Source: Acinetobacter phage vB_AbaS_TCUP2199
Sequence record: ON323491.1
DNA: 64,000 nucleotides
Direction: 5' to 3' (one strand)
How positions within the stretch are numbered: position 1 is the first letter of the stretch; each line of letters starts with the position of its first letter. Both the position numbers and the translations under genes were made by a program. The notes under the pieces are model-generated. The model did no database searches, was not told the DNA's origin, and saw only the letters and a list, made by a program, of their open reading frames with translations. This document shows, in pieces, positions 1 through 64,000 of this stretch.

Positions 1-267
1 ATGAGCACATACCAAAGCACAATAGCTTGAGTATATCGAGTAGAACGCCACTAATCGAGAGACTGGATAGTATACCTTCAACCGTAACTATCCGCTAGTC
101 CGAACCACTAATTAACAATTTGAAAAGGTCGTTATCTATATATCTATAGTAATGTCTTATATTCGAGAATCGGACTTATCCACAGTACCGACGGTATAAA
201 CATTATGTATATAGTTAATTACCAAAATAACGGTTTTATACTAGGCTAGCACTCAACACTCAATAGT

Positions 268-284
268 GGCCGTGGCCGTGGCAA
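268..284. repeat. 17-bp direct repeat GGCCGTGGCCGTGGCAA, copy 1; contains overlapping GTGGCCGTG units
   Basis: Exact 17-mer also at 1239-1255. Reverse complement of the unit, CACGGCCAC, recurs at 323-331, 1039-1047, 1051-1059. Confidence 0.8.
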
Positions 285-343
285 TGTCTGACTCATTAAC
301 ACATTATCAGACAATGCCACTGACACGGCCACAGATACACACA

Positions 344-375
344 TAAGGCATTGCCCACAAGTGGGCAATGCCTTA
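344..375. repeat. Perfect 15-bp-arm palindrome TAAGGCATTGCCCAC-aa-GTGGGCAATGCCTTA
   Basis: Read directly from the sequence. Overlaps the GTG of listed ORF 361-660. Confidence 0.8.
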
Positions 376-426
376 CTAACATTCAATGTTATAACCAAGT
401 TTAAACACTTTTTGGAGTACACACTC

Positions 427-660
427 ATGAATACAATCAATGACAAAGTATTAAATACTTTAAATACTCTTTCCGCTACTGGAAAGAATGCCACTATCCT
501 TTTGACCATTGCCAAAGCAATTAATGCAGATAAAGCATTACCAGCATGGGCAGAGGAAACACTAGGGCAAAAGTTCTTTATCAATGTATTACATCATCGG
601 AGCGTACCATTGCAAAGGTATGTAAAGATGATTCATATCATGATTTACGTTCTATTGTGA
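427..660 (+). CDS. Hypothetical small protein; trimmed from listed ORF 361-660 to the ATG preceded by GGAG
   Basis: GGAG lies 9 nt upstream of ATG 427. Its stop TGA overlaps GTG 657 of the next frame. Confidence 0.3.
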   Translation: MNTINDKVLNTLNTLSATGKNATILLTIAKAINADKALPAWAEETLGQKFFINVLHHRSVPLQRYVKMIHIMIYVLL

Positions 661-1025
661 ATACATGGAACAAAACGCAACGTTTAACAGTGGGCCAATA
701 TGAGACACTTAAAACGTTAATGACTATCAAAGTATTTCAAAATAATGAAGTATTAAAAGCCATTAAAACACAAGCGGAATTAGTGGCAGCGATTACAGTC
801 ACTAAAGCTTTGTTTGGTTGCCATGATGTGACTATAACGGGCAATGAAGTACAAAAGGCCAAAGCTAAAGATACGGATTATTTCAATAATCTTGAGTCTT
901 TCAAGGCTGGTATTGACACAGTAAACAATGCCGATGATTTAGTCTTGATGATGGAAATTATCCAAGCTCGTTTGGAATCTCAAGTAAAAGCCCAATCAAA
1001 AGCACATCATAAAAAAGTGGCATAA
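546..1025 (+). CDS. Hypothetical protein; alternative start GTG 657 is coupled (GTGA) to the stop of 427-660
   Basis: Listed 159-aa ORF. It overlaps 427-660 in another frame, so the true start is uncertain. Confidence 0.35.
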   Translation: MGRGNTRAKVLYQCITSSERTIAKVCKDDSYHDLRSIVNTWNKTQRLTVGQYETLKTLMTIKVFQNNEVLKAIKTQAELVAAITVTKALFGCHDVTITGNEVQKAKAKDTDYFNNLESFKAGIDTVNNADDLVLMMEIIQARLESQVKAQSKAHHKKVA

Positions 1026-1033
1026 TCCTTGCC

Positions 1034-1057
1034 ACTTTCACGGCCACTTTCACGGCC
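1034..1057. repeat. Tandem 12-bp repeat CTTTCACGGCCA x2, immediately upstream of the RBS of the small ORF 1071-1196
   Basis: Read directly from the sequence. Same CACGGCCAC core as the other copies. Confidence 0.75.
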
Positions 1058-1070
1058 ACAAAGGTTGAAT

Positions 1071-1196
1071 ATGAAATATGTCCTTTATGTAACTTTGGCA
1101 GTGGCGTTAGGCTACTGCCTTTTCCATAACGCAGCTCAAGAGATACAATACCGCGACGAACAAACGCAACGCCAAATAATGGAAATTGACCAATAA
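1071..1196 (+). CDS. Candidate 41-aa hydrophobic miniprotein (MKYVLYVTLAVALGYCLF...)
   Basis: AAGG RBS 6 nt upstream; one TM-like segment; intrinsic terminator directly downstream. Below the 60-aa ORF-track cutoff. Confidence 0.3.
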   Translation: MKYVLYVTLAVALGYCLFHNAAQEIQYRDEQTQRQIMEIDQ

Positions 1197-1199
1197 CAA

Positions 1200-1226
1200 A
1201 AGCAAACATTAACCCGTTTGCTTTTT
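1200..1226 (+). terminator. Intrinsic terminator hairpin AAAGCAAAC-loop-GTTTGCTTT followed by TTTTTAT
   Basis: Stem plus T-tract read from the sequence. Confidence 0.55.
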
Positions 1227-1238
1227 TTATTGGAATCG

Positions 1239-1255
1239 CGTTTTAGCGGGCCGTG
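1239..1255. repeat. 17-bp direct repeat GGCCGTGGCCGTGGCAA, copy 2
   Basis: Exact match to 268-284. Confidence 0.8.
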
Positions 1256-1436
1256 GCCGTGGCAAAACCCATATAACTGATTTTTTGAGGAATTTTGAAA
1301 TGTCGCACAAATTTTTTGAGAATTTGCCAAGTAAAGACTTGCCTTGGTTTAGAACTTACACTTGCGAAAATTTTGACTGGGCCACATACACGGCCAAGAT
1401 TACAAGCAAGATGAAGCATTTAGAAAAGCTTTTAAT

Positions 1437-1697
1437 TTGCCGTTTGATGTGCATTTCACGCTTGAAAATATAGCGCTTGCAAATGCAAGTGCCATTGCTT
1501 TGTTACGTCAAAATGAAAATGAATGGTTAGATAAAGGGCTTATCATTGACCAAGCGCGGGTATTAAAACAGAGATTGGAAGGGGCATGGATGCAAATTGA
1601 GTTAATGCCTGATTATCATTTTTATTTTAAAAATAGAGAATCAGCATTATCTAAAGATGTTTATTCTATTTTAAATATTATCTTGAATGATATTTAA
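1437..1697 (+). CDS. Hypothetical protein
   Basis: Listed 86-aa ORF. Overlaps the alternative small ORF 1300-1473 (GAGGA RBS), so which one is real is unclear. Confidence 0.25.
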   Translation: MPFDVHFTLENIALANASAIALLRQNENEWLDKGLIIDQARVLKQRLEGAWMQIELMPDYHFYFKNRESALSKDVYSILNIILNDI

Positions 1698-1826
1698 ACT
1701 AAATAATTTTAGAATAAATTTTGATCAATTATTATCTTTTATTATAAATTGGCACGGCTAGAACAAGTGATGTTCGCCGTGTCAATAGAATTTTTCTGTT
1801 TGATCATTATTTGTACCGAAATTTTT

Positions 1827-1930
1827 GTCATTTCGGCCAATTTGGTCAAAAAAGAAGCTCATTATATGAAAAGATATTTTGATCGAAATTTGCACGATTT
1901 CGGCCAGAATGCTGTTTTCGGCCAAAAAGC
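1827..1930. repeat. Three copies of TTTCGGCCA(A) within about 100 bp
   Basis: Copies at about 1829, 1895 and 1914. GGCC core as in the other repeat families. Confidence 0.6.
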
Positions 1931-1959
1931 AGAAATTTAAAAAGTCCCATTTTGCTTGG

Positions 1960-2128
1960 GTGTAACTTTCTAGGATAATAATTTAATTTTTTTTTTTTCA
2001 TGCGAGAGAGAAGTGAAAATATTAGAATATATATACAGTAAATATATAAATGTAACAGAATATGTAAAATACATCTCTCTTACACAAAAAAGAAAAATTG
2101 TGATTTATTATCCGAGAAAGTTACACTC
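1960..2128. repeat. ~22-bp inverted repeat (GTGTAACTTTCTAGGATAATAAT / ATTATTATCCGAGAAAGTTACAC, one mismatch) flanking an AT-rich core with a T13 tract and (TA)n runs
   Basis: Arms at 1960-1982 and 2107-2128. Nested GAGAGA/TCTCTC inverted motifs in between. Confidence 0.7.
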
Positions 2129-2139
2129 TTGAAAAATAA

Positions 2140-2540
2140 GGGAAAAGTGAAAAATGGGCCGTGTCTGAGCGTGTGAAAGTGGCAGTATTTTAGGCTGAAT
2201 CAGTACCCGAACCCCAAATTTGCACCACAATAGTGCAAAAATGCAGATTCGGGGCCGACAGATAACCCTAACCCGTACCAATTTCTCAACCCCAACCCGA
2301 ACCATGCTCAAAACCACGCTGCCACGCTGCACCATTTCACGTATTTTCGCGCTAAACAGTGCAAAATGAATTACCCTACGTTAAGCCCTTAAAAACGCTT
2401 ATACGCAAAACCACGCGCAAATAGCGAAATACGACTTGTGAAGACGCAAAAACCCCACTCAAGACGAAAATTTCGCGCTGAACCCCGACCAAAACCAAAA
2501 TTTCGCGCCCAACACGAAATTTTGCACCTATTGCCGACCA
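2140..2540. repeat. GC-richer block with degenerate short repeats (AACCC/CCCGAACC units; AAATTTCGCGC x3; TTGCAC...GTGCAA dyads)
   Basis: Read from the sequence. The only ORF is the 75-aa - strand ORF 2108-2335, judged spurious. Confidence 0.5.
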
Positions 2541-2548
2541 CGATTTAG

Positions 2549-2611
2549 TTTAAATAAGAGAGTTAATATTATTATCCCGCGTCAATAATAATATTAACTC
2601 CCTTATTTAAA
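2549..2611. repeat. 26/27-bp inverted repeat TTTAAATAAGAGAGTTAATATTATTAT...ATAATAATATTAACTCCCTTATTTAAA with a ~10-nt GC spacer
   Basis: One mismatch between arms. Lies 40 bp upstream of the first well-formed gene (2655). Confidence 0.8.
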
Positions 2612-2654
2612 TTGAGAGATTTAAATAATCCCATTTTAATTTTCTATTATTTAC

Positions 2655-2969
2655 TTGACGCGAGTATTTAAAATGCAAAACCAACCTATTAATAAATCTT
2701 TATTGACGACAATGGCTCAAGTTGCAAAAACTGGCTTAATCAATGGCAGTGTATGGTCGGAGTCGCATAAGACCTTTATTTTTCGTGGTGTCATATACCT
2801 AGTGATTGGCATTGGCTTAGTGATAGCAATTTACTTTATGGGTTTATGCATCATGGGCCATGATCAAAGTATGCAAGTCCGTTTTTACATGGGCGTTATT
2901 GCCTTCATCAATCTGGTTTACATTTTGGTGATATACATCCTTCAAGCTATTTTCTTTTACGAAAAATAA
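2655..2969 (+). CDS. Small membrane protein (2 predicted TM helices)
   Basis: Listed ORF. Hydrophobic segments GVIYLVIGIGLVIAIYFMGL and IAFINLVYILVIYIL. Confidence 0.55.
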   Translation: MTRVFKMQNQPINKSLLTTMAQVAKTGLINGSVWSESHKTFIFRGVIYLVIGIGLVIAIYFMGLCIMGHDQSMQVRFYMGVIAFINLVYILVIYILQAIFFYEK

Positions 2970-2980
2970 GGAGTTCGGCC

Positions 2981-3946
2981 ATGTATGAATTTAATCCTGA
3001 AAACGTAAACGTTGAACTGCAAGCAGCTTTAAGAAAGAAAAGCTTTTTGGCTGCAAAAGGTATTGCCAACAACATGGTGTTTAATGATTTGGCAGTTATT
3101 CAAGTTCACGACGAAATTTTGCCAAAAATGCAATTTCGTTATGGTGCTGAAAATAACAAGATCATTGACAAAGAACTGGTTTTTATCGGCAACCCAAGTT
3201 TATTGGGTTTATACCAGACACCAAGGGAGCTTTTGGTTTTGGATTGGCTAGTAAGTGCATTGGTCTGTTTATATAACAATGCCAAAAGTATTAGTCCAAA
3301 CAATCGTAATTATGAAAGTGTAAAAAGTCCGCTTTATCATTTGGGTGATATGAGTCCAGTCACTGAATTGACTTTTGGATTTCCCCCAAGTTTTTCAATT
3401 TGCGGATTTATTCAAAGTAATGCAGTCAAGCAGCTTGACGGCTTACATAATCATTATGACTGGTATGACTCATTTTTATTCAGTGCATTAATCGGGATGA
3501 TGGCCCAGCACTGGAAATTATGGAGTGGCAATATCAGTTACCCAGTCCCAGCCAATTACTCATGCACACAACGGAAAAATCTTGATGATCAAATCCGTAA
3601 ATTTGCACGGATACGCCAATGGTCTAGCCAAGTGGCCGAGCAAATCATTGAGTGTCAGAATGTGGCATTGATACCGCGATATTCACACACCAGTAAAAAG
3701 GTGATTTACGAAAACCTGCGTCATTTTGGCAAGCGCGAGAAGCTGGATAACCACTTGTGGCTGACTCGTTCATGGTTAGCGCGTGATCGTTATAACCGAA
3801 TTTCCCGTCAACAAGAATCATTTTTTGACGGTGTGCAAGGTGAATTGCGATTTGAATTAATTCAATTTTTGCTTGACAACTTGATTGCCTTTCAGCGCAC
3901 ACATGAACTTAAAGTCCCTTATTGTGAGAGCTGCCAAAATGATTAA
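2981..3946 (+). CDS. Hypothetical protein (321 aa)
   Basis: Listed ORF in the tightly packed same-strand array. Confidence 0.6.
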   Translation: MYEFNPENVNVELQAALRKKSFLAAKGIANNMVFNDLAVIQVHDEILPKMQFRYGAENNKIIDKELVFIGNPSLLGLYQTPRELLVLDWLVSALVCLYNNAKSISPNNRNYESVKSPLYHLGDMSPVTELTFGFPPSFSICGFIQSNAVKQLDGLHNHYDWYDSFLFSALIGMMAQHWKLWSGNISYPVPANYSCTQRKNLDDQIRKFARIRQWSSQVAEQIIECQNVALIPRYSHTSKKVIYENLRHFGKREKLDNHLWLTRSWLARDRYNRISRQQESFFDGVQGELRFELIQFLLDNLIAFQRTHELKVPYCESCQND

Positions 3947-4151
3947 ATTTGCAACTGTCTGGGTTTTGACTGTGATAGTCACATACAGCGGAACCAACCG
4001 AGTGGCTTTAACCAATTTCCAGCACACATATGGTAGCCGTGAAGAATGTGTGAAGCGTTCTGAATTTTATAGAAAACAGAATGATGGCAACACTAAGTCT
4101 TTTGAAACTTACTGTGCCCCTTCACAAATACCAATGGTCGTCAATAAATAG
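3939..4151 (+). CDS. Small secreted or membrane-anchored protein (N-terminal hydrophobic MIKFATVWVLTVIVTYSG)
   Basis: ATGA overlap with the upstream stop. Trimmed from listed ORF 3885-4151. Confidence 0.45.
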   Translation: MIKFATVWVLTVIVTYSGTNRVALTNFQHTYGSREECVKRSEFYRKQNDGNTKSFETYCAPSQIPMVVNK

Positions 4152-4156
4152 GTGAT

Positions 4157-4642
4157 GTGATGAATAATTTTGCCGAGCAAGATGTAAATACGGTTATCAA
4201 TCCAGAAATGAGCATTCATTTATGGGATGTAAAACCAGAAGCTGTCTATATGGCTGGCCGTTCGCCTTTTTCTCCTGACAAACTGGAAGCGACTTTCCGT
4301 GTCATTTCCCGTGTCCGTGGTCAAGAAGGTGGCTTTATTGTTGTCATGTGCGATAAGCAAGACGCACCGAAATATGACTATCAATATAGTACAGCGGTTA
4401 CGCCTGATACTGTTTTGTTGACTAATTTTCACGTGACAGTTTTTGAAGGCTTGATTTTATATGAAGCTATGTATCGTCAGTATTATAGCTACATATACAA
4501 AACCCAGTATCGTTTATTAACGCCACGTTCTAAGGGTAAAAAACCAGAGCTGCCGATTGTTGAAATCCGCTTGGACCCGATTAGTGGCATGACTTATATG
4601 TGTGACCATGACCTATGTATTTTAGGTGATGGGAACAATTAA
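4157..4642 (+). CDS. Hypothetical protein
   Basis: Listed ORF; compact array. Confidence 0.55.
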   Translation: MMNNFAEQDVNTVINPEMSIHLWDVKPEAVYMAGRSPFSPDKLEATFRVISRVRGQEGGFIVVMCDKQDAPKYDYQYSTAVTPDTVLLTNFHVTVFEGLILYEAMYRQYYSYIYKTQYRLLTPRSKGKKPELPIVEIRLDPISGMTYMCDHDLCILGDGNN

Positions 4643-4653
4643 GGAGTTTTAGC

Positions 4654-4947
4654 ATGGCGAGTAAATTACTTGCACGTATTATTGACGTGCAAACTTCACC
4701 AGTAGATGGCCGTCAATATATTTCACCAGTTGGTGGAACATGTGACACAGTAGTTATTGATGGGCGTTGGGGTGACAGTCGCATACAAAGTGAAGTTGAA
4801 GCTGCCATAGATAAGCGATTAAAAAATGGCATTCTTAAAGAAAAAGTTGGTTATGCCATTTACCGCTATGGTGGTGGCTTAAAACTAATGAGTCTCCACA
4901 TTTTTGACGCTGCAAAGCATGGAAAAATGGAACGTCTATTTTTCTGA
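4654..4947 (+). CDS. Hypothetical protein
   Basis: Listed ORF; GGAG RBS upstream. Confidence 0.55.
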   Translation: MASKLLARIIDVQTSPVDGRQYISPVGGTCDTVVIDGRWGDSRIQSEVEAAIDKRLKNGILKEKVGYAIYRYGGGLKLMSLHIFDAAKHGKMERLFF

Positions 4948-4958
4948 GGAAGGTAAAA

Positions 4959-5378
4959 ATGCTATTACTTAATCAACAAAACACGGCCCCTAAGCGGGGC
5001 CTAATTGGTGCCACTTTGTTGTGTCACCAAACTGGCCGACAATTTTTAGCTAAGCAAGTTGGTATTACAACCAACTATGCAAAAGATCAACAAGGTTTTG
5101 TCTATTCAGATAAAGGTGTTGTATTACTAAATCTTCAAGCAATTGCAGACCGCAAACCAATCGGGCTTTATATAAGTGGCAGTCACTATGGCGCTAAAGT
5201 AAGCGGTTGGAAAGGCGAGAGTTACGGCAAAGTAATTGGCTGCACTGAATGGTTGAGACATTACCGAAGCACGACTGTTTTAATGCAGCAGTTCCGTGTA
5301 AAAATGGACGATGGCTCAATCTGGACTGGTCGAAAAAGTGCAGATTTTGAAGCCATTCTGTTACGGCCAGAAAAATAA
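4959..5378 (+). CDS. Hypothetical protein
   Basis: Listed ORF; AGGAAGG RBS. Confidence 0.55.
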   Translation: MLLLNQQNTAPKRGLIGATLLCHQTGRQFLAKQVGITTNYAKDQQGFVYSDKGVVLLNLQAIADRKPIGLYISGSHYGAKVSGWKGESYGKVIGCTEWLRHYRSTTVLMQQFRVKMDDGSIWTGRKSADFEAILLRPEK

Positions 5379-5389
5379 GGTAGGTAAAT

Positions 5390-5614
5390 ATGCGTCAGAA
5401 ATATTACGTTTTCTACAACTGGAACGCTGAGAATATGCGTATGAAGTATGACGCAGTTCAAGCGGTTATAGCTGACAACATGTTGGAAGCTGAACAAATA
5501 CTTTTGGAATTTGCTATTGAACAAGGTTGTGGCAAGGACAATTGTTATGTCAGTAAAGTTATGACCGAGTATCAATACAACATATTCCTAGCTTCAAAAG
5601 GACCATATTCATGA
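5390..5614 (+). CDS. Hypothetical protein
   Basis: Listed ORF; AGGTAGG RBS; ATGA overlap with the next gene. Confidence 0.5.
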   Translation: MRQKYYVFYNWNAENMRMKYDAVQAVIADNMLEAEQILLEFAIEQGCGKDNCYVSKVMTEYQYNIFLASKGPYS

Positions 5615-6102
5615 GTAACCAAGAAAAACCACATACGAACCCAGTATTAATTGACTTGGCAATGATGCTTATTCTTAAACATCCAAGTGTCAAAAGCTTT
5701 GAGCGTGAATCTGCTGGAAGTAGTTACTGTATCAAAAACTGGGCTGGTGAAATTCTGGTCCAAAGTACAGACATTTATGATGCCCTTGACTGGTTTTGGG
5801 CCAATTATTCAAACAACGTTGCATACATAGAAATGTGTGGCAAGTATAGTTTGGCTGTACGCAAAAGCGCCATTAATGGCTATCGCTTTTTCAGTTGCGT
5901 TGTCACCAGTTGTGACAAGCGCGAAAACACAAGCCGAACCGTTAATCATTACAACATGTTAGATGGTTTTTGGTACACACCACGGCATCAAGCAAGTGCA
6001 GCAGTTTTGAAGGCCATTTCATCTGACAAGTTCCAACGATTTGCAAATGTATTTCGTATTTTCAATGCGACGAATACAGAGAAAATGAAGCTGAAAATAT
6101 GA
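5611..6102 (+). CDS. Hypothetical protein
   Basis: Listed ORF; overlapping start and stop codons. Confidence 0.55.
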   Translation: MSNQEKPHTNPVLIDLAMMLILKHPSVKSFERESAGSSYCIKNWAGEILVQSTDIYDALDWFWANYSNNVAYIEMCGKYSLAVRKSAINGYRFFSCVVTSCDKRENTSRTVNHYNMLDGFWYTPRHQASAAVLKAISSDKFQRFANVFRIFNATNTEKMKLKI

Positions 6103-6509
6103 TTTCAAATCCGATTAAAGGCACGGTTTACACACCTATTAAAGACACTCCTTGGTTTAGTTCCAAGGATGTTTTTTATACGTACACAAACCAACGCCCT
6201 GAAGCAATCAAGGCTTGGAATTTTCAGCCTTACGACTGTGGGCTATCCAAGTATATGGAAGCCAATTTATTGTTTTTCGCAAGTGACGAGCATTGGGCAA
6301 AAAATCTTTTGAAAGACATGCTTTTATGGTATGTGAAAAACAATCCAGACGACCCGAACGAGCGCATGAATGTAGCTATGCGTACCCAACAATGGAAGCG
6401 TGAAAAAGTTCAGGAATGGCTTGACAATTGGGAAAAAGTAAAGGTTGTTGAAGTTCCAATGAATCAATTTTTTATAGTGGGATGGGCTGGAAATGACACA
6501 TTGCTCTAA
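6099..6509 (+). CDS. Hypothetical protein
   Basis: Listed ORF. Confidence 0.55.
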   Translation: MISNPIKGTVYTPIKDTPWFSSKDVFYTYTNQRPEAIKAWNFQPYDCGLSKYMEANLLFFASDEHWAKNLLKDMLLWYVKNNPDDPNERMNVAMRTQQWKREKVQEWLDNWEKVKVVEVPMNQFFIVGWAGNDTLL

Positions 6510-6750
6510 TACACCCGACAGCTACTTTCAAGGTAGTGAAAACTACATAATCCGAGAGCAACTAGAATTTGCTCTCGTTTTTTATCGTTTTAACCCAAAA
6601 ATCCGTGATCTCAATAGTGATGATTTATATAAGCTATTGACCGAGCATTGGCAAGACTATACAGCTTCTGATTTTTATCGAACTCCTGATAGTTCAACAT
6701 ACGAATGCTGTTATGACTACATTGCCAATTTTTGTAATAACATCGTATAG
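6493..6750 (+). CDS. Hypothetical protein
   Basis: Listed ORF. Confidence 0.5.
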   Translation: MTHCSNTPDSYFQGSENYIIREQLEFALVFYRFNPKIRDLNSDDLYKLLTEHWQDYTASDFYRTPDSSTYECCYDYIANFCNNIV

Positions 6751-6757
6751 GTGATTT

Positions 6758-7015
6758 ATGAATCAAACCAACACGGGTCATGCAGTAATTACCCACGAAC
6801 AAATTTATGAAATGGTCAAAGCTGGCGAATCCGACTTGCTTTTAAAATGTGTAATGATTGTCCGTGATGCTTTGATTGATGAAGTATTAGTACACACCCG
6901 CGGGGAATTAGCCCCCGCTGCAAAAATGTTAGGCATACAACGTGGTACTTTAAGAACATATATCCGTGCCAAAGGCAAGCCAATCAAAACCCAATTAAGA
7001 CCAAACATAAAATAG
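6758..7015 (+). CDS. Small DNA-binding protein with a C-terminal Fis/NtrC-type HTH
   Basis: C-terminal ELAPAAKMLGIQRGTLRTYIRAKG resembles the Fis-family HTH signature (…AxxLGIsRxTLyrKlkkyG). Confidence 0.6.
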   Translation: MNQTNTGHAVITHEQIYEMVKAGESDLLLKCVMIVRDALIDEVLVHTRGELAPAAKMLGIQRGTLRTYIRAKGKPIKTQLRPNIK

Positions 7016-7025
7016 GCAGGTAAGT

Positions 7026-7523
7026 ATGGATTTTTTAAATAAAAAGGGCTTGCTTGAGGGCAAGCTGTCAGGCTTAGAAATTTTCGTTGACTTAGGCCAA
7101 AACTTAGAGCTGTTAAATAAAGGTTTGGAATTATTCAAAGTTTACCTAAAATATGATGCAAATCAAGCAGATATGGCTGATTTCAAATACGATGAAGTCA
7201 GACATTTATTGATGCACAGCGACGGTGGAAATGTTACTAACCTATTGCTAAACCAAAGCTGGCAACATTGGTACAAACACCGCGGCCATGTTTTGAAAGA
7301 CATGCAAGAAATGCCAATGTTCCTTGGCTATGGTGTATACAGTACATACAACGGTGGCACTTTCTTTAGCCGACAGTTAAGTTTACACACAAACCCAATT
7401 CCAGACTTGAACCTCATCAATGATGAGGAATATGCCATAGCGCTTATGCGTAAGGCAAAAGAAGTTCACCCAGAACTAAAATGGGAAGTTATTAAATTGA
7501 AAATTACTTGGAGTAAATATTAA
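7026..7523 (+). CDS. Hypothetical protein
   Basis: Listed ORF. Confidence 0.55.
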   Translation: MDFLNKKGLLEGKLSGLEIFVDLGQNLELLNKGLELFKVYLKYDANQADMADFKYDEVRHLLMHSDGGNVTNLLLNQSWQHWYKHRGHVLKDMQEMPMFLGYGVYSTYNGGTFFSRQLSLHTNPIPDLNLINDEEYAIALMRKAKEVHPELKWEVIKLKITWSKY

Positions 7524-7897
7524 TGCAAGCAGTAGCAGTTCAACCAGAACAAATAGCACCTGAAACAACCCAAAATTTGTTAGCTCAGCGTATCATGGCT
7601 GAGCAAATCCGAGAGTATCATCGTAAATTTATTGGTGACCATTTCTTTGACCCAGCCAACACCAAGTTCTTTCGCAGTTCAATCGACCACGGTTATTTCA
7701 TTCCCGAAACCCGCACGGTTATTTTTATGACCTGTGAAAAATCACCAACTGGTAATGTTGGTTACACTGTACGTAAATTTGCAGCCATTGAGCGCAAATC
7801 TGGCGTTGTGGATTTGACACCGTTCAATGAATTGACCCGTGAAAAAGCAATGATTGAGTTGCAAAACGCTGTAAACCGCGAATGTCAACACCTTTAA
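7523..7897 (+). CDS. Hypothetical protein
   Basis: Listed ORF. Confidence 0.55.
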   Translation: MQAVAVQPEQIAPETTQNLLAQRIMAEQIREYHRKFIGDHFFDPANTKFFRSSIDHGYFIPETRTVIFMTCEKSPTGNVGYTVRKFAAIERKSGVVDLTPFNELTREKAMIELQNAVNRECQHL

Positions 7898-7952
7898 CCT
7901 AAGTTTTCGGGTATTATGTCGGCATTGATGATGGCGATATATTGAGAACGTG

Positions 7953-8312
7953 ATGGATAAAATGCAATCCGTTAAGAAAGTATTCAAGACTGGTGGAGAT
8001 TTCAATTTCCCCGTCTTACTTTGGGACCTTGATGTTGAGACGAATGTTAAAACACCAGTGGATATTACTGCCAACAAGTTGACAATTTCTTGTTCAATCT
8101 TTGACAGACAGAACAAAAAATTAGCTGATGCTGTAGTTGAGCAAATTCCAACAATCCCGAATGCAGTAATTATCAAGGTTGATAGTGAAGTAACCAAGCT
8201 ATGGAAGGCTGGTGAAGGCGCTAAGTTTGATTTGAAGATTGTTAATTCAGATACAGACGATGTTCGCTATTCACAAACGGTTTACTTCGACATTGAACGA
8301 GGGCTTAGCTAA
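7953..8312 (+). CDS. Hypothetical protein (precedes the fibre-repeat gene)
   Basis: Listed ORF trimmed to its first ATG. Confidence 0.5.
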   Translation: MDKMQSVKKVFKTGGDFNFPVLLWDLDVETNVKTPVDITANKLTISCSIFDRQNKKLADAVVEQIPTIPNAVIIKVDSEVTKLWKAGEGAKFDLKIVNSDTDDVRYSQTVYFDIERGLS

Positions 8313-9910
8313 TGGCTGATAAGAATTTATTTATCGAAATTATCTGGGACCCTTCCCCTATTGCTGTCACTGAAAAAATTGCACGTCAAACATTGGTGGT
8401 TGAATTACCAATTGGCGTGATGCTTGGAGGTGGCGGTGGAGGTGGCTCAGGTGGTGACTACATTCCAACAAGTGAAAAAGGCCAAGCTGGTGGGGTGGCT
8501 GAGTTAGATAGCACTGGTAAAGTGCCAGCTTCTCAATTACCAGCAGCACAAACGGGCGACTTTATTCCTAAATCGGAAAAGGGCCAGCCTTTAGGTGTGG
8601 CAACACTTGCCGAAGATGGTTTGGTAGATTGGCGACAATTACCAGCAGGGCCAGACCTGAGTGGTTTTATCATGACTTGGCAAATGGGTCAGCCCAACGG
8701 TGTGGCTACATTAGATAGCAGCGGTTTATTAGCAGCTTATCAATTGCCAGCTTTAGATTTTATCCCGACAAGCGCCATTGGTCAGCCTTGGGGCATTCCT
8801 CAGCTAAATAGTGAGGGTAAAGTTCTTAGCTCAATGTTGCCGCCTTTTCCAGACTTGGATTTTATCCCTATGTCTTATAAAGGGCAAAATGGTGGGGTAG
8901 CTGAACTGGACTTCACTGGTAAAGTACCAACTGAACAAATTAATTTCCCAGTAACCATGGTAAATGGTAAGACTGGTAATTTGACTTTGGTAGCTGCTGA
9001 CGTTAATGCTGACCCAGTTGGAACTGCGGCCACATTATCGGCTCAAGCAAAAAACCAAGCAGTTGCACAAGTTCATGCTGAAATTGATGGTACATTATCT
9101 AACTTGCAAAACAACAAATTGGATAAGGTTGATTATGTTCAACATTTCCGAGGGTTGTTTTCAAGCTATGCAGCTTTAACAGCAGCATTACCAACGGCAT
9201 CAGTTGGTGACTATGCACATATTGACAGCGGCTCAGGCTTTGACCGTCTCTCAGCGATTTGGGATAACGACGACAATAAATGGGTTGTGAATCAGGTAAA
9301 TGTTGCACATAACACCGATGAAATGCCAGAAGGTAGTAACAACCTTTATTTCACTGGTGCTAGAACACGTGCTGTACCATTAACTGGACTTATTATTCCA
9401 AATAATAAATCTCCTATTGTTGAGAGTGATACAATTTTGCAGGCTTTAGGTAAGCTGCAAGGCAGTATTAACAATTCAGCAAGCGCTGGTACAGATGCAG
9501 TGTGGGTAGATTCAAAAACTGTCGGGAATTGGGATGCTCAAATGTATACAGACCAATTTACTCGACTTGAGTTTGCTAGATGGCAAGGCTGTCTTTGGGT
9601 ACGTGGTTGGATGTTTTTAAAGAACATCACAAGCACCACATACCCTTTTGAATTTACCAATCCTAAATATAAAATTATCAACCCATTCAACCCTAATACG
9701 GAACATGCATGGATTGAAGCTTTTTATTCAGGAAACGCCAATGGGTCGCAAACCCAAATGGTATCCTTTTTCTCAGGCGGTGTTATTAACAACGCAGCAA
9801 CAGCAGCATCTGTTCAGCAAAGGATTCGTGGCGTAATTGCAATACCACCAGCGGGAATCCTGATGTTTGTAAGGGCACAAGCGCTAGGAATACTTGCCGA
9901 CCCAAGCTAA
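8312..9910 (+). CDS. Tail-fibre-like protein: poly-Gly tract followed by five ~30-aa repeats (FIPxSEKGQxxGVAxLDxxGKVPxxQLP) and a VNGKTGNLTLVAADV motif
   Basis: The repeat architecture is read directly from the sequence and resembles the phage tail-fibre repeat family. 532 aa. Confidence 0.65.
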   Translation: MADKNLFIEIIWDPSPIAVTEKIARQTLVVELPIGVMLGGGGGGGSGGDYIPTSEKGQAGGVAELDSTGKVPASQLPAAQTGDFIPKSEKGQPLGVATLAEDGLVDWRQLPAGPDLSGFIMTWQMGQPNGVATLDSSGLLAAYQLPALDFIPTSAIGQPWGIPQLNSEGKVLSSMLPPFPDLDFIPMSYKGQNGGVAELDFTGKVPTEQINFPVTMVNGKTGNLTLVAADVNADPVGTAATLSAQAKNQAVAQVHAEIDGTLSNLQNNKLDKVDYVQHFRGLFSSYAALTAALPTASVGDYAHIDSGSGFDRLSAIWDNDDNKWVVNQVNVAHNTDEMPEGSNNLYFTGARTRAVPLTGLIIPNNKSPIVESDTILQALGKLQGSINNSASAGTDAVWVDSKTVGNWDAQMYTDQFTRLEFARWQGCLWVRGWMFLKNITSTTYPFEFTNPKYKIINPFNPNTEHAWIEAFYSGNANGSQTQMVSFFSGGVINNAATAASVQQRIRGVIAIPPAGILMFVRAQALGILADPS

Positions 9911-9978
9911 TTTTTGGGTAGATAAAACCAAGGACCACCAAAACGGTGGTCCTTTTAACAGCTTTAAGGAGCTAAAAA

Positions 9979-10296
9979 ATGGCACAAACGCAAGGCGATT
10001 CACGACTTGATGATCAGGCAAAAGCATTAAAAGTTTTGCTTAATCAGGGCGTTTTCTTGGTTCATAAATATAGACCATGTGAAAAGCACTTACTTGGATT
10101 GATGAACCGATTAAAAAACCAAGGGCTTGTCACCATCACGAAGGAAGGCCGAACCAACCTGAAAGTACAACGGAAGGTAAAGCCAAGTGTAATGGTTGAG
10201 AAGCTGGTCAAGAATGAAAAATTCCATGAAGTTTATCTCCGTATGGTAAACAGTCCACGCAAAGGTACTTTACATAGTAACTTTGGAATTGAATAG
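9979..10296 (+). CDS. Hypothetical protein, possibly winged-helix DNA-binding
   Basis: Listed ORF; AGGAG RBS. The wHTH call is weak. Confidence 0.45.
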   Translation: MAQTQGDSRLDDQAKALKVLLNQGVFLVHKYRPCEKHLLGLMNRLKNQGLVTITKEGRTNLKVQRKVKPSVMVEKLVKNEKFHEVYLRMVNSPRKGTLHSNFGIE

Positions 10297-10317
10297 GCAA
10301 TTAGAGAGGTAATAGAC

Positions 10318-10830
10318 ATGATTCGTACAGACTTATTAGAAACTCTAAAAGAGTTCTTGAAAACTTTGCCGCGTGAAAAATTCGACTTGGATAGCTGGCG
10401 TGAAGGTCCATATTGGTCTGACGCAGTAACCGATGAAGCTTTAAAAAATGATTGTGGTACAAAAGGCTGCGCCATGGGCTGGGCAGCAACTTTGCCAGAG
10501 TTCAAAGAAGCTGGCCTAAGTTACACCCAAGGTCATATTCGATATGTAAATCCAGATGATGGAAAAGGACTAAATTGGGGCTTTGGTGCCTGTAAAAATA
10601 TATTTGGATTTAATCATTCAAATACATCAAAGGTTTTATTTTTAAAACGAAATTACGTTGATAACTGTGAAAAGTATGTGGAAGCACAAGCTGTTGTCCG
10701 TCGTATTGAATATCTATTGAAATTGGCAGAACTTCCAGAAGGTGCGGAAATGTCTGAGTCAGACAAAAACAATCATCACTTGAAAGCAGAAGTCCAGTTG
10801 ATTATGGATGTTGAACACAATCGTATTTAG
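10318..10830 (+). CDS. Hypothetical protein, paralog A of a tandem pair (MIRTDLLETLKEFLK...DCGTKGCAMGWAATLPEF)
   Basis: Shares ~45% identity with 10840-11367. The first 46 nt of the two genes differ at one position. Confidence 0.6.
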   Translation: MIRTDLLETLKEFLKTLPREKFDLDSWREGPYWSDAVTDEALKNDCGTKGCAMGWAATLPEFKEAGLSYTQGHIRYVNPDDGKGLNWGFGACKNIFGFNHSNTSKVLFLKRNYVDNCEKYVEAQAVVRRIEYLLKLAELPEGAEMSESDKNNHHLKAEVQLIMDVEHNRI

Positions 10831-10839
10831 GAGATAGGC

Positions 10840-11367
10840 ATGATTCGTACAGATTTATTAGAAACTCTAAAAGAGTTCTTGAAAAGTATTCCAGACGAGC
10901 GCTTCAACCTACTGTTCTGGCGTAAAGGTTCAGTTGAGTCAGGAATGTATATTAGCGATTTAGACTTGCATACCGATTGCGGGACCTCAGCCTGTGCAAT
11001 GGGTTGGGCAGCAGCTTTACCTGAATTTCGCCTAGCTGGTTTAAGTTTTGAAGGTTCAAGTATCGTTTTACGAAACAAAGATGGTGATTTTCTCTATGAC
11101 GACTTCTATGCCGTTAAAGAGGTATTTGTTTTTAGAGATTTCGATGTTGGAAATTGCCTTTTTTCTAATGCTTATTACACAGAGGATGATGATTGTGAAA
11201 AGAACATTGTCAAGCCTGAACGTGTGATTAGCCGAATCGAAAAGCTATTGGCGTTATTGGAAATACCAGAAGGTAAAACTCTCAGCAGTCGGAGACTTGC
11301 AAATTGGGAAGCTGGGGCTGAGCAAGAGTTTATTCGCTGTTGCTCAATGAATCCGACCACATATTAA
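10840..11367 (+). CDS. Hypothetical protein, paralog B of the tandem pair
   Basis: AGGAGATAGGC-ATG start. N-terminus matches paralog A. Confidence 0.6.
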   Translation: MIRTDLLETLKEFLKSIPDERFNLLFWRKGSVESGMYISDLDLHTDCGTSACAMGWAAALPEFRLAGLSFEGSSIVLRNKDGDFLYDDFYAVKEVFVFRDFDVGNCLFSNAYYTEDDDCEKNIVKPERVISRIEKLLALLEIPEGKTLSSRRLANWEAGAEQEFIRCCSMNPTTY

Positions 11368-11376
11368 GGTGAAGAC

Positions 11377-11871
11377 ATGAAAAAACATGAACGCATTTTG
11401 CACTACATCACCATGATGTTAGGTGACCAGCGCCTTAGTCTGGTAAATATCTGCCATTTAAGTCAGGAAAAGCTGATTAAATTCTCGGTTGAATTTGAAC
11501 ATAAGCACATCTGTAGTATTGAAATTGAGGAAAGTTATGACTCAATTCCAGAAGCAGTGTTCAAAATTTACTGTAACCACCCTATTCGTAAAGTTCAGGA
11601 CTTGGGTTACGAAATCCGCATTAACACTTTGCCAGAACAGCCAGTTGCGTGGATTCATGGCACAGTGGCACCAAAGCGTTATTTCCCATGGGTACGAATG
11701 AGCGTAGAAGCTGCACGTGAAATTATTCAATCGTTTAGTGTGCAAATCACGGACAGCAAACGCCTAGATTACGTCAGTGATTTCAAGTATAACGATTTGT
11801 TCCGTTTTATCTTGCGGGACGACCCACGTGACCCTTACCTACCAGACGAAGATTGGATGGATGAAGAATGA
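11377..11871 (+). CDS. Hypothetical protein
   Basis: Listed ORF. Confidence 0.55.
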   Translation: MKKHERILHYITMMLGDQRLSLVNICHLSQEKLIKFSVEFEHKHICSIEIEESYDSIPEAVFKIYCNHPIRKVQDLGYEIRINTLPEQPVAWIHGTVAPKRYFPWVRMSVEAAREIIQSFSVQITDSKRLDYVSDFKYNDLFRFILRDDPRDPYLPDEDWMDEE

Positions 11872-12617
11872 CAAAGTATTTTGATAAGCCATTAGGTTTG
11901 ATGCCAGTCAATCCTGAAACCATAGATTTACACAACATGTATCGGGCACGTCAGATGTTCGACCTGATTGGCAATCAAAATTCTAGTGCATCTTTCTCCC
12001 TGTTCTGGTTGATGATGGTACGAGAAAGTTACCGTATAGCCTGCATTGAACACCCAAAAAGCAGGCTAAAACGTGCCCAGTACCTGAATAAAGTTTACCC
12101 TCATGGTGTGAGCATATATCGGAACCCAAGCAGATTTCTACGCTGGTATTTGTCCCGTAACAATGATTTGTTGATGGGCGACCCGACAGGTAATTATTAC
12201 CTGCCAGTCAATACTAACGACCAAAAACTTGAGCTGATACCGCACCCATTTCCTAACGCCTTGGCCGACAGATTCACCTTATCCGTGCTACGGTATCTAA
12301 ACAAGATGCCAAAAGTGCGGTACGTGAGGAAGGAAGCTGGCTATGGTTATGTTGAATTACTCAGACCAACATTTGTTTATCTGGACCAAGACGGTAAGGT
12401 CCAGCGTCATAATTTTGACGAAAGTAGATACCGTGATCGCAGCTCTAAACGAACCAGTGAGCTGAAAGTGAAATTGACAGGTTATTTGACTGAATGGGAA
12501 ATTAGAGAATACTTGTTGACCGAACTAAAAATTTACATCAAGTACCATCGTGAAACTATGGATGACCGATGGTACAGATTTTTACAACAACACCCGCTGG
12601 TTAGCGGAAACATATAG
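11868..12617 (+). CDS. Hypothetical protein
   Basis: Listed ORF; ATGA overlap. Confidence 0.55.
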   Translation: MTKYFDKPLGLMPVNPETIDLHNMYRARQMFDLIGNQNSSASFSLFWLMMVRESYRIACIEHPKSRLKRAQYLNKVYPHGVSIYRNPSRFLRWYLSRNNDLLMGDPTGNYYLPVNTNDQKLELIPHPFPNALADRFTLSVLRYLNKMPKVRYVRKEAGYGYVELLRPTFVYLDQDGKVQRHNFDESRYRDRSSKRTSELKVKLTGYLTEWEIREYLLTELKIYIKYHRETMDDRWYRFLQQHPLVSGNI

Positions 12618-12627
12618 TGAGTTAAAT

Positions 12628-13167
12628 ATGAACTTAGTTAATTTGAGAAGTGGCGACTACATTACTTTAGCGTGTGGCTTAGGCTTTGTCGTAACAAGTA
12701 CCCGTGTAAAGGGTGACACCGTAGCCATTGAAATGGTCCGCAAGGATTTAAAAAATGGCGGTCAGGTTCATAAAACCATGACTGTAACAACCGATGGTTA
12801 TTTCAGCCCGACAAAAGAACCAACTGGTTTTGATGTGGTCCGTGTCTCAACTACTGACCGAGACATTACCTTCACCGAAGCTGGTAATTATGGCAAAAGC
12901 GCGGGTGTAGATTTGCATAAACTGTATATGGCAAATGACCCGAACATTTTCCAATACAAAGTCCGTACCCGCAACAATTACTGGTCAAACGTAATTGACG
13001 TAATGTGTGAAGGTGATATTTACACATTGAAAGTGGACCAGATCAATGGTGGTGCTGACAGTATTAAATACACCCAGTATCGTCGTAATGGTACAACAGT
13101 CCGAGCGCATGAAAGTGATGGTACTTTCTATGATGCATTTGAAATCATTGAGGTCCAAGGGCTATGA
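12628..13167 (+). CDS. Hypothetical protein
   Basis: Trimmed from listed ORF 12550-13167 to the ATG after the upstream stop. Confidence 0.5.
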   Translation: MNLVNLRSGDYITLACGLGFVVTSTRVKGDTVAIEMVRKDLKNGGQVHKTMTVTTDGYFSPTKEPTGFDVVRVSTTDRDITFTEAGNYGKSAGVDLHKLYMANDPNIFQYKVRTRNNYWSNVIDVMCEGDIYTLKVDQINGGADSIKYTQYRRNGTTVRAHESDGTFYDAFEIIEVQGL

Positions 13168-13427
13168 GTAACAAACCAACGATTTTTGGAAAATACCCAG
13201 TCAAGGATGCTTTAAGCATGATTGACGAAGGCATTATTGATGAGTTCGTTTGGCCTGTCCCGAATCAAAAAGAAGCGGTGTATTTTCGCAATTACATTAC
13301 CCAAACTGCTCTCAAGTATGAAGGGTTAAAGCTAAAAACCAACATTGTTAAAGCTATCATTGACGAATCAGTGGTCCGTTATGTTCATATACAACGCGCT
13401 GATATTGCCGAAGAAGCTGAGGAATAA
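13164..13427 (+). CDS. Hypothetical protein
   Basis: Listed ORF; ATGA overlap. Confidence 0.5.
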   Translation: MSNKPTIFGKYPVKDALSMIDEGIIDEFVWPVPNQKEAVYFRNYITQTALKYEGLKLKTNIVKAIIDESVVRYVHIQRADIAEEAEE

Positions 13428-13429
13428 TC

Positions 13430-13858
13430 ATGAATAGTACATTCATCCGCGCATATCCAATTTCAACACTTATTCAAGTGCTGGATTCTGAAAAAGTAAA
13501 TAAAGCTATAGCCGAATGGTTGAAACACGCTACCCACGGCCAGCAGCGCAGTGCCAGTATTAACAATATGTTGTTTACAATTAAGTATTTAAAGCAACAT
13601 TTTGAAGCTAACACAGGTGGTACAAAACCATTAGCAACCATGGCCGATAAGCACAAGGAAATGATTATAGATTTCTATCGTGAATTATTGGATGTGAATG
13701 CCAGTCAATTTCAATTTAGTTCAGGGCAAAGCTTTTTAGGCATGATACGAACTATTTCAGATGAAGCTGAACTAATTGAAGAAAATAAAAAGGCAACTGA
13801 ACCCCGTGTTGATGACCGTCCTGAAAAAGTACGTGGCCCAGCAAACACCAGTGGCTAA
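13430..13858 (+). CDS. Hypothetical protein
   Basis: Listed ORF. Confidence 0.5.
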   Translation: MNSTFIRAYPISTLIQVLDSEKVNKAIAEWLKHATHGQQRSASINNMLFTIKYLKQHFEANTGGTKPLATMADKHKEMIIDFYRELLDVNASQFQFSSGQSFLGMIRTISDEAELIEENKKATEPRVDDRPEKVRGPANTSG

Positions 13859-13868
13859 CTAAATCGAG

Positions 13869-14183
13869 GTGAGTATGTTATCTAAAAAGTATATGCACCT
13901 CTACTTTCCCATTGATTGGAATAATGCGAATAGTAGGGGCGTGGCTTACCATGTTGGTTGTAGCCATGAATCTATTGTCAACACTATCCGAACCAACCAC
14001 CTTGATCATTGGAAGGAAACAATAACCCACACAACACAGAATGGTAAAACATTCAGCGTGGAAGTCCTGAAAATGAAACGTATCAATTGGGTGTTACTTC
14101 TTTTGATGCGTAAAAATCCTTCAAAACTGAAAATTATTGATCAGTTGCAGAAGGGTGTACCCCTTAATAATGTCGAACTATAG
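13869..14183 (+). CDS. Hypothetical protein
   Basis: Listed ORF (GTG start; ATG at 13875 also possible); GAGGTGAG RBS. Confidence 0.5.
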   Translation: MSMLSKKYMHLYFPIDWNNANSRGVAYHVGCSHESIVNTIRTNHLDHWKETITHTTQNGKTFSVEVLKMKRINWVLLLLMRKNPSKLKIIDQLQKGVPLNNVEL

Positions 14184-14194
14184 GCAGATTAGAT

Positions 14195-14734
14195 ATGAAC
14201 GAATTTAACCAAGCGCAAGCTGTTGAAGCTATCCGTAATGCTGAAATTTTTAAAGACTTTGCCATTGCAACTGTCATTACCAACAAAGGTAATGAAATCC
14301 ACCTGTATATTTCTCAAGAGTTATACAAGCTGTATGCTGATGAAATTACAGAAAACGGTGGTGAAGTAAATGGTATGGGATTGCATAATCGTTTTATGCA
14401 TCTGGAAGCACCTAACACACCAATGGTTCAAGATGGTAAAGTGATGTACATGTATAATGGAAATTATGCTGTAGGTTCAATAAAACGTGTACGTCACCCA
14501 GCTTTTTGGACTGCAGAACACCCAAATGAAAAACCATTAGGTTTTGTATTGGGTATTGTAGCGGTACAAGAGGAATGTTTACAGGCTAGACAAAAAGTTA
14601 TTGAGCTTGAACAAAGTGTTAAGTTGGCAATTACCAAGGCTGAGCGTCGCCAAAACTTTGAAACGTATGCAGCAATTCCAGAGCTGCATGATTTAGTACA
14701 ATCGTATGACTTAGACAAAGATTTATTTAAATAA
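14195..14734 (+). CDS. Hypothetical protein
   Basis: Listed ORF. Confidence 0.55.
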   Translation: MNEFNQAQAVEAIRNAEIFKDFAIATVITNKGNEIHLYISQELYKLYADEITENGGEVNGMGLHNRFMHLEAPNTPMVQDGKVMYMYNGNYAVGSIKRVRHPAFWTAEHPNEKPLGFVLGIVAVQEECLQARQKVIELEQSVKLAITKAERRQNFETYAAIPELHDLVQSYDLDKDLFK

Positions 14735-14779
14735 TAAGTCTTTGATTATTTTTAATTTTTTAATTAGTGAGTAAGTAAA

Positions 14780-15340
14780 ATGAACACCAATATCGAAACT
14801 TTTTTAGAGTTCCAAACAAGCGTATCACGTGGTGCCGACACCTATGGCTATAACATCGTTCGTCTAGTTGACACCCACTATAACGGCAAAGCTTATAAGT
14901 GCATGGGCGGTGGCTATGACATGCACGGAACCAATCTCGGTCACTGGTTGCAAGACATTATCAAGGAAAATGGCGTATTACTTGAAGCCTTTGCCGAAGA
15001 TATTGCAAGCTATGTGAAAAAGGAAAAAGAAATTCCTTATGGCTTAAACTTCAATCGTGAAGCCAAAATGCGTGACGAAAAAACAGGTAAGCTTATTGTT
15101 GACAATATTACCAGACTTAAAAAAGCCATTCGTTCTAAACAATGGTCTTTGGATGGCGGTTGTGGTCAAAGCTGTATGAAGGACATTGCCCGTATCATTG
15201 GTATTGAAATTAAAGATCAGTATCAACGTGCAAAACGTAAAGGCCAGTATGATAAATACTTGGGTAGTAACGTTTATCTCACACCAAAAAACACATACCG
15301 TAAGTTATGTGCAAAAGCTGGGGTGACCTTGTATGTGTGA
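14780..15340 (+). CDS. Hypothetical protein
   Basis: Listed ORF. Confidence 0.55.
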   Translation: MNTNIETFLEFQTSVSRGADTYGYNIVRLVDTHYNGKAYKCMGGGYDMHGTNLGHWLQDIIKENGVLLEAFAEDIASYVKKEKEIPYGLNFNREAKMRDEKTGKLIVDNITRLKKAIRSKQWSLDGGCGQSCMKDIARIIGIEIKDQYQRAKRKGQYDKYLGSNVYLTPKNTYRKLCAKAGVTLYV

Positions 15341-15515
15341 AGAATCTCAATGTGAGAGGGCAGACCCAGACAACGGCAATCGTACATGCTTTGAGTTATA
15401 CAATTGCTGCAACTGTGGTGTTACCCTTGAAGATAGAGAGAAAGGTGGCGGCTGTATGTGCCGCTACTGTTTTTCTTGTAATGCTTGTGAGCATTGTTTG
15501 AATGAGGACGAATAG
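15333..15515 (+). CDS. Cys-rich miniprotein (12 Cys in 60 aa; CxxC and CC pairs), possible Zn-binding
   Basis: ATGTGTGA start overlaps the upstream stop. Its end abuts the next gene start at 15502. Confidence 0.45.
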   Translation: MCEESQCERADPDNGNRTCFELYNCCNCGVTLEDREKGGGCMCRYCFSCNACEHCLNEDE

Positions 15516-15939
15516 CATGTCAGATTGTTTTGAAGAAAAATGGCGAATCCATAAAGAGCCAAAGCTTGAAGAATTAGAACGCATACTTAATGCTAATTCT
15601 GAATCTTATGAAGCATTGGCTAAACAAGCTCATGAAGGTTCAGCAAAGATGGAAGCCTTTGCTGAAAATCTGGAACGTTCTAAACGTACAGTTCATAAGG
15701 GCCGTAATGTTGGCCGAAGCATAGCATTTGTTGGTAGCCCAAATGTAGCTCATTGGCTAAACATCGCCATGGAAAAGGGCCTGCATGTTAAGGTTACCAA
15801 TGATTTAGAAAATGAATCCTTAGAGCTTAGTGCTGTACGGAAGGAAACATTAACCCGTGCTGACTTTCCAAGTCGGCAAGCGTGGAGAGCGCATTGCCGT
15901 GAACTTGCAAAGCAGCAGTCAAAGGAAATGTATAAATGA
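15502..15939 (+). CDS. Hypothetical protein
   Basis: Listed ORF. Confidence 0.5.
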   Translation: MRTNSMSDCFEEKWRIHKEPKLEELERILNANSESYEALAKQAHEGSAKMEAFAENLERSKRTVHKGRNVGRSIAFVGSPNVAHWLNIAMEKGLHVKVTNDLENESLELSAVRKETLTRADFPSRQAWRAHCRELAKQQSKEMYK

Positions 15940-16292
15940 CCCACAAGTTAAAAGCTGGTGTGCTTTCAGTTGAAAAACTGAAAGCATACAAGGTAAAGGG
16001 AACCAATCTAGTTTCAATTAAAGTTGAGCAGTTGGGCATCAATTACAATGGTTTAAAAACCCTTTTGTCCCAGTCCTTACAATGGACAAGAGGTCTACAT
16101 GTTCGCCTAAACGAGTGGGATAGCATTGAAATCGACATGGTAGAGGACCACATCAACCACAAGATTGTTGATGTGAATTTCATGATCAAAGGATACGCAA
16201 CGCATCGTGTACTTGGGATTAAGGTAGTTAATCACAAACCGATTTCCTTTGAATCAGTAAGCATTCATGCGTTGCCAGCAAAAATTAATTAA
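15936..16292 (+). CDS. Hypothetical protein
   Basis: Listed ORF; ATGA overlap. Confidence 0.5.
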   Translation: MTHKLKAGVLSVEKLKAYKVKGTNLVSIKVEQLGINYNGLKTLLSQSLQWTRGLHVRLNEWDSIEIDMVEDHINHKIVDVNFMIKGYATHRVLGIKVVNHKPISFESVSIHALPAKIN

Positions 16293-16311
16293 CTATACAG
16301 GAAACAAAATC

Positions 16312-16917
16312 ATGTCAGAAACAATCCGTGACCAAGCCCTTCGTGCAGCTTTAGCCGTTCTTGATGCAGAAAAACAAATTGCATTCGTAACATTTCGCTA
16401 TTCAGTACCTAAAAACTTTACTGAAAAACCACAAGTTTATCGCGCTAAAGTTACAGCGGACCAAGTGGTACAAATTTTGAATCAGCAAAAGGTGATTCAA
16501 GAATATAAAGAACAGCTTAAAACTCAACCAGTAGGTAAGTCGATTGATAACCTACTTAATCAAAGTTCAATTACGTATCTTGGTGAAGAACCAGAAGGGC
16601 CAAAGGTATGCCCAGCATTCATCTTTGGTACTTTAATTGGTGACAACAATATCCCTAGTGTTGTTGAAATTTTATCAATCTTTGGATACGAGCAACTGGC
16701 TGGTATTGAAGTTCCTTTAGAAAATTTAAAGTATCTTCATTCAATCTTACCATTGCACACTGAAAACGATGCGGATAAAAAAGAAGCAGAAGTTGTCAAC
16801 GTCATCTCTAAAAAGTTGAAAGAGCAGTTTGGTACGAGTTATGCACGAAGCTTACTTGGTGATGATGGGTATGCTGACGTGATAAAAACTCTTAACCCAC
16901 CAGTTGACAAAGACTAA
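16312..16917 (+). CDS. Hypothetical protein
   Basis: Trimmed to the ATG after CAGGAAACAAAATC. Terminator downstream. Confidence 0.55.
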   Translation: MSETIRDQALRAALAVLDAEKQIAFVTFRYSVPKNFTEKPQVYRAKVTADQVVQILNQQKVIQEYKEQLKTQPVGKSIDNLLNQSSITYLGEEPEGPKVCPAFIFGTLIGDNNIPSVVEILSIFGYEQLAGIEVPLENLKYLHSILPLHTENDADKKEAEVVNVISKKLKEQFGTSYARSLLGDDGYADVIKTLNPPVDKD

Positions 16918-16942
16918 ATTAATCTGTAGTTTTTGAATCTAT

Positions 16943-16990
16943 ACCCAAGTTTGACTATGTCCATGCCGCAGTCAAACTTGGGTTTGTTGT
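16943..16990 (+). terminator. Intrinsic terminator: 14-bp perfect stem ACCCAAGTTTGACT/AGTCAAACTTGGGT followed by a T-rich tail
   Basis: Read from the sequence. Confidence 0.6.
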
Positions 16991-17030
16991 AGGCGGCATA
17001 AAATTAACCAAAGAGTAGAGGATGACAATT

Positions 17031-17444
17031 ATGTCAAACACAAACACACCAATTCCAAAAGCAAATGATGACACCGATTTAGGTGATTTTTTTAACTCTT
17101 TAGCTGGCGGTGTACAACGCCAAATCATTCAAAAAGTAATGTCTAGCGTAGCTAAAGGCGTACTTCAACATGGTTCAAAAGGTAAAACTGGTGAAGTTCA
17201 CATTAAGTTGAAATTTGCTCGTTTATCTGACGACACTGTTGAACAAGGTGCAGTAAAAATCACCTCAGAAGTATTCTTTGCTGCGCCAACCCAACGCGGT
17301 AAAAAGAATGAAACAGAAAGCCGTGAATCGGTAATGTACATGTCAAGCCAAGGCTTAACAGACGCACCACCGAAAAAACTTGACGAAGAACAACATAGCC
17401 AGTCAGGTATGCCAGTGCCAAAGACGGGAACTTACGCTAGTTAA
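17031..17444 (+). CDS. Hypothetical protein; a one-gene transcription unit bracketed by terminators
   Basis: GAGG lies 9 nt upstream of ATG 17031; terminator hairpins on both sides. Confidence 0.55.
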   Translation: MSNTNTPIPKANDDTDLGDFFNSLAGGVQRQIIQKVMSSVAKGVLQHGSKGKTGEVHIKLKFARLSDDTVEQGAVKITSEVFFAAPTQRGKKNETESRESVMYMSSQGLTDAPPKKLDEEQHSQSGMPVPKTGTYAS

Positions 17445-17460
17445 TCTAGCGTAGTTTTTA
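17433..17460 (+). terminator. Intrinsic terminator TACGCTAG-ttaat-CTAGCGTA followed by GTTTTT
   Basis: Read from the sequence; the gene's stop codon sits in the loop. Confidence 0.55.
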
Positions 17461-17497
17461 ACTTAACCTTAACCAAAACCTTTAGAGTAAATATCAC

Positions 17498-18355
17498 ATG
17501 TCTAAGCAAGAACAAAACCCAGTAGATTTTAAATTTGCAGAACAGTACCCAGAACTTGCACCTGAAAATACTTTAGTGTTGCATGAAAATTTCAATTTAT
17601 TCGACCTGCAAAAGTATTTACCAAATGCACGTCGTTTAGCTGCAAATTTCCAAACTGGTGATTCTGAGTCATACTTTAAGTATGTGTTGGACCGTAAAGC
17701 GGAAAATGAAGATTCTCAAAAATCTCGTACATTCATCAATGCTTTTAATCCAGAATCTAGCTTAACAGCTACAACTATCCTTAACTTTGGTACAAGTGAA
17801 AACGCAGGCCATGGGGATGATCGTGCTGTTTTGGATTTAAGTCGCGACCCAATGTTTGAAGAATTTTATGAAGCCTTCAACGATAAATGGTATAAAGCAA
17901 ACAAACTTGCAGAAACTTTAGAAACATTCTTAGGTACTGCAGAAATGTTTGGTACTGTTGACGGTGAGGAGGGTCGCCTTCATATTTCAGCAGTTATTAG
18001 CAGCTTCCGTAACTTAAAAGTTGAAGCTAATCACACTAACCAGACTACTTCACAGTCACAATTCAAAGCTGAAACTTCTGATCTTGAAAGCTTTGAAGCG
18101 GAAGCTGTTGGTGGTGCTTTACCAGAGTACATTTTCTTTAGCACACCAATCTATGCTGGTTTAGAGTTCCAAGACATTCGTTTTAAAGTGATCATGGAAA
18201 AACGTGAAGATGAAAATAAAAAGCCTTTCGCGGTATTCCGCTTAAAGCCAATTGCATTGAAGTATGCATACCATCAAGCGGCTGCTAACTTCCGTCACTT
18301 AGTACGTGAAAACTTGGAAGGTGAAGACACTTATATTGGTTCTGCAAAAGTATAA
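17498..18355 (+). CDS. Hypothetical protein (285 aa)
   Basis: Listed ORF; followed by a terminator. Confidence 0.6.
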   Translation: MSKQEQNPVDFKFAEQYPELAPENTLVLHENFNLFDLQKYLPNARRLAANFQTGDSESYFKYVLDRKAENEDSQKSRTFINAFNPESSLTATTILNFGTSENAGHGDDRAVLDLSRDPMFEEFYEAFNDKWYKANKLAETLETFLGTAEMFGTVDGEEGRLHISAVISSFRNLKVEANHTNQTTSQSQFKAETSDLESFEAEAVGGALPEYIFFSTPIYAGLEFQDIRFKVIMEKREDENKKPFAVFRLKPIALKYAYHQAAANFRHLVRENLEGEDTYIGSAKV

Positions 18356-18377
18356 GTTCTAACCCCATCATCAATAA

Positions 18378-18405
18378 AACAGCAAACTTCGGTTTGCTGT
18401 TTTTG
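18378..18405 (+). terminator. Intrinsic terminator AACAGCAAAC-ttcg-GTTTGCTGTT followed by TTTT
   Basis: Read from the sequence. Confidence 0.6.
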
Positions 18406-18432
18406 CTATCAAAAAATTAATTGGAGATTAAC

Positions 18433-18846
18433 GTGGATAAGAGCAAAGAAACTTTAGCTTATGTATGGTACAGATCAATAAATAACGTTGTGATGCATAT
18501 CCACAATGCTGTTTATAAAGGTGACCGTAAAAGCTGTAAATATAAAGTTGGCAAACAAATTATTGCCACAGTTGAAAATGACAAAGTGAGCAAGATTGCA
18601 GACTTTAGCAAGGGCCGTGTCATTATCCCAGACCATGACAAAGGCATTGTCAAGTACATGCCAATGCTCAATGAAACATCTTTGGCCGAAGATGTTCAAG
18701 ACAGAATGCAAGCAGCAATACGAGCCAACACACCACTCCAAGTATATAAGGCTTATGAAGTCACAGGTCTTAAATACTGGATAACTAATCGTATTGAATT
18801 TATCTACAAATATGCCAACCGTGTAGCAAACCCACAAAGCAATTAA
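18433..18846 (+). CDS. Hypothetical protein
   Basis: GTG start 6 nt after GGAG; the listed ORF begins at TTG 18421. Confidence 0.45.
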   Translation: MDKSKETLAYVWYRSINNVVMHIHNAVYKGDRKSCKYKVGKQIIATVENDKVSKIADFSKGRVIIPDHDKGIVKYMPMLNETSLAEDVQDRMQAAIRANTPLQVYKAYEVTGLKYWITNRIEFIYKYANRVANPQSN

Positions 18847-18858
18847 GAGGACTCCACC

Positions 18859-19314
18859 ATGGAACTTAAAAATCGTACAGTTGAAGAAGTAGCAGCAGAA
18901 ATCGAAAAGCTGATTGCAATAATGGACCCGAATCAACCATATTCAGTTGATGCCATTAAAGCCGACGTTGACCAAGCGGAGGTGGATGCGCTGCTTAAAC
19001 TGCTACATATTCGCTCACAGCTTGTTGAGAAATTCAAAGCAGTGTTTAACGTGGTTGACTCTATCGAAGCCAGTGTCAAAGCTAAACGTTTCCCTGCAGG
19101 TACTTATGGTATTACCAACCCGCTGAAAGTATCAGCAGTAACCAGCAAGGTTTATGATATGAAAGGAATCTTGGAAATTCTCAAAGATAAGTTTGATGAT
19201 ATTGAACCATACGTGATTCCTGATCTTAAAAACAAAACAGTTGAAGAAATCGTTGGCACTCAACCAAAGCTGGTTACAACAGTAAAAGGCACAAACCGCC
19301 ACAGCTTCAAATAA
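18859..19314 (+). CDS. Hypothetical protein
   Basis: Listed ORF; AGAGGA RBS. Confidence 0.55.
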   Translation: MELKNRTVEEVAAEIEKLIAIMDPNQPYSVDAIKADVDQAEVDALLKLLHIRSQLVEKFKAVFNVVDSIEASVKAKRFPAGTYGITNPLKVSAVTSKVYDMKGILEILKDKFDDIEPYVIPDLKNKTVEEIVGTQPKLVTTVKGTNRHSFK

Positions 19315-19325
19315 GGATACACGTC

Positions 19326-19547
19326 ATGCCAAGACATTTAACAATGGATGACGTAAGCAAACTTGACGATGAATGTGCATACATCATCGTCAATGCTGCA
19401 CCGATTCCTGTAGTTGAGTTAGTGACCATGGACTACAACAAAGCACGTGGTTTATGTGTAAGTGAAGAAAACAATGTTATGCTTGCGCTCACACCAGAAA
19501 CCTTGGCTGCAGTCCGCAGCGGTGAATACTTGGAGATCAAAGTATGA
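19326..19547 (+). CDS. Hypothetical protein
   Basis: Listed ORF. Confidence 0.45.
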   Translation: MPRHLTMDDVSKLDDECAYIIVNAAPIPVVELVTMDYNKARGLCVSEENNVMLALTPETLAAVRSGEYLEIKV

Positions 19548-19828
19548 CAACCTTCACAATCACTTTTAACCCATTCTACTTTGATATTATTCTTATATAT
19601 ATCATTTGGTTAGTTGCACCAATTGCTTTACGTTGGGATGTACATTTAAGTGACCCTAAGAAAGCTAAAGAACCCCACTGGCAGTTTTTAACTATGGTGG
19701 TTGGTTTTGCTTTAATTGTTACCTTATTTGTTTTACGTATACTTGACGCGATATTCGCTCAACTAGCAATATCACTTGATAAAGTATTAACCAAGTATGG
19801 AAAATATGTTTTTCCTACCAAAAAATAG
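19544..19828 (+). CDS. Small membrane protein
   Basis: Listed ORF; two hydrophobic helices. Confidence 0.5.
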   Translation: MTTFTITFNPFYFDIILIYIIWLVAPIALRWDVHLSDPKKAKEPHWQFLTMVVGFALIVTLFVLRILDAIFAQLAISLDKVLTKYGKYVFPTKK

Positions 19829-19836
19829 GTGGTCAG

Positions 19837-20310
19837 GTGAGTATAGAAAAACTTGAAACACTATTTGCAATTGAGTTCGGGCAACTACTTGAAAACTATC
19901 TGTATTCTAACGCACGACGTGAAGAATTGACGGACGTAATCTGTAGCTGCCTGCAGTTGCGAAACAAACAGCAATTGGCCCAGATATATGCTGGGTATGA
20001 TATACCTTCAACCGCTAACATATTTGAATTGATCAGAACATTGAATGACGACGAGTTCACCATGCGCTTTTTCAAGCTGCAGACTACGTTGCCAGAAGTG
20101 GCTGTATCAAGACCAGAGGAAGTGGTTGAGCAAGCACCTGTCGTTGAGGTAAGTACGGAGCGTAAACCGTACTGGATGATCGACGATGAAGAAAAGCCTG
20201 CAGACTATCCAAAGCAAGACGAAAATGACTTGCGAAAAAATGACGACATGTTCGATGAACTTGGAGACATGGATATGGATATGATGAAGGGGATTGATTT
20301 TAACCTTTAA
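19837..20310 (+). CDS. Acidic protein with a D/E-rich C-terminal tail, immediately upstream of the helicase gene
   Basis: Listed ORF (GTG start, GGTGG RBS). Confidence 0.5.
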   Translation: MSIEKLETLFAIEFGQLLENYLYSNARREELTDVICSCLQLRNKQQLAQIYAGYDIPSTANIFELIRTLNDDEFTMRFFKLQTTLPEVAVSRPEEVVEQAPVVEVSTERKPYWMIDDEEKPADYPKQDENDLRKNDDMFDELGDMDMDMMKGIDFNL

Positions 20311-20327
20311 AAATTAGGAAATTAACG

Positions 20328-21905
20328 ATGTTAGAGTTAAGACAAAAACAGATTAAAACTTTCCAGAAAGCGTTAATGAATAAACGCTTCCTAGATCGTT
20401 CACATGCAGGGACTGGTAAAACAGCCCCTATTTGCTGCCTGACTGGTTTTTTGATCGGCTCTAAACCAGTTGATATTCATCCGTCAAAAACCATTCACCA
20501 GATACCGAAAATTGTCACTTTAACGAAACACTCAATTACTCAGGTAACTGGTGGAATATATAACTGCCGTGCTATTTGGATTCAGCCAAGTTCATTGATG
20601 GAGAAAAATCGTCAGGAACTTTTAAGTTGGAACCCAACATGGTCGGAGTCTGCAGTAAAAGTTGTACAGGGAACACCTGCCAAAAAGAAAAGAATCATTA
20701 ATGATGAAAATACTTTGGTGTGGGTTATGACTGCAGAAGCTTTCAAGGCTTATTACAAAGAAATGAAAGTTAAGTATCCAGATATTCTACAAATTGTTTG
20801 TGATGAACCTCACTTATATTACCGTGGCTTTAACAGTGCCCGTACCCAATTTTTTGTCAACAACGTGGACCAAAACACTCGCGTTCACTTCATGACCGCA
20901 ACACCAACACCACGTGGCAAGTTAAGTTCAGCTTACACTTACTGTCACATGATTCAGCGCGATTATTATGGATGCTATGACTGGTTCATTAATACCCACG
21001 CTGATCTTGATGAATACGGTAATCCACAGAACTGGAAAAACCATGACAAGCTATGGACATTCTTGGATAACTACTCAATCTGCTGGACCAGTAAGGATAT
21101 GTATGGTGACGTTGACGAAGTTATTATTCGTGATGTTGTTCGTATGAATCCAGTAGTTGAACATGTGTATCGTGAATTTGAATTAGCTGGTATTGCCGAT
21201 TTGCAGGGTTCAGTATTGAATGCAACGAGTGGCGGTGTCGAAAGCCTACGCTGTCGCCAAATGCTATGCCACCCACATGCTATCCGTATTCCATGTGCTT
21301 GGGGTGATGACGGTAAACCAACCAACTACCAAGTCGGGACAATTTTAGACGACATTACCCCTAAATTAGAAAGAATTGTAGAATATGCAGAAGCTGGTGA
21401 GCCATTGATCATCTTTGGTTCATTCACTTCTGAAATAGAAATGATTGCCGAAACTTTACGGAGAAGAAAATTCCGTGTCGGTGTCATCCATGGTGGAGTT
21501 TTACAACTCCAACGTGTGAAGATCGACCAAGACTTCCAAGCTGGAAAGCTTGACGTAGTGGTCTGTTCTGCAGCAACAGCAGGCGTTGGCTTCAACTGGG
21601 GCCACGTCAACACAGTAATTTTCCATTCATTGAACTATGGTGATGATGAGTTCTTGCAAGCGATTGCCCGTGCTAAGCGTGGTGTTCGTACAGAGACACT
21701 TAAAATTATCTTGTTGGAATATGAAAATACTATTGATCAACCAGTCATGTGGGCGGTGCATCATAACTCACGCAACAGCCATTTGACCAATCCAGACAAC
21801 CCGATTATTTACTTCCCACGTGTGATGCAAGATGATAAAAACGCATCTTTAACACCACAAATGGAAATGGAATATAAGGAATATGGTGAAAAGATGATCG
21901 CATAG
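20328..21905 (+). CDS. SF2 (DExH-type) helicase
   Basis: Walker A AGTGKT; DEPH box (VCDEPHLY); C-terminal helicase motifs. Confidence 0.75.
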   Translation: MLELRQKQIKTFQKALMNKRFLDRSHAGTGKTAPICCLTGFLIGSKPVDIHPSKTIHQIPKIVTLTKHSITQVTGGIYNCRAIWIQPSSLMEKNRQELLSWNPTWSESAVKVVQGTPAKKKRIINDENTLVWVMTAEAFKAYYKEMKVKYPDILQIVCDEPHLYYRGFNSARTQFFVNNVDQNTRVHFMTATPTPRGKLSSAYTYCHMIQRDYYGCYDWFINTHADLDEYGNPQNWKNHDKLWTFLDNYSICWTSKDMYGDVDEVIIRDVVRMNPVVEHVYREFELAGIADLQGSVLNATSGGVESLRCRQMLCHPHAIRIPCAWGDDGKPTNYQVGTILDDITPKLERIVEYAEAGEPLIIFGSFTSEIEMIAETLRRRKFRVGVIHGGVLQLQRVKIDQDFQAGKLDVVVCSAATAGVGFNWGHVNTVIFHSLNYGDDEFLQAIARAKRGVRTETLKIILLEYENTIDQPVMWAVHHNSRNSHLTNPDNPIIYFPRVMQDDKNASLTPQMEMEYKEYGEKMIA

Positions 21906-21917
21906 TGAAAATTACTG

Positions 21918-21947
21918 TTGACTCTAACCAGATTTTGCAATTATAGT
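21918..21947 (+). promoter_or_regulatory. Sigma70-like promoter TTGACT-N18-TATAGT
   Basis: Hexamers and spacing read from the sequence. Lies upstream of gene 22040. Confidence 0.45.
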
Positions 21948-21952
21948 AAGTC

Positions 21953-21995
21953 ATCACCGCAGTTTACACCTCGTTTTCTGCGGTGATATTTTTAT
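21953..21995 (+). terminator. 10-bp perfect hairpin ATCACCGCAG...CTGCGGTGAT followed by ATTTTTAT
   Basis: It starts at about +1 of the promoter above, so it could terminate the helicase operon or act as a 5' leader/attenuator. Confidence 0.5.
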
Positions 21996-22039
21996 GTTTC
22001 AAAATCACTTTCAAAATCAAAGTCACAGGAAATTTTATC

Positions 22040-22825
22040 ATGACAGCATTAAATGAAGCACTAAACGCAGCAGCAAACGAAGCGGCAGCAGATTCAACTG
22101 CAACAGCTCAACCTATCTCTCAGGTAGATCAAGGCTCAGTAGTTGGAAATGGTGAAGCTACTACACCTGCAGTAGCGAATCGCCAAGTAGCAGCAGCGCC
22201 TGCGGCTGGTGGTCCTTCACTGTCTATGGACAGCAGCGTTGTCCAATCACAAAGCAGCATCACAGAATTTTTAAAATTAAGTGATGGTGGCTGTATGGTT
22301 GGTGAAGCAAAGTTCGACCCAATCAAAGTTCGTATTCGTCTTGAAGATGCCAGCAATGGTGGTGGTTTTAAACCAGCTTACATGATGAACTACGAAGGTC
22401 CACAAGGCATGGTTTACACTAAATCTTATGATGGTGTAAATACGTCAAGTAATAACCCAGCTCACGCTGGATTATCATGGGCTGATAACAAAGCACGTAT
22501 TCTTAACCTTGCACCAAAAGCGTATGATTTCTTAGGATATGATATTGCGTTTGTTGTAGCGGAAGATACTTTGTCTAAAGACAAGAAAACTGAACTAAAA
22601 GCTGGTACAGTTCTTGGCTTTACGACTCCATACACTGCAGCAAAAATGTTGAAGAAAGTATGGGACTCAGGTGTTGGTGCAAACCAACGTGGTAATGATG
22701 CAATTCTTATGATTTCTGGTGAAGAAATTTCTAAGAATGGTCGTCAGTACAAGCAATTAGTTGTTGAGCATGTCGGTTACGCAGCTCCAACTACTGTGGC
22801 TGAACCTGAACATGAAGGTGAGTAA
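22040..22825 (+). CDS. Hypothetical protein with an Ala/Gly-rich low-complexity N-terminus
   Basis: Trimmed to the ATG after CAGGAAATTTTATC. Has its own promoter and terminator. Confidence 0.55.
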   Translation: MTALNEALNAAANEAAADSTATAQPISQVDQGSVVGNGEATTPAVANRQVAAAPAAGGPSLSMDSSVVQSQSSITEFLKLSDGGCMVGEAKFDPIKVRIRLEDASNGGGFKPAYMMNYEGPQGMVYTKSYDGVNTSSNNPAHAGLSWADNKARILNLAPKAYDFLGYDIAFVVAEDTLSKDKKTELKAGTVLGFTTPYTAAKMLKKVWDSGVGANQRGNDAILMISGEEISKNGRQYKQLVVEHVGYAAPTTVAEPEHEGE

Positions 22826-22838
22826 TCACTTTTAAGTC

Positions 22839-22870
22839 AAATGCCCCTTAATTGGGGCATTTGTCTATTT
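22839..22870 (+). terminator. Intrinsic terminator AAATGCCCC-ttaatt-GGGGCATTT followed by a T-rich tail
   Basis: Read from the sequence. Confidence 0.6.
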
Positions 22871-23056
22871 GGAGATAACATGTTAGTCCTTCCAGATTTA
22901 AAGCCAGAAACCTTAGTTGCCTTGGCGATTTTTGTTCTCATGTTTTGTATAGCTTGTTGGTACGAAGAACACATGGAGAAAAAGAACAAGAAAATAGCAG
23001 AGGAATCTAAGAAAAAATTTAACAAAAACAAAGGGGTAGATGAATGCAACGAATAA
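22870..23056 (+). CDS. Small membrane protein
   Basis: Trimmed from listed ORF 22841-23056; GGAGA RBS. Confidence 0.4.
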
Positions 23057-23862
23057 ATATTATTGATGGAAATAACCAGTTTTTCATCAATATGAGTCGC
23101 GCACTAAATGCTCAAGACCTTGCCCGTCGCTGCTTTGAATTACACCATGGTTATGACATTGTGTATTGGACCTTTGACGGAATTGATTCACGCAAACCAC
23201 GTCGTGATTTGTACGCTGGCTATAAAGATACTGTAGCCCGTCAAAAAGCCAAACATGATACCAACCGTTATGAATTATTAAAGAATTTTAAACACCAACA
23301 CTTACCAGCACATGGTGGTGTCATAGTTATTGAAGTTCCCTTTTTTGAAGCCGATGACGTTATCCGTAAGCTGGTCAATCATCACGCGAATGGTGACAAC
23401 CTGATAACCATTTCATCAAACGATGCCGATTTACTTGACTTGACACGGTTTAAGGGTGTGACACAGCCACAAGCTAAGTTCCCTGCAGTCTGTCAGGACC
23501 CAGTTTACTTGCCAATATACAAAACACTGGTTGGTGATACTGGTGACAATATCAAGGGCCTAAAAGGTTTTGGTGATGGTGCATGGTCCAAATTATCAGA
23601 TGGTGACATGCGTTTGATTGCTTCATGTCTATGGAATAAGATACGCATTGACCAAGATAGCGTGATGGATGATGAAAAGCTCAAAGCTAAGTTAATAGAG
23701 CATTGGGATTCTGTTGCGTTATGGTATAAGCTAGTTGACTATATTGACGTTCCAGACGATGCTATTCAAGCTAACTTGAGAATACATCCACGGAAAACTC
23801 CAAAAAACCCTGTGGCATTTGTCGATACCAAACGGCCAAGCATTTCAATGGATACGCTATGA
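23044..23862 (+). CDS. Flap endonuclease / 5'-3' exonuclease (FEN family)
   Basis: Motifs IIDGNN, EADDVI, GDTGDNIKGLKGFG. Confidence 0.75.
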   Translation: MQRINIIDGNNQFFINMSRALNAQDLARRCFELHHGYDIVYWTFDGIDSRKPRRDLYAGYKDTVARQKAKHDTNRYELLKNFKHQHLPAHGGVIVIEVPFFEADDVIRKLVNHHANGDNLITISSNDADLLDLTRFKGVTQPQAKFPAVCQDPVYLPIYKTLVGDTGDNIKGLKGFGDGAWSKLSDGDMRLIASCLWNKIRIDQDSVMDDEKLKAKLIEHWDSVALWYKLVDYIDVPDDAIQANLRIHPRKTPKNPVAFVDTKRPSISMDTL

Positions 23863-24398
23863 GTACATATACTGCAAATCGTAATAACCCTGATGTGATG
23901 AACATTTCAGGTAAACCAGCCATTCAAGCAGCAAGTGCTGAGGGCAAATCAATCCTGTTAGCAATCCTTGCGTTTGCTAAAGAGGACTCAGACAAAGGTA
24001 CTTACTTACGTTATGTACCAGAGAGCAAAGCGTGGACCGATTCTAAAGGTCATGTTGTTCTATTTAATATCGCTGACTCAGAAACCACTTCTGCAGAAGC
24101 TATCCAATTGGTTAAGCAGTTCTCAACCAAGACTGGATATGAACCCCCTGTTAAGACTCAGGTTTCAGAAGGTGGCACTTTAGCTACCGACAATGGTGAG
24201 CCTATCGCAATCAGCACCCGTGCTATTGAAGAAAGCTCAAGTGACGAAAATGACGAAACAAATAAAAATGCAGAAGTCATTGGCGTTGACCATGAAAGCA
24301 AAAAAGTAGAACAAGAACCAGTAGTAGAAAAAGAAACGGTAGCTAAGCGCACTGCCAAGGCTGTAAAACCAGCTACAGATTCAACTACTGAATCGTAG
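23859..24398 (+). CDS. Acidic hypothetical protein
   Basis: Listed ORF; ATGA overlap. Confidence 0.5.
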   Translation: MSTYTANRNNPDVMNISGKPAIQAASAEGKSILLAILAFAKEDSDKGTYLRYVPESKAWTDSKGHVVLFNIADSETTSAEAIQLVKQFSTKTGYEPPVKTQVSEGGTLATDNGEPIAISTRAIEESSSDENDETNKNAEVIGVDHESKKVEQEPVVEKETVAKRTAKAVKPATDSTTES

Positions 24399-24429
24399 CA
24401 ATAAATAGAAACAGCCGTTATCAAGTGAT

Positions 24430-24458
24430 AAACTCTCGTCAACTGACGAGAGTTTTTT
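24430..24458 (+). terminator. Intrinsic terminator AAACTCTCGTCA-act-GACGAGAGTTT followed by TTTTAT
   Basis: Read from the sequence. Confidence 0.6.
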
Positions 24459-24461
24459 ATT

Positions 24462-26561
24462 ATGGCTAATGTTATTGACCTTTTTACCAGAAAGATTAAA
24501 GACCTTCTGGTGGGTTCAGACCTTGGTGCTAACCCACATGTTTTTAAAGATGTAAAGATTCCAGTAGGTAACTTACCTTCCAACTATCGTGACATTGAAG
24601 CTCTTACATTAGAACAAATTTCAGAGCTGGCATTAGGTATGAACCCTAACGGTGGTAACTATTCAGAGGAACCACCGATTGTTTATGAAAATCTGGTGGA
24701 ACGTTTCCCTGCAGACTGCTGGACCGTAGATGGTGTCCGTAGTATGTCTTTCTGCGTGGTTGGTGAAAAGGACGATGGATTCGACGTTCACTGGACTTCA
24801 CGTCGTAAAAATGACTTTGCTGCCGTCATCTGGTTCAGCGAAGATTTAAACATGCACCCATACTTATCGTATGAAACTAAACCAGATTACCGCAACTGTA
24901 CCCTTTCTTTCTCTATTGATTTAGAAGGTCAAGTACCCCCTATTTCAGATGAGCAACTGGGCTTAGTAATGACTGTTATCACCATTAACAGCTACGGCCA
25001 ACAAGTGCCGTATTACTTACGCCTTGCCAATTTTGCAGACCCTGCAACTCTCACAGACACACATGCAGATGTAACCATTGACTGGAACACTGCCCGTTCT
25101 GGTTTCTATGCCACAGACAATTTCCCTAAAACAAATATCCAGCGTATCTTCATTGGCTGCTTAACCAATGGCTTTGACATTGACAGTACACAGCCGTTGC
25201 CTAAAGAGGAAACAGCATCTATGAAGATAACGAACATGCGCTGTACTGGTACAGAGAGCAAGTTCATTCGTAGAACCATGGCTGTGCCACAGCACACGAT
25301 TGGCATGTGTACCAGTTATGATGATAGCTATAACGTAAACCCTTACCGTATCATCAAGAACTGCTTCATGCTGGGCTATCGTGGACACATAAACCATTAC
25401 TGTGGTATGTCTCATTACTACAACCAGAAATGGAGTGAGTCACAGCTCCGCTTTGTCGTGACTAAAGTAGAGGACCGACCAGAGTACAGTTTAATCAATA
25501 AAGAAACCACGTTGTGGCATAAGTACATGGCAAAAGCCTGCAAGAAAATGTATATGCTGCCAATTTTTTCTGTCTCTTATGAAATGTTTTCGGAAGCTGC
25601 AGAATTAACTTGGACTCAACGTGACTGGAACGATAACTATGGCCGTACAGGTTATGAGCCACCAAGTTATTTATTAAGCCCATGTATCCCAGAAGCCATG
25701 AACTGGTTACAGCAAGTATTTGTTGAGTTTGCAGCTATTTCTGCGGGTGAAGGGTTAGTACCGCACCTGCAGGTAGGTGAACCATGGTGGTGGATTAACA
25801 GCGACGGTAAACCTTGTATTTATGATTACCCTACACGGGTTAAGTTTAATGCTGAGACAGGATTATTTGCGCCAGAAATCCCTAACCGTATGGACACACA
25901 CTTACTTGAACAATCACCTTACAAAGAATTTGCTGCATTCTTGCGTAAGGAATTGGGTAACTCAGTTGTGGCCGTGCGTACAGCAGTGAAACAGGTTTAT
26001 CCAGAAGCATTGGTTACAACACTATTTTTCTTACCTTCCATTCTGGATGAAGAAACCAGTGGTATTGCATCAACTATTAACTATCCAGTTGAGCAGTACA
26101 AGTACCCGAACCTTGACTTTATCCAAACTGAAACCTATGACTGGTTGATCATTGGTAAGTTTAATAAAGCCTTGCGCGGGTTCACGTCGGCCATTGATGA
26201 GTTAGGATACCCACCAGATTTGGTCCATTACTTGCTTGGCTTTGTCCCAGATGATTTCTTGGGCAAGCTCATTATCCCTAACTATGACTTGAAAAAGGAC
26301 GGGGTAAAAGTGTGGCAAGCAATCATGGGTAATGCTTACCTTGGTAAAGAATATAACGTTGCTAAGCAATATATTTGGGCCTACAACCAAGTTATGCGTG
26401 ATGGTTTAGTCATTCAGCCAGAGCTGTTCTTGCGTAAGTTCTGGATATTGAATAGCCTGTATTTAAGTCAGGTCCGTGAAGGTGAAGTATTGGGTACACC
26501 AATTGATAACCTACCTTGGAACCCTGTGCGACCACCACAGCCAGAAACTCCAAACGTATAA
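24462..26561 (+). CDS. Putative receptor-binding / tail-fibre protein (699 aa) carrying the shared N-terminal module
   Basis: N-terminal ~70 aa (…VKIPxGNxPxxY…EALTLxQI…GGG/NP) is shared with 27573-28664 and 28682-29554. Confidence 0.55.
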   Translation: MANVIDLFTRKIKDLLVGSDLGANPHVFKDVKIPVGNLPSNYRDIEALTLEQISELALGMNPNGGNYSEEPPIVYENLVERFPADCWTVDGVRSMSFCVVGEKDDGFDVHWTSRRKNDFAAVIWFSEDLNMHPYLSYETKPDYRNCTLSFSIDLEGQVPPISDEQLGLVMTVITINSYGQQVPYYLRLANFADPATLTDTHADVTIDWNTARSGFYATDNFPKTNIQRIFIGCLTNGFDIDSTQPLPKEETASMKITNMRCTGTESKFIRRTMAVPQHTIGMCTSYDDSYNVNPYRIIKNCFMLGYRGHINHYCGMSHYYNQKWSESQLRFVVTKVEDRPEYSLINKETTLWHKYMAKACKKMYMLPIFSVSYEMFSEAAELTWTQRDWNDNYGRTGYEPPSYLLSPCIPEAMNWLQQVFVEFAAISAGEGLVPHLQVGEPWWWINSDGKPCIYDYPTRVKFNAETGLFAPEIPNRMDTHLLEQSPYKEFAAFLRKELGNSVVAVRTAVKQVYPEALVTTLFFLPSILDEETSGIASTINYPVEQYKYPNLDFIQTETYDWLIIGKFNKALRGFTSAIDELGYPPDLVHYLLGFVPDDFLGKLIIPNYDLKKDGVKVWQAIMGNAYLGKEYNVAKQYIWAYNQVMRDGLVIQPELFLRKFWILNSLYLSQVREGEVLGTPIDNLPWNPVRPPQPETPNV

Positions 26562-26570
26562 GAGAAAGCT

Positions 26571-27569
26571 ATGCCTGAATATACCTTAACACCAATCCCA
26601 GATATGGTCTTATATGTGGATGGAGTCCCAGCGATAGTCCCAGCCAGTAATATCGGGGCTGCAGTCTTAAATGACTTTTACACTTACTTATTGGACCCCA
26701 GCACTGGCAATAGTGTTGGGGTAACGCTACGCTATGTTCATCCAAGTTCATCGTGGATTTTACCGAATGGTGAGCCAGCGTTGTTTAATTTGGGAATGTC
26801 AGATGAAAACTTCTTTGAGATTATTACCCAGTTAAAAACATATTCTAAAGCCAACTACCTTGTAAAACCTTTGGGTTCTTTGTGGGGCTACCTTGCAACG
26901 GATGCAGGTAATTTTTTAGAGTTAAAACCAGATGAACTTATTGAAATTAAACCGCAAGAGTTCGTGAAAGCTGGCAAAGAAGTTTACTATATTTCTAACC
27001 TAGACAATGGCTTAACCCTTAACACAGCCATGGCACAGCTTGGTGTTTTTTCTTTGCCTGAGAAAAAGAATCCGCTTCAAGATTATGCTTGGGGTGGGTA
27101 TGTGTTAAATGAAACACCACAGGATGGTAAACACTCTTTGTGGAAAGTAACGTACAAGACTGATACCAGCGAGTTTTTTATTAAACGAGCCGATCAAGTT
27201 GAACAGACTAACCCATTGTATGAAACTGATGTAACCGCAGTTGGCCTAGCAATGGACCCACAGAACAGACCACAGATTGTTTATACCATTGCTGGTGTAT
27301 CAAACATTTACTGGTATGATTTCAACCTTGGTCGTTACAACCACATGGAATTACCTGACGCGGTGAATCCGTGTATTTCAGACCTGAACCCAAACTCAGG
27401 CACTGAAATTATTTTAGGCTACCAAGTGGATAATAGTTTGATGTATCGAAAATATTCAGAAGGCTATCAGACTGAACACACCTTGGTTAGCAACCTAGCT
27501 AATGGTTTAAAGTTACATCAAATTGGTTATGCTGATAATGAAAAATTTCAATGGTTATTAAAGGGGTAA
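26571..27569 (+). CDS. Hypothetical protein inside the RBP cassette
   Basis: Listed ORF. Confidence 0.5.
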   Translation: MPEYTLTPIPDMVLYVDGVPAIVPASNIGAAVLNDFYTYLLDPSTGNSVGVTLRYVHPSSSWILPNGEPALFNLGMSDENFFEIITQLKTYSKANYLVKPLGSLWGYLATDAGNFLELKPDELIEIKPQEFVKAGKEVYYISNLDNGLTLNTAMAQLGVFSLPEKKNPLQDYAWGGYVLNETPQDGKHSLWKVTYKTDTSEFFIKRADQVEQTNPLYETDVTAVGLAMDPQNRPQIVYTIAGVSNIYWYDFNLGRYNHMELPDAVNPCISDLNPNSGTEIILGYQVDNSLMYRKYSEGYQTEHTLVSNLANGLKLHQIGYADNEKFQWLLKG

Positions 27570-27572
27570 GTT

Positions 27573-28664
27573 GTGGATAACATTGAAGAATCTGTAATAA
27601 AAGCAAGGACTTACGCCTTTTTTATGTTGGCTTTATCTGTGGATAAAAAAAACCCAGACTGGGCTGATGTGAAGATACCTGCAGGTAATTTTCCAAAAGG
27701 TTTTGAACACTGTGAAGCCCTAACATTGGGCCAAATCGTTGCCATTTTGCAAATTACTGTCAAGAAAAAATTGCAAGATATTGTAGATGAATTAAACGGT
27801 GGTGGTACAGTTAATCCGCATCCTCCAATTGAGTGTGCAAATGGTGCTTCATGGTTTGAATTTCATACTGACTTAGGTTCACAAATAGAATGGTTAGTGT
27901 CAGCTAATGGTGGGCCATGGTTAAGTATTGTTGATCATCCAGCGGTGGAATATTGGTATAACCCACAAAATTTTGGGGCCACCATGGTCATTGTTTTAAG
28001 GGAAGGATTACCACCAACTCCAATTCAACTTAAAGCAAGTTCACCTGTAGCCTTTTATGTTAATCCATCGGCTAACGTAAACGACACTGAACAGGAAAAC
28101 CAATCGTATGTCTTGTATAACAGTCAAGACGTAATAGTTGACCCAACTTTAGAAATTAATAAAGTTTATAACTCACCATACATCAATGATACCAGTACCG
28201 AGTTAGATTATTGCGTGATGTTCAATGCTGTAGACTTCTGCTTAAAATACCCAGAAGGGCCGCCAGTTGGGTGTGCAGGGGCGATTGACACCTTTAAAGC
28301 TATCTACATGACTGCTGGTGGTTTATATAATTTCTATGTTAATGACGTGGAATTTACAGGGACTAACTGGATGTTCAGGGATGACATATTTAAAGATCAT
28401 CTTGCTACTTTTGGTGTCATTTTAAACGCTTACGATCTGGACGGTAACCCAGTACCTAAAGGGGAAAACGGTAGATATGATGGCGCGTATATGGGAGAGT
28501 TAATTAACACATCCAATAATTACGTGAGAATAAAGATTTTTTGTGGGGACGCAAGTGCCATTGATAATTTTCAAAACCCTATCAACCCTGCAGCAAATTG
28601 GGATGCTGAAAACAATACTTTAACAGTATGTTTGGCCCCTCAAGGCACCACCCTAACAACCTAA
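27573..28664 (+). CDS. Putative receptor-binding / tail-fibre protein, paralog 2
   Basis: GTG start after AAGGGG; shared N-terminal module. Confidence 0.55.
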   Translation: MDNIEESVIKARTYAFFMLALSVDKKNPDWADVKIPAGNFPKGFEHCEALTLGQIVAILQITVKKKLQDIVDELNGGGTVNPHPPIECANGASWFEFHTDLGSQIEWLVSANGGPWLSIVDHPAVEYWYNPQNFGATMVIVLREGLPPTPIQLKASSPVAFYVNPSANVNDTEQENQSYVLYNSQDVIVDPTLEINKVYNSPYINDTSTELDYCVMFNAVDFCLKYPEGPPVGCAGAIDTFKAIYMTAGGLYNFYVNDVEFTGTNWMFRDDIFKDHLATFGVILNAYDLDGNPVPKGENGRYDGAYMGELINTSNNYVRIKIFCGDASAIDNFQNPINPAANWDAENNTLTVCLAPQGTTLTT

Positions 28665-28681
28665 GAATAGTTGAGAACGCC

Positions 28682-29554
28682 ATGACAGTTAGCAAACTTA
28701 TGACACGACGGATGGCTGACCTAATCACCCCGTCAAATTTAGGTGAAAACCTATTAAAATTTAATCAGGTAATTTTACCTTGTGGGCGTATGCCTGCAGG
28801 TTATGAATTTGTAGAGGGTCTAACTATCAGCCAGCTTGGTGATATTATTATTGAGCAACTAGACGTAGCTGGTCTTATTCCAGACCTCAGTGGCGGTGGC
28901 AATAACCCAAGCGAAGGTGTACCAACAGACTCGCTTACTATGAATTTCACATTCAATAATAGTGCTACTATCCCATTAAATGATGTTGAAATTTTAATGT
29001 TTGATGGTTCTGACACCATGCGGGTTAATGACACCTTCGATCTGGACCATAACCCGACACAGCCTAACTACTTTATGGCTATTGTTACTGGTCCAAAATG
29101 GGTGTTTTATAACTTCCATCCGAGTAATGCCCCAATTAAAATTGCCATTCGTCTGATTCCTGAGAATCAAAATTCGTTACAGAATATTCAATTGGTCGGA
29201 AACACTACTTTTAAATGGTTGGATGAGAACAAAGCTTATGTTGGAACATTACTCCCATTCCCTAAACCACAGCTTTCAGATGTAACTTATGACCCATCAT
29301 CTGGTTCAACTGTACTTATTGAAGGTACTGCTTTGAACCTAAAAGATGGTGCAGAATATGGGGCATACGTCACATTTCATAGGACGGATATTGACCAAAC
29401 TGTCGTATTACCATCGGCTGACACTATTACTTCTGTCAATAAAAACTTTACTATTGAAGGAGATATACCAGTTGATATGGGTCCATATTATGTGTCTTTA
29501 CATCTTAAAGATGCCACAGGTTGGCGTGACACCGTGCAGGCTGAACTTATTTAA
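28682..29554 (+). CDS. Putative receptor-binding / tail-fibre protein, paralog 3
   Basis: Trimmed to ATG 28682; shared N-terminal module. Confidence 0.5.
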   Translation: MTVSKLMTRRMADLITPSNLGENLLKFNQVILPCGRMPAGYEFVEGLTISQLGDIIIEQLDVAGLIPDLSGGGNNPSEGVPTDSLTMNFTFNNSATIPLNDVEILMFDGSDTMRVNDTFDLDHNPTQPNYFMAIVTGPKWVFYNFHPSNAPIKIAIRLIPENQNSLQNIQLVGNTTFKWLDENKAYVGTLLPFPKPQLSDVTYDPSSGSTVLIEGTALNLKDGAEYGAYVTFHRTDIDQTVVLPSADTITSVNKNFTIEGDIPVDMGPYYVSLHLKDATGWRDTVQAELI

Positions 29555-29638
29555 AGTAATGGGTCCATTTAGCAGAAAGTATTAAAAGTATACAAGGTAG
29601 TATGATATTATCAGCACATCAACTCAGGGTGTGCTGAA

Positions 29639-30061
29639 ATGTTTTTAAAATACATTGCAATCAGTTTTCTTTTGAGTGTCTTGAGCATGAATGTTCCAGC
29701 AATGGCTCAAACTAAAAACGACAGTCCAGCTACTACTTTCGTTCTCACGTATGGAAACGAATTTACCTTTGGGTTGTGTGTTTTAGTGTTAATCTTGTCC
29801 AGTTGGCTTAGTTTAAAGCTACCATCTGATGACACAGTTAAGCCAGAAATGTCCAATCAAGCCAAGATACTTTCAGCTTTAACTGGTGGAATCTTAGCGT
29901 TTATCTATTCGCTACACAAAGACCAAGGTTTAACCCTTATGAATCCTATTTGGATTGCTGTTGCTGCGATTGTACTCCCAGTTACAATTTTAACTTTACG
30001 CAGTAAATTTAAGAGATACACTGAAACTGTAGATTTCAGCAATCAACGAAAGGGTGACTAG
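29639..30061 (+). CDS. Membrane protein with an N-terminal signal-like segment; holin/spanin candidate
   Basis: Signal-like MFLKYIAISFLLSVLSMNVPAMA followed by three hydrophobic helices. Sits next to the endolysin gene. Confidence 0.45.
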   Translation: MFLKYIAISFLLSVLSMNVPAMAQTKNDSPATTFVLTYGNEFTFGLCVLVLILSSWLSLKLPSDDTVKPEMSNQAKILSALTGGILAFIYSLHKDQGLTLMNPIWIAVAAIVLPVTILTLRSKFKRYTETVDFSNQRKGD

Positions 30062-30359
30062 GATGCCAATTAACCTTTACACCATGTTCTGGGCCGCTGT
30101 TGGCGTGTTAAGTCTCACTGGCCTGTTCATGTTTAACTCAAAACCTAGCATTTTCAATTTCATAACGAAGCGGGAATACTTGGTTGCTTTTCTTATCGCA
30201 TCAATTTTAGGAATGCGAGAAACTTTCCCCCTTGCTTGTATTATTTCAGGGGTAACTCTTTTTGCCATGTTTCGTCAATACCCGCAATACTTAAAACATT
30301 GCTTCCTTGAGAAACAACGGCACAGTCAGGGGCACAATTACCGTCATAGAAATTTATAA
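30054..30359 (+). CDS. Membrane protein with 3 TM helices; holin candidate
   Basis: Hydrophobic helices; immediately upstream of the endolysin gene. Confidence 0.45.
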   Translation: MTRMPINLYTMFWAAVGVLSLTGLFMFNSKPSIFNFITKREYLVAFLIASILGMRETFPLACIISGVTLFAMFRQYPQYLKHCFLEKQRHSQGHNYRHRNL

Positions 30360-30381
30360 ATGTATACGTTATGTTATAGTA

Positions 30382-30410
30382 CCCTCATCACTTGATGAGG
30401 GTTTTATTTT
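30382..30410 (+). terminator. Hairpin CCCTCATCA-ctt-GATGAGGG followed by TTTTATTTT
   Basis: Read from the sequence. Confidence 0.5.
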
Positions 30411-31140
30411 GTCTAAACAAACACGAATGCACTTTCAGGAGTTTCTGAAAGCTAAAGGTTTTTACACTGGCAATATAGATGGCATTATCGGTTTAAGAAC
30501 TAAAGCCGCCATTCTAAATTGTTTCCAGTGTAAAACTGCAACTACCATTACCGACGTTGAATTATTTCAATTTGCCAAATTACTTGGTGATACCAACACG
30601 GTTCGTATTCGTACCGTTGCCAAGGTAGAATCAAATGGCTCAGGCTGGTTCAATGATGGTCGCCCAAAAATTTTGTATGAGCGTCATAAGTTCTGGAAGT
30701 ATAACGATGATGCAACTGCACCTAAGTCTACTTTCTTTAACTTCCCAGATGCTGGTAACTACACCATTGATGCAGACAAGAATGGTATCAATGATTCATA
30801 CGACAAACTTTTAAAGGCTTGTGAGTATGACCCAATGGGGGCTTTCATGTCAGTCTCAATGGGTGCCTTCCAAGTTATGGGTTTCTATTTCAAGGAAATG
30901 GGCTATGCCACACCTTGGGAAATGCTCTATGACTGTGCCCGTTCCGAGAAAGCTCAGTACCAGTTGCTGGTCAATTACATCATAATGAATAAATTGCAAA
31001 AAGCTTTCTTGGCTATTTCTGGAAAACCAGACACTTGCCGTATGTTTGCGTCAGGATACAATGGTAAAAATTACGCTAAGTATAATTACCATGGTAACTT
31101 GGCTTCTGCTTATTTATACTATTTGAACAAGGTCAGATAA
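30409..31140 (+). CDS. Endolysin: N-terminal peptidoglycan-binding domain plus a C-terminal muramidase-like domain (KVESNGSG…ERHKFW)
   Basis: PG_binding_1-like segment FQEFLKAKGFYTGNIDGIIGLRTKAAI; the C-terminal motifs resemble the DUF3380 N-acetylmuramidase family. Start is TTG 30409 or ATG 30427. Confidence 0.6.
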   Translation: MSKQTRMHFQEFLKAKGFYTGNIDGIIGLRTKAAILNCFQCKTATTITDVELFQFAKLLGDTNTVRIRTVAKVESNGSGWFNDGRPKILYERHKFWKYNDDATAPKSTFFNFPDAGNYTIDADKNGINDSYDKLLKACEYDPMGAFMSVSMGAFQVMGFYFKEMGYATPWEMLYDCARSEKAQYQLLVNYIIMNKLQKAFLAISGKPDTCRMFASGYNGKNYAKYNYHGNLASAYLYYLNKVR

Positions 31141-31155
31141 ATAGGCGGTTAAAAT

Positions 31156-31305
31156 ATGAGCAAACGTGAAGTTGCTGTTGTCATCGTCAAAGCCATTATT
31201 TTAGGGACGTTGCGCTATCTTGAAGATAAATCCAAGGATAAAAAACAACCTAAAAATAAAATTATTTTTAAAGATGGTGTTGACGAAGGAATCGGCCTTG
31301 GCTAA
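31156..31305 (+). CDS. Candidate 49-aa protein with a hydrophobic N-terminus, downstream of the endolysin gene
   Basis: ORF read by eye (MSKREVAVVIVKAIILGTL…); followed by a strong terminator. Below the ORF-track cutoff. Confidence 0.3.
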   Translation: MSKREVAVVIVKAIILGTLRYLEDKSKDKKQPKNKIIFKDGVDEGIGLG

Positions 31306-31390
31306 TATTGGTTTCAAGACGAGGGGCAGCAGTTAAACAGTAGTTCTAACGCAAGTTTGAAACAACCGTTGTATGCAAATCTCCAAGTAT

Positions 31391-31417
31391 AAAAAACCCC
31401 TTTCGGGGGTTTTTTAA
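31391..31417 (+). terminator. Intrinsic terminator AAAAAACCCC-tttc-GGGGGTTTTTT
   Basis: Read from the sequence. Confidence 0.7.
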
Positions 31418-31711
31418 TCGCTTTAGAAAGCAGTAAATTTTAAAGCCTAAATCAATTTATTTTGGATTAGTCTTTTTGATTTCAATATTTAGATACTATT
31501 GTTGCTTTCTAACCGATTAAACTGGCTACGAACTTAGCCAATGAAGTCGAAAGATGGATTGAACAACCCTTTAGTGTTGAGGTTCATTTAAATCTGGCAT
31601 GGCTGGCTTATCCATTTGGTTCTGCAGATAACCAGTGGTTAAAGTAGAGGGGTTCTAACAGCCAAATTGTTTTTAGATATTGATAGAAGCTATAGTAATT
31701 CTTGATATGGA

Positions 31712-31740
31712 CTTAAACAATTAGGGTTCGATTCCCTACG
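31712..31740 (+). other. tRNA T-arm-like element TAGGG-TTCGATT-CCCTA followed by CGCCAGA; no complete cloverleaf could be folded by eye
   Basis: Perfect 5-bp T-stem and canonical T-loop read from the sequence. No 5' partner for the acceptor stem found within 90 nt. Confidence 0.3.
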
Positions 31741-31856
31741 CCAGATGCCATTTATGGGTTATCTATCAAATTGAAGTAAACGAAAGCGCGTAAGTAGTTT
31801 ACGGAAAATTACTGGTGTAGATAGATGTGCTGTGTTACTTCTAGGGTCAAAGGCAC

Positions 31857-31887
31857 ATGGTGGTTCGATTCCCCGATAACCCAACCA
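31857..31887 (+). other. Second tRNA T-arm-like element (GGTGGTTCGATTCCCC…AACCCAACCA)
   Basis: T-loop consensus with a weaker stem; ends in ACCA-like sequence. Confidence 0.25.
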
Positions 31888-32862
31888 ATATTTATAGTTG
31901 ATAATTTCAGTCAACTGTACATCAAAGGTCGCAACTTTGCAGGACAGAAGTTATCAACTATAAATGTTGGAAACAATATTTAGTGAAGCATTCTTGACGA
32001 ACCGCATGAGATGTAAGGGGTAATGGAGACTGTGATGGTCATAGAAGTTACCAGATAAGTTGAAGCGTATGTGGCCCTTTTCAAAGGTTGTGGGCCAAAG
32101 CTGAGCTGACGATCAAACAGATTTAGCATCAACCAAGGTGTTGCTAGTCACTTCACCGAGAATGCTTCCCTAAATGTTGGAATACTCAGGCAAAGGGTAA
32201 ACCGCTGTAGACAGGCCGCAAGGGACAGATACTCTTGGTCAGGGCCGATAAGTTTTTGGGTTATGCAACTCAATTCCAACATTTCCAAATTTGAGGACTG
32301 CCGATTTAGCGGTTGTGCAAGCTCAAAGGGGTTACGTAAGTGCCGCACGACCTACTAGCTAGGAAGGCATAAGCGTAATGGGTGTCACCTACCAGCAGGT
32401 CAACTAAGTACACGTTGATTAATCCTAGTGGTGAGATGCTAGGGAACCCCAGCTAGGGTTCCTAACAATATTTATGGAAACAAATTCATGACTGTGACCT
32501 CTTTAAAAAAAGATAAGCAGTTGATTGTCGGTTAGTTTGGGTATGTGAGGTAACCACTCAAGCGGACAATCTCCTTCCTCACAAGGGTTGAGTTTGGTTC
32601 CATAAGTGTTGTAAATGAGAGAAACAGCCCGTATCCCTGTATGGTTAAGACTGCTCTCAATAGTCTGTGGATTGAAACCTAGCTGGTAACAGCATGAGAC
32701 GGATGCCACGCCTTGTATGGCAACAAACCAGCGAGTGAGTGGAAAGCTCACAACCAACACTTACCATGTTGACTGTCAGACTCAGGACATAAGCGAGGAA
32801 CATAGCAGAGAAATTGCTCTTAGAAGTAGAAGCCTGCTTGACCGACAAGAATGTTGAGTCAG

Positions 32863-32898
32863 CACCCCGACCATTAAATTGGTTGGGGTGTTATTTTA
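32863..32898 (+). terminator. Hairpin CACCCCGACCA-ttaaat-TGGTTGGGGTG followed by TTATTTTA
   Basis: Read from the sequence. Confidence 0.55.
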
Positions 32899-32923
32899 TC
32901 CACGCAATAAAAAGGAAATAACC

Positions 32924-33223
32924 ATGACCCCCGAAGATCAAAAAGTGCTGGACCAAATTGTAGATTTACCGACAGTTTTAAATGTTGAAGGCTTTGGTAT
33001 CACAGAAGCAGACGTTTACAATCAAGCCTGTCAGATTTATGCTAAGTTAGTTTCTGTACCACGTACCCTGCAACATGAACAAATGCTAGACTTTACTTAC
33101 AAAGAGCTTGGTTATGAAGGCGGTGCCACAGAAGCTTACCAAGTTGGAGCTGTACAAGCAGCCTTTAACATCAAACGTATGGTTGAAAAAGGAATGGCTA
33201 AACAGGAGAAAGAGAATGTTTAA
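32924..33223 (+). CDS. Hypothetical protein
   Basis: Trimmed to the ATG after AAAAGGAAATAACC. Confidence 0.5.
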   Translation: MTPEDQKVLDQIVDLPTVLNVEGFGITEADVYNQACQIYAKLVSVPRTLQHEQMLDFTYKELGYEGGATEAYQVGAVQAAFNIKRMVEKGMAKQEKENV

Positions 33224-33407
33224 ATCAATGTTAAAATCTGCAGTAGCTATTGCAGCAACCCCAGTTACGGTTGTAGTTGATGCCACAGCCAATGTGAAGG
33301 ACTGTATTGTAGGCGACACCCCACGTGGTTTAAAAAACACTAAAGCTGTCACAGATTTAGCTGCAGAAAATTTTAAGAACGCAGTTGAGCCTTTAACAAA
33401 AAAGTAG
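33217..33407 (+). CDS. Hypothetical small protein
   Basis: ATG after AGGAGAAAGAGA; trimmed from listed ORF 33108-33407. Confidence 0.4.
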
Positions 33408-33693
33408 TAAATTACCAATTGAATGTTATGTTAGTGGTGTGTCTAAAAGCTGATTAATGCCAACCTCCTTTGCTCAGAACAGTTGGTACGTGGACATTGT
33501 TAGAAGTCAGCGCAAACTTATCTATCTCCGTCGGTAAGTGCAAAAGTTAAACACACAAGCAACCCTTAACCTTGGCCTGAGCATCCAGACAATACACGGT
33601 GCGACTAAACTAACTGCCAATTAATTTAGCGTAGATTGTCAATAGGTTAAGCATCAACGTGGTAAATACAGCCACAGTTGCGTAAACGGTAGT

Positions 33694-33727
33694 AACCCCC
33701 AACGTAGGAGTTTGGGGGTTTACTTTT
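33694..33727 (+). terminator. Hairpin AACCCCC…TGGGGGTT followed by TACTTTT
   Basis: Read from the sequence. Confidence 0.5.
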
Positions 33728-33785
33728 ACCTAAAGATCAGCTACTGTGGTTTTTATCTGGACAGCGCGATTAGAAATAATTGCCT

Positions 33786-33814
33786 GTCCTTTTTCTGTAC
33801 TCAACAAAAAGGAC
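33786..33814 (+). promoter_or_regulatory. 9-bp perfect hairpin GTCCTTTTT…AAAAAGGAC that sequesters the Shine-Dalgarno sequence 5 nt upstream of the DNA polymerase ATG
   Basis: Read from the sequence. By analogy with the translational operator of T4 gene 43. Confidence 0.45.
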
Positions 33815-33819
33815 AACAC

Positions 33820-36399
33820 ATGTCATTTTCATACGACTGCCCTGTAGAGCGTATCTTGGTTGACCGCCATAATATTGCTATCTGGGACCAATTCATTACA
33901 GAACAATTAAGTAAACCATCGAACTTTGTAGGTTTCGATATAGAAACCTCACAACGTGATGCCCATGAAGGCATTAAAAAATTGATGAAGACTGACGATG
34001 AGGGTTACAGCAAGGGTAAAAAATTAATCTTTGACTTTAAGCGAACAAAAATTGTCGGGGCTTCTTTTTATTTTGGGCACACTGCAGGTGACAAAGCTTT
34101 CTATGTGAACTTTGACCATGCAGATAAAGAAAATACAATCAGCATTGATTATTTAATCCGCTGGATGGATTTAGCCAAAGCCAACAATGTCAGCAACATT
34201 ATTCACAACGTACAATATGAATATTCTGTTTTCCGCGGGTCATATAACTACGAGCTGCCACCAACGCTATGTTCTATGCAACTGTGCGTGACAGCTTATG
34301 GTCCAGATGAATATAAAAAATCTGATCTAGCAATGGCCGTAGCTAACGGTATCAAGCCATTGATTCCAGAAATTGACCGTGTGTTTGCCAACTATGAATA
34401 TGGCAAGCTGACTTTCCAGCAAGAGGAATTGCTGGGCAAGTTCTGTGCAAAGTCTGGTGGCGCAACCCATTCTTATGAAGGTATCGTGAAAGGTATCTCT
34501 TACGGCTATGGTTTAAAGAAAGCTGTCAAGACTTGGTTCGGTTACCAGATGGAAGAATTTAAGGATACCTTGGGTGATTCTGCAGACATGGAAAGCCTAA
34601 CTGCTCAACAAGTATTGGCCTATGGTGCTGATGATGCTATCTGGGCATATCGTTTATTTTTCCGTGTGTATTCTTACCTGCAGCAAACTAACCCAGACGT
34701 TATTGCAACATACCTGAACACAGAAAACCCCATTACCCGTGTCTTTGCTGAAACCACCATTGGTGGCATGAAGGTAAACCATCAAGAGATCATTAAAAAG
34801 CGTGACGAAATGCGTCACTCTGTGGCAATGAAATTGGTTGAGTTCAAGCAACTGCTACGCGAACACATGCCAAAAGAAGCACCAGAAATGCATGAGAAAC
34901 TTTTGAAATATGAAAAATGGTATAAGCCAGATTCTCATCAAAAGTATTTCAACTATATCTGGGATTGGCTTGATATGCCAGATGATGTGTCTGACTATGA
35001 GCTATGCACGCAAATTAAATGTGCCACAGGCAACGCTTGGCTTGAAGATGTGAAAGGGGTTGGGGCTAAGCCAAAAGCTTTGCTGTCAATTAACCATTAC
35101 ATGGCTCAACGATACATTATGTTTGTAATCTTTAATCTGCCATGTTCTGCATCTGGTGGCAAAATTAATAGTGACAAACTGGCACGTGCAGAAATGGCTG
35201 AGAAGCTGGGCGGTCACCCGCTGTTGGATATTTATGAAAAATTAAGTTCTGCAGAGCAGGCATTTAAGCTGTACATTACACCATACCTGTGTCTTGTGGA
35301 CCCAGAAACTGGTTTGATGCATCCACAGCTTTCGTCTATGTTGGCGACACGTCGTACCAGTTGTTCTAACCCGAACGGTCAACAGTTGGCTAAACGTGGT
35401 GACTCTGTATTTGTCCGTGGCTTTTTCCAAGCGGATGACCCAGACTCGGTTATTGTCTCAGCCGACTGGTCCGCTATTGAATTGGTTGGTGTAGCTGCAA
35501 ATAGTCAGGACCCAGAGTTCTTGGCAGCTTATGGTCAACGACCACATAACGATTTACATACTGCAGCAGCAGCAGGTGTACTTGGTCTTGACTTAGATGA
35601 GTTCAAGCAATTACCAAACAAGAAAGACATGCGTACTATCTTGGGTAAAGGCTCTAACTTTGAATACTGGTATTCAGGTTGGTTAATGAACACAGCCAAG
35701 AAAATGGGTTGGGACCTTGAAGAAACTGCAGAAGCGGTACGTGGTTATACAAGCAAGTTCCCTGTTGCAGAGAACTGGCGTTTAGCTTTAATTGAAGAAT
35801 TAAAACGCAATGGTTTTGTTAAGATTGCTGACCATCACATTCGTACACGTTTTGAAGCTACTCAGGAATGGGCAGATATTATTTGGAATGTATTCGACGG
35901 TTATGGTAGCCAAGCCATTCTTGACTTTGCACGTGAAGCCATTAAGCGTATTCAACGTCGTGCTTGCAACCAAGGTGTGAACTTCTCAATTCAAGGCTTG
36001 TGTGCCGCATTGGCTAAACAGACTATTTTACGTGTAATTGCTAACGCTAAAAAAGCTGGATTTAAAGCGCGATTCATGTTGTTAATTCACGATGAATTGT
36101 TGTTCTCTGTGCCACGTGCGGAAGCTGCAGCATTCTGTGACTTCTTATACAACGAAATGATTCAGGATTCTGATATGTTCCCGAATGTGAAGATTGACAG
36201 CTCTGTGGCCGTAGGTTATACCTTCCAACCATTTGATAAAGTCAATGCGCCATTTGGTCAGATCGAATTACATGAAATCCAGAAAGGTGTACCAGTGATA
36301 CCAGAGGACCGTTGGGAGTCTAAGGCAACACCAGAGGAACGCGACTTGATCATTGATTATTTAACAATCCAACGAGCAGCAGGGGTGGCGTATGCATAA
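33820..36399 (+). CDS. Family-A DNA polymerase with a 3'-5' exonuclease domain
   Basis: Exo I FDIETS; motif A DWSAIEL; motif B RTILGKGSNFEYWYSG; motif C HDELLFSV. Start trimmed to ATG 33820 (listed ORF begins at 33712). Confidence 0.9.
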   Translation: MSFSYDCPVERILVDRHNIAIWDQFITEQLSKPSNFVGFDIETSQRDAHEGIKKLMKTDDEGYSKGKKLIFDFKRTKIVGASFYFGHTAGDKAFYVNFDHADKENTISIDYLIRWMDLAKANNVSNIIHNVQYEYSVFRGSYNYELPPTLCSMQLCVTAYGPDEYKKSDLAMAVANGIKPLIPEIDRVFANYEYGKLTFQQEELLGKFCAKSGGATHSYEGIVKGISYGYGLKKAVKTWFGYQMEEFKDTLGDSADMESLTAQQVLAYGADDAIWAYRLFFRVYSYLQQTNPDVIATYLNTENPITRVFAETTIGGMKVNHQEIIKKRDEMRHSVAMKLVEFKQLLREHMPKEAPEMHEKLLKYEKWYKPDSHQKYFNYIWDWLDMPDDVSDYELCTQIKCATGNAWLEDVKGVGAKPKALLSINHYMAQRYIMFVIFNLPCSASGGKINSDKLARAEMAEKLGGHPLLDIYEKLSSAEQAFKLYITPYLCLVDPETGLMHPQLSSMLATRRTSCSNPNGQQLAKRGDSVFVRGFFQADDPDSVIVSADWSAIELVGVAANSQDPEFLAAYGQRPHNDLHTAAAAGVLGLDLDEFKQLPNKKDMRTILGKGSNFEYWYSGWLMNTAKKMGWDLEETAEAVRGYTSKFPVAENWRLALIEELKRNGFVKIADHHIRTRFEATQEWADIIWNVFDGYGSQAILDFAREAIKRIQRRACNQGVNFSIQGLCAALAKQTILRVIANAKKAGFKARFMLLIHDELLFSVPRAEAAAFCDFLYNEMIQDSDMFPNVKIDSSVAVGYTFQPFDKVNAPFGQIELHEIQKGVPVIPEDRWESKATPEERDLIIDYLTIQRAAGVAYA

Positions 36400-36739
36400 G
36401 GATGTAACTTTAACCAAGGAACAGTTTGACAAGATAAAATTGCTAGATTTAATAATCAAATGGCAACGGGACTTTAAAGACTTCAACAGGAATGGTTTCA
36501 TATACGTTATAGAAACTATCAATGGTGAATATGAATTAAGACCTTTTAATCCTAGACAACAAAACTGGGGCGATAATTGGCGTAGATGTTATGAACTGCG
36601 GATACCTGAGTGGGTTAAAAGTATTGCTGACTATTTGAAATCTAAACGTGTTAGGATTCGCAGAGTGTGGTGGACACAGCACCCACATGATGGTTGTTAT
36701 TTTGAAACAGCAAGAACAGTATGGTTATTTTTGGAGTAA
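36392..36739 (+). CDS. Hypothetical protein
   Basis: Listed ORF; its start overlaps the polymerase stop. Confidence 0.5.
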   Translation: MHKDVTLTKEQFDKIKLLDLIIKWQRDFKDFNRNGFIYVIETINGEYELRPFNPRQQNWGDNWRRCYELRIPEWVKSIADYLKSKRVRIRRVWWTQHPHDGCYFETARTVWLFLE

Positions 36740-37475
36740 GACAATGCATGAAGTAAATAAATTAGACAGTCTGGAAGTTCCACAGCCAGATGTTCGCCAA
36801 GAATTGTTGTTGAATAACATGCAATTTCATAAAACTCAGGCTGCAGCTTTTCTTAAAAAGTCTGAGGATATGCGAAAGGAAATAGCGGAAACGTATGTTC
36901 CAAAAGAAATTGAACTTGGTAAAACGTATATTGGTATTAGACACCCTAACGATACAGCTTCAATATTTGAACATGCACCTGCTATGTATGCTAAGTTATT
37001 GAAAGATAACAAATTATGTTTACATTACCAAAATAGCGAGTTTGAAAATCGTGAAGTAACACCTATTGCGATTGCTTTATATGATCTCAATTTTAATTTG
37101 GGAATCATCCGCTGGGAAATTACTGTAGAAAATTCAGATCAGAAATTGTTTACTGCTCTGTATGCTACAAAAATGGCGGGTAAACCATATCCAAAGCTTA
37201 AAATGGATGACCTATTCATTCTGTTAGCAATTAGTGGCCTAGAACCAGACAAGCTTGGTGATAATGTTATTTACATTGCCAAAAATGTTAATGGTGCAGT
37301 GACTACATTCGTTAATGGTGTGCCTGCAGATTGGGTTGTAAAAGGCATACCATTTATTCCAGAAGGGGTTAAAAGCTGGCCCCAGTTTATTAGCAACCCA
37401 GAAAGTGTAATGATGAACTTAGACGATAAAGTTTTTTCATTAGATGAATGGCTCAGCTATTGCAATGCAACATAA
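36734..37475 (+). CDS. Hypothetical protein
   Basis: Trimmed to the ATG after GGAGTAAGACA. Confidence 0.55.
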
Positions 37476-37513
37476 GAGTAAGTAGTATTACTTAAAAATA
37501 CTCTTTGGTTAAG

Positions 37514-37546
37514 CCCTTATCCGCTAGTCGGGTAAGGGATTTTTAC
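37514..37546 (+). terminator. Hairpin CCCTTATCCG-ctagt-CGGGTAAGGG followed by ATTTTTA
   Basis: Read from the sequence. Contains the 12-mer TATCCGCTAGTC that also occurs at 89-100. Confidence 0.5.
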
Positions 37547-37569
37547 AGGTCAGATTTATTGAGATTGAA

Positions 37570-37788
37570 ATGTCTGAAAAAACGGATGAGCTTGAATATC
37601 AAGCTATTGAACTTCATTTTAATGAAGCAATGCATAAAGCAAAGCAAGCTGGAAAGCATGACTTGAAACCAGTTGGGGCTTGTCATAACTGTAATGAATC
37701 AGTTGATGGAAATAAACTTTTCTGTGATCAAGATTGTGCCGAAGATTATGAAAAACGCAAGTTCGCAAAGTCACAAAGGCTATATTAA
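37570..37788 (+). CDS. TraR/DksA-like C4 zinc-finger protein
   Basis: 72 aa with an acidic N-terminus, CHNC…CDQDC and a C-terminal …CAEDYEKRKFAK tail resembling TraR-family proteins. Confidence 0.45.
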   Translation: MSEKTDELEYQAIELHFNEAMHKAKQAGKHDLKPVGACHNCNESVDGNKLFCDQDCAEDYEKRKFAKSQRLY

Positions 37789-37790
37789 GT

Positions 37791-38318
37791 ATGATTAAAA
37801 AACACGGAATTAAATCAAATTCTAGTGGTGAATCAGCTACCAAAGTCAGAAGCATAAAAGCCAATGGTAAAGCTACGGAAAAAACCGTAGCTTATCTTTT
37901 GCGCCAAGCTTATGCGACACAGGTAGAAATCCTTCGCCTACCAGATAAATATGACACAGGCCGACACGAAGATACACGCCCCAGCGATTTCGTTGTCATC
38001 CTGAATCCAACCAACCATGGCCTAGTCGGTGTCTCAAACACTTTCTATGTCGAAGCCAAGGAAACTGGCGCAGATAAGAACACTTGGTCACTTCTGTCAA
38101 CATTCAGAAATGGTCAGCTTCAAGCAATGATTCGTGCAAATAAATTGAATATTCCCTACTTTGTGGTGTTCCATTACTTGCATAACAAAAAGATTTATCT
38201 GGTCCCAAGTACAGTTATTTTGGACCTTTACATGAACGGTAAGAAATCTATATCTAAGGATGTTATTGCACAATACCCTTGGGACGATGGACGACTTTAC
38301 AACTACTTTAGAAAGTAA
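37791..38318 (+). CDS. Putative PD-(D/E)xK nuclease (possible junction-resolving enzyme)
   Basis: PSDFVVIL…FYVEAKE fits the D…ExK pattern. Confidence 0.4.
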   Translation: MIKKHGIKSNSSGESATKVRSIKANGKATEKTVAYLLRQAYATQVEILRLPDKYDTGRHEDTRPSDFVVILNPTNHGLVGVSNTFYVEAKETGADKNTWSLLSTFRNGQLQAMIRANKLNIPYFVVFHYLHNKKIYLVPSTVILDLYMNGKKSISKDVIAQYPWDDGRLYNYFRK

Positions 38319-38344
38319 TTAACCAAAACATTAGGAGCAACACA

Positions 38345-39031
38345 ATGGCTAAAAAAGAGACTACTCGCAAGCATGAACGTTACCATCACTTTATGGTTGA
38401 CTGTGAAACTTTAGGGGTATTGCCAAACTCAAATCCAGTATTACAGATTGCGATTGTTGAATTTGACCCAGTGTCATTCACGGCCACAGGTAAAGAACTA
38501 ACAGTGTTTTTGCCATTGGTTGAACAATTAAAAGCGGGTGCCATTGCTGATAAAGGTACTGTTGACTGGTGGAATAAACCTGAACGTGCCAAGGTGCTTG
38601 AAGAAGTCATGGCAGGTGTTAATGCTGCAGGCACAATGAGTGATCAACTATTAAAAATTTATCACTGGTTAAAAGATGTTTGCACTGTTGAAGGAAATAA
38701 TGAACTTGGTAAAACCATGTTCTGGGCAAAACCTGCAGCGTTTGACTATCCATTCATTGATGGTTTATTTGTGAAGTTTGGCATCCCTAGCCCATTCATG
38801 TTCCGTAATGTTATGGACATGCATAGCTATATCATTTCAAATTTTATTAATACGCACCGTGCAGTTCAGCATTATGAAATTGATTTCTGGCAAGCTCAAC
38901 AAATGTATTGGGATGCTATGAAAGATGTTGAAGCCAATGAGGAAGATGCCCATAACGCAACGCACGACTGCCATTTCCAGATTGAATGGCTACGTCATGC
39001 AGTATTAAATCCTCAAAAATATTTTGATTAA
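38345..39031 (+). CDS. DEDDh-family 3'-5' exonuclease
   Basis: Exo I MVDCETLG; Exo II FDYPFIDGL; Exo III HNATHDCH. Confidence 0.7.
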   Translation: MAKKETTRKHERYHHFMVDCETLGVLPNSNPVLQIAIVEFDPVSFTATGKELTVFLPLVEQLKAGAIADKGTVDWWNKPERAKVLEEVMAGVNAAGTMSDQLLKIYHWLKDVCTVEGNNELGKTMFWAKPAAFDYPFIDGLFVKFGIPSPFMFRNVMDMHSYIISNFINTHRAVQHYEIDFWQAQQMYWDAMKDVEANEEDAHNATHDCHFQIEWLRHAVLNPQKYFD

Positions 39032-39034
39032 TTG

Positions 39035-39063
39035 TTGACATGAGATAATGATTTAATCATTAT
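39035..39063 (+). promoter_or_regulatory. TTGACA -35-like hexamer followed by a 19-bp perfect palindrome ATAATGATTTAATCATTAT (operator-like)
   Basis: Read from the sequence. Confidence 0.4.
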
Positions 39064-39068
39064 GAATT

Positions 39069-39097
39069 GAGACTGACCATTGGGTCAGTCTTTTTAT
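39069..39097 (+). terminator. Intrinsic terminator GACTGACC-attg-GGTCAGTC followed by TTTTTAT
   Basis: Read from the sequence. Confidence 0.6.
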
Positions 39098-39120
39098 CAC
39101 CTAAACAAAAGGATACGAGC

Positions 39121-39402
39121 ATGGGTCCATTAATATTTTTACCCCCGAACAATGTGCCATTTAAGTATTACAACATGCGTGACCATTTCGCTGGTATGGC
39201 AATGCAAGGCATGATTAGTTCAATTAAAGATCAAGATCAACTTGATCGTATGCGCGATTGGGCAAACAAAAATCAAATGTCACTGGCTCAATTTATTGCT
39301 TATGATTCATATAAACAAGCTGACGCTATGCTTCAAGCACGTACACAGCCAGCGGTTTATACCGAAGAACTTCACACAGAATACAAAGGACCTAAACGAT
39401 GA
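39121..39402 (+). CDS. Hypothetical protein
   Basis: ATG after AAAAGGATACGAGC; trimmed from the listed ORF. Confidence 0.45.
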   Translation: MGPLIFLPPNNVPFKYYNMRDHFAGMAMQGMISSIKDQDQLDRMRDWANKNQMSLAQFIAYDSYKQADAMLQARTQPAVYTEELHTEYKGPKR

Positions 39403-39815
39403 ATATTTTCCCAACTGACGAAGCAGTAATAGTAGCCGCACCAGAATACACAGCAGTACAGTCAGCATTTATTGATGCAATCAACAATGACCAAATCCCG
39501 TTGTTGCACCATTACTTCACCATTAACGAATATTTTGGTTTAAATGATGATGGTGAGTTTGAACACATAGACACGTATGCAGCTTTTAAAATTTTTGAAG
39601 CTGGCTATGTGTTGAGTAAAGCTGAAAATGAACCTTTAGAAGATGAGCAGCTTGAAGATGAAGTTTTAGCTGCAGTCTCTGGCCGTGACCCTAACAAGCC
39701 TGTTAATTCTGGCAAGTTAAAAGATTGGGTCATTATGATTGGTGTTCTAATCATCGGATTGATCATTGGTTACTATGTAAACTTTGCTCATTTAAATAGC
39801 AAAATCCATTTCTGA
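39399..39815 (+). CDS. Hypothetical protein with a C-terminal TM helix
   Basis: Listed ORF; ATGA overlap. Confidence 0.5.
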   Translation: MNIFPTDEAVIVAAPEYTAVQSAFIDAINNDQIPLLHHYFTINEYFGLNDDGEFEHIDTYAAFKIFEAGYVLSKAENEPLEDEQLEDEVLAAVSGRDPNKPVNSGKLKDWVIMIGVLIIGLIIGYYVNFAHLNSKIHF

Positions 39816-39822
39816 GAATATT

Positions 39823-40950
39823 ATGATTGATCAAAATTATAAACACAGAAACCCTTTAATAATTACCCCTATGGGTAATTTTTTACAGACCATTGGTGAC
39901 ACCCACTTAGGTCGGGTGTTTAAAAACGATGTGCCTTTGGACCGTCGTGGTGATTATGAGCAATACCAGTATGAAAAATTACAGGAACTGCTTTGGGCTA
40001 AACCAAAATTTACTACGACTGAAACACTCCTTAGCTCAGAAATTAAAGGCCGCTATGTTAAGGCCCAAGTAGGCGACTGGTTTGATAAGCCAGTCGTTAC
40101 ACTGAATGTTATTCAACAGTCAGTTGATACGTTAGAACAGTATGCCCAAGAACATGAGGATAAAGAGGAACTTTTTATCCTTTCTGGAAACCACGATGAT
40201 GCCAAAAATGTCACGGATACGACAGCTTGGGATTTATTAGCCAGTACGTTACGCAGCAGTGTGTATAATTCAGAAGGCACTGTTACTTTTGTGAAGGACT
40301 ACGAGGTATATGAATATGCAAACGGTGAAGAAATCCTGTTTATTGGTTGGAATATTGCCACTAATGCTTGTTCTGCTTTACTTAGAGCTTTGGAAGCGGG
40401 CCATAAGTCTATAACAACTGTGGTCTGCCACTTGGATAAAATCAGCTATGGGAATGACGAAAATGTCATTCCTTATGAATTTTTTGCAAGCCATGGTGTC
40501 AAACTAGTTGTCAGCGGCCATGAGCATAAACCTTACCATTCCCATGACAGTGGTATGGAAATTATTGGTACTGGTTCATTATTACCTTTCAGTCATGCCG
40601 AAGATGATGGTGAAGAAATCTATGTGACTTTGCACTCAATCAATGAGTATGAAGATTACTTGATTGACAATGATGTGACTGACAAACATATCCGTTTGAT
40701 CTTGGATGAAGATGACCAGAAGCGTGTAGACGAACTCAACAATGTTCAATCATTAAGCTTGAAGATTGTTAAGAAGGGCGTAGCTGTAGAAGTTCTCGAT
40801 ATGGATAACTCAGGCGTTAGCCAAGTTACCTTGGAAGCTTACGATGCCAAAAGTGTTTGGGAAAATGCTGTGGCTGAGACTGGGTTAGAGCCAGTGACGG
40901 GTAAATTGGTATGGCAAGAAATCCAGTCTAAAGGGGACAGTGATGATTAA
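39823..40950 (+). CDS. sbcD: SbcD/Mre11-family nuclease
   Basis: Calcineurin-like phosphoesterase motifs GDTHLG, GNHDD, GHEH. Confidence 0.8.
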   Translation: MIDQNYKHRNPLIITPMGNFLQTIGDTHLGRVFKNDVPLDRRGDYEQYQYEKLQELLWAKPKFTTTETLLSSEIKGRYVKAQVGDWFDKPVVTLNVIQQSVDTLEQYAQEHEDKEELFILSGNHDDAKNVTDTTAWDLLASTLRSSVYNSEGTVTFVKDYEVYEYANGEEILFIGWNIATNACSALLRALEAGHKSITTVVCHLDKISYGNDENVIPYEFFASHGVKLVVSGHEHKPYHSHDSGMEIIGTGSLLPFSHAEDDGEEIYVTLHSINEYEDYLIDNDVTDKHIRLILDEDDQKRVDELNNVQSLSLKIVKKGVAVEVLDMDNSGVSQVTLEAYDAKSVWENAVAETGLEPVTGKLVWQEIQSKGDSDD

Positions 40951-43117
40951 AAAATTAAAGATGCGTAATTGGGCCAAGCATCATGACCGTGAGTTCTTTT
41001 TTGAAGCTGGTTTAAATATGATTCGCGGTGTCAATGAAGGTGGCAAGAGTTTGATTTTGGAAGCCATTGACTATGCACTTCATGGTTCAGTAGCCCTTCG
41101 TTTGCCTGCGAGTTTGTATCCAACTAACTTGTCATCTGAGCTAACAGTGGTTATCCGTGGCAAGGAATACTTCATTCAGCGTTCACCTAAAATGGCGATT
41201 CTGACTGACGTAGAAACAGACACTGTCCTTGCCAAAGGTACAAAGCCAGTAGATGCTGAGATTCGTAAAATTCTTGGTTACAGCCGCAGTGTATTTATGG
41301 TTTCCAACTATAGTTCTCAGAATGCTATTGACCAGTTGGCTGCATTAAAGCCTGCTGAGCGTAAGCGTGTGATTGACAACGTGGTTGGCCTGACTGCAGT
41401 TGAGGAAGTGATTGGTGACCATAAGGTTGAACTATCAGCTCTCAATAAAATGCTTGCTGGTCACAAGGCACGTTTACCTGATAATGAACCAGTAAAGCCT
41501 GCTGTGGATTTGCCAGATTATTTGTCGAGCCAGAAAATGTACTTGCGCGAAGAAATGACTCGCGTACAAGGTTATATTTCTCGTCAAGAACAAATCGCTG
41601 TGACGCACCAACGCTTAATGGATACCAAGCCAGAGCAGCTTCATTTTGATGAAGTGCGTTTGCAAAAAATGCTGATACCAGAAGGTATTGACCGTGCTGC
41701 TGCAGCAAAACATGACGCTACTTTAAAAAGTAAGAAAGACATGTTGGCCCAGCAACAGGCATTGTTGGAAGCTGAGAAACAGCCTGAGTATGTGCCTGAG
41801 CCAGACACAGCATGGTTAATTGAAGGTATGACTCGCGCTAAGTGGGATGCATACAATCAGAAAACTGCTCAATTAAACGCTGCTATTGATAAAGCTTTAA
41901 GTGACCAAAATGCCTTAGAAACTCGTAAGAAATCATTGACTTATATAAGTCAAGCTGACTTAGATGACTTATACGTGGCTAATAATCTTTACAAGGATTG
42001 GCTTAACGTACAGGAATTAAAGGCAAAAGGGTCATTGACTTGTGATAGTTGTGGGTCAGAAGTCCACTTGATGAAAGACCATCTGGCTAAATACCAGCAT
42101 GTGCCTGAGACTGTGGCTAAGCCAACAATGGATTATGATCAAGCAGTTAAAGAACATAAATGGTACAACGAAATACAAGAGGAAATTACCAAAGCTAAAG
42201 ATCGTGTAGTTGAACTCATGACCGAACGTGATGAACATGTTCTAACCATGAGCTGCTATAGCAATGAGCAGATAGAACAGCACTTCAAAATTGAAAACCA
42301 ACTGGAACTTTGGAAAGAAAGCCTTAAAAAATATGAAGATTATAAGTACCGTACTGGCACTTATAAAGATAACTGTGAACGCTTGGAAGCTGAAATTATC
42401 GAACTAGAAACCAACTGGTACGATGAAAAAACCTTGGCCGATAACTTCTATGCCATTGATGAATTTGAGAAGCTGGAAAAACAAAATGCCAGTTTGCTTG
42501 TTTGGCAGCGTAACTTTGATGCACTTCCAACCTATGAAGGTGATGAAGCTGTAGAAAAAGCCAAACTGGAATTGAAAGAACTCAATGAAAAAGAAGCTGA
42601 ACTTCAAGCTCTTGAATATGAGTGGGATGTTTATAAGCGTGACAAAGCAGCTTACGATGCTATTTACAGTGATTATGAAGTTGTAAAAACCCAAGTGGAT
42701 GCTGAGAAAGAAATCATTGAAACACTGCAGCTCTATAAAGCCAAGATCAAATCAACGATTTTGCCAAGTGTCAATTCAGTGGCATCTTCATGGATTCAGC
42801 GTATGTCCCTCGGTAAGCATGTAAGCGTGGCCCTTACCGATGATATGGAAATCTTAGTGAACAATGAACCAATTGAAGCACTTTCTATTTCGGGTCGTGC
42901 TTTGGGCCATTTAAGCTTACGCATGGCTTTGGGTCAGGTTTTAACGAATAGTATTTTTCCAGTGTTCATGGCTGATGAAGTGGATGCTTCAATGAGAAAC
43001 GAACGGGCACAAGCAGTGCTTGACAACTTGGTAAAAATGCTGGATGGGTCGGTGAAACAGATCATTATGATCTCACACCGAGAGCTGGAAAATATTCAAA
43101 ATGTGATTGAGGTGTAA
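40940..43117 (+). CDS. sbcC: SbcC/Rad50-family ATPase
   Basis: Walker A GVNEGGKS; long coiled-coil middle; signature-like LSISGRALG; Walker B MADEVD. Confidence 0.8.
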   Translation: MMIKKLKMRNWAKHHDREFFFEAGLNMIRGVNEGGKSLILEAIDYALHGSVALRLPASLYPTNLSSELTVVIRGKEYFIQRSPKMAILTDVETDTVLAKGTKPVDAEIRKILGYSRSVFMVSNYSSQNAIDQLAALKPAERKRVIDNVVGLTAVEEVIGDHKVELSALNKMLAGHKARLPDNEPVKPAVDLPDYLSSQKMYLREEMTRVQGYISRQEQIAVTHQRLMDTKPEQLHFDEVRLQKMLIPEGIDRAAAAKHDATLKSKKDMLAQQQALLEAEKQPEYVPEPDTAWLIEGMTRAKWDAYNQKTAQLNAAIDKALSDQNALETRKKSLTYISQADLDDLYVANNLYKDWLNVQELKAKGSLTCDSCGSEVHLMKDHLAKYQHVPETVAKPTMDYDQAVKEHKWYNEIQEEITKAKDRVVELMTERDEHVLTMSCYSNEQIEQHFKIENQLELWKESLKKYEDYKYRTGTYKDNCERLEAEIIELETNWYDEKTLADNFYAIDEFEKLEKQNASLLVWQRNFDALPTYEGDEAVEKAKLELKELNEKEAELQALEYEWDVYKRDKAAYDAIYSDYEVVKTQVDAEKEIIETLQLYKAKIKSTILPSVNSVASSWIQRMSLGKHVSVALTDDMEILVNNEPIEALSISGRALGHLSLRMALGQVLTNSIFPVFMADEVDASMRNERAQAVLDNLVKMLDGSVKQIIMISHRELENIQNVIEV

Positions 43118-43385
43118 TGTGGCTGTAGATGTTGAACGCTTATTGGCTGAGTTTGATCTTCTGACACAGAACACAGCCACAAAAGATCGGGTATTGTTTT
43201 TACTTTTAAAGGAAATTCAAGAGGAATTACCCAACACAGATGAAGGTTCAGAATGGTTCCATGCGGCCTTTAGGAAAATAGATGTGTCTGGTAGTGGTTA
43301 TCGAGATATGGCTATTTATATATTACTTGGTGATAGTTCTGCTTTTTGGGAACTGTATCACAGATTAGATGGAGAAAAGGCATGA
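43107..43385 (+). CDS. Hypothetical protein (start may be GTG 43119)
   Basis: Listed ORF. Confidence 0.45.
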   Translation: MRCNVAVDVERLLAEFDLLTQNTATKDRVLFLLLKEIQEELPNTDEGSEWFHAAFRKIDVSGSGYRDMAIYILLGDSSAFWELYHRLDGEKA

Positions 43386-43579
43386 AACGTCTGATTGGAA
43401 AGGTGACTGTAAATTTAGTTGTTGAGCTGGAAAACATAGACGTAGAGCTTTACGACTTAGCTCAGTCCTTGGGAAATAATACAAGCTTAAATACTAAGGT
43501 TCAAAACATTCGTAAAAAGATAGAGTCAATCCAAGGTTGGCTTAATGCTATCAGTTACGACTTAAATGGAGATAAATAA
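43382..43579 (+). CDS. Hypothetical small protein
   Basis: ATGA overlap; trimmed from 43346. Confidence 0.4.
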   Translation: MKRLIGKVTVNLVVELENIDVELYDLAQSLGNNTSLNTKVQNIRKKIESIQGWLNAISYDLNGDK

Positions 43580-43875
43580 TGTCTGATGCAAAGGTTGGTT
43601 TGTCACAAGTATTGGCAGAGATTGGTGACGATAATTATAAACTCCAAGTGCTGGGCAGCAGCTTGAAGGGGTTTAGACAAAATAAACGTGATACGGTTAT
43701 TGAGTTTTATACTGACCCTGAAAACACCCCACAATTTTCTGGGCCAAACATGATAGTTGACACGCCAAAATTAGGTGTGGTTCTTTGGATTGATCGTGCA
43801 GATTATGACAAAGCATTTAAGGCTCTCACAGATCGTCAAAAGGAAGCTAAACCAAATGATGAAGTGGTGGAGTAA
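43579..43875 (+). CDS. Hypothetical protein
   Basis: Listed ORF. Confidence 0.5.
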   Translation: MSDAKVGLSQVLAEIGDDNYKLQVLGSSLKGFRQNKRDTVIEFYTDPENTPQFSGPNMIVDTPKLGVVLWIDRADYDKAFKALTDRQKEAKPNDEVVE

Positions 43876-44011
43876 TTTATTTGCTAAACCGTGTAGCTGC
43901 AGAAACTGCAGCTACTGTCAAAAACATGGTGGGTATATTCCCTGTGCCGATAAAGTATATAAAGCACAAGCAATATATCAAACACGGGCTAAGCCACCTA
44001 AAAAATTGTGA
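43859..44011 (+). CDS. Candidate 50-aa Cys-rich miniprotein (MMKWWSNLFAKPCSCRNCSYCQKHGG…)
   Basis: Overlaps the 3' end of 43579-43875 in another frame and ends 8 nt before ATG 44019. Below the ORF-track cutoff. Confidence 0.3.
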   Translation: MKWWSNLFAKPCSCRNCSYCQKHGGYIPCADKVYKAQAIYQTRAKPPKKL

Positions 44012-44018
44012 GACCAAA

Positions 44019-44459
44019 ATGAAGACAATCCACCAACTGGTCGCAGACCAAGAAAAGTTAAGTCAAAAAATTAGAGAGCATCAAAACGAAATCCGTATTT
44101 TGCAAGAGGGTATTATTGCCATTTGCGACGAGATTAAGGACCGTTTTGCACCTAAAGATATTCTAGGTCACCTATTTAAAATCAAGGGTTATACCTATGA
44201 AGTTGGGTATGATGAAGAATCACGCAACTATGATGCTTTAGAGGAACGTATTTTCCGTGTTAAAAGTTGGGGCCAAGGCTACAAGAAAATCATGGAAGGT
44301 CGTTTATGCAAGGTTATTGCTGTAGACCTTATGAACATCATGCCTGATAAGAAGGAAATTAGATGGATGATTACAGCTATTCCAGCCAATGCAGATGGTA
44401 AATTTGGTAATTTAATTATTCGTACCAATGTTATTGACAAAGTATCACTAAGTGATTAA
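44019..44459 (+). CDS. Hypothetical protein
   Basis: Trimmed from listed ORF 43881-44459 to the ATG after the stop of the miniprotein. Confidence 0.5.
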   Translation: MKTIHQLVADQEKLSQKIREHQNEIRILQEGIIAICDEIKDRFAPKDILGHLFKIKGYTYEVGYDEESRNYDALEERIFRVKSWGQGYKKIMEGRLCKVIAVDLMNIMPDKKEIRWMITAIPANADGKFGNLIIRTNVIDKVSLSD

Positions 44460-44554
44460 TGTGTAATAGCTTACTCGACAAAGCGAACACTCCAACTTGA
44501 TTGGGGTGTTTTCTTTAACCTAAAATTTTTTAACCTACCATTATGGTGAACTAA

Positions 44555-45268
44555 ATGACTGATCAACAAGCGCTACCAGCAAACGTACAAGAAAATTATC
44601 GTGAGCTTTCACACATGGATTTCGGGGCCATTTCTCGTTTAATCAATCTCCGCGCTGGCCGTGTACCAGCGACAAGTGTTCAAGCTGCTACTGTCATTCA
44701 ACAATTCAATTTAATTGAATCAGAATTAATCGAAGGTAAACGGGCTGCTGCAGACGGTAATGTTGATCAGGTCCGTGATGCCATTGCTGATATTATTCTT
44801 TTAGCTGCTGGTCAAATGGGTCATATTCAAGAACTGGATGTTGCCGAAGATTTTAAACGTATGTGTGCGTTTAATATGACTCGTATTCCTCAGTCTGTAG
44901 ATGAAGCTGCAGCTACTGTAGAAAAATATGCAGCCATTGGTATTGAAGCAGTTATGCTTGAACCAATCACTGTTGGTGGCAGCACGTTATTCCCAGTAGT
45001 TACTGCAGATAAAGAGCAGTGGGATACTGAGAAAAACGAACACTATCCACCTCGTAAGTTCTTGAAATCAATCAATTTTTCTGACGTTTACTATGAGCCA
45101 TTAGCTCTTACAGAAATTGTAGGTGGTGGTGTAGACGTAGAACACTTGGTTGGTACTCAATTTACCTCTAATCATTTAGATTTGATCAAAACTGAACTTG
45201 AACAAGAAAACTTGTTAAGTGAAGAAGTGATTGAAGTTCTTGAACGTCTTGTAGGGAAACGCGCTTAA
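44555..45268 (+). CDS. Putative MazG-like all-alpha NTP pyrophosphohydrolase
   Basis: IESELIEG…DAIADIILLAAGQ is an ExxE…D motif arrangement; sits in the nucleotide-metabolism neighbourhood. Confidence 0.45.
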   Translation: MTDQQALPANVQENYRELSHMDFGAISRLINLRAGRVPATSVQAATVIQQFNLIESELIEGKRAAADGNVDQVRDAIADIILLAAGQMGHIQELDVAEDFKRMCAFNMTRIPQSVDEAAATVEKYAAIGIEAVMLEPITVGGSTLFPVVTADKEQWDTEKNEHYPPRKFLKSINFSDVYYEPLALTEIVGGGVDVEHLVGTQFTSNHLDLIKTELEQENLLSEEVIEVLERLVGKRA

Positions 45269-46215
45269 TGACCTTACGCACTATCAATGTCGCAACTATC
45301 GAGAAAATGGTAGATGAAGACTCACACGGTACACACACCTATGCCAAAATTATTGAAGCTTCCAAGTGTATCCAGACTGGAAAAAAGCTTATTACTTTTG
45401 AGTTGTTTTTTCCCCGCGCTATTCTGGCAGAAAAAAACACGCACCGTAAACACTCCAAGAATACTGGCTCTAGCCGTGCTATTCCTGTATTGCGTTTACT
45501 TAAAGACATTATGCGTTCACCCTTTACACCTCTCTTTTGGGGGGCCAATAAGTCTGGTATGCAATCAGCCCAAGAACTTCCCCTCTGGAAGCGAGTTCTT
45601 TGTGCTTGGATTTGGATTACTCATCGTTATTTCACTTATTTCACGGTTCGCTTATTAACTAAGCTTGGCCTACACAAACAATGGACCAACCGTTTGTTTG
45701 AGCCGCATAGCTATATTCGCCAAGTTGAAACCAGTGATAGCTTTGATAACTTCTTTGATCTTCGCTACCATGATGATGCTCAGCCAGAAATCATCTTACT
45801 GGCTATCATGATGAAGCGTGAGATTGAATATATTGAAAAGAACAACCTTTGGAATAAAGTGGATGCACGTAAAACCAAAGGTGATGCTCTCAACTGGCAC
45901 TTACCATACATCACAGATCAAGAGCGCAACATTTATCGTCGCTTCCCTGAGTATCTGGCTAAGTTGTCGTCAGCTCGTACAGCGCGTACCAGTTTCTTGA
46001 CACAGGAAGGGGTTGAGCCTAAGCCTGAGAAAGAAATTGAGACGTTTAAAAAGCTGGCATTATCAAAACCGATTCATGCTTCGCCACTTGAACACATTGC
46101 ATATCCGAGTTTGGATGGTAATGTCAAGTCTCGTAATTTCACTGGTTATGTTCAGTACAGAGAAATTTACGAAGAAAAAGAATTTGGAAGCCCTATTGTA
46201 ATTCCGAAAGTTTAA
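45268..46215 (+). CDS. thyX: Flavin-dependent thymidylate synthase (ThyX-like)
   Basis: THRKHSKNTGSSR fits the ThyX xHR-x7-S signature; ATGA start overlap. Confidence 0.55.
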   Translation: MTLRTINVATIEKMVDEDSHGTHTYAKIIEASKCIQTGKKLITFELFFPRAILAEKNTHRKHSKNTGSSRAIPVLRLLKDIMRSPFTPLFWGANKSGMQSAQELPLWKRVLCAWIWITHRYFTYFTVRLLTKLGLHKQWTNRLFEPHSYIRQVETSDSFDNFFDLRYHDDAQPEIILLAIMMKREIEYIEKNNLWNKVDARKTKGDALNWHLPYITDQERNIYRRFPEYLAKLSSARTARTSFLTQEGVEPKPEKEIETFKKLALSKPIHASPLEHIAYPSLDGNVKSRNFTGYVQYREIYEEKEFGSPIVIPKV

Positions 46216-46280
46216 TAATATAGTGAACGAATCGAACGACACCTAACAGGTGTCGTTTTTATCACCTAAAGGAAAGTACC

Positions 46281-47342
46281 ATGTCTATGCCAGATGACGT
46301 TTTAAAAAACTTACGTGGGGTTTTGCACTTTTCACGTGCTGAGTTAGCTTCACCGCCACAGCCATTTTCTGAGGAAATAGCTGCAGAAATTCGCGCAATG
46401 CTATATCCACCTGTACCTCTATACCTTTCACGTAAATCTATTTTTGAATTAATGAATGAAGGTCATAAGGTAACGATTGAAGGCAAAGAATGGCGACCAG
46501 CTCATTTTTATTTATTTGAACATTTATATGATCAAGACTTGCCAGTAGAAGCAACAGGACCACAGCCAGATATTGCAGAATTAAAACGTAAACAAGCAGT
46601 GCGTGAATATTTTGGTATTGACGCTGAACAGTTTGAAGCTGGTGTCAAAAAAGCAGCAGAAGCTTTCCAAGCAATGTCTCATGCTGCACAAATGAAATTT
46701 AAAAAATGTGAAGGCCCATGTTCGGGCAAATGTGGAGAAAATCAAGTGACTCAAGATCGTAAAGTTTCAGGTGACCATGTTGGTGCAGTTAGTATGGCTA
46801 ATGCTCGACAGACAGCGGATATTAACCCTCAAGCTCGTTATGAAAAAGGCGGTTTCACTGGTACAGTAAAACAGTTTGGTGAAACTATGGCAGTTGGTGC
46901 AAACGTTGAGCAACTTCCAAAAGTTGGAAGTGATATTTTCAAACAAGTTCGTGGTATGGACCCAGATGAACATCAACGTATTCAAGACCACTATAACGAA
47001 TCTGTAGCTATGGCTGCTGGTTCAAAATTCCAATTTGAACCAGCTCGTATGATGAATGTTCGCCAAGGTTATTCTGAACTTGCTGAGGTTCTTGCACTGG
47101 CTCTTGAACAGGCACAGAACGGGAAAGGGAATGCGCGTCACCAAGTGGGTACGACACCGTTTATTGCTCAGCCAATTTGTGAACTTGCGCGTCTATATGG
47201 TGTTGGTTACAACTTCGGTCAGGCAGCTAAAAAAGCTCATGAAACTCAACAGCTTGAATCTAAAGAAGCAAAATTGGCTGAAATCCTTGGTGGTATTAAT
47301 TATCTAGCTGCAGCATATATTGTTATTGCTGAGCAAGAATAA
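46281..47342 (+). CDS. Hypothetical protein (353 aa)
   Basis: Listed ORF. Confidence 0.55.
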   Translation: MSMPDDVLKNLRGVLHFSRAELASPPQPFSEEIAAEIRAMLYPPVPLYLSRKSIFELMNEGHKVTIEGKEWRPAHFYLFEHLYDQDLPVEATGPQPDIAELKRKQAVREYFGIDAEQFEAGVKKAAEAFQAMSHAAQMKFKKCEGPCSGKCGENQVTQDRKVSGDHVGAVSMANARQTADINPQARYEKGGFTGTVKQFGETMAVGANVEQLPKVGSDIFKQVRGMDPDEHQRIQDHYNESVAMAAGSKFQFEPARMMNVRQGYSELAEVLALALEQAQNGKGNARHQVGTTPFIAQPICELARLYGVGYNFGQAAKKAHETQQLESKEAKLAEILGGINYLAAAYIVIAEQE

Positions 47343-47411
47343 ACACAATATGTAGTTGTCAAGACTATTTTTTAATATATTTTTGCAGTAAATTACTACC
47401 ATCACCACCAT

Positions 47412-47440
47412 AAAGGGCACGTCACGTGCCCTTTATTTTC
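47412..47440 (+). terminator. Hairpin AAAGGGCACG-tca-CGTGCCCTTT followed by ATTTTC
   Basis: Read from the sequence. Confidence 0.55.
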
Positions 47441-47458
47441 GACTCTACAGGTAGAAAT

Positions 47459-49408
47459 ATGTTATTAAAAAACCATGTTGATTATTCGCGTGATCAACTA
47501 TTGTCAGCCTTTGGTATGGCGACATTGAAAGACCGATACCTCAAACCATTTGAAGAATCACCTCAAGAACTTTATATGAGAGCTGCAACCGCTTGGGGAA
47601 GTAATAAAGCTCACTCTCTCCGTCTATATGACTATGCCAGTAAAGGCTGGTTTGGTTTTGCAAGTCCCACTATTTCAAATGCCCCTGTACGAACAAATTA
47701 CCTCTCCGACACTGTAGCAAACTTCACACGCGAATGCTTTGAGTCTGTAGAAGGTGCTTTACCAATCTCTTGTTTCACTGGCTATGTGGGCGATAACCGC
47801 GAAGAAATCGGGAACCATTACTATGAATCTGTTTGGCTGGCTTCAAATGGCGGTGGCTATAAAGCTGCATGGTCTGCACTTCGACCAATCAATTCGTCAA
47901 CTTCAACAGGCTCTAAGACGGGTGGACTTATTCCATTTTTCCATGTTATGGATGGTCTTATTATTGCTACTCACCAAGGTAATAACCGACGTGGCGTGTA
48001 CGGTGGTGCTTGTGATGTTAGTCATGTCGAAATTATTGAGTTTATTAGCAGCCGAAAAATGACAGGTGACGTGAATAAACGTTCACGTAATATTTTCCAA
48101 ACTGTCAATATCCCAGATATTTTCATGTACGCTGTACTTGAAGATGCAATGTGGGGCCTAACAGACCACCATGGTAATGTTGTAAAAACTATCAAAGCAC
48201 GTGTGCTTTGGGAAATGATCATGGAAATGCCATTTGAAACTGGCTGCCCATTCATTATGTGGTCTGACTCAGCAAATGATGCTTTACCAACTTCTCAAAA
48301 AATGCTTGGTCTTAAAGTTCACAACCCTAACATCTGTACTGAAATCACATTGGCTACCAATAAAGATCGTACTGCTGTTTGCTGCTTGTGTTCACCAAAC
48401 GCTGCCAAATACGATGAATGGAAAGACCACCCTCAGTTCATTTCAGACCTTACAGAAATGCTTGATAACATTCTGGAATACTTTATCCAAAATGCTATGT
48501 ATGCATGTACTAAGGATTATGACTGGGATAAGTTATACAACACCATTAATGAATCAATGTCTGAAATTGGCGTTGAATTAACTGCAGACCAAGTTCAAAA
48601 ATTGGCTAAAGACATTGTTGAAAAGAATATCATGGGCTACAAAAAAGCTGTGTATTCTGCTAAACGTGAACGTGCCATTGGTATTGGTTTAATGGGCCTT
48701 GACACATATTTCATGTCAAAAGAAATTGCTTATGAATCAAATGAAGCATTGGCTCTTACCCAAGAAATCACACGCAATATCAAATCTAACTTTGTCAAAG
48801 CTTCTAAACGTTTAGCCCTTGAACGTGGTGAGCCAGAAGACATGATCGGCACTGGTATGCGTAACTCACACGGTTTGGCTATTGCACCAACTGCAACTAA
48901 CTCAATCATTGTGAACGTGACTGCAGCGTTAGAAAAATGCTATGAAAACATTTATACGCAAAAAACCAAGTCTGGTACTTTTGAAGTTGTAAACCCAGCA
49001 CTGGTTAAGTTGCTTGATAAATATGGTATCAACACACCAGAAGTTCGCAAGTCTATTGCTGACCAGCAGGGTTCTGTACAACATATTGAACAGTTCACAG
49101 ATCATGAACGTAAATATTTACGTACAGCATTTGAAGTGGACCAACGTTGGATTGTTGAACACGCTGCAGTAGCACAACAATCTGTGTGTCAAGCTATCTC
49201 TGTGAACCTGTTCTTTAAACCAGAAACGCCACGTGAATATGTGAACAATGTTCACTTGTTAATGTGGAAACGTGGTTTAAAAACTCGTTACTACGTTCGC
49301 ACAAAAGCGGTCAATACTGCAGATGCATTTGCAGACGAATTGATCAAAAATTACAACACTATTGACTATACTGCAGGCTTCAATAGCTGTGTAGCATGTG
49401 AAGCATAA
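47459..49408 (+). CDS. nrdA: Class I ribonucleotide reductase large subunit (NrdA); no ATP-cone evident
   Basis: NICTEI active-site motif; length and layout. Start trimmed to ATG 47459 (listed ORF begins at GTG 47426). Confidence 0.85.
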   Translation: MLLKNHVDYSRDQLLSAFGMATLKDRYLKPFEESPQELYMRAATAWGSNKAHSLRLYDYASKGWFGFASPTISNAPVRTNYLSDTVANFTRECFESVEGALPISCFTGYVGDNREEIGNHYYESVWLASNGGGYKAAWSALRPINSSTSTGSKTGGLIPFFHVMDGLIIATHQGNNRRGVYGGACDVSHVEIIEFISSRKMTGDVNKRSRNIFQTVNIPDIFMYAVLEDAMWGLTDHHGNVVKTIKARVLWEMIMEMPFETGCPFIMWSDSANDALPTSQKMLGLKVHNPNICTEITLATNKDRTAVCCLCSPNAAKYDEWKDHPQFISDLTEMLDNILEYFIQNAMYACTKDYDWDKLYNTINESMSEIGVELTADQVQKLAKDIVEKNIMGYKKAVYSAKRERAIGIGLMGLDTYFMSKEIAYESNEALALTQEITRNIKSNFVKASKRLALERGEPEDMIGTGMRNSHGLAIAPTATNSIIVNVTAALEKCYENIYTQKTKSGTFEVVNPALVKLLDKYGINTPEVRKSIADQQGSVQHIEQFTDHERKYLRTAFEVDQRWIVEHAAVAQQSVCQAISVNLFFKPETPREYVNNVHLLMWKRGLKTRYYVRTKAVNTADAFADELIKNYNTIDYTAGFNSCVACEA

Positions 49409-50459
49409 GGAAAAACCCGTGGAAAATCAAGAAGTTAAGCAATTTAAATTGACGGATAAACGACCATACTACAAGCCATTTACTTATCCATGGGCTTACC
49501 AGTATGCCGAAGAACACCGTCGTATGAACTGGACTAAAGAGGAAGTTCGTTCATTACACGAAGACATTCTGGACTGGCATGCTTTACCAGAGGAACGTCG
49601 TAAACCATTAGAACTTCTGCTTCTGTACTTTACTCAAGCAGACTGGGATATTGGTGATTCGTACATTGAAAACCTTTTCCGCTGGTACAAAATGCCAGAA
49701 CTTCGCCATGGTTTAATTCGTACTGTTGACCGTGAAGCAACTCACGTAGACAACTACGATTTGCTACCAGACCAGTTTGGTATTCCTCATCGTAACTACC
49801 AAGACTTGATGGACATTGACGCTATCTATGACCAACATGCCTTTATGGTTGCACAACCAGATGATGATTCTGTTGAAGCTCGTTTGTTGACTTTAACCAA
49901 ACATATCTGTGGTGAGGGTATTTCGATTTACGGTATTTTCTTAATGCTGTTAAACGAATCCCGCTTTGGTCGTATGAAATGTTTGGGCCAAGAAATTGTC
50001 TCTTGGTCAGCACGTGATGAAAACCAACACGTTGGTTTCTTGACTAAATTGTTCACTACCGAGCTTGAAGAAAACCCAGAGGTTGATTTAGAACAATTAC
50101 GCCAAAATGTGGTTTGCTTAATCAAGCTTGCTGTTGAACGTGCTATTGCAATGGCTAAAACTGTTCTAAGCTATGGTCCATTAGAGGATTTAACCTTTGA
50201 ACAGATTTCATATTTCTTAATGCAGTTAGCCAATGTTCGTATCCGTCGCATGGGCTTAGGCATTAAATCTATCTATGATGTAGACGAAATTGTTCGCCTT
50301 GAATGGGCTGGTTCATTATTCCGTGGTTCATTGGATAACTTCTTTGAAACTGCAGGGACCAACTACCAGATTGGTGCAATGATTGGTGAATGGAAATATC
50401 CTGAACCTAATACCTATTTCAAAGACAGTGATTATGAAAAAATGATTGCCAATGGTTAA
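49398..50459 (+). CDS. nrdB: Class I ribonucleotide reductase small subunit (NrdB)
   Basis: Ferritin-like EATH and ENQH metal-ligand motifs; NWTKEEV region aligns with R2 proteins. Start is GTG 49398 or GTG 49419. Confidence 0.75.
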   Translation: MKHKEKPVENQEVKQFKLTDKRPYYKPFTYPWAYQYAEEHRRMNWTKEEVRSLHEDILDWHALPEERRKPLELLLLYFTQADWDIGDSYIENLFRWYKMPELRHGLIRTVDREATHVDNYDLLPDQFGIPHRNYQDLMDIDAIYDQHAFMVAQPDDDSVEARLLTLTKHICGEGISIYGIFLMLLNESRFGRMKCLGQEIVSWSARDENQHVGFLTKLFTTELEENPEVDLEQLRQNVVCLIKLAVERAIAMAKTVLSYGPLEDLTFEQISYFLMQLANVRIRRMGLGIKSIYDVDEIVRLEWAGSLFRGSLDNFFETAGTNYQIGAMIGEWKYPEPNTYFKDSDYEKMIANG

Positions 50460-50468
50460 GCCATAAAG

Positions 50469-50497
50469 AAAAATACCGCCACTTGGCGGTATTTTTT
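50469..50497. terminator. Bidirectional intrinsic terminator AAAAATACCGCC-acttg-GCGGTATTTTTT between the convergent nrdB and tail-fibre genes
   Basis: Perfect stem with A-tract and T-tract flanks. Confidence 0.7.
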
Positions 50498-51497
50498 ATG
50501 CTACGTATTCACTTGGATTATAGTTGCCAGCAATCTGGCTCACGACACGTTCAATCATTAGGCCACTGATATGGAATTGGTTGCCAGCTTCACCGTCGCC
50601 ATTTGGATAGAAACCAATAACAGCACCGCCAGTTGTATTTGCAATAAAGCTGATAGAGTAACGAGTCATTGTTTCAGATAAAACCAATGGGTGCGGGTTG
50701 GTTACAGCAAAGTTACCATCTGCTAGTCGGATGACACAACGCATTTTTTTACCTGCAGTTGCAGCCATGGCGTAGAAGCTGTAAATATATTGAACCCCAG
50801 CTACCAGTTGGATGTTCTCGTAAGTATCTGGTGTGTCATCAAAATAAATATAAGCGTCTGGGTTAGCAGCATTGGTACACTCAATAGTCAACCGTTTTCC
50901 ACGTACATGTTTTAATGTGGTTTCATCACTTACTGTGGCCGTAACATCTGCTTTGGACCAGCTTGCAACACCAGCAAAGCTTTTGATGTAATCATTTAAA
51001 AGGTTTATGCCTGCGCCTGCTTTACTGAGTAAGCCATACATTAAGCCACGGACCTGAGAAACAGCACCAATGGTTGCAGCTAGACCATGTTCAGTCTCAG
51101 ATGCGTAAATGTCACCGCTTAAAGCAACAATACCAGTTACGCCTACGCCTGCAGCACGAATATCATTCATGGAAACGCCAGTGATTAAGCCTTGGGCATT
51201 CACTGTGATAGACGGAATTTTAATTGTGGACATGTAGGTCCCAGCAACAACCCCTGAGTTCTGCAGGGTTAAAATTGCTGATTTATTACCTGAACCATCA
51301 AAGCTGACAGAACCAGTTACTGAGCCAGAAAAAGAAAGGGTAATTTCTGTAGCCCATTTACTTGCTGACACAGCATTATCGGCAGCATTTAACTTACCTT
51401 CTTTTAAATCTTTAATGTCTTGACCAACTCTTACAGCGAGTTCGTTTACACCTACCGCTACCTGTTCGGCCGTTAGTGTTTCAATTGTGTCAGCCAT
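50496..51497 (-). CDS. Tail fibre protein
   Basis: Sits after the J-like gene; Gly/Ser/Thr-rich beta-type sequence. Confidence 0.55.
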   Translation of the reverse strand: MADTIETLTAEQVAVGVNELAVRVGQDIKDLKEGKLNAADNAVSASKWATEITLSFSGSVTGSVSFDGSGNKSAILTLQNSGVVAGTYMSTIKIPSITVNAQGLITGVSMNDIRAAGVGVTGIVALSGDIYASETEHGLAATIGAVSQVRGLMYGLLSKAGAGINLLNDYIKSFAGVASWSKADVTATVSDETTLKHVRGKRLTIECTNAANPDAYIYFDDTPDTYENIQLVAGVQYIYSFYAMAATAGKKMRCVIRLADGNFAVTNPHPLVLSETMTRYSISFIANTTGGAVIGFYPNGDGEAGNQFHISGLMIERVVSQIAGNYNPSEYVA

Positions 51498-51512
51498 AAA
51501 TAGGACCCATAA

Positions 51513-51538
51513 AATACACCCATATCAATGGGTGTATT
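51513..51538 (-). promoter_or_regulatory. 10-bp perfect hairpin (AATACACCCA / TGGGTGTATT) between the J-like and fibre genes
   Basis: Read from the sequence. Confidence 0.4.
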
Positions 51539-51548
51539 CTATCAGAGA

Positions 51549-54500
51549 TTAACTTGAGCTGCTGTTATAAACAGCGGTAGGGTTAAAACCGTTGGTAGAC
51601 ACCGCTGGTACAATCACCTCAGCCCATTCAGAATCTAAAGCATTGTATTCCCAATCTGGTGGGTCACCAATTACACCATTCTTATCTGAGACACGAATCT
51701 TGATCTTGGCACCAACAAAAGTTTCATCTGGGGCAAATAATATACCGCCCATACTGTTGTCAACTTCAAAGTACAAATCAAAGATACCTGAATTGGCTGG
51801 TGTACTTGCTGCTTTAATTGGTAAGTCAAGGTAACCATAAATACGATAGTCACCATCGTTATGATCTGAAATTACAGCAAAGAAAGGTGACCATGCATAT
51901 TGCTCACGGAAATACTGCTCAAATATTGGATACTGACTATAATTTGGAATTTGCACAACTAAATGTACGAATACCATCCCTTCTGGTGCAGTACGAATAT
52001 TCCAGCTTTGTTTAGCGCGAGTATATGACTCAATACCAAGGATTACTGGTTTAGGGTACTTAGCAACTGGTAAGCTGCCAGAATCATCCCCATAATAAGT
52101 CCAAGTGTCAGTTTTTTGAGTATCTACAAAACCACCGTTGGCAGCACTTGTAGCTTCATAGCGTAAACTCATTTTGTATGTGCCAGCGCCAACATACGGA
52201 ATATCGTAGTAAGTAGAATCAACTGGTACTGGTTGGTTGGCACTTGATCTATACGGAGCTGAATAGTTTACATAAGCTTCGTTATAAATTAAACCAGTGT
52301 ACGGTTGGAAGTTAGCCTGAGTAAATGCAAAACGGATACTCTTGGTCGGAGCATAATATTCAGCAGAAATAAACTTAGGTAAACCATTTTCCTGAGCTTT
52401 ACCAAGCTGAACATTATCCATGATTAATGGTTCACCTGCCTGCCCAGCTTTGTTGTATGGTGTAATCTTCAACTTCAAACTGGTTGTCTCAGGGAAAGCT
52501 GGGGCCAACACACCTTCGGTATCAAACAATATGGTTTCACGCGCTTCACCAGTTTCCTTGTTTACCCAAGTAATTTTGTACTTGTGTGCTGGGTCAATCG
52601 TATTAAACGTAATACCATAAGTTGGCTGACCTAAAGCGTTTGACAAATCACGAAGCCACAGGCGAACATCAAACGGCATACTAGGGATACGGTCACGCTT
52701 ATAGGTTAAGTCCAAACTGTTATATTTGAAATTAACCAAGCTTGGGTCATTAATATTGTCAATGGCTTGGTACTTGATCGGGGCAACAATGGCACCTTTA
52801 AACAAGAACATTTCGCCTTGAGCAACGTCTGACGAATCCGTTTGTTCAATACTGAGGACACGGAAAATTTTAGGCTGACCGTACACGCCACCTGCTAAAC
52901 CAATTGGTGCATTCTCAATACTGTTAAGGTATAAGTTTACATCATCCAATTTTTCAACTTCTGTCACCAGTAACTGGTGCGGGTTGATACTTTTCACGAA
53001 TGCAGTCATCACAGTATCCTGTGTATGGAAATACATTGTGTAAACTTCACTAGATGACATTTCAACCAAAGCATCACGAAGGGTAACCAACTGGGTTGCT
53101 GGGTCGTAACTAGAAATACGAGTACCTAAACCCCAATCCATTTCTTTATCGAAGATATAGAAATTATCATATAAATCAACAACATGACCCAAACGAGGTT
53201 GGGTGAATGTGATGAAAGTGGTTTCCTCTTTATTGGTGTACATTAAGTAAACCGCCTGACGGATAGCTTCACTTAAATTAGTTGCACCAACACATTGGAA
53301 TGCGTAAGGAATAATACCATTGACCGCTTGGCTTTCTTCATCTAAAAGAACACGACGGTCCTCTTGGTAATCGTTCGCAGCATTGGCAAAAATTACACGC
53401 ATGAAGTTATACCGTGATGAAAGGTCAGAACGGTAATAGCTTAAACCAGTTTGGAATACTGTTTCTGAACTGACAAAGAAACGAGGGGTCTTTGGTTTAT
53501 CAATAAAGAAGCGATAAACACCAAACATCTCCCGACTGGTCGCATGGAATGAACCAAGGACATATTTTAAGTATTCATCAATGTCGCGTTCAGCGGTAAT
53601 AGCTTCATTAAAAGTGTGACGAGGTTTCATTTCACCGTTAAGGTCAGGTACTTTCTCATCACAATACTTGATAGCTTCCATCAAGCTGGTGTTGTCTACA
53701 CGTAGCTGCGGCTCACTAGCTCGTTTACCCCAATCGCGGTTCATGATGATCTCACGCGCAATTAGAGCATTATTGTCGGTCCAACCTTTCTTGAATCGAC
53801 CATCCCAGATGCCTGCCCAAGTTTTGGTGATCGGATTATAGTTGACAGGAATGTCACACATTAAACCCATAATCTCAGCAGTAAAGTCTGGCACATCGTC
53901 AAAACGGTCAGTATGCTGGGCCACAACATGGCAGATAGCGGTTTTTGGATAAGCTTTTTCTGTGTCAGTAATGATAGTCACACTATCTAAACTGATTGTT
54001 TTAGATGAGAATTTCTTTTCATCAGAAGTCAATTCCTTACTACGACGAACAATTTGAACTTCCCAATCATGGTTAGCATCTGAGTCATCAAAAATAGGAA
54101 TGTTTAATTCGTAAATGTAACCTGCCGTAGTCTTACCAGTTACCACAATCATTTCATTTTGAATTTGAGAAGTAGTAGTACCCGTTGGTAATTGGCTTAA
54201 ATACTTTTCATATAAATCAACAGAATAAGCACGACGAATTAAACGACCATAGCCGCCATTCTGATACTGAATTTCTGTTTCTGCAGGTGTATCTAAGTTA
54301 CCTAAGTCAGCAGACACAATGTTTTTGAGTTCTTTTAAAGTGTTTAACTCAAAATCATATTGCTGAGCAGGGGTCATGGCATCAAAATCAAGACCTCTAT
54401 CTTTAGCAGCTTGACGAAGGGTAGCAACCTTACGCTTATATTGAATTAAAGTCTCTGTGGTTTCATTCACATAACGCCAATTAGTGTCACCAACACGACG

Positions 54501-54938
54501 ATATTTCACCTGAAAAATTACAGATGATTCATAACTGTTCTGACCATCACCAGCGGTTAATTGGTTAATGATGATACGAACATCTAAGCTTTTGATAGCG
54601 CCACGGTATTGGGCTGGTGTAACGATTGTTCGCGCAACATCTGCAGGTAAAGATAAACCTAAACTACCAGCAATAATTGAAGATTCACCGCCCGAAAAAT
54701 AACGGATAGGTTGATCATCCATATACCCTTGACGAATATTTACAGCTACGTCTTGGAAATTATACTCCCCAGTCTCAGCTACCAAAGGCAAATTATTGAT
54801 GTAGAAAGATTTTAAACCATCTTTTAATCCAAAAATGGTTCCTTCACACATACCAAATGCCAGCTCTACAATATCTTGGCTATATAAGTTATCGGCCGCA
54901 ATCGTAGGGCTAGGCGGTTGTTTTTTCTTACCACCCAT
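51549..54938 (-). CDS. Tail tip / host-specificity protein (lambda gpJ-like, 1129 aa)
   Basis: Size and position after the gpI-like gene in a lambda-like M-L-K-I-J order. Confidence 0.6.
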   Translation of the reverse strand: MGGKKKQPPSPTIAADNLYSQDIVELAFGMCEGTIFGLKDGLKSFYINNLPLVAETGEYNFQDVAVNIRQGYMDDQPIRYFSGGESSIIAGSLGLSLPADVARTIVTPAQYRGAIKSLDVRIIINQLTAGDGQNSYESSVIFQVKYRRVGDTNWRYVNETTETLIQYKRKVATLRQAAKDRGLDFDAMTPAQQYDFELNTLKELKNIVSADLGNLDTPAETEIQYQNGGYGRLIRRAYSVDLYEKYLSQLPTGTTTSQIQNEMIVVTGKTTAGYIYELNIPIFDDSDANHDWEVQIVRRSKELTSDEKKFSSKTISLDSVTIITDTEKAYPKTAICHVVAQHTDRFDDVPDFTAEIMGLMCDIPVNYNPITKTWAGIWDGRFKKGWTDNNALIAREIIMNRDWGKRASEPQLRVDNTSLMEAIKYCDEKVPDLNGEMKPRHTFNEAITAERDIDEYLKYVLGSFHATSREMFGVYRFFIDKPKTPRFFVSSETVFQTGLSYYRSDLSSRYNFMRVIFANAANDYQEDRRVLLDEESQAVNGIIPYAFQCVGATNLSEAIRQAVYLMYTNKEETTFITFTQPRLGHVVDLYDNFYIFDKEMDWGLGTRISSYDPATQLVTLRDALVEMSSSEVYTMYFHTQDTVMTAFVKSINPHQLLVTEVEKLDDVNLYLNSIENAPIGLAGGVYGQPKIFRVLSIEQTDSSDVAQGEMFLFKGAIVAPIKYQAIDNINDPSLVNFKYNSLDLTYKRDRIPSMPFDVRLWLRDLSNALGQPTYGITFNTIDPAHKYKITWVNKETGEARETILFDTEGVLAPAFPETTSLKLKITPYNKAGQAGEPLIMDNVQLGKAQENGLPKFISAEYYAPTKSIRFAFTQANFQPYTGLIYNEAYVNYSAPYRSSANQPVPVDSTYYDIPYVGAGTYKMSLRYEATSAANGGFVDTQKTDTWTYYGDDSGSLPVAKYPKPVILGIESYTRAKQSWNIRTAPEGMVFVHLVVQIPNYSQYPIFEQYFREQYAWSPFFAVISDHNDGDYRIYGYLDLPIKAASTPANSGIFDLYFEVDNSMGGILFAPDETFVGAKIKIRVSDKNGVIGDPPDWEYNALDSEWAEVIVPAVSTNGFNPTAVYNSSSS

Positions 54939-54950
54939 AAGGGTACTCCA

Positions 54951-55724
54951 TTAAAATTCTGAACCAGTACGGTAAGTACCATTATCCACTTGATTTAATT
55001 TAACCTTATCACCAGCTTGGACAAAACCATAATACTTGTTAAGGTTTTGGGTTGGTAAATTTTCATCTACTTTACCAGTGAAATATGGTGAGTCAGTCGG
55101 GTCATCAATACCACTATATTTGCGAGATTCAACGTTGAAGCTGAACATGTGGAAACCAATTTTGTAGGTTCCAAACACGATTTGAATAGGTGTACCGATT
55201 TCCGAAGTGGTTCTGGCCCCAAAAGTACGTGAGCTATAATTACCATCATTCTTGGTTTCACTTTCTTTTGGAGTCGGTGACAGCAACTGCATAACCCCCA
55301 TAAGCATTAAGCCGTAACCGACTTTAATCATGACGGTTGTAGCTGCTGCAGCAAACGCACCACTGGCACCTGTAAATAATGCAGGGGCTGCGTATGGGGC
55401 AAGGACCGCGACAACAACCAAGACAACACCAATGACAATGTTTAACCAACCATTACCGCCACCAGCACCTTGGTAAGTTGAAGGTGCAACCATATTCTCA
55501 CCAACAGGTACAATGTCAAACACATGTTGATCGTCAGCAATAGTCGGGTTATTTAACTCAACCATGGTATGTAATTGTTTAATCCTGACTGGAACTGGTT
55601 TAATTTTTCCGTTCTCAGGATGTTGGGTAGCCAACAGTTTTAAAGCATCCAAAGGTGTGGATGCTTCAATATTGACTTCTGCAGGAAATAAATGCTGCAG
55701 GTCTGGGTGGAATTTTAGAATCAT
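54951..55724 (-). CDS. Tail assembly protein (gpI-like): N-terminal Ubl-like domain ending in GGG, then a hydrophobic segment
   Basis: …FDIVPV…GAGGGNGWLNIVIGVVLVVVAVL…. Position between the JAB ORF and the J-like gene. Confidence 0.5.
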   Translation of the reverse strand: MILKFHPDLQHLFPAEVNIEASTPLDALKLLATQHPENGKIKPVPVRIKQLHTMVELNNPTIADDQHVFDIVPVGENMVAPSTYQGAGGGNGWLNIVIGVVLVVVAVLAPYAAPALFTGASGAFAAAATTVMIKVGYGLMLMGVMQLLSPTPKESETKNDGNYSSRTFGARTTSEIGTPIQIVFGTYKIGFHMFSFNVESRKYSGIDDPTDSPYFTGKVDENLPTQNLNKYYGFVQAGDKVKLNQVDNGTYRTGSEF

Positions 55725-56038
55725 GTAGTTTCTTCTCTAAGAACAAAATCACGACGGACATAATATTCAGCGTATTCATCACGACTATTATAGATTCTAT
55801 GTCTATGATCTGGATACGCTAAAAAGGATAAATAATCATCCAAACTAAGGTTGATGTTATCATCCACATGTGAATGCCAAAAATAGGCAATCTGGTCCTT
55901 GTACTTTTCTATTTCCGCAGGGTCCATAGCGAAAAAATTACTAGGCTCTTTATGGATGTTCGGCACTTCAATTTGAGTGCCGTCCTTTAAAATAAATCCA
56001 CAGCGTTCGCTAAATGGACTCCAAAACTTACTCGACAT
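55721..56038 (-). CDS. JAB/MPN (JAMM) metalloprotease-domain protein (gpK-like, N-part)
   Basis: HSHVDDNINLSLDD matches HxHx7Sx2D. Confidence 0.65.
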   Translation of the reverse strand: MSSKFWSPFSERCGFILKDGTQIEVPNIHKEPSNFFAMDPAEIEKYKDQIAYFWHSHVDDNINLSLDDYLSFLAYPDHRHRIYNSRDEYAEYYVRRDFVLREETT

Positions 56039-56507
56039 ACCCAGCCACCTTCTGATAATTAGGCATTAAATCAATTACGTTGAACTGTACTACAGCATGT
56101 TCAACATCCTTGTGACGAGAAACCATTTGAATGCGACGAAGCCAAGCTGGTGTTAATGCTTCCTCACGTGGTTCACGATCAACTAATTGATGTAAGAATA
56201 ACTGGTTGCCAAGATAAATACCAACATGATTAATGGTACTGGCATGGACAGTCATGCTTAGAACATCACCAGCTTGCATGTCTTTTACATCCACACACGG
56301 TAAGTGTTGCCAGTAATCTTCACTATAAATTTTGGCAAACAAATCTAGGCGCGGGTCATAAAAATCCCGCGGTCTGGCATAGTTTGGCAAGAGGACACCA
56401 CAGGCTCTGTTTAAGACAGTTCTCACCACAGAGTAGCAGTCTGATTCCCCCTGAATATAAGGCAAATTTAATAAATCCTTATATACATCATACGGAATGT
56501 ATTGCAT
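56028..56507 (-). CDS. NlpC/P60-family cysteine peptidase-domain protein (gpK-like)
   Basis: ESDCYSVV Cys motif and INHVGIYLG His motif. Confidence 0.6.
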   Translation of the reverse strand: MQYIPYDVYKDLLNLPYIQGESDCYSVVRTVLNRACGVLLPNYARPRDFYDPRLDLFAKIYSEDYWQHLPCVDVKDMQAGDVLSMTVHASTINHVGIYLGNQLFLHQLVDREPREEALTPAWLRRIQMVSRHKDVEHAVVQFNVIDLMPNYQKVAGYVE

Positions 56508-56522
56508 AAAAATCCTTTATTA

Positions 56523-57041
56523 TCAAACGTTTACGTGATAAAACTCAGGTGGATAATATCCGCGTGGCGGGAATCGCTGAGCTAAGTTATCGCCTAAACG
56601 ACGTAAAGTTAAACTTACCTTGGTACTAATCATTGGAATTTGATAGACCTTCCAAATATCAGTACGTACAACTTTACCAGTAGTTTCTGAACCATATTCA
56701 GCTTCAATCTGGTAACGAGTTATTAAGGCACCTTCTAAACGACCAGAGACAGCCAGTTTGTTGAACATGGAGTCTGGGTTTGATAAATCAATGTTTGGTC
56801 GGCTCTTTTCATCCGATTGGGTTAATAAATCACCAGTGATTGAGAAATCTAAATAGACATAAGTTTCATCTAAATATTTAAACTCAAACTGGTCACAAAT
56901 TAAAATTTGTTGACCATCAACAGTTTTGATCTTCAACAAATTAATCGTGGTTTTTTGCTGCAGGGAATTGACCTGCAACAAATCTAATTCAGAATCAGCC
57001 ATTAATGTCTTTCTCCTGTAGGGTTTGGAATGGAGTTTCAA
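56523..57041 (-). CDS. Minor tail protein (gpL/M-like by position)
   Basis: Listed ORF. Alternative start at 57002 (ATG, GGAG RBS) gives an 8-nt overlap with the upstream gene. Confidence 0.5.
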   Translation of the reverse strand: MKLHSKPYRRKTLMADSELDLLQVNSLQQKTTINLLKIKTVDGQQILICDQFEFKYLDETYVYLDFSITGDLLTQSDEKSRPNIDLSNPDSMFNKLAVSGRLEGALITRYQIEAEYGSETTGKVVRTDIWKVYQIPMISTKVSLTLRRLGDNLAQRFPPRGYYPPEFYHVNV

Positions 57042-57882
57042 TCAATGTTAATTCAATTGTTGGCAGTATGCCAGAATTAGCTGCTGGCTTAGTTAAGGTT
57101 AATGGCTCCTTAAAACGTACAGGAATAATTTCGTCGGCATATTTCCAGTTAAACACAGTTTTTAAACGGTTCTGGATGTAAAAAATTTCCAGTAAAGCAG
57201 CATTACGTTCAGGCCAGTAGCTCAAACTGATCTCATCGTTTGGAGTGAGAAAATACTGCAGACCTTCAATGTGAACTTTAATGGTCCGTAAAGCTGGCTT
57301 ATTATCTTTGAAAATCATGTTGTAATTACCGCCCAAAGGGGTAATCAACGTATCTTCACGATATTCCATTTCTACGTCATAGAAACCACAAGGGAAAGCA
57401 ATTTTTCCAGTCAGGTCTTCGTTTTGATCAAAATAAAAATCCGTGTCAATGATTTCAATCAAGGTAACATTTAAACCCTGAATGGTTTGACTGTTTGGAT
57501 TTTTCTTAGGTAAAACGATTGGCCGTGCAAAACGTACTTTTAAATCACCATACACAGGATGTGGATAAACAAAAGCTTTGTGCAAGCCATGCTCTAAGTA
57601 AAAGGTTTGCAGTTTGGCATAGTTATATTCATCTGGGCAAGTTGTCTCTACACCACCATTATAAAATAAGGTTGGAAATTCCAGTTCAAAAGTACGCAAG
57701 GGCTTTACTGTCTGTGAAAAGACATACTCTTGGGTACTGTTGTTTTTTACACTGGCATGAGTAAACGGCTCTTGATAAGCCGTTCCAAAATTATGACAAT
57801 CCCAGATAAACCGTTTAAGGGTAGGGTCAGTAATGACCCGCCCCTTAAAGTTTTGGCTGAAATCAAAAGTTTTAATAGCCAT
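56995..57882 (-). CDS. Minor tail protein (distal tail / gpM-like by position)
   Basis: Directly downstream of the TMP gene. Confidence 0.5.
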   Translation of the reverse strand: MAIKTFDFSQNFKGRVITDPTLKRFIWDCHNFGTAYQEPFTHASVKNNSTQEYVFSQTVKPLRTFELEFPTLFYNGGVETTCPDEYNYAKLQTFYLEHGLHKAFVYPHPVYGDLKVRFARPIVLPKKNPNSQTIQGLNVTLIEIIDTDFYFDQNEDLTGKIAFPCGFYDVEMEYREDTLITPLGGNYNMIFKDNKPALRTIKVHIEGLQYFLTPNDEISLSYWPERNAALLEIFYIQNRLKTVFNWKYADEIIPVRFKEPLTLTKPAANSGILPTIELTLIETPFQTLQEKDING

Positions 57883-57883
57883 A

Positions 57884-60800
57884 TTATTCGTTCACAATTT
57901 GCTTAATCAGGGTTTTCAACTCACCACTTCGGGTTAAGTTGTCTGCCACAGCTACAACCACATCATTCTTGTTTAAAGACTGAGGTACACTGTTTTGAGT
58001 AACAACGTAAACATTGGTGTTGCTCGGTGGTCGCGGTGGCGCTTCTTGCTTCATAGAAACATTATACTTAGTATTTAACGTACCTGCTGGGTCAGCCCGT
58101 AAATTTTCTAAGAAACCTAAACCTACCGTATCTGTCACACTGCTTGGTAATACATACTCATCCTTAGACAACAAGGTTGGTAAGGTATCAACATTTGGTG
58201 CGCCATAACCTTTTACTAGGCCACCTTCACTGTACATGCCCCACGAACCACCTGACGGTAAGTTGTAGTTCATCGTTGCAGAAGGTGTTGCTGCAGATCG
58301 GCTTAAAGCGTCTGCTGCAGTTACTGTACCTGCCGCTGCTGCACCAGCACCGCCAAAGTAAGCTGAACCGATAGCAGCACCAATCTGGATAACTGAGCGT
58401 AACCAGCCAAATTTATCTTTAGGCTGTTCAGGTGCAGAGTATGCATTCTGACCAATTCGTGTTGCCGATGCTGTACCTAACGCTTTTGCAATACCTTGGC
58501 CGATGCCTGTGCCACCAATTAGGCCACCGTTACCTTCCTCGCCAAACAATGCGCCAGTAACTAACTGCATAAACTGCTGAGCAATGCGGTCAGTAACAAT
58601 CTTCATCATGGTTTGTAAGATGCTATAACCAAATGCTTTGAAAGCTTCTTTTGATTCACGGGAACCGCCAACCAAAATTTTAAAAAAGTCGTCAAAGCTA
58701 TCGGAAGCTTCCCAAGCTGTACTGATCAACTGGTTGAAAGCACCCTGAACACTGCCCAAGACATTTTCAACGTCAGCATATTTCTGGTTTTCTGAATCCA
58801 TTTGACGTTGGTTTTTACCCACAATCGCACGGACAGTCTCACCGATACCAAATTGGCTTGGACGGAAATTACCATCAAGTTCTTTAAGCTTTTGCTCAGT
58901 TTCACGAAGCTTAGTTTTCCATTCGATAAGGTCAGCACTTTGTTTAGTTAAATCTTCTGTCAGCTTGGTTTGCTGCTTTTTAATTTCAGTAATAGTTGCT
59001 TCGCTAATTTCCTTATCACTAATTGTCTGAGCATTTTCAATCAACTTAGCAGAAATGGCCTCTTGCTGCGCTTGTGCTTCTGCAATTTTGGCCGTGATCT
59101 CAGAAATAGCATCATTGTAAACCACACGACGAACTTCTAGGTCATTCAATTCAACTTGGTTTTGAGCTTCTAAACCAGCTTGGCTAATTTTGTAGCTCAG
59201 GTCTTCACGTTGAATATCTGAATATTTATCCTTGTATCGTGGGTCATCCATCAATGCACGTTTAGCTTGCATTTCACCGATGCCAGCTTGGTCCTGTACT
59301 TCCCAAGTGTTCACCTGTTTCTGGAAGTCCAAACCTTGAAGGCTATCTTTCACACGGTTGTTGGTTTCAGCAATAGAGTTATTGATGTTATCAAGGAACT
59401 CTTTATTTTGCTTTTTGATGATTTCGGCATACGAAGTAGCTGCGTCTTTCAACCATTTCTTTCTACGTGTGTCAATATCCAGCTTCAAGTTTTCAGTGTC
59501 AGTTTTCAACTTCAAGTCTGCAGACATAACCACGTAGTTGCCCAATACCTTGTTTTGTGCGCTGTAAGTTACAGCATCAAACTTGGTAAGGTCAGCAGTC
59601 ATCTTAATTTCTTGTTCTTTCAAGTCTTTCAACTGATCAAACAATTTTGCAGCTTCCACAGTTTGCTTGTAATCATCACCGTCACGAATGTCTTTTACAT
59701 TCTTCAACTGTTGTTCAACAGATGAGATTTGAGCTTTGATTTCATCCAAACCATATTGTTTAGCTTCACGCTCACGTTTACGTTCTTCGGTGTCTTTAGC
59801 TTGGGCAGACTGAATCGCATTGTTAGTCTGACTTTGTAAAGAATCCATTTCCCGCTGGAAAGCCTGAACACGTGTAGTCAAGGTGTCATACTCACGCTTT
59901 TCAGCAGGTGACAACTTGTTCACGTCTTTACTGCCATACTTGGTTTCTAACAAGTTAGCATCGTTTTCCTGTAAACCTTTTAAGCGTTCCAAGATAGCCA
60001 AATCGGTTTTGATATTGTCTGGTACTTCTACTTCACCAGCCAGTTGGAATCGACCACCAGTTTTGCTTACATTTGCGTAGTTCGCTGCAATCTTAGAAAC
60101 GTACTGGCTTGATTCCTGATAACGAGCCTTGGCACCTTTACCATTCTTGTAATTTCTTAAATCACCAGAACCCATGTAGTAAGCACGGAACGCATCTTCA
60201 TAGTTGCCAAACTCTTTATATTTTTGAGCAATGTACTTGGCACCAGCCATGATGTTGTTTTCATCATTGCCAACGATGCTGTTGTAGTTAAAGCCAGCAT
60301 CTTGAGCTGCCGCACGGGTAACTTGCATTACACCAACTGCAGATGTGGTGATTGGTTTACCGTTAGCATCATACTTACCAGTTTTGCCAAGTACAGTGCT
60401 TGAACCCAAGCTTGACTCAGTGATACTTTGTGCAACCAAAAATTCAACAGGCACACCAGTTGCTGCCGAAGCTTTCTTGAAAGCTGGCATCAAATCTTTG
60501 AGACGCTGTTGCTGAGCCAAAGTCAATGGTTTAGCAGATGCACCAGTCATGTTCACCATGTTGCCCATGTTCGCATTAGCTGGGATACGGCCTGTACGAC
60601 GCATGTTCAAAATGTCAGCTTGAACAGTGTTCTGCGCTGATTGAACATTACGCTGGTTTTCAGTCATATCCTGTTGGCTAAGGGTAGAACTGAATCGGTT
60701 GATCAGGTTCGTATAATCCTTAAAGCCATTCATCATGTTATTGATGCTGGCAATGGTAGTACGAGCATTGGCTTTTTGTTCTGGCGTAGTACGGCTATCA

Positions 60801-63800
60801 GAAACTCGATTCTGGTATTGTTTACGCGCACCATTAATAATGGTGTTGAACTCATTGACTTTTGCTTTGATCTTTGGTAAAGCTTCACGCGCTTCATCTG
60901 GTGTCATATCATTCAAGGTCATTGCTGCCTGAGTGATACTGTTCGCCAAGTTTTGAATCGCTTGGGCGCTTCCTGTACCGCCATTTGCTTTATTGGCTTG
61001 AGAAATTGCTGTAAAGAACTCTAAACCTGACGGGTTAGGGTCACCACCTAAACCACCACCGATTAAACCTCTTGCACTTACACCATATTTAGCATAAGGG
61101 TTAGCAGGCTTAACAGCTTGACTTAAATTATTGAAATCATAGACTTTTCCGAAGTTATTCTTGCTGACACTGTTAGGGCCAAAGAAGTCGCCACGGTCCT
61201 GTAATTCCTTACCTTTCAACTGAGCTGTGATGTACGCTAAGTTTTGAAGCTCAGCAATCTGGTTGTCCAGATTCATCACCAATTCTTTACCTAAAGCTAG
61301 GCGTAATTCTTCCCAACCCAAGCGGACCGACTCAATATTATTTTTTAAGTCTGTGCCAAGGGTAATACCAAGCTCAGATGCTCGGTCTTTTAACTTAGCC
61401 ATTTCTACAGCAACTGCTGCAGGGTCATCTTTTAATGACTCAAAACGTGACTCAAGAGAAACGATTTTCTTATCAGTCTCTTGGATTTCATTTTGGGTGT
61501 TAGAAATCGCATCGTTCAAGTTGTTGACCGATGTTTTGGTGGCTTCCATACTGATCTTCAAATCTTCATTTGAATCACTGAATGCTTTGAATGCCAAAAT
61601 ACCCGCTGAAACGAGAGCTGTGATAATTGCCAACTGAGGTGCAGTCAACATCATGGCTGCTCGTAAAGCAGTCATTGCTGTGGTTGCGCCACCTGCAGCT
61701 ACACCGCTTGCAGTTGTAGCTGCAGTCATAACTGCAGAAGCTGCCGCTGCTTTACGGTAAATATCGGCCAAAGCAATCACGGCACCGATTGAACTACGGA
61801 TAATTAAGATACCAGTTGTCAAGGCCCCAGCCATTACTACCACTTGGGTTGTGTAACGAACCACACCGTTGTCCGTCAATTCACGGAAACCGATGAGCAT
61901 ATCGCCAATGGTACGGACCACATCCGTAAGAGTGTCACGTAAACCAGCACCTGAAACTTCTGCCAAGGCTTTAAACTGGTTCGTCATGCGGTCAGTTTGA
62001 GCTGCCAATGAGTTCATTTGAACTTCGTTAGCATCCATGGCTGCAGTGTTATTATCCAAGTTTGCAGACAAATCATCGTACATTTGCAAGTTGTTAGATA
62101 ATGCTGTATAGAACGCTACCGAACGAACTTCAAATGATTGGTATGCATCTGCAGTGGTAAACCCTGCTTCACGTAAAGTTTTTAACGCACCAACCAAACC
62201 TTTTGTACGAATGTCAACATCTGCAGCACTCAAACCTAGTCGGGTAAGAATGTCTGAGAATTTTTGACTTGGTGCGATAAGGTCTGTCAACAATTGACGG
62301 AAACCAGTACCGAGTGTTGAACCAGATCGTACACCAGCGTTGGCAACGGTAGAGACAGAAGCCAATAATTCTTCAAAATCTAAGCCAGCATCAGATGCAG
62401 CGTTACCCGCGTACTGAACAGCAAGCTGGAATTTTTGAATATCCAACTTAGATAAGTTCATTGCTTGGGTAATTTGGTTCACAATCGTCGGCATGTTTTC
62501 AGCAGACAACTGGAAGGCACCAAGTGATGATGTAGCAATGTCCACCGTTTCTTTTAACGATGAGCCAGTTGCTGTTGCAAGCAAGGTCACTGATTCCAAG
62601 GTCTTTTCAATTTCAGACATTGAGAAACCAGCTTGTGCCAAGCTAGTTGCAGCGTCAGTGATTTCAACCGCTGAGAAGCGAGAGTTTTCCGCTACCTTTA
62701 AGATTGAGCCACTTAATGACTGCATCTGGGTATCAGTCGCTTGCGAAATTGCCTGAGTTTGCTTCAAGGCATTTTCAAAGTCACGCAAGAACTGGTAGCT
62801 GCCAGTAAGCGCACCAATACCAGCACCCAACATGGCAAAGTCACGAAGGAAGCTAATACGGTTCGCTAAACGTGAGCCAGAGATTTCAGACTCTGATTTT
62901 TGTTCAGCTTGTGACTCTTTAATCGCACGGGTACGAGCCTTGATAGCATCAACCTCTTGTTGGTATTTAACCACAAGGTCTGTTGCATCTTTTTTGGCTT
63001 GGGTATTACCCAATTTTTCTGCTTCATACAAAGCTGATTTTGCCTGAGACAAACGCTTGGTCATTGTTACTTGACGAGCGATTAAGTCATCTGGGGCAAG
63101 TTGTGCAATTTTGTCTGCAGATAATGTGTCTACACGCAAGCCACCTTTCAAGGTGTCTTGTAATTTTACATTACGTTGCTGCTCGTCATTGGTTTTACGG
63201 ATAGCTTTTAATTCGTCATCCGTTTGCTTGAGGTTGGTACGCTTCAAGTTAGAAATGGCTTGCAACTTGACACGTTCAGCTTCAAGGTTATCCAAAATTT
63301 TGCTAAGTGAAGCCAATTCCTTGTCACGGGTTTTGCTGTCATCTTGCAAATATGTTTGGGCCATTAAACGGTTGGCTGCAGCAATTTTTTGAGTGTTGGT
63401 CGCTAAAGCCTGCTGAGTGCTACCGCCTGCAATCGGGTCCTTGGAAGGTTGCAAGTTTGCTTTACTCGCCATGAACTGACGAATAGCTTTTTCATCTGCA
63501 GCAGTAGTGTAGTTACGATTCAAACGTGACGAAGCAGCAGCCTGAGTTGCATACTCAGACATTGGTTGACGAAGGAACGCAACAGCAGCTTCATCTTGAA
63601 GACGACGCATAGTTGCCAAGCCTTTCATCTTCACATTCAGATCAGACATGGTTTTCTGATACTGATCTAAAGCTTTGCTGGCTTCCTCAGCTTTTTTAAT
63701 GTCACCCTGTAGACGTGCAGCATTTAAACGAGTATCGAGAACGCTACGAATAACCTTCGGGTCATAATCCTTGAACAATGAGTTCATTGTGTTTGGATTC

Positions 63801-63991
63801 GAGAAACGACGACGGCTCTCCATCAACTGAACGAATTGGTTATCCAGTGATGCTTGGTTAGTTCGGCTGTAAGCTTGACGTTGAATATTGGCAGGTGTAG
63901 TCGTAAGCAAATCAATTTGCTGACGCAACCGTTTGAGAGTTTGTGCATTAAGGGCTGAGTTTTCACCCACACCTTTTTGCATCTTTTGCAT
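57884..63991 (-). CDS. Tail tape-measure protein with an internal lytic transglycosylase (SLT) domain; at least 2035 aa, probably 5'-truncated by the window edge
   Basis: Coiled-coil-rich; SLT motifs ITESSLGSS…VGVMQV…AYYMG at about aa 1150-1290; no in-frame stop before position 64000. Confidence 0.75.
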   Translation of the reverse strand: MQKMQKGVGENSALNAQTLKRLRQQIDLLTTTPANIQRQAYSRTNQASLDNQFVQLMESRRRFSNPNTMNSLFKDYDPKVIRSVLDTRLNAARLQGDIKKAEEASKALDQYQKTMSDLNVKMKGLATMRRLQDEAAVAFLRQPMSEYATQAAASSRLNRNYTTAADEKAIRQFMASKANLQPSKDPIAGGSTQQALATNTQKIAAANRLMAQTYLQDDSKTRDKELASLSKILDNLEAERVKLQAISNLKRTNLKQTDDELKAIRKTNDEQQRNVKLQDTLKGGLRVDTLSADKIAQLAPDDLIARQVTMTKRLSQAKSALYEAEKLGNTQAKKDATDLVVKYQQEVDAIKARTRAIKESQAEQKSESEISGSRLANRISFLRDFAMLGAGIGALTGSYQFLRDFENALKQTQAISQATDTQMQSLSGSILKVAENSRFSAVEITDAATSLAQAGFSMSEIEKTLESVTLLATATGSSLKETVDIATSSLGAFQLSAENMPTIVNQITQAMNLSKLDIQKFQLAVQYAGNAASDAGLDFEELLASVSTVANAGVRSGSTLGTGFRQLLTDLIAPSQKFSDILTRLGLSAADVDIRTKGLVGALKTLREAGFTTADAYQSFEVRSVAFYTALSNNLQMYDDLSANLDNNTAAMDANEVQMNSLAAQTDRMTNQFKALAEVSGAGLRDTLTDVVRTIGDMLIGFRELTDNGVVRYTTQVVVMAGALTTGILIIRSSIGAVIALADIYRKAAAASAVMTAATTASGVAAGGATTAMTALRAAMMLTAPQLAIITALVSAGILAFKAFSDSNEDLKISMEATKTSVNNLNDAISNTQNEIQETDKKIVSLESRFESLKDDPAAVAVEMAKLKDRASELGITLGTDLKNNIESVRLGWEELRLALGKELVMNLDNQIAELQNLAYITAQLKGKELQDRGDFFGPNSVSKNNFGKVYDFNNLSQAVKPANPYAKYGVSARGLIGGGLGGDPNPSGLEFFTAISQANKANGGTGSAQAIQNLANSITQAAMTLNDMTPDEAREALPKIKAKVNEFNTIINGARKQYQNRVSDSRTTPEQKANARTTIASINNMMNGFKDYTNLINRFSSTLSQQDMTENQRNVQSAQNTVQADILNMRRTGRIPANANMGNMVNMTGASAKPLTLAQQQRLKDLMPAFKKASAATGVPVEFLVAQSITESSLGSSTVLGKTGKYDANGKPITTSAVGVMQVTRAAAQDAGFNYNSIVGNDENNIMAGAKYIAQKYKEFGNYEDAFRAYYMGSGDLRNYKNGKGAKARYQESSQYVSKIAANYANVSKTGGRFQLAGEVEVPDNIKTDLAILERLKGLQENDANLLETKYGSKDVNKLSPAEKREYDTLTTRVQAFQREMDSLQSQTNNAIQSAQAKDTEERKREREAKQYGLDEIKAQISSVEQQLKNVKDIRDGDDYKQTVEAAKLFDQLKDLKEQEIKMTADLTKFDAVTYSAQNKVLGNYVVMSADLKLKTDTENLKLDIDTRRKKWLKDAATSYAEIIKKQNKEFLDNINNSIAETNNRVKDSLQGLDFQKQVNTWEVQDQAGIGEMQAKRALMDDPRYKDKYSDIQREDLSYKISQAGLEAQNQVELNDLEVRRVVYNDAISEITAKIAEAQAQQEAISAKLIENAQTISDKEISEATITEIKKQQTKLTEDLTKQSADLIEWKTKLRETEQKLKELDGNFRPSQFGIGETVRAIVGKNQRQMDSENQKYADVENVLGSVQGAFNQLISTAWEASDSFDDFFKILVGGSRESKEAFKAFGYSILQTMMKIVTDRIAQQFMQLVTGALFGEEGNGGLIGGTGIGQGIAKALGTASATRIGQNAYSAPEQPKDKFGWLRSVIQIGAAIGSAYFGGAGAAAAGTVTAADALSRSAATPSATMNYNLPSGGSWGMYSEGGLVKGYGAPNVDTLPTLLSKDEYVLPSSVTDTVGLGFLENLRADPAGTLNTKYNVSMKQEAPPRPPSNTNVYVVTQNSVPQSLNKNDVVVAVADNLTRSGELKTLIKQIVNE
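60120..60540 (-). other. Approximate location of the SLT (family 1 lytic transglycosylase) domain within the TMP
   Basis: Catalytic ES in AQSITESSLG; MQV…AYYMGSG block. Confidence 0.55.
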
Positions 63992-64000
63992 ATCATCATT

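What the first reader, a model, noticed from the sequence alone, without database searches (positions are those of the whole stretch)
31420..32860. 1.45 kb ORF-free structured region with tRNA T-arm motifs and internal repeats; candidate degenerate tRNA cluster and/or large non-coding RNA
Genes are packed on the + strand from 2.6 to 50 kb with overlapping stops and starts. Between a strong terminator at 31391-31417 and another hairpin at 32863-32898 there are 1.45 kb with no + strand ORF of 60 aa or more. The stretch holds two canonical T-loop motifs (GGTTCGATTCC at 31717 and 31862), the first with a perfect 5-bp T-stem and acceptor-like 3' sequence, but I could not fold a complete cloverleaf by eye. 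The motifs AAATGTTGGAA (31953 and 32164, inverted at 32273) and CAATATTTAT(A/G)G (about 31877, 31964 and 32448) recur. A 12-bp inverted repeat TATAGTTGATAA/TTATCAACTATA (31883/31941) and many other stem-formers are present, and GC is higher than the flanks. T5-like phages place tRNA clusters next to lysis genes, and large ornate phage RNAs (GOLLD/ROOL class) often sit next to tRNAs. This could be a decayed tRNA array plus a novel large structured RNA.
Basis: partly seen in the sequence, partly recalled or inferred. Interest (0 to 1): 0.75.

Follow-up and report, generated by a model that had tools for sequence, protein, structure and literature searches.

The report
Phage stable-RNA array with tRNA-like genes
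The gene-free 1.45 kb of this Acinetobacter phage is a cluster of folded non-coding RNA genes: two oversized tRNA look-alikes, several phage-specific RNA domains, and one member of an RNA family absent from Rfam that sits in the tRNA gene clusters of hundreds of unrelated phages.

Summary
The stretch 31418-32898 has no credible ORF and is bounded by two intrinsic terminators. It folds as RNA on the + strand.

The window is an Acinetobacter baumannii phage, 87-100% identical across this region to fJoAci01, EAb13, fJoAci04 and Mystique. Those four carry a tRNA-Asn here; this phage has lost it cleanly.

What remains is not a decayed tRNA array:
- Two oversized tRNA-like RNAs (31593-31752, 31755-31887). 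Each has an acceptor stem, a T arm and a cloverleaf-like four-way junction. The acceptor stem of the first covaries between phages. The relatives encode a 3' CCA after unit 1; this window reads GCCA there.
- Long-range helical domains, with many compensatory base changes.
- At 32612-32755, a member of a phage-wide RNA family that Rfam 15 lacks. It has a 7-8 bp stem of free sequence closing an invariant 23-nt loop (CCCGWAUCCCUGUAUGGUYAAGA), plus two further covarying helices.

The family occurs in about 280 GenBank phages (Ackermannviridae, Vibrio and Acinetobacter phages) and in diverse IMG/VR contigs. In most loci it lies on the tRNA strand, inside or beside the tRNA cluster.

It is not GOLLD, ROOL, tmRNA, RNase P or an intron. 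The closest analogue is T4 RNA C/D. Its function is unknown.

The parts
31391..31415 (+). Intrinsic terminator that ends the lysis-gene transcript (AAAAAACCCC-TTTC-GGGGGTTTTTT).
   Evidence: Sequence read; coordinates. The Rfam E-value hits here are all terminator-like sRNA matches.
31418..31592 (+). Conserved AT-rich leader with small hairpins (for example GGCTA-CGAAC-TTAGCC at 31524-31539). No promoter was identified. Position 31592/31593 is where the relatives carry tRNA-Asn(GTT), which this phage has lost.
   Evidence: Alignment A1. ARAGORN finds tRNA-Asn in L001-L004 and none in the window. Identity to relatives is 92.6-95.3%. The promoter scan finds nothing convincing here.
31593..31752 (+). 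Oversized tRNA-like RNA, unit 1 (about 157 nt).
- Acceptor stem: TCTGGCA / CGCCAGA.
- Two arms: a long D-like arm with invariant loop CUGCAGA, and a long anticodon-like arm with invariant loop GCUAUAGUAA.
- T arm: TAGGG-TTCGATT-CCCTA.
- 3' end: the window reads U then GCCA; the relatives encode N73 plus CCA.
   Evidence: RNAalifold on four distinct sequences gives a four-way junction, with 9 of 41 pairs compensatory, including 4 of 6 acceptor pairs. Acceptor variants: UCUGACA/UGUCAGA (EAb13), GUGGGCA/UGCCCAU (Mystique), GCUGG../..CCAGC (fJoAci04).
31755..31887 (+). Oversized tRNA-like RNA, unit 2 (about 133 nt).
- Acceptor: TGGGTTATC / GATAACCCA, followed by A and CCA.
- Two internal arms.
- T loop: TTCGATT.
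- Absent from fJoAci04 and Mystique.
   Evidence: RNAalifold gives a four-way junction. Only two distinct sequences are available, and 2 pairs are compensatory. Presence and absence are read from A1.
31885..31970 (+). Domain A: a long hairpin closed by a 20-bp helix, CCAATATTTATAGTTGATAA / TTATCAACTATAAATGTTGG. Its 5' strand begins with the CCA of unit 2.
   Evidence: A1 shows TA/TA changed to CG/CG on both strands in EAb13 and fJoAci04. Coordinates.
31974..32180 (+). Domain B: about 205 nt closed by CAAUAUUUAG-U-GAAGCAUUCU / AGAAUGCUUC-CC-CUAAAUGUUG, with four internal hairpins.
   Evidence: fold_alignment: 57 pairs, 7 of them compensatory. Examples: GGUAAU/AGUUACC to GGUGAU/AGUCACC; GCUAAGCUGU/ACAGAUUUAGC to GUUCUACUGG/CCAGUUGGAAC. 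MFE z-score is -3.95 on the + strand and -2.06 on the - strand.
32172..32284 (+). Domain B': closed by AAAUGUUGGAAU / AUUCCAACAUUU. Its 5' strand overlaps the 3' strand of domain B, so the two are alternative or competing pairings. Mystique has a 58-nt deletion inside this domain.
   Evidence: Covariation GGAAU/AUUCC (window) against GGAUU/AAUCC (EAb13), read.
32290..32379 (+). A conserved hairpin (32290-32327), followed by a hypervariable insert (32328-32379) whose sequence and length differ in every lineage.
32381..32462 (+). Two conserved hairpin domains: GGUGUCACC...GGUGAGAUGC and GGGAACCCC-AGCUA-GGGUUCC.
   Evidence: fold_alignment shows compensatory GUCAAC/GUUGAU to CUAUC/GAUAG in Mystique.
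32465..32612 (+). Domain C: closed by the long-range helix ACAAUAUUUAUGGAAAC / GGUUCCAUAAGUGUUGU. The interior is replaced in Mystique.
   Evidence: GG..A/U..CC becomes AA..G/C..UU in Mystique. In 32380-32625 as a whole, 15 of 80 pairs are compensatory.
32612..32755 (+). Member of the phage-wide 'invariant-loop' RNA family.
- 5' flank: AUGAG, 32615-32619.
- P1: 32617-32627 with 32651-32658.
- Invariant loop: 32628-32650.
- Junction: AAUAGUC, 32659-32665.
- P2: 32665-32668 with 32728-32731.
- P3: GUGAG-UGGAAAG-CUCAC, 32735-32751.
   Evidence: - A covariance model built from 8 non-Acinetobacter members hits this site at 66.1 bits, E = 2.6e-11, over the full model.
- Across 12 members, 89% of cells pair against 60% when shuffled, 15 of 17 pairs change on both sides, and the covariation score is 0.826 against 0.257.
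- Identity to the relatives is 96.5-99.3%.
32756..32860 (+). 3' extension specific to the Acinetobacter phages, nearly invariant (97.9-98.6%), with predicted hairpins.
   Evidence: A 22-mer from it has no IMG/VR match.
32861..32898 (+). Intrinsic terminator (13-bp stem, then ATTTTAT) that ends the RNA array. The next ORF starts at 32925.
   Evidence: A compensatory G/A to A/U change in the stem or loop is visible in relatives.

Best explanation
The region is the phage's stable-RNA (tRNA-type) gene cluster. It works as RNA made from the + strand.

**Inferred, not shown**
- It is read between the terminator at 31391-31415 and the terminator at 32861-32898, as one long precursor or a few.
- The precursor is cut into separate stable RNAs by the host enzymes that mature tRNA clusters. 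RNase P would cut at the 5' side of the two tRNA-like units. RNase E or 3' trimming would act at the AU-rich junction that follows each CCA (CCA-AUAUUUA).

**Products**
- Two oversized tRNA-like RNAs. They keep the acceptor stem, T arm and 3' end of a tRNA, but long ornate arms replace the D and anticodon arms, so they cannot decode.
- Three or four helical domains specific to this phage group.
- A roughly 140-nt member of a phage-wide RNA family. Its stems vary freely while its 23-nt loop is invariant in phages of Acinetobacter, enterobacteria, Vibrio and unknown hosts.

**Most likely role (inferred)**
- The RNAs act in trans on a conserved host component of tRNA handling or translation, for example as mimics, decoys or binders.
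- They are not mere spacers for processing the phage's own tRNAs. This phage has lost its only tRNA yet keeps every RNA module, and the family member is the best-conserved sequence of the locus.
For: **Not coding**
- No ORF longer than 52 aa on the + strand or 85 aa on the - strand.
- No PHROG or Pfam match for any of them.
- Relatives differ by indels and whole-module gains and losses.

**RNA, + strand**
- Compensatory changes: 7 of 57 pairs, 15 of 80, 9 of 41.
- Invariant G-U pairs would be A-C mismatches on the other strand.
- MFE z-scores are -3.95 and -3.53 on the + strand against -2.06 and -1.26 on the - strand.

**tRNA locus**
- All four relatives have tRNA-Asn at this spot.
- The tRNA-like units have an acceptor stem and a T arm. 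In the relatives, unit 1 is followed by an encoded N73 and CCA, and its acceptor pairs covary.

**Family**
- The motif is exact in unrelated IMG/VR contigs and present in about 280 GenBank phages.
- Covariation statistics and the independent covariance-model hit at E = 2.6e-11.
- In every locus where ARAGORN finds tRNA genes the family member is on their strand, and in most it lies inside or beside the cluster.
- The family core and its 3' extension are 96.5-99.3% identical among the five Acinetobacter phages. The endolysin gene is 90-93% and the downstream ORF 69-94%.

**Precedent**
- T4 makes two stable RNAs, C and D, from its tRNA cluster, which lies near the lysozyme gene (PMC3014915).
Against: - There are no expression data, so transcription, precursor processing and the mature ends are all inferred.
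- No convincing sigma-70 promoter lies after the first terminator.
- The molecular partner of the invariant loop is unknown. The loop shows no significant complementarity or identity to E. coli 16S, 23S or 5S rRNA or to three tRNAs.
- No protein gene consistently accompanies the family.
- Within the Acinetobacter group only five close genomes exist. Several long helices, including the closing helix of domain B and the whole 3' extension, never vary and so carry no covariation evidence.
- In the window, unit 1 ends in U-GCCA rather than N-CCA, and its acceptor stem has an A-C mismatch.
- Three family members (L019, L010, L023) sit directly upstream of an ORF with no terminator between, which would also fit a cis-acting role there.
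Confidence: 0.8

Rival explanations
1. Decayed tRNA array: the T-loop units are pseudogenes left after tRNA genes lost function, and the rest is drifting spacer.
For: - ARAGORN finds no tRNA in the window.
- This phage has demonstrably lost tRNA-Asn.
- Unit 1 in the window has an A-C mismatch in the acceptor stem and no encoded CCA.
- Units come and go between relatives.
Against: - Unit 1 keeps a four-way junction through compensatory changes in 9 pairs, including 4 of 6 acceptor pairs, across four lineages. Its two apical loops are invariant.
- The non-tRNA part is more conserved than the flanking genes and is full of compensatory pairs.
- Similar oversized units with 7/7 acceptor pairing occur in Vi01 and other phages.
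Confidence: 0.05
2. A cluster of very small protein-coding genes, as annotated in EAb13 and Mystique.
For: PHANOTATE and the Mystique annotation tiny CDS across the region.
Against: - The PHANOTATE scores for those CDS are near zero (-0.08 to -6), against hundreds to thousands for real genes.
- The called ORFs differ between relatives in position and strand.
- No ORF has a PHROG or Pfam hit.
- Substitutions are paired across helices rather than codon-periodic.
- fJoAci01 and fJoAci04 (Prodigal) call none.
Confidence: 0.03
3. A DNA-level element, such as a replication origin or a packaging or recombination site. It would lie upstream of the replication module, with the repeated 9-mers acting as protein-binding iterons.
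For: - CAATATTTA occurs four times and AAATGTTGG three times, all clustered here.
- An AT-rich leader is present.
- The DNA polymerase gene begins about 800 nt downstream.
- The region is a hotspot of module gain and loss.
Against: - The two 9-mers are the complementary strands of the helices that close domains A, B and C. Those helices extend into covarying pairs and contain G-U pairs that work only in + strand RNA.
- The family member occurs in phages with quite different neighbouring genes, yet on the tRNA strand wherever ARAGORN finds tRNAs.
Confidence: 0.05
4. A functional analogue of GOLLD/ROOL: one large RNA that self-assembles into a multimeric RNA-only particle.
For: - Size about 1.3 kb, location next to the tRNA locus in a phage, and high G+C.
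- Near-identical closing helices in three domains could swap partners.
- Palindromic invariant loops (CUGCAG, CUAUAG) could form kissing contacts.
- GOLLD and ROOL form homo-oligomeric complexes (PMC12286853).
Against: - No Rfam hit to GOLLD, ROOL or any large RNA family, even at E <= 10.
- Modules are gained and lost independently between close relatives, and only 140 nt are shared with other phage lineages. This argues for several separable RNAs rather than one obligate fold.
- tRNA-like units with CCA ends suggest processing into pieces.
Confidence: 0.07

Closest known systems
Bacteriophage T4 RNA C and RNA D (species 1 and 2 stable RNAs, genes rnaC and rnaD)
   Same: - They are encoded inside the phage tRNA gene cluster, which lies a few kb from the lysozyme gene, on the tRNA strand. 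They are 139 and 119 nt long.
- rnaC has a canonical T arm (CCGGG-UUCGAAU-CCCGG) near its 3' end.
- rnaD starts with AUGAG one nucleotide after a tRNA CCA, as the family members do.
- Their roles are unknown (PMC3014915).
   Different: - There is no detectable sequence homology: the family model R1 finds nothing in the T4 locus.
- The motif search of the phage collection reported no T4-like record among its listed hits, which were of other phage groups.
- The Acinetobacter array is far larger and has extra domains.
- Processing of T4 RNA C/D by RNase P and RNase E is recalled from older literature, not tested here.
GOLLD and ROOL large ornate RNAs (Rfam)
   Same: Large, G+C-rich, highly structured RNAs of unknown function, often phage-borne and next to tRNA genes (general knowledge; PMC12286853).
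   Different: - No covariance-model match.
- A modular array rather than one conserved fold.
- Hosts are Proteobacteria, not Lactobacillales or rumen and lake metagenomes.
tmRNA tRNA-like domain and bacterial Y-RNA (YrlA) tRNA-like modules
   Same: An acceptor stem plus a T arm, without a decoding anticodon arm. The only Rfam trace in the region is a 15-nt match to the tmRNA T arm.
   Different: - No tag reading frame and no pseudoknot series.
- ARAGORN and Rfam call no tmRNA.
- No G3-U70 pair.
- No YrlA match.
Canonical phage tRNA genes
   Same: Same locus, same strand, same T loop (GGTTCGATTCC), a 7-bp acceptor stem, and in the relatives an encoded discriminator and CCA after unit 1.
   Different: - 133-157 nt instead of 75-90.
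- No 7-nt anticodon loop.
- Rejected by ARAGORN and by the Rfam tRNA model.

Membership tests
tRNA (Rfam RF00005 / ARAGORN) | Recognised by tRNA covariance or heuristic models as a cloverleaf of 70-95 nt | tested here: not met
   ARAGORN finds 0 genes in 64 kb. There is no RF00005 hit at gathering score or at E <= 10.
tRNA (Rfam RF00005 / ARAGORN) | Acceptor stem of 7 bp stacked on a T arm with a UUCRANN loop, then discriminator and CCA | tested here: met
   Unit 1 and unit 2 both have the acceptor stem and T arm. For unit 1, the CCA is encoded in EAb13, fJoAci04 and Mystique; the window reads GCCA. Unit 2 of the window is followed by A and CCA.
tRNA (Rfam RF00005 / ARAGORN) | Anticodon arm with a 7-nt loop | tested here: not met
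   The corresponding arm is an 8-bp helix carrying a roughly 40-nt branched extension with a 10-nt apical loop.
GOLLD (Rfam) / ROOL (Rfam) | Match to the family covariance model | tested here: not met
   No hit in the window at gathering score, nor at E <= 10 on 31300-33000 and 32440-32905. The homologous Ackermannviridae regions give none either.
GOLLD (Rfam) / ROOL (Rfam) | Homo-oligomeric RNA-only assembly | not testable with these tools
   Needs native gels or cryo-EM.
tmRNA | tRNA-like domain plus tag-peptide reading frame and pseudoknots | tested here: not met
   ARAGORN reports no tmRNA. Rfam gives only an 11-bit fragment on the T arm.
Group I / group II introns, RNase P RNA, 6S, riboswitches and other Rfam 15 families | Match to any of the 4227 covariance models | tested here: not met
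   Searches return only terminator-like sRNA noise.
T4 RNA C/D-type stable RNAs of phage tRNA clusters | Non-tRNA stable RNA gene inside or at the phage tRNA cluster, on the tRNA strand, 100-200 nt, with a tRNA-like 3' part | tested here: met
   Location and architecture are met.
T4 RNA C/D-type stable RNAs of phage tRNA clusters | Sequence or structure homology to T4 rnaC or rnaD | tested here: not met
   Model R1 finds nothing in the T4 locus. Reading the T4 sequence shows only the generic T arm and the AUGAG start in common. The tRNA-like units themselves were not compared with rnaC by a model.
T4 RNA C/D-type stable RNAs of phage tRNA clusters | Accumulates as a stable processed RNA in infected cells | not testable with these tools
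   No transcriptome data are available for these phages.
Invariant-loop phage RNA family (defined here; not in Rfam 15) | P1 stem of free sequence closing the loop CCCGWAUCCCUGUAUGGUYAAGA, flanked by UGAG and (C)AAUAGU | tested here: met
   Window 32614-32665. P1 in the Acinetobacter phages has a 1-3 nt A bulge.
Invariant-loop phage RNA family (defined here; not in Rfam 15) | Long-range P2 (CNGG/CCNG) after CAAAC, and a P3 hairpin with a UGGAAAG loop | tested here: met
   Window P2 has 3 of 4 pairs. P3 is GUGAG/CUCAC with loop UGGAAAG. The full-length model match has E = 2.6e-11.

The most novel reading that the evidence does not exclude
The invariant-loop RNA would be a new class of trans-acting RNA in virulent phages.
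- It would be carried in the tRNA clusters of many unrelated phage lineages.
- Its 23-nt loop would capture a universally conserved bacterial factor of tRNA metabolism or translation, or a tRNA-targeting defence nuclease.
- The oversized tRNA-like RNAs would be matured like tRNAs and would serve as non-decoding mimics or decoys.
- This would also give the first functional handle on the 50-year-old puzzle of T4 RNA C and D.
Probability: 0.3. Interest if true: 0.85.

Novelty: new variant of a known kind. Interest (0 to 1): 0.7.

Why it matters
- Phage tRNA clusters are now seen as counter-defence and translation-tuning modules, but the non-tRNA RNAs inside them have been ignored since T4 RNA C and D were sequenced in the 1970s.
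- This work defines, with strong covariation, a compact RNA family with an invariant 23-nt loop. It is present in about 280 sequenced phages, including the well-studied Vi01/CBA120 group, where it is unannotated or overlaid by spurious 'hypothetical protein' calls.
- It also shows that oversized tRNA-like RNAs recur in such clusters.
- The Acinetobacter phages are therapy candidates that can be grown and engineered. Their RNA array is a single removable block between two terminators, so the function is directly testable.
- At the least, the result corrects the annotation of several deposited genomes.

Tried and rejected
- **Known RNA families:** Rfam 15 at gathering score on the whole window, and in E-value mode on two sub-regions, gave nothing but terminator look-alikes. 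The Ackermannviridae homologues gave the same result.
- **RNase P and T-box resemblance:** I noticed short word similarities to E. coli RNase P RNA (CUGGUAACAG, GGAAAG) and to the T-box UGGN motif. No covariance model supports RNase P. The UGGN base does not covary with the discriminator of the neighbouring tRNA-like units. I dropped both as leads from memory.
- **Pairing or mimicry of host RNA:** the loop has no significant complementarity or identity to E. coli 16S, 23S or 5S rRNA or to three tRNAs, compared with shuffles.
- **Host or plasmid copies:** none in 5,426 E. coli genomes or in PLSDB. The 31 hits to a 17-mer in GTDB genomes lack the flanking motif and match the number expected by chance.
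- **Metagenome scan:** the exact 23-mer gave 0 hits.
- **More relatives of the Acinetobacter array:** the DNA polymerase query found no viral contig. 18-22-mers from domains B and C and from the 3' extension gave no hits or only unrelated coding hits.
- **Conserved protein partner:** same-strand ORFs within 2.5 kb of 11 family members share nothing obvious.
- **Literature:** no paper holds the motif string. Searches on Ackermannviridae/Kuttervirus ncRNA found nothing relevant. The large viral structured-RNA screen (PMC10690425) does not mention these phages, but its 10,006 candidates could include this motif.
Full report
**1. What the window is**

The 1.7 kb around the finding matches four Acinetobacter baumannii phages at 87-100% coverage and 89-94% identity. 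They are fJoAci01, EAb13, fJoAci04 and Mystique, each about 77-82 kb. The gene upstream of the region is an N-acetylmuramidase endolysin. A DNA polymerase gene starts about 800 nt downstream.

**2. Check of the observation**

- Between the terminator at 31391-31415 and the terminator at 32861-32898, the longest + strand ORF is 52 aa and the longest - strand ORF is 85 aa.
- None of these ORFs matches a PHROG or Pfam family.
- GGTTCGATTCC occurs exactly twice in the 64 kb, at 31725 and 31862.
- CAATATTTA occurs four times, all within 31483-32474.
- AAATGTTGG occurs at 31962 and 32172, and inverted at 32276.
- The 12-bp inverted repeat is at 31893-31904 / 31951-31962.
- G+C rises to 0.43-0.47 in the 3' two-thirds of the region.
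- ARAGORN finds no tRNA or tmRNA in the whole window.
- Rfam 15 has no hit at gathering score. In E-value mode it gives only terminator look-alikes and a 15-nt T-arm fragment.

**3. It is the phage's tRNA locus, and this phage has lost its tRNA**

All four relatives carry tRNA-Asn(GTT) exactly between window positions 31592 and 31593. The window has a clean deletion there. The alignment shows a modular locus:
- fJoAci04 has an extra 200-nt T-loop unit.
- Unit 2 is absent from fJoAci04 and Mystique.
- Hairpin A sits at a different place in EAb13.
- A 50-nt segment (32328-32379) differs in every lineage.
- Mystique has a 58-nt deletion and a replaced interior in domain C.

**4. It is RNA, on the + strand**

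*Compensatory changes.* Even with only five close genomes, they are numerous.
- Domain B (31972-32186): 7 of 57 predicted pairs.
- 32380-32625: 15 of 80 pairs. This includes the long-range helix ACAAUAUUUAUGGAAAC / GGUUCCAUAAGUGUUGU, which becomes ..AUAAAGAC / GUCUUUAU.. in Mystique.
- Unit 1: 9 of 41 pairs.

*Strand.*
- Many invariant G-U pairs would be A-C mismatches on the other strand.
- Fold z-scores are -3.95 and -3.53 on the + strand, against -2.06 and -1.26 on the - strand.

That second helix covaries (GGAAU/AUUCC against GGAUU/AAUCC), so alternative pairings are possible.

**5. The two T-loop units are oversized tRNA-like RNAs, not pseudogenes**

For unit 1, RNAalifold independently returns a four-way junction:
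- an acceptor stem;
- a long D-like arm with invariant loop CUGCAGA;
- a long anticodon-like arm with invariant loop GCUAUAGUAA;
- a T arm.

The acceptor stem of unit 1 differs in each lineage and stays paired:

| Phage | Acceptor stem | 3' end after the stem |
|---|---|---|
| window | UCUGGCA / CGCCAGA | U, then GCCA |
| EAb13 | UCUGACA / UGUCAGA | C, then CCA |
| Mystique | GUGGGCA / UGCCCAU | A, then CCA |
| fJoAci04 | GCUGG.. / ..CCAGC | A, then CCA |

- Unit 2 folds the same way, but only two distinct sequences are available.
- In the relatives, and after unit 2 in the window, each CCA is followed by AUAUUUA. That is why CCAATATTTA recurs.
- A simple scan finds similar 125-210-nt units with 6-7 of 7 acceptor pairs in Vi01, P46FS4, Vibrio phage YC and uncultured phages.

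**6. The best-conserved part belongs to a phage-wide RNA family**

*Discovery.* A 26-mer from the most conserved 3' part of the region (32626-32651) is exact in two unrelated IMG/VR contigs. One of them is Salmonella phage P46FS4 (Ackermannviridae). There the motif lies in a 2.4-kb ORF-poor region next to the tRNA cluster, and that region is conserved in 707 phage records.

*Distribution.*
- The motif itself is in about 280 GenBank phages of Salmonella, Klebsiella, Escherichia, Dickeya, Vibrio, Acinetobacter and other hosts. It is nearly always unannotated.
- A degenerate pattern finds it in 17 IMG/VR loci, on contigs from 13 kb to 358 kb.
- Family members lie on the same strand as tRNA genes in every locus where ARAGORN finds tRNAs. 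In most of those they lie inside or beside the cluster: six nucleotides after a tRNA CCA in L019, and just before tRNAs in K452, L013 and Vi01. Five loci have no tRNA call (the window, L008, L010, L014, L016), and in L005 and L024 the only tRNA lies several kb away.
- The family is absent from 5,426 E. coli genomes, from PLSDB plasmids and, apart from chance 17-mer hits, from GTDB genomes.

*Signature*:
- (A/U)UGAG;
- P1, 7 bp of free sequence plus a G-C pair;
- the invariant loop CCCGWAUCCCUGUAUGGUYAAGA;
- (C)AAUAGU;
- the 5' strand of P2, followed by UGGA;
- a variable insert of 40-250 nt;
- CAAAC, then the 3' strand of P2;
- P3, a hairpin with loop UGGAAAG.

*Covariation.* The test used 12 members with the variable insert removed.

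| Measure | Observed | Control |
|---|---|---|
| Cells forming a standard pair | 89% | 60% (shuffled; 0 of 500 shuffles reach the observed value) |
| Pairs changed on both sides | 15 of 17 | - |
| Covariation score | 0.826 | 0.257 (shuffled); 0.07-0.18 (slid controls) |

*Independent test.* A covariance model built only from eight non-Acinetobacter members finds window 32612-32755 over its full length at 66 bits, E = 2.6e-11. There is one copy in the window and none in T4.

*Conservation.* Among the five Acinetobacter phages this segment and its 3' extension are 96.5-99.3% identical. The endolysin gene is 90-93% identical and the downstream ORF 69-94%.

**7. How it most likely works**

*Shown.*
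- The region is non-coding.
- It is under selection for + strand RNA structure.
- It is organised as tRNA-like genes plus helical domains plus one family member.
- It is bounded by terminators.

*Inferred.*
- Transcription is as a precursor.
- Maturation is by the host tRNA-processing enzymes. RNase P would act at the acceptor 5' ends. RNase E and exonucleases would act at the CCA-AUAUUUA junctions. The CCA enzyme would complete the 3' end where the CCA is not encoded.
- This follows the T4 tRNA cluster, which also yields two non-tRNA stable RNAs, C and D, of unknown role (PMC3014915). The RNase P and RNase E steps in T4 are from my own recollection of the older literature.

*Role.*
- This phage has lost its only tRNA but keeps every module. 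The RNAs are therefore not merely processing spacers for phage tRNAs.
- The loop is invariant in phages of very different hosts, while its stem is free to vary. That points to recognition of a conserved partner. I could not identify it.
  - There is no rRNA or tRNA complementarity or mimicry above chance.
  - There is no constant neighbouring gene.
- My working model, at about 30%, is a mimic, decoy or binder of host tRNA-handling or tRNA-targeting factors.

**8. Rivals**

| Rival | Main evidence against |
|---|---|
| Decayed tRNA array | Covariation, and conservation above that of the flanking genes |
| Small ORFs | Inconsistent, near-zero-score gene calls and no family hits |
| DNA element (origin or iterons) | The repeats are complementary helix strands with G-U pairs and covarying extensions |
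| GOLLD/ROOL-type assembly | Not a member by covariance model. A functional analogy cannot be excluded, but independent module gain and loss, and CCA ends, suggest several separable RNAs |

**9. Novelty**

- No Rfam 15 family matches, and the deposited genomes carry no annotation for it.
- No paper in the library holds the motif string.
- The large viral screen (PMC10690425) may list it among its 10,006 unnamed candidates; I could not check.
- I class it as a new variant of a known kind: non-tRNA stable RNAs of phage tRNA clusters, and large structured phage RNAs beside tRNAs.
- The invariant-loop family is the part most worth following up.

Noticed in passing
window 31592/31593; L001-L004 about 1791-1871: This phage has cleanly lost the tRNA-Asn(GTT) gene that all four GenBank relatives carry. 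It therefore encodes no canonical tRNA at all.
   Followed up: yes
L002 (EAb13) 2181-2260: ARAGORN calls a 'tRNA-Pyl(cta)' inside tRNA-like unit 2 of EAb13. It is most likely a false positive caused by the tRNA-like fold.
   Followed up: partly
L002 1698-3138; L004 1969-2870: EAb13 (PHANOTATE) and Mystique annotate 6-9 tiny 'hypothetical protein' genes across the RNA array. Their scores are near zero and their positions and strands are inconsistent, so they are probably spurious.
   Followed up: partly
L007 (Salmonella phage Vi01) 1011-5124: - A 4.1-kb stretch of the RefSeq record has no annotated feature.
- It holds five tRNAs by ARAGORN, the invariant-loop RNA (about 2987-3052 and onward) and several oversized tRNA-like units (1467-1613, 2086-2211, 4841-4995).
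   Followed up: partly
Hit H11, Salmonella phage pSal-SNUABM-02 63835-67020: An HNH endonuclease gene is inserted within the homologous non-coding RNA region of this Ackermannviridae phage. This recalls the segB gene inside the T4 tRNA cluster.
   Followed up: no
L015 (IMG/VR contig of 358 kb), whole locus: An uncultured jumbo-phage contig carries 13 tRNAs and a tmRNA (tag ANDNALPMAA) within a few kb of its invariant-loop RNA.
   Followed up: no
L004 (Mystique) 3825-4334 and 4364 onward: The DNA polymerase gene of Mystique is annotated as two consecutive CDS. The gene may be split, frameshifted or interrupted.
   Followed up: no
window 31623-31630 and about 31697-31706: The apical loops of the two long arms of unit 1 are invariant and contain palindromes (CUGCAG, CUAUAG). 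The fJoAci04-only unit shares the CUGCAG loop. These could be kissing-loop contacts.
   Followed up: no
L056 (T4) 5172-5168, and family members: T4 RNA D begins with AUGAG one nucleotide after the CCA of tRNA-Arg. The invariant-loop family has a conserved (A/U)UGAG just 5' of P1. I found no other similarity.
   Followed up: partly
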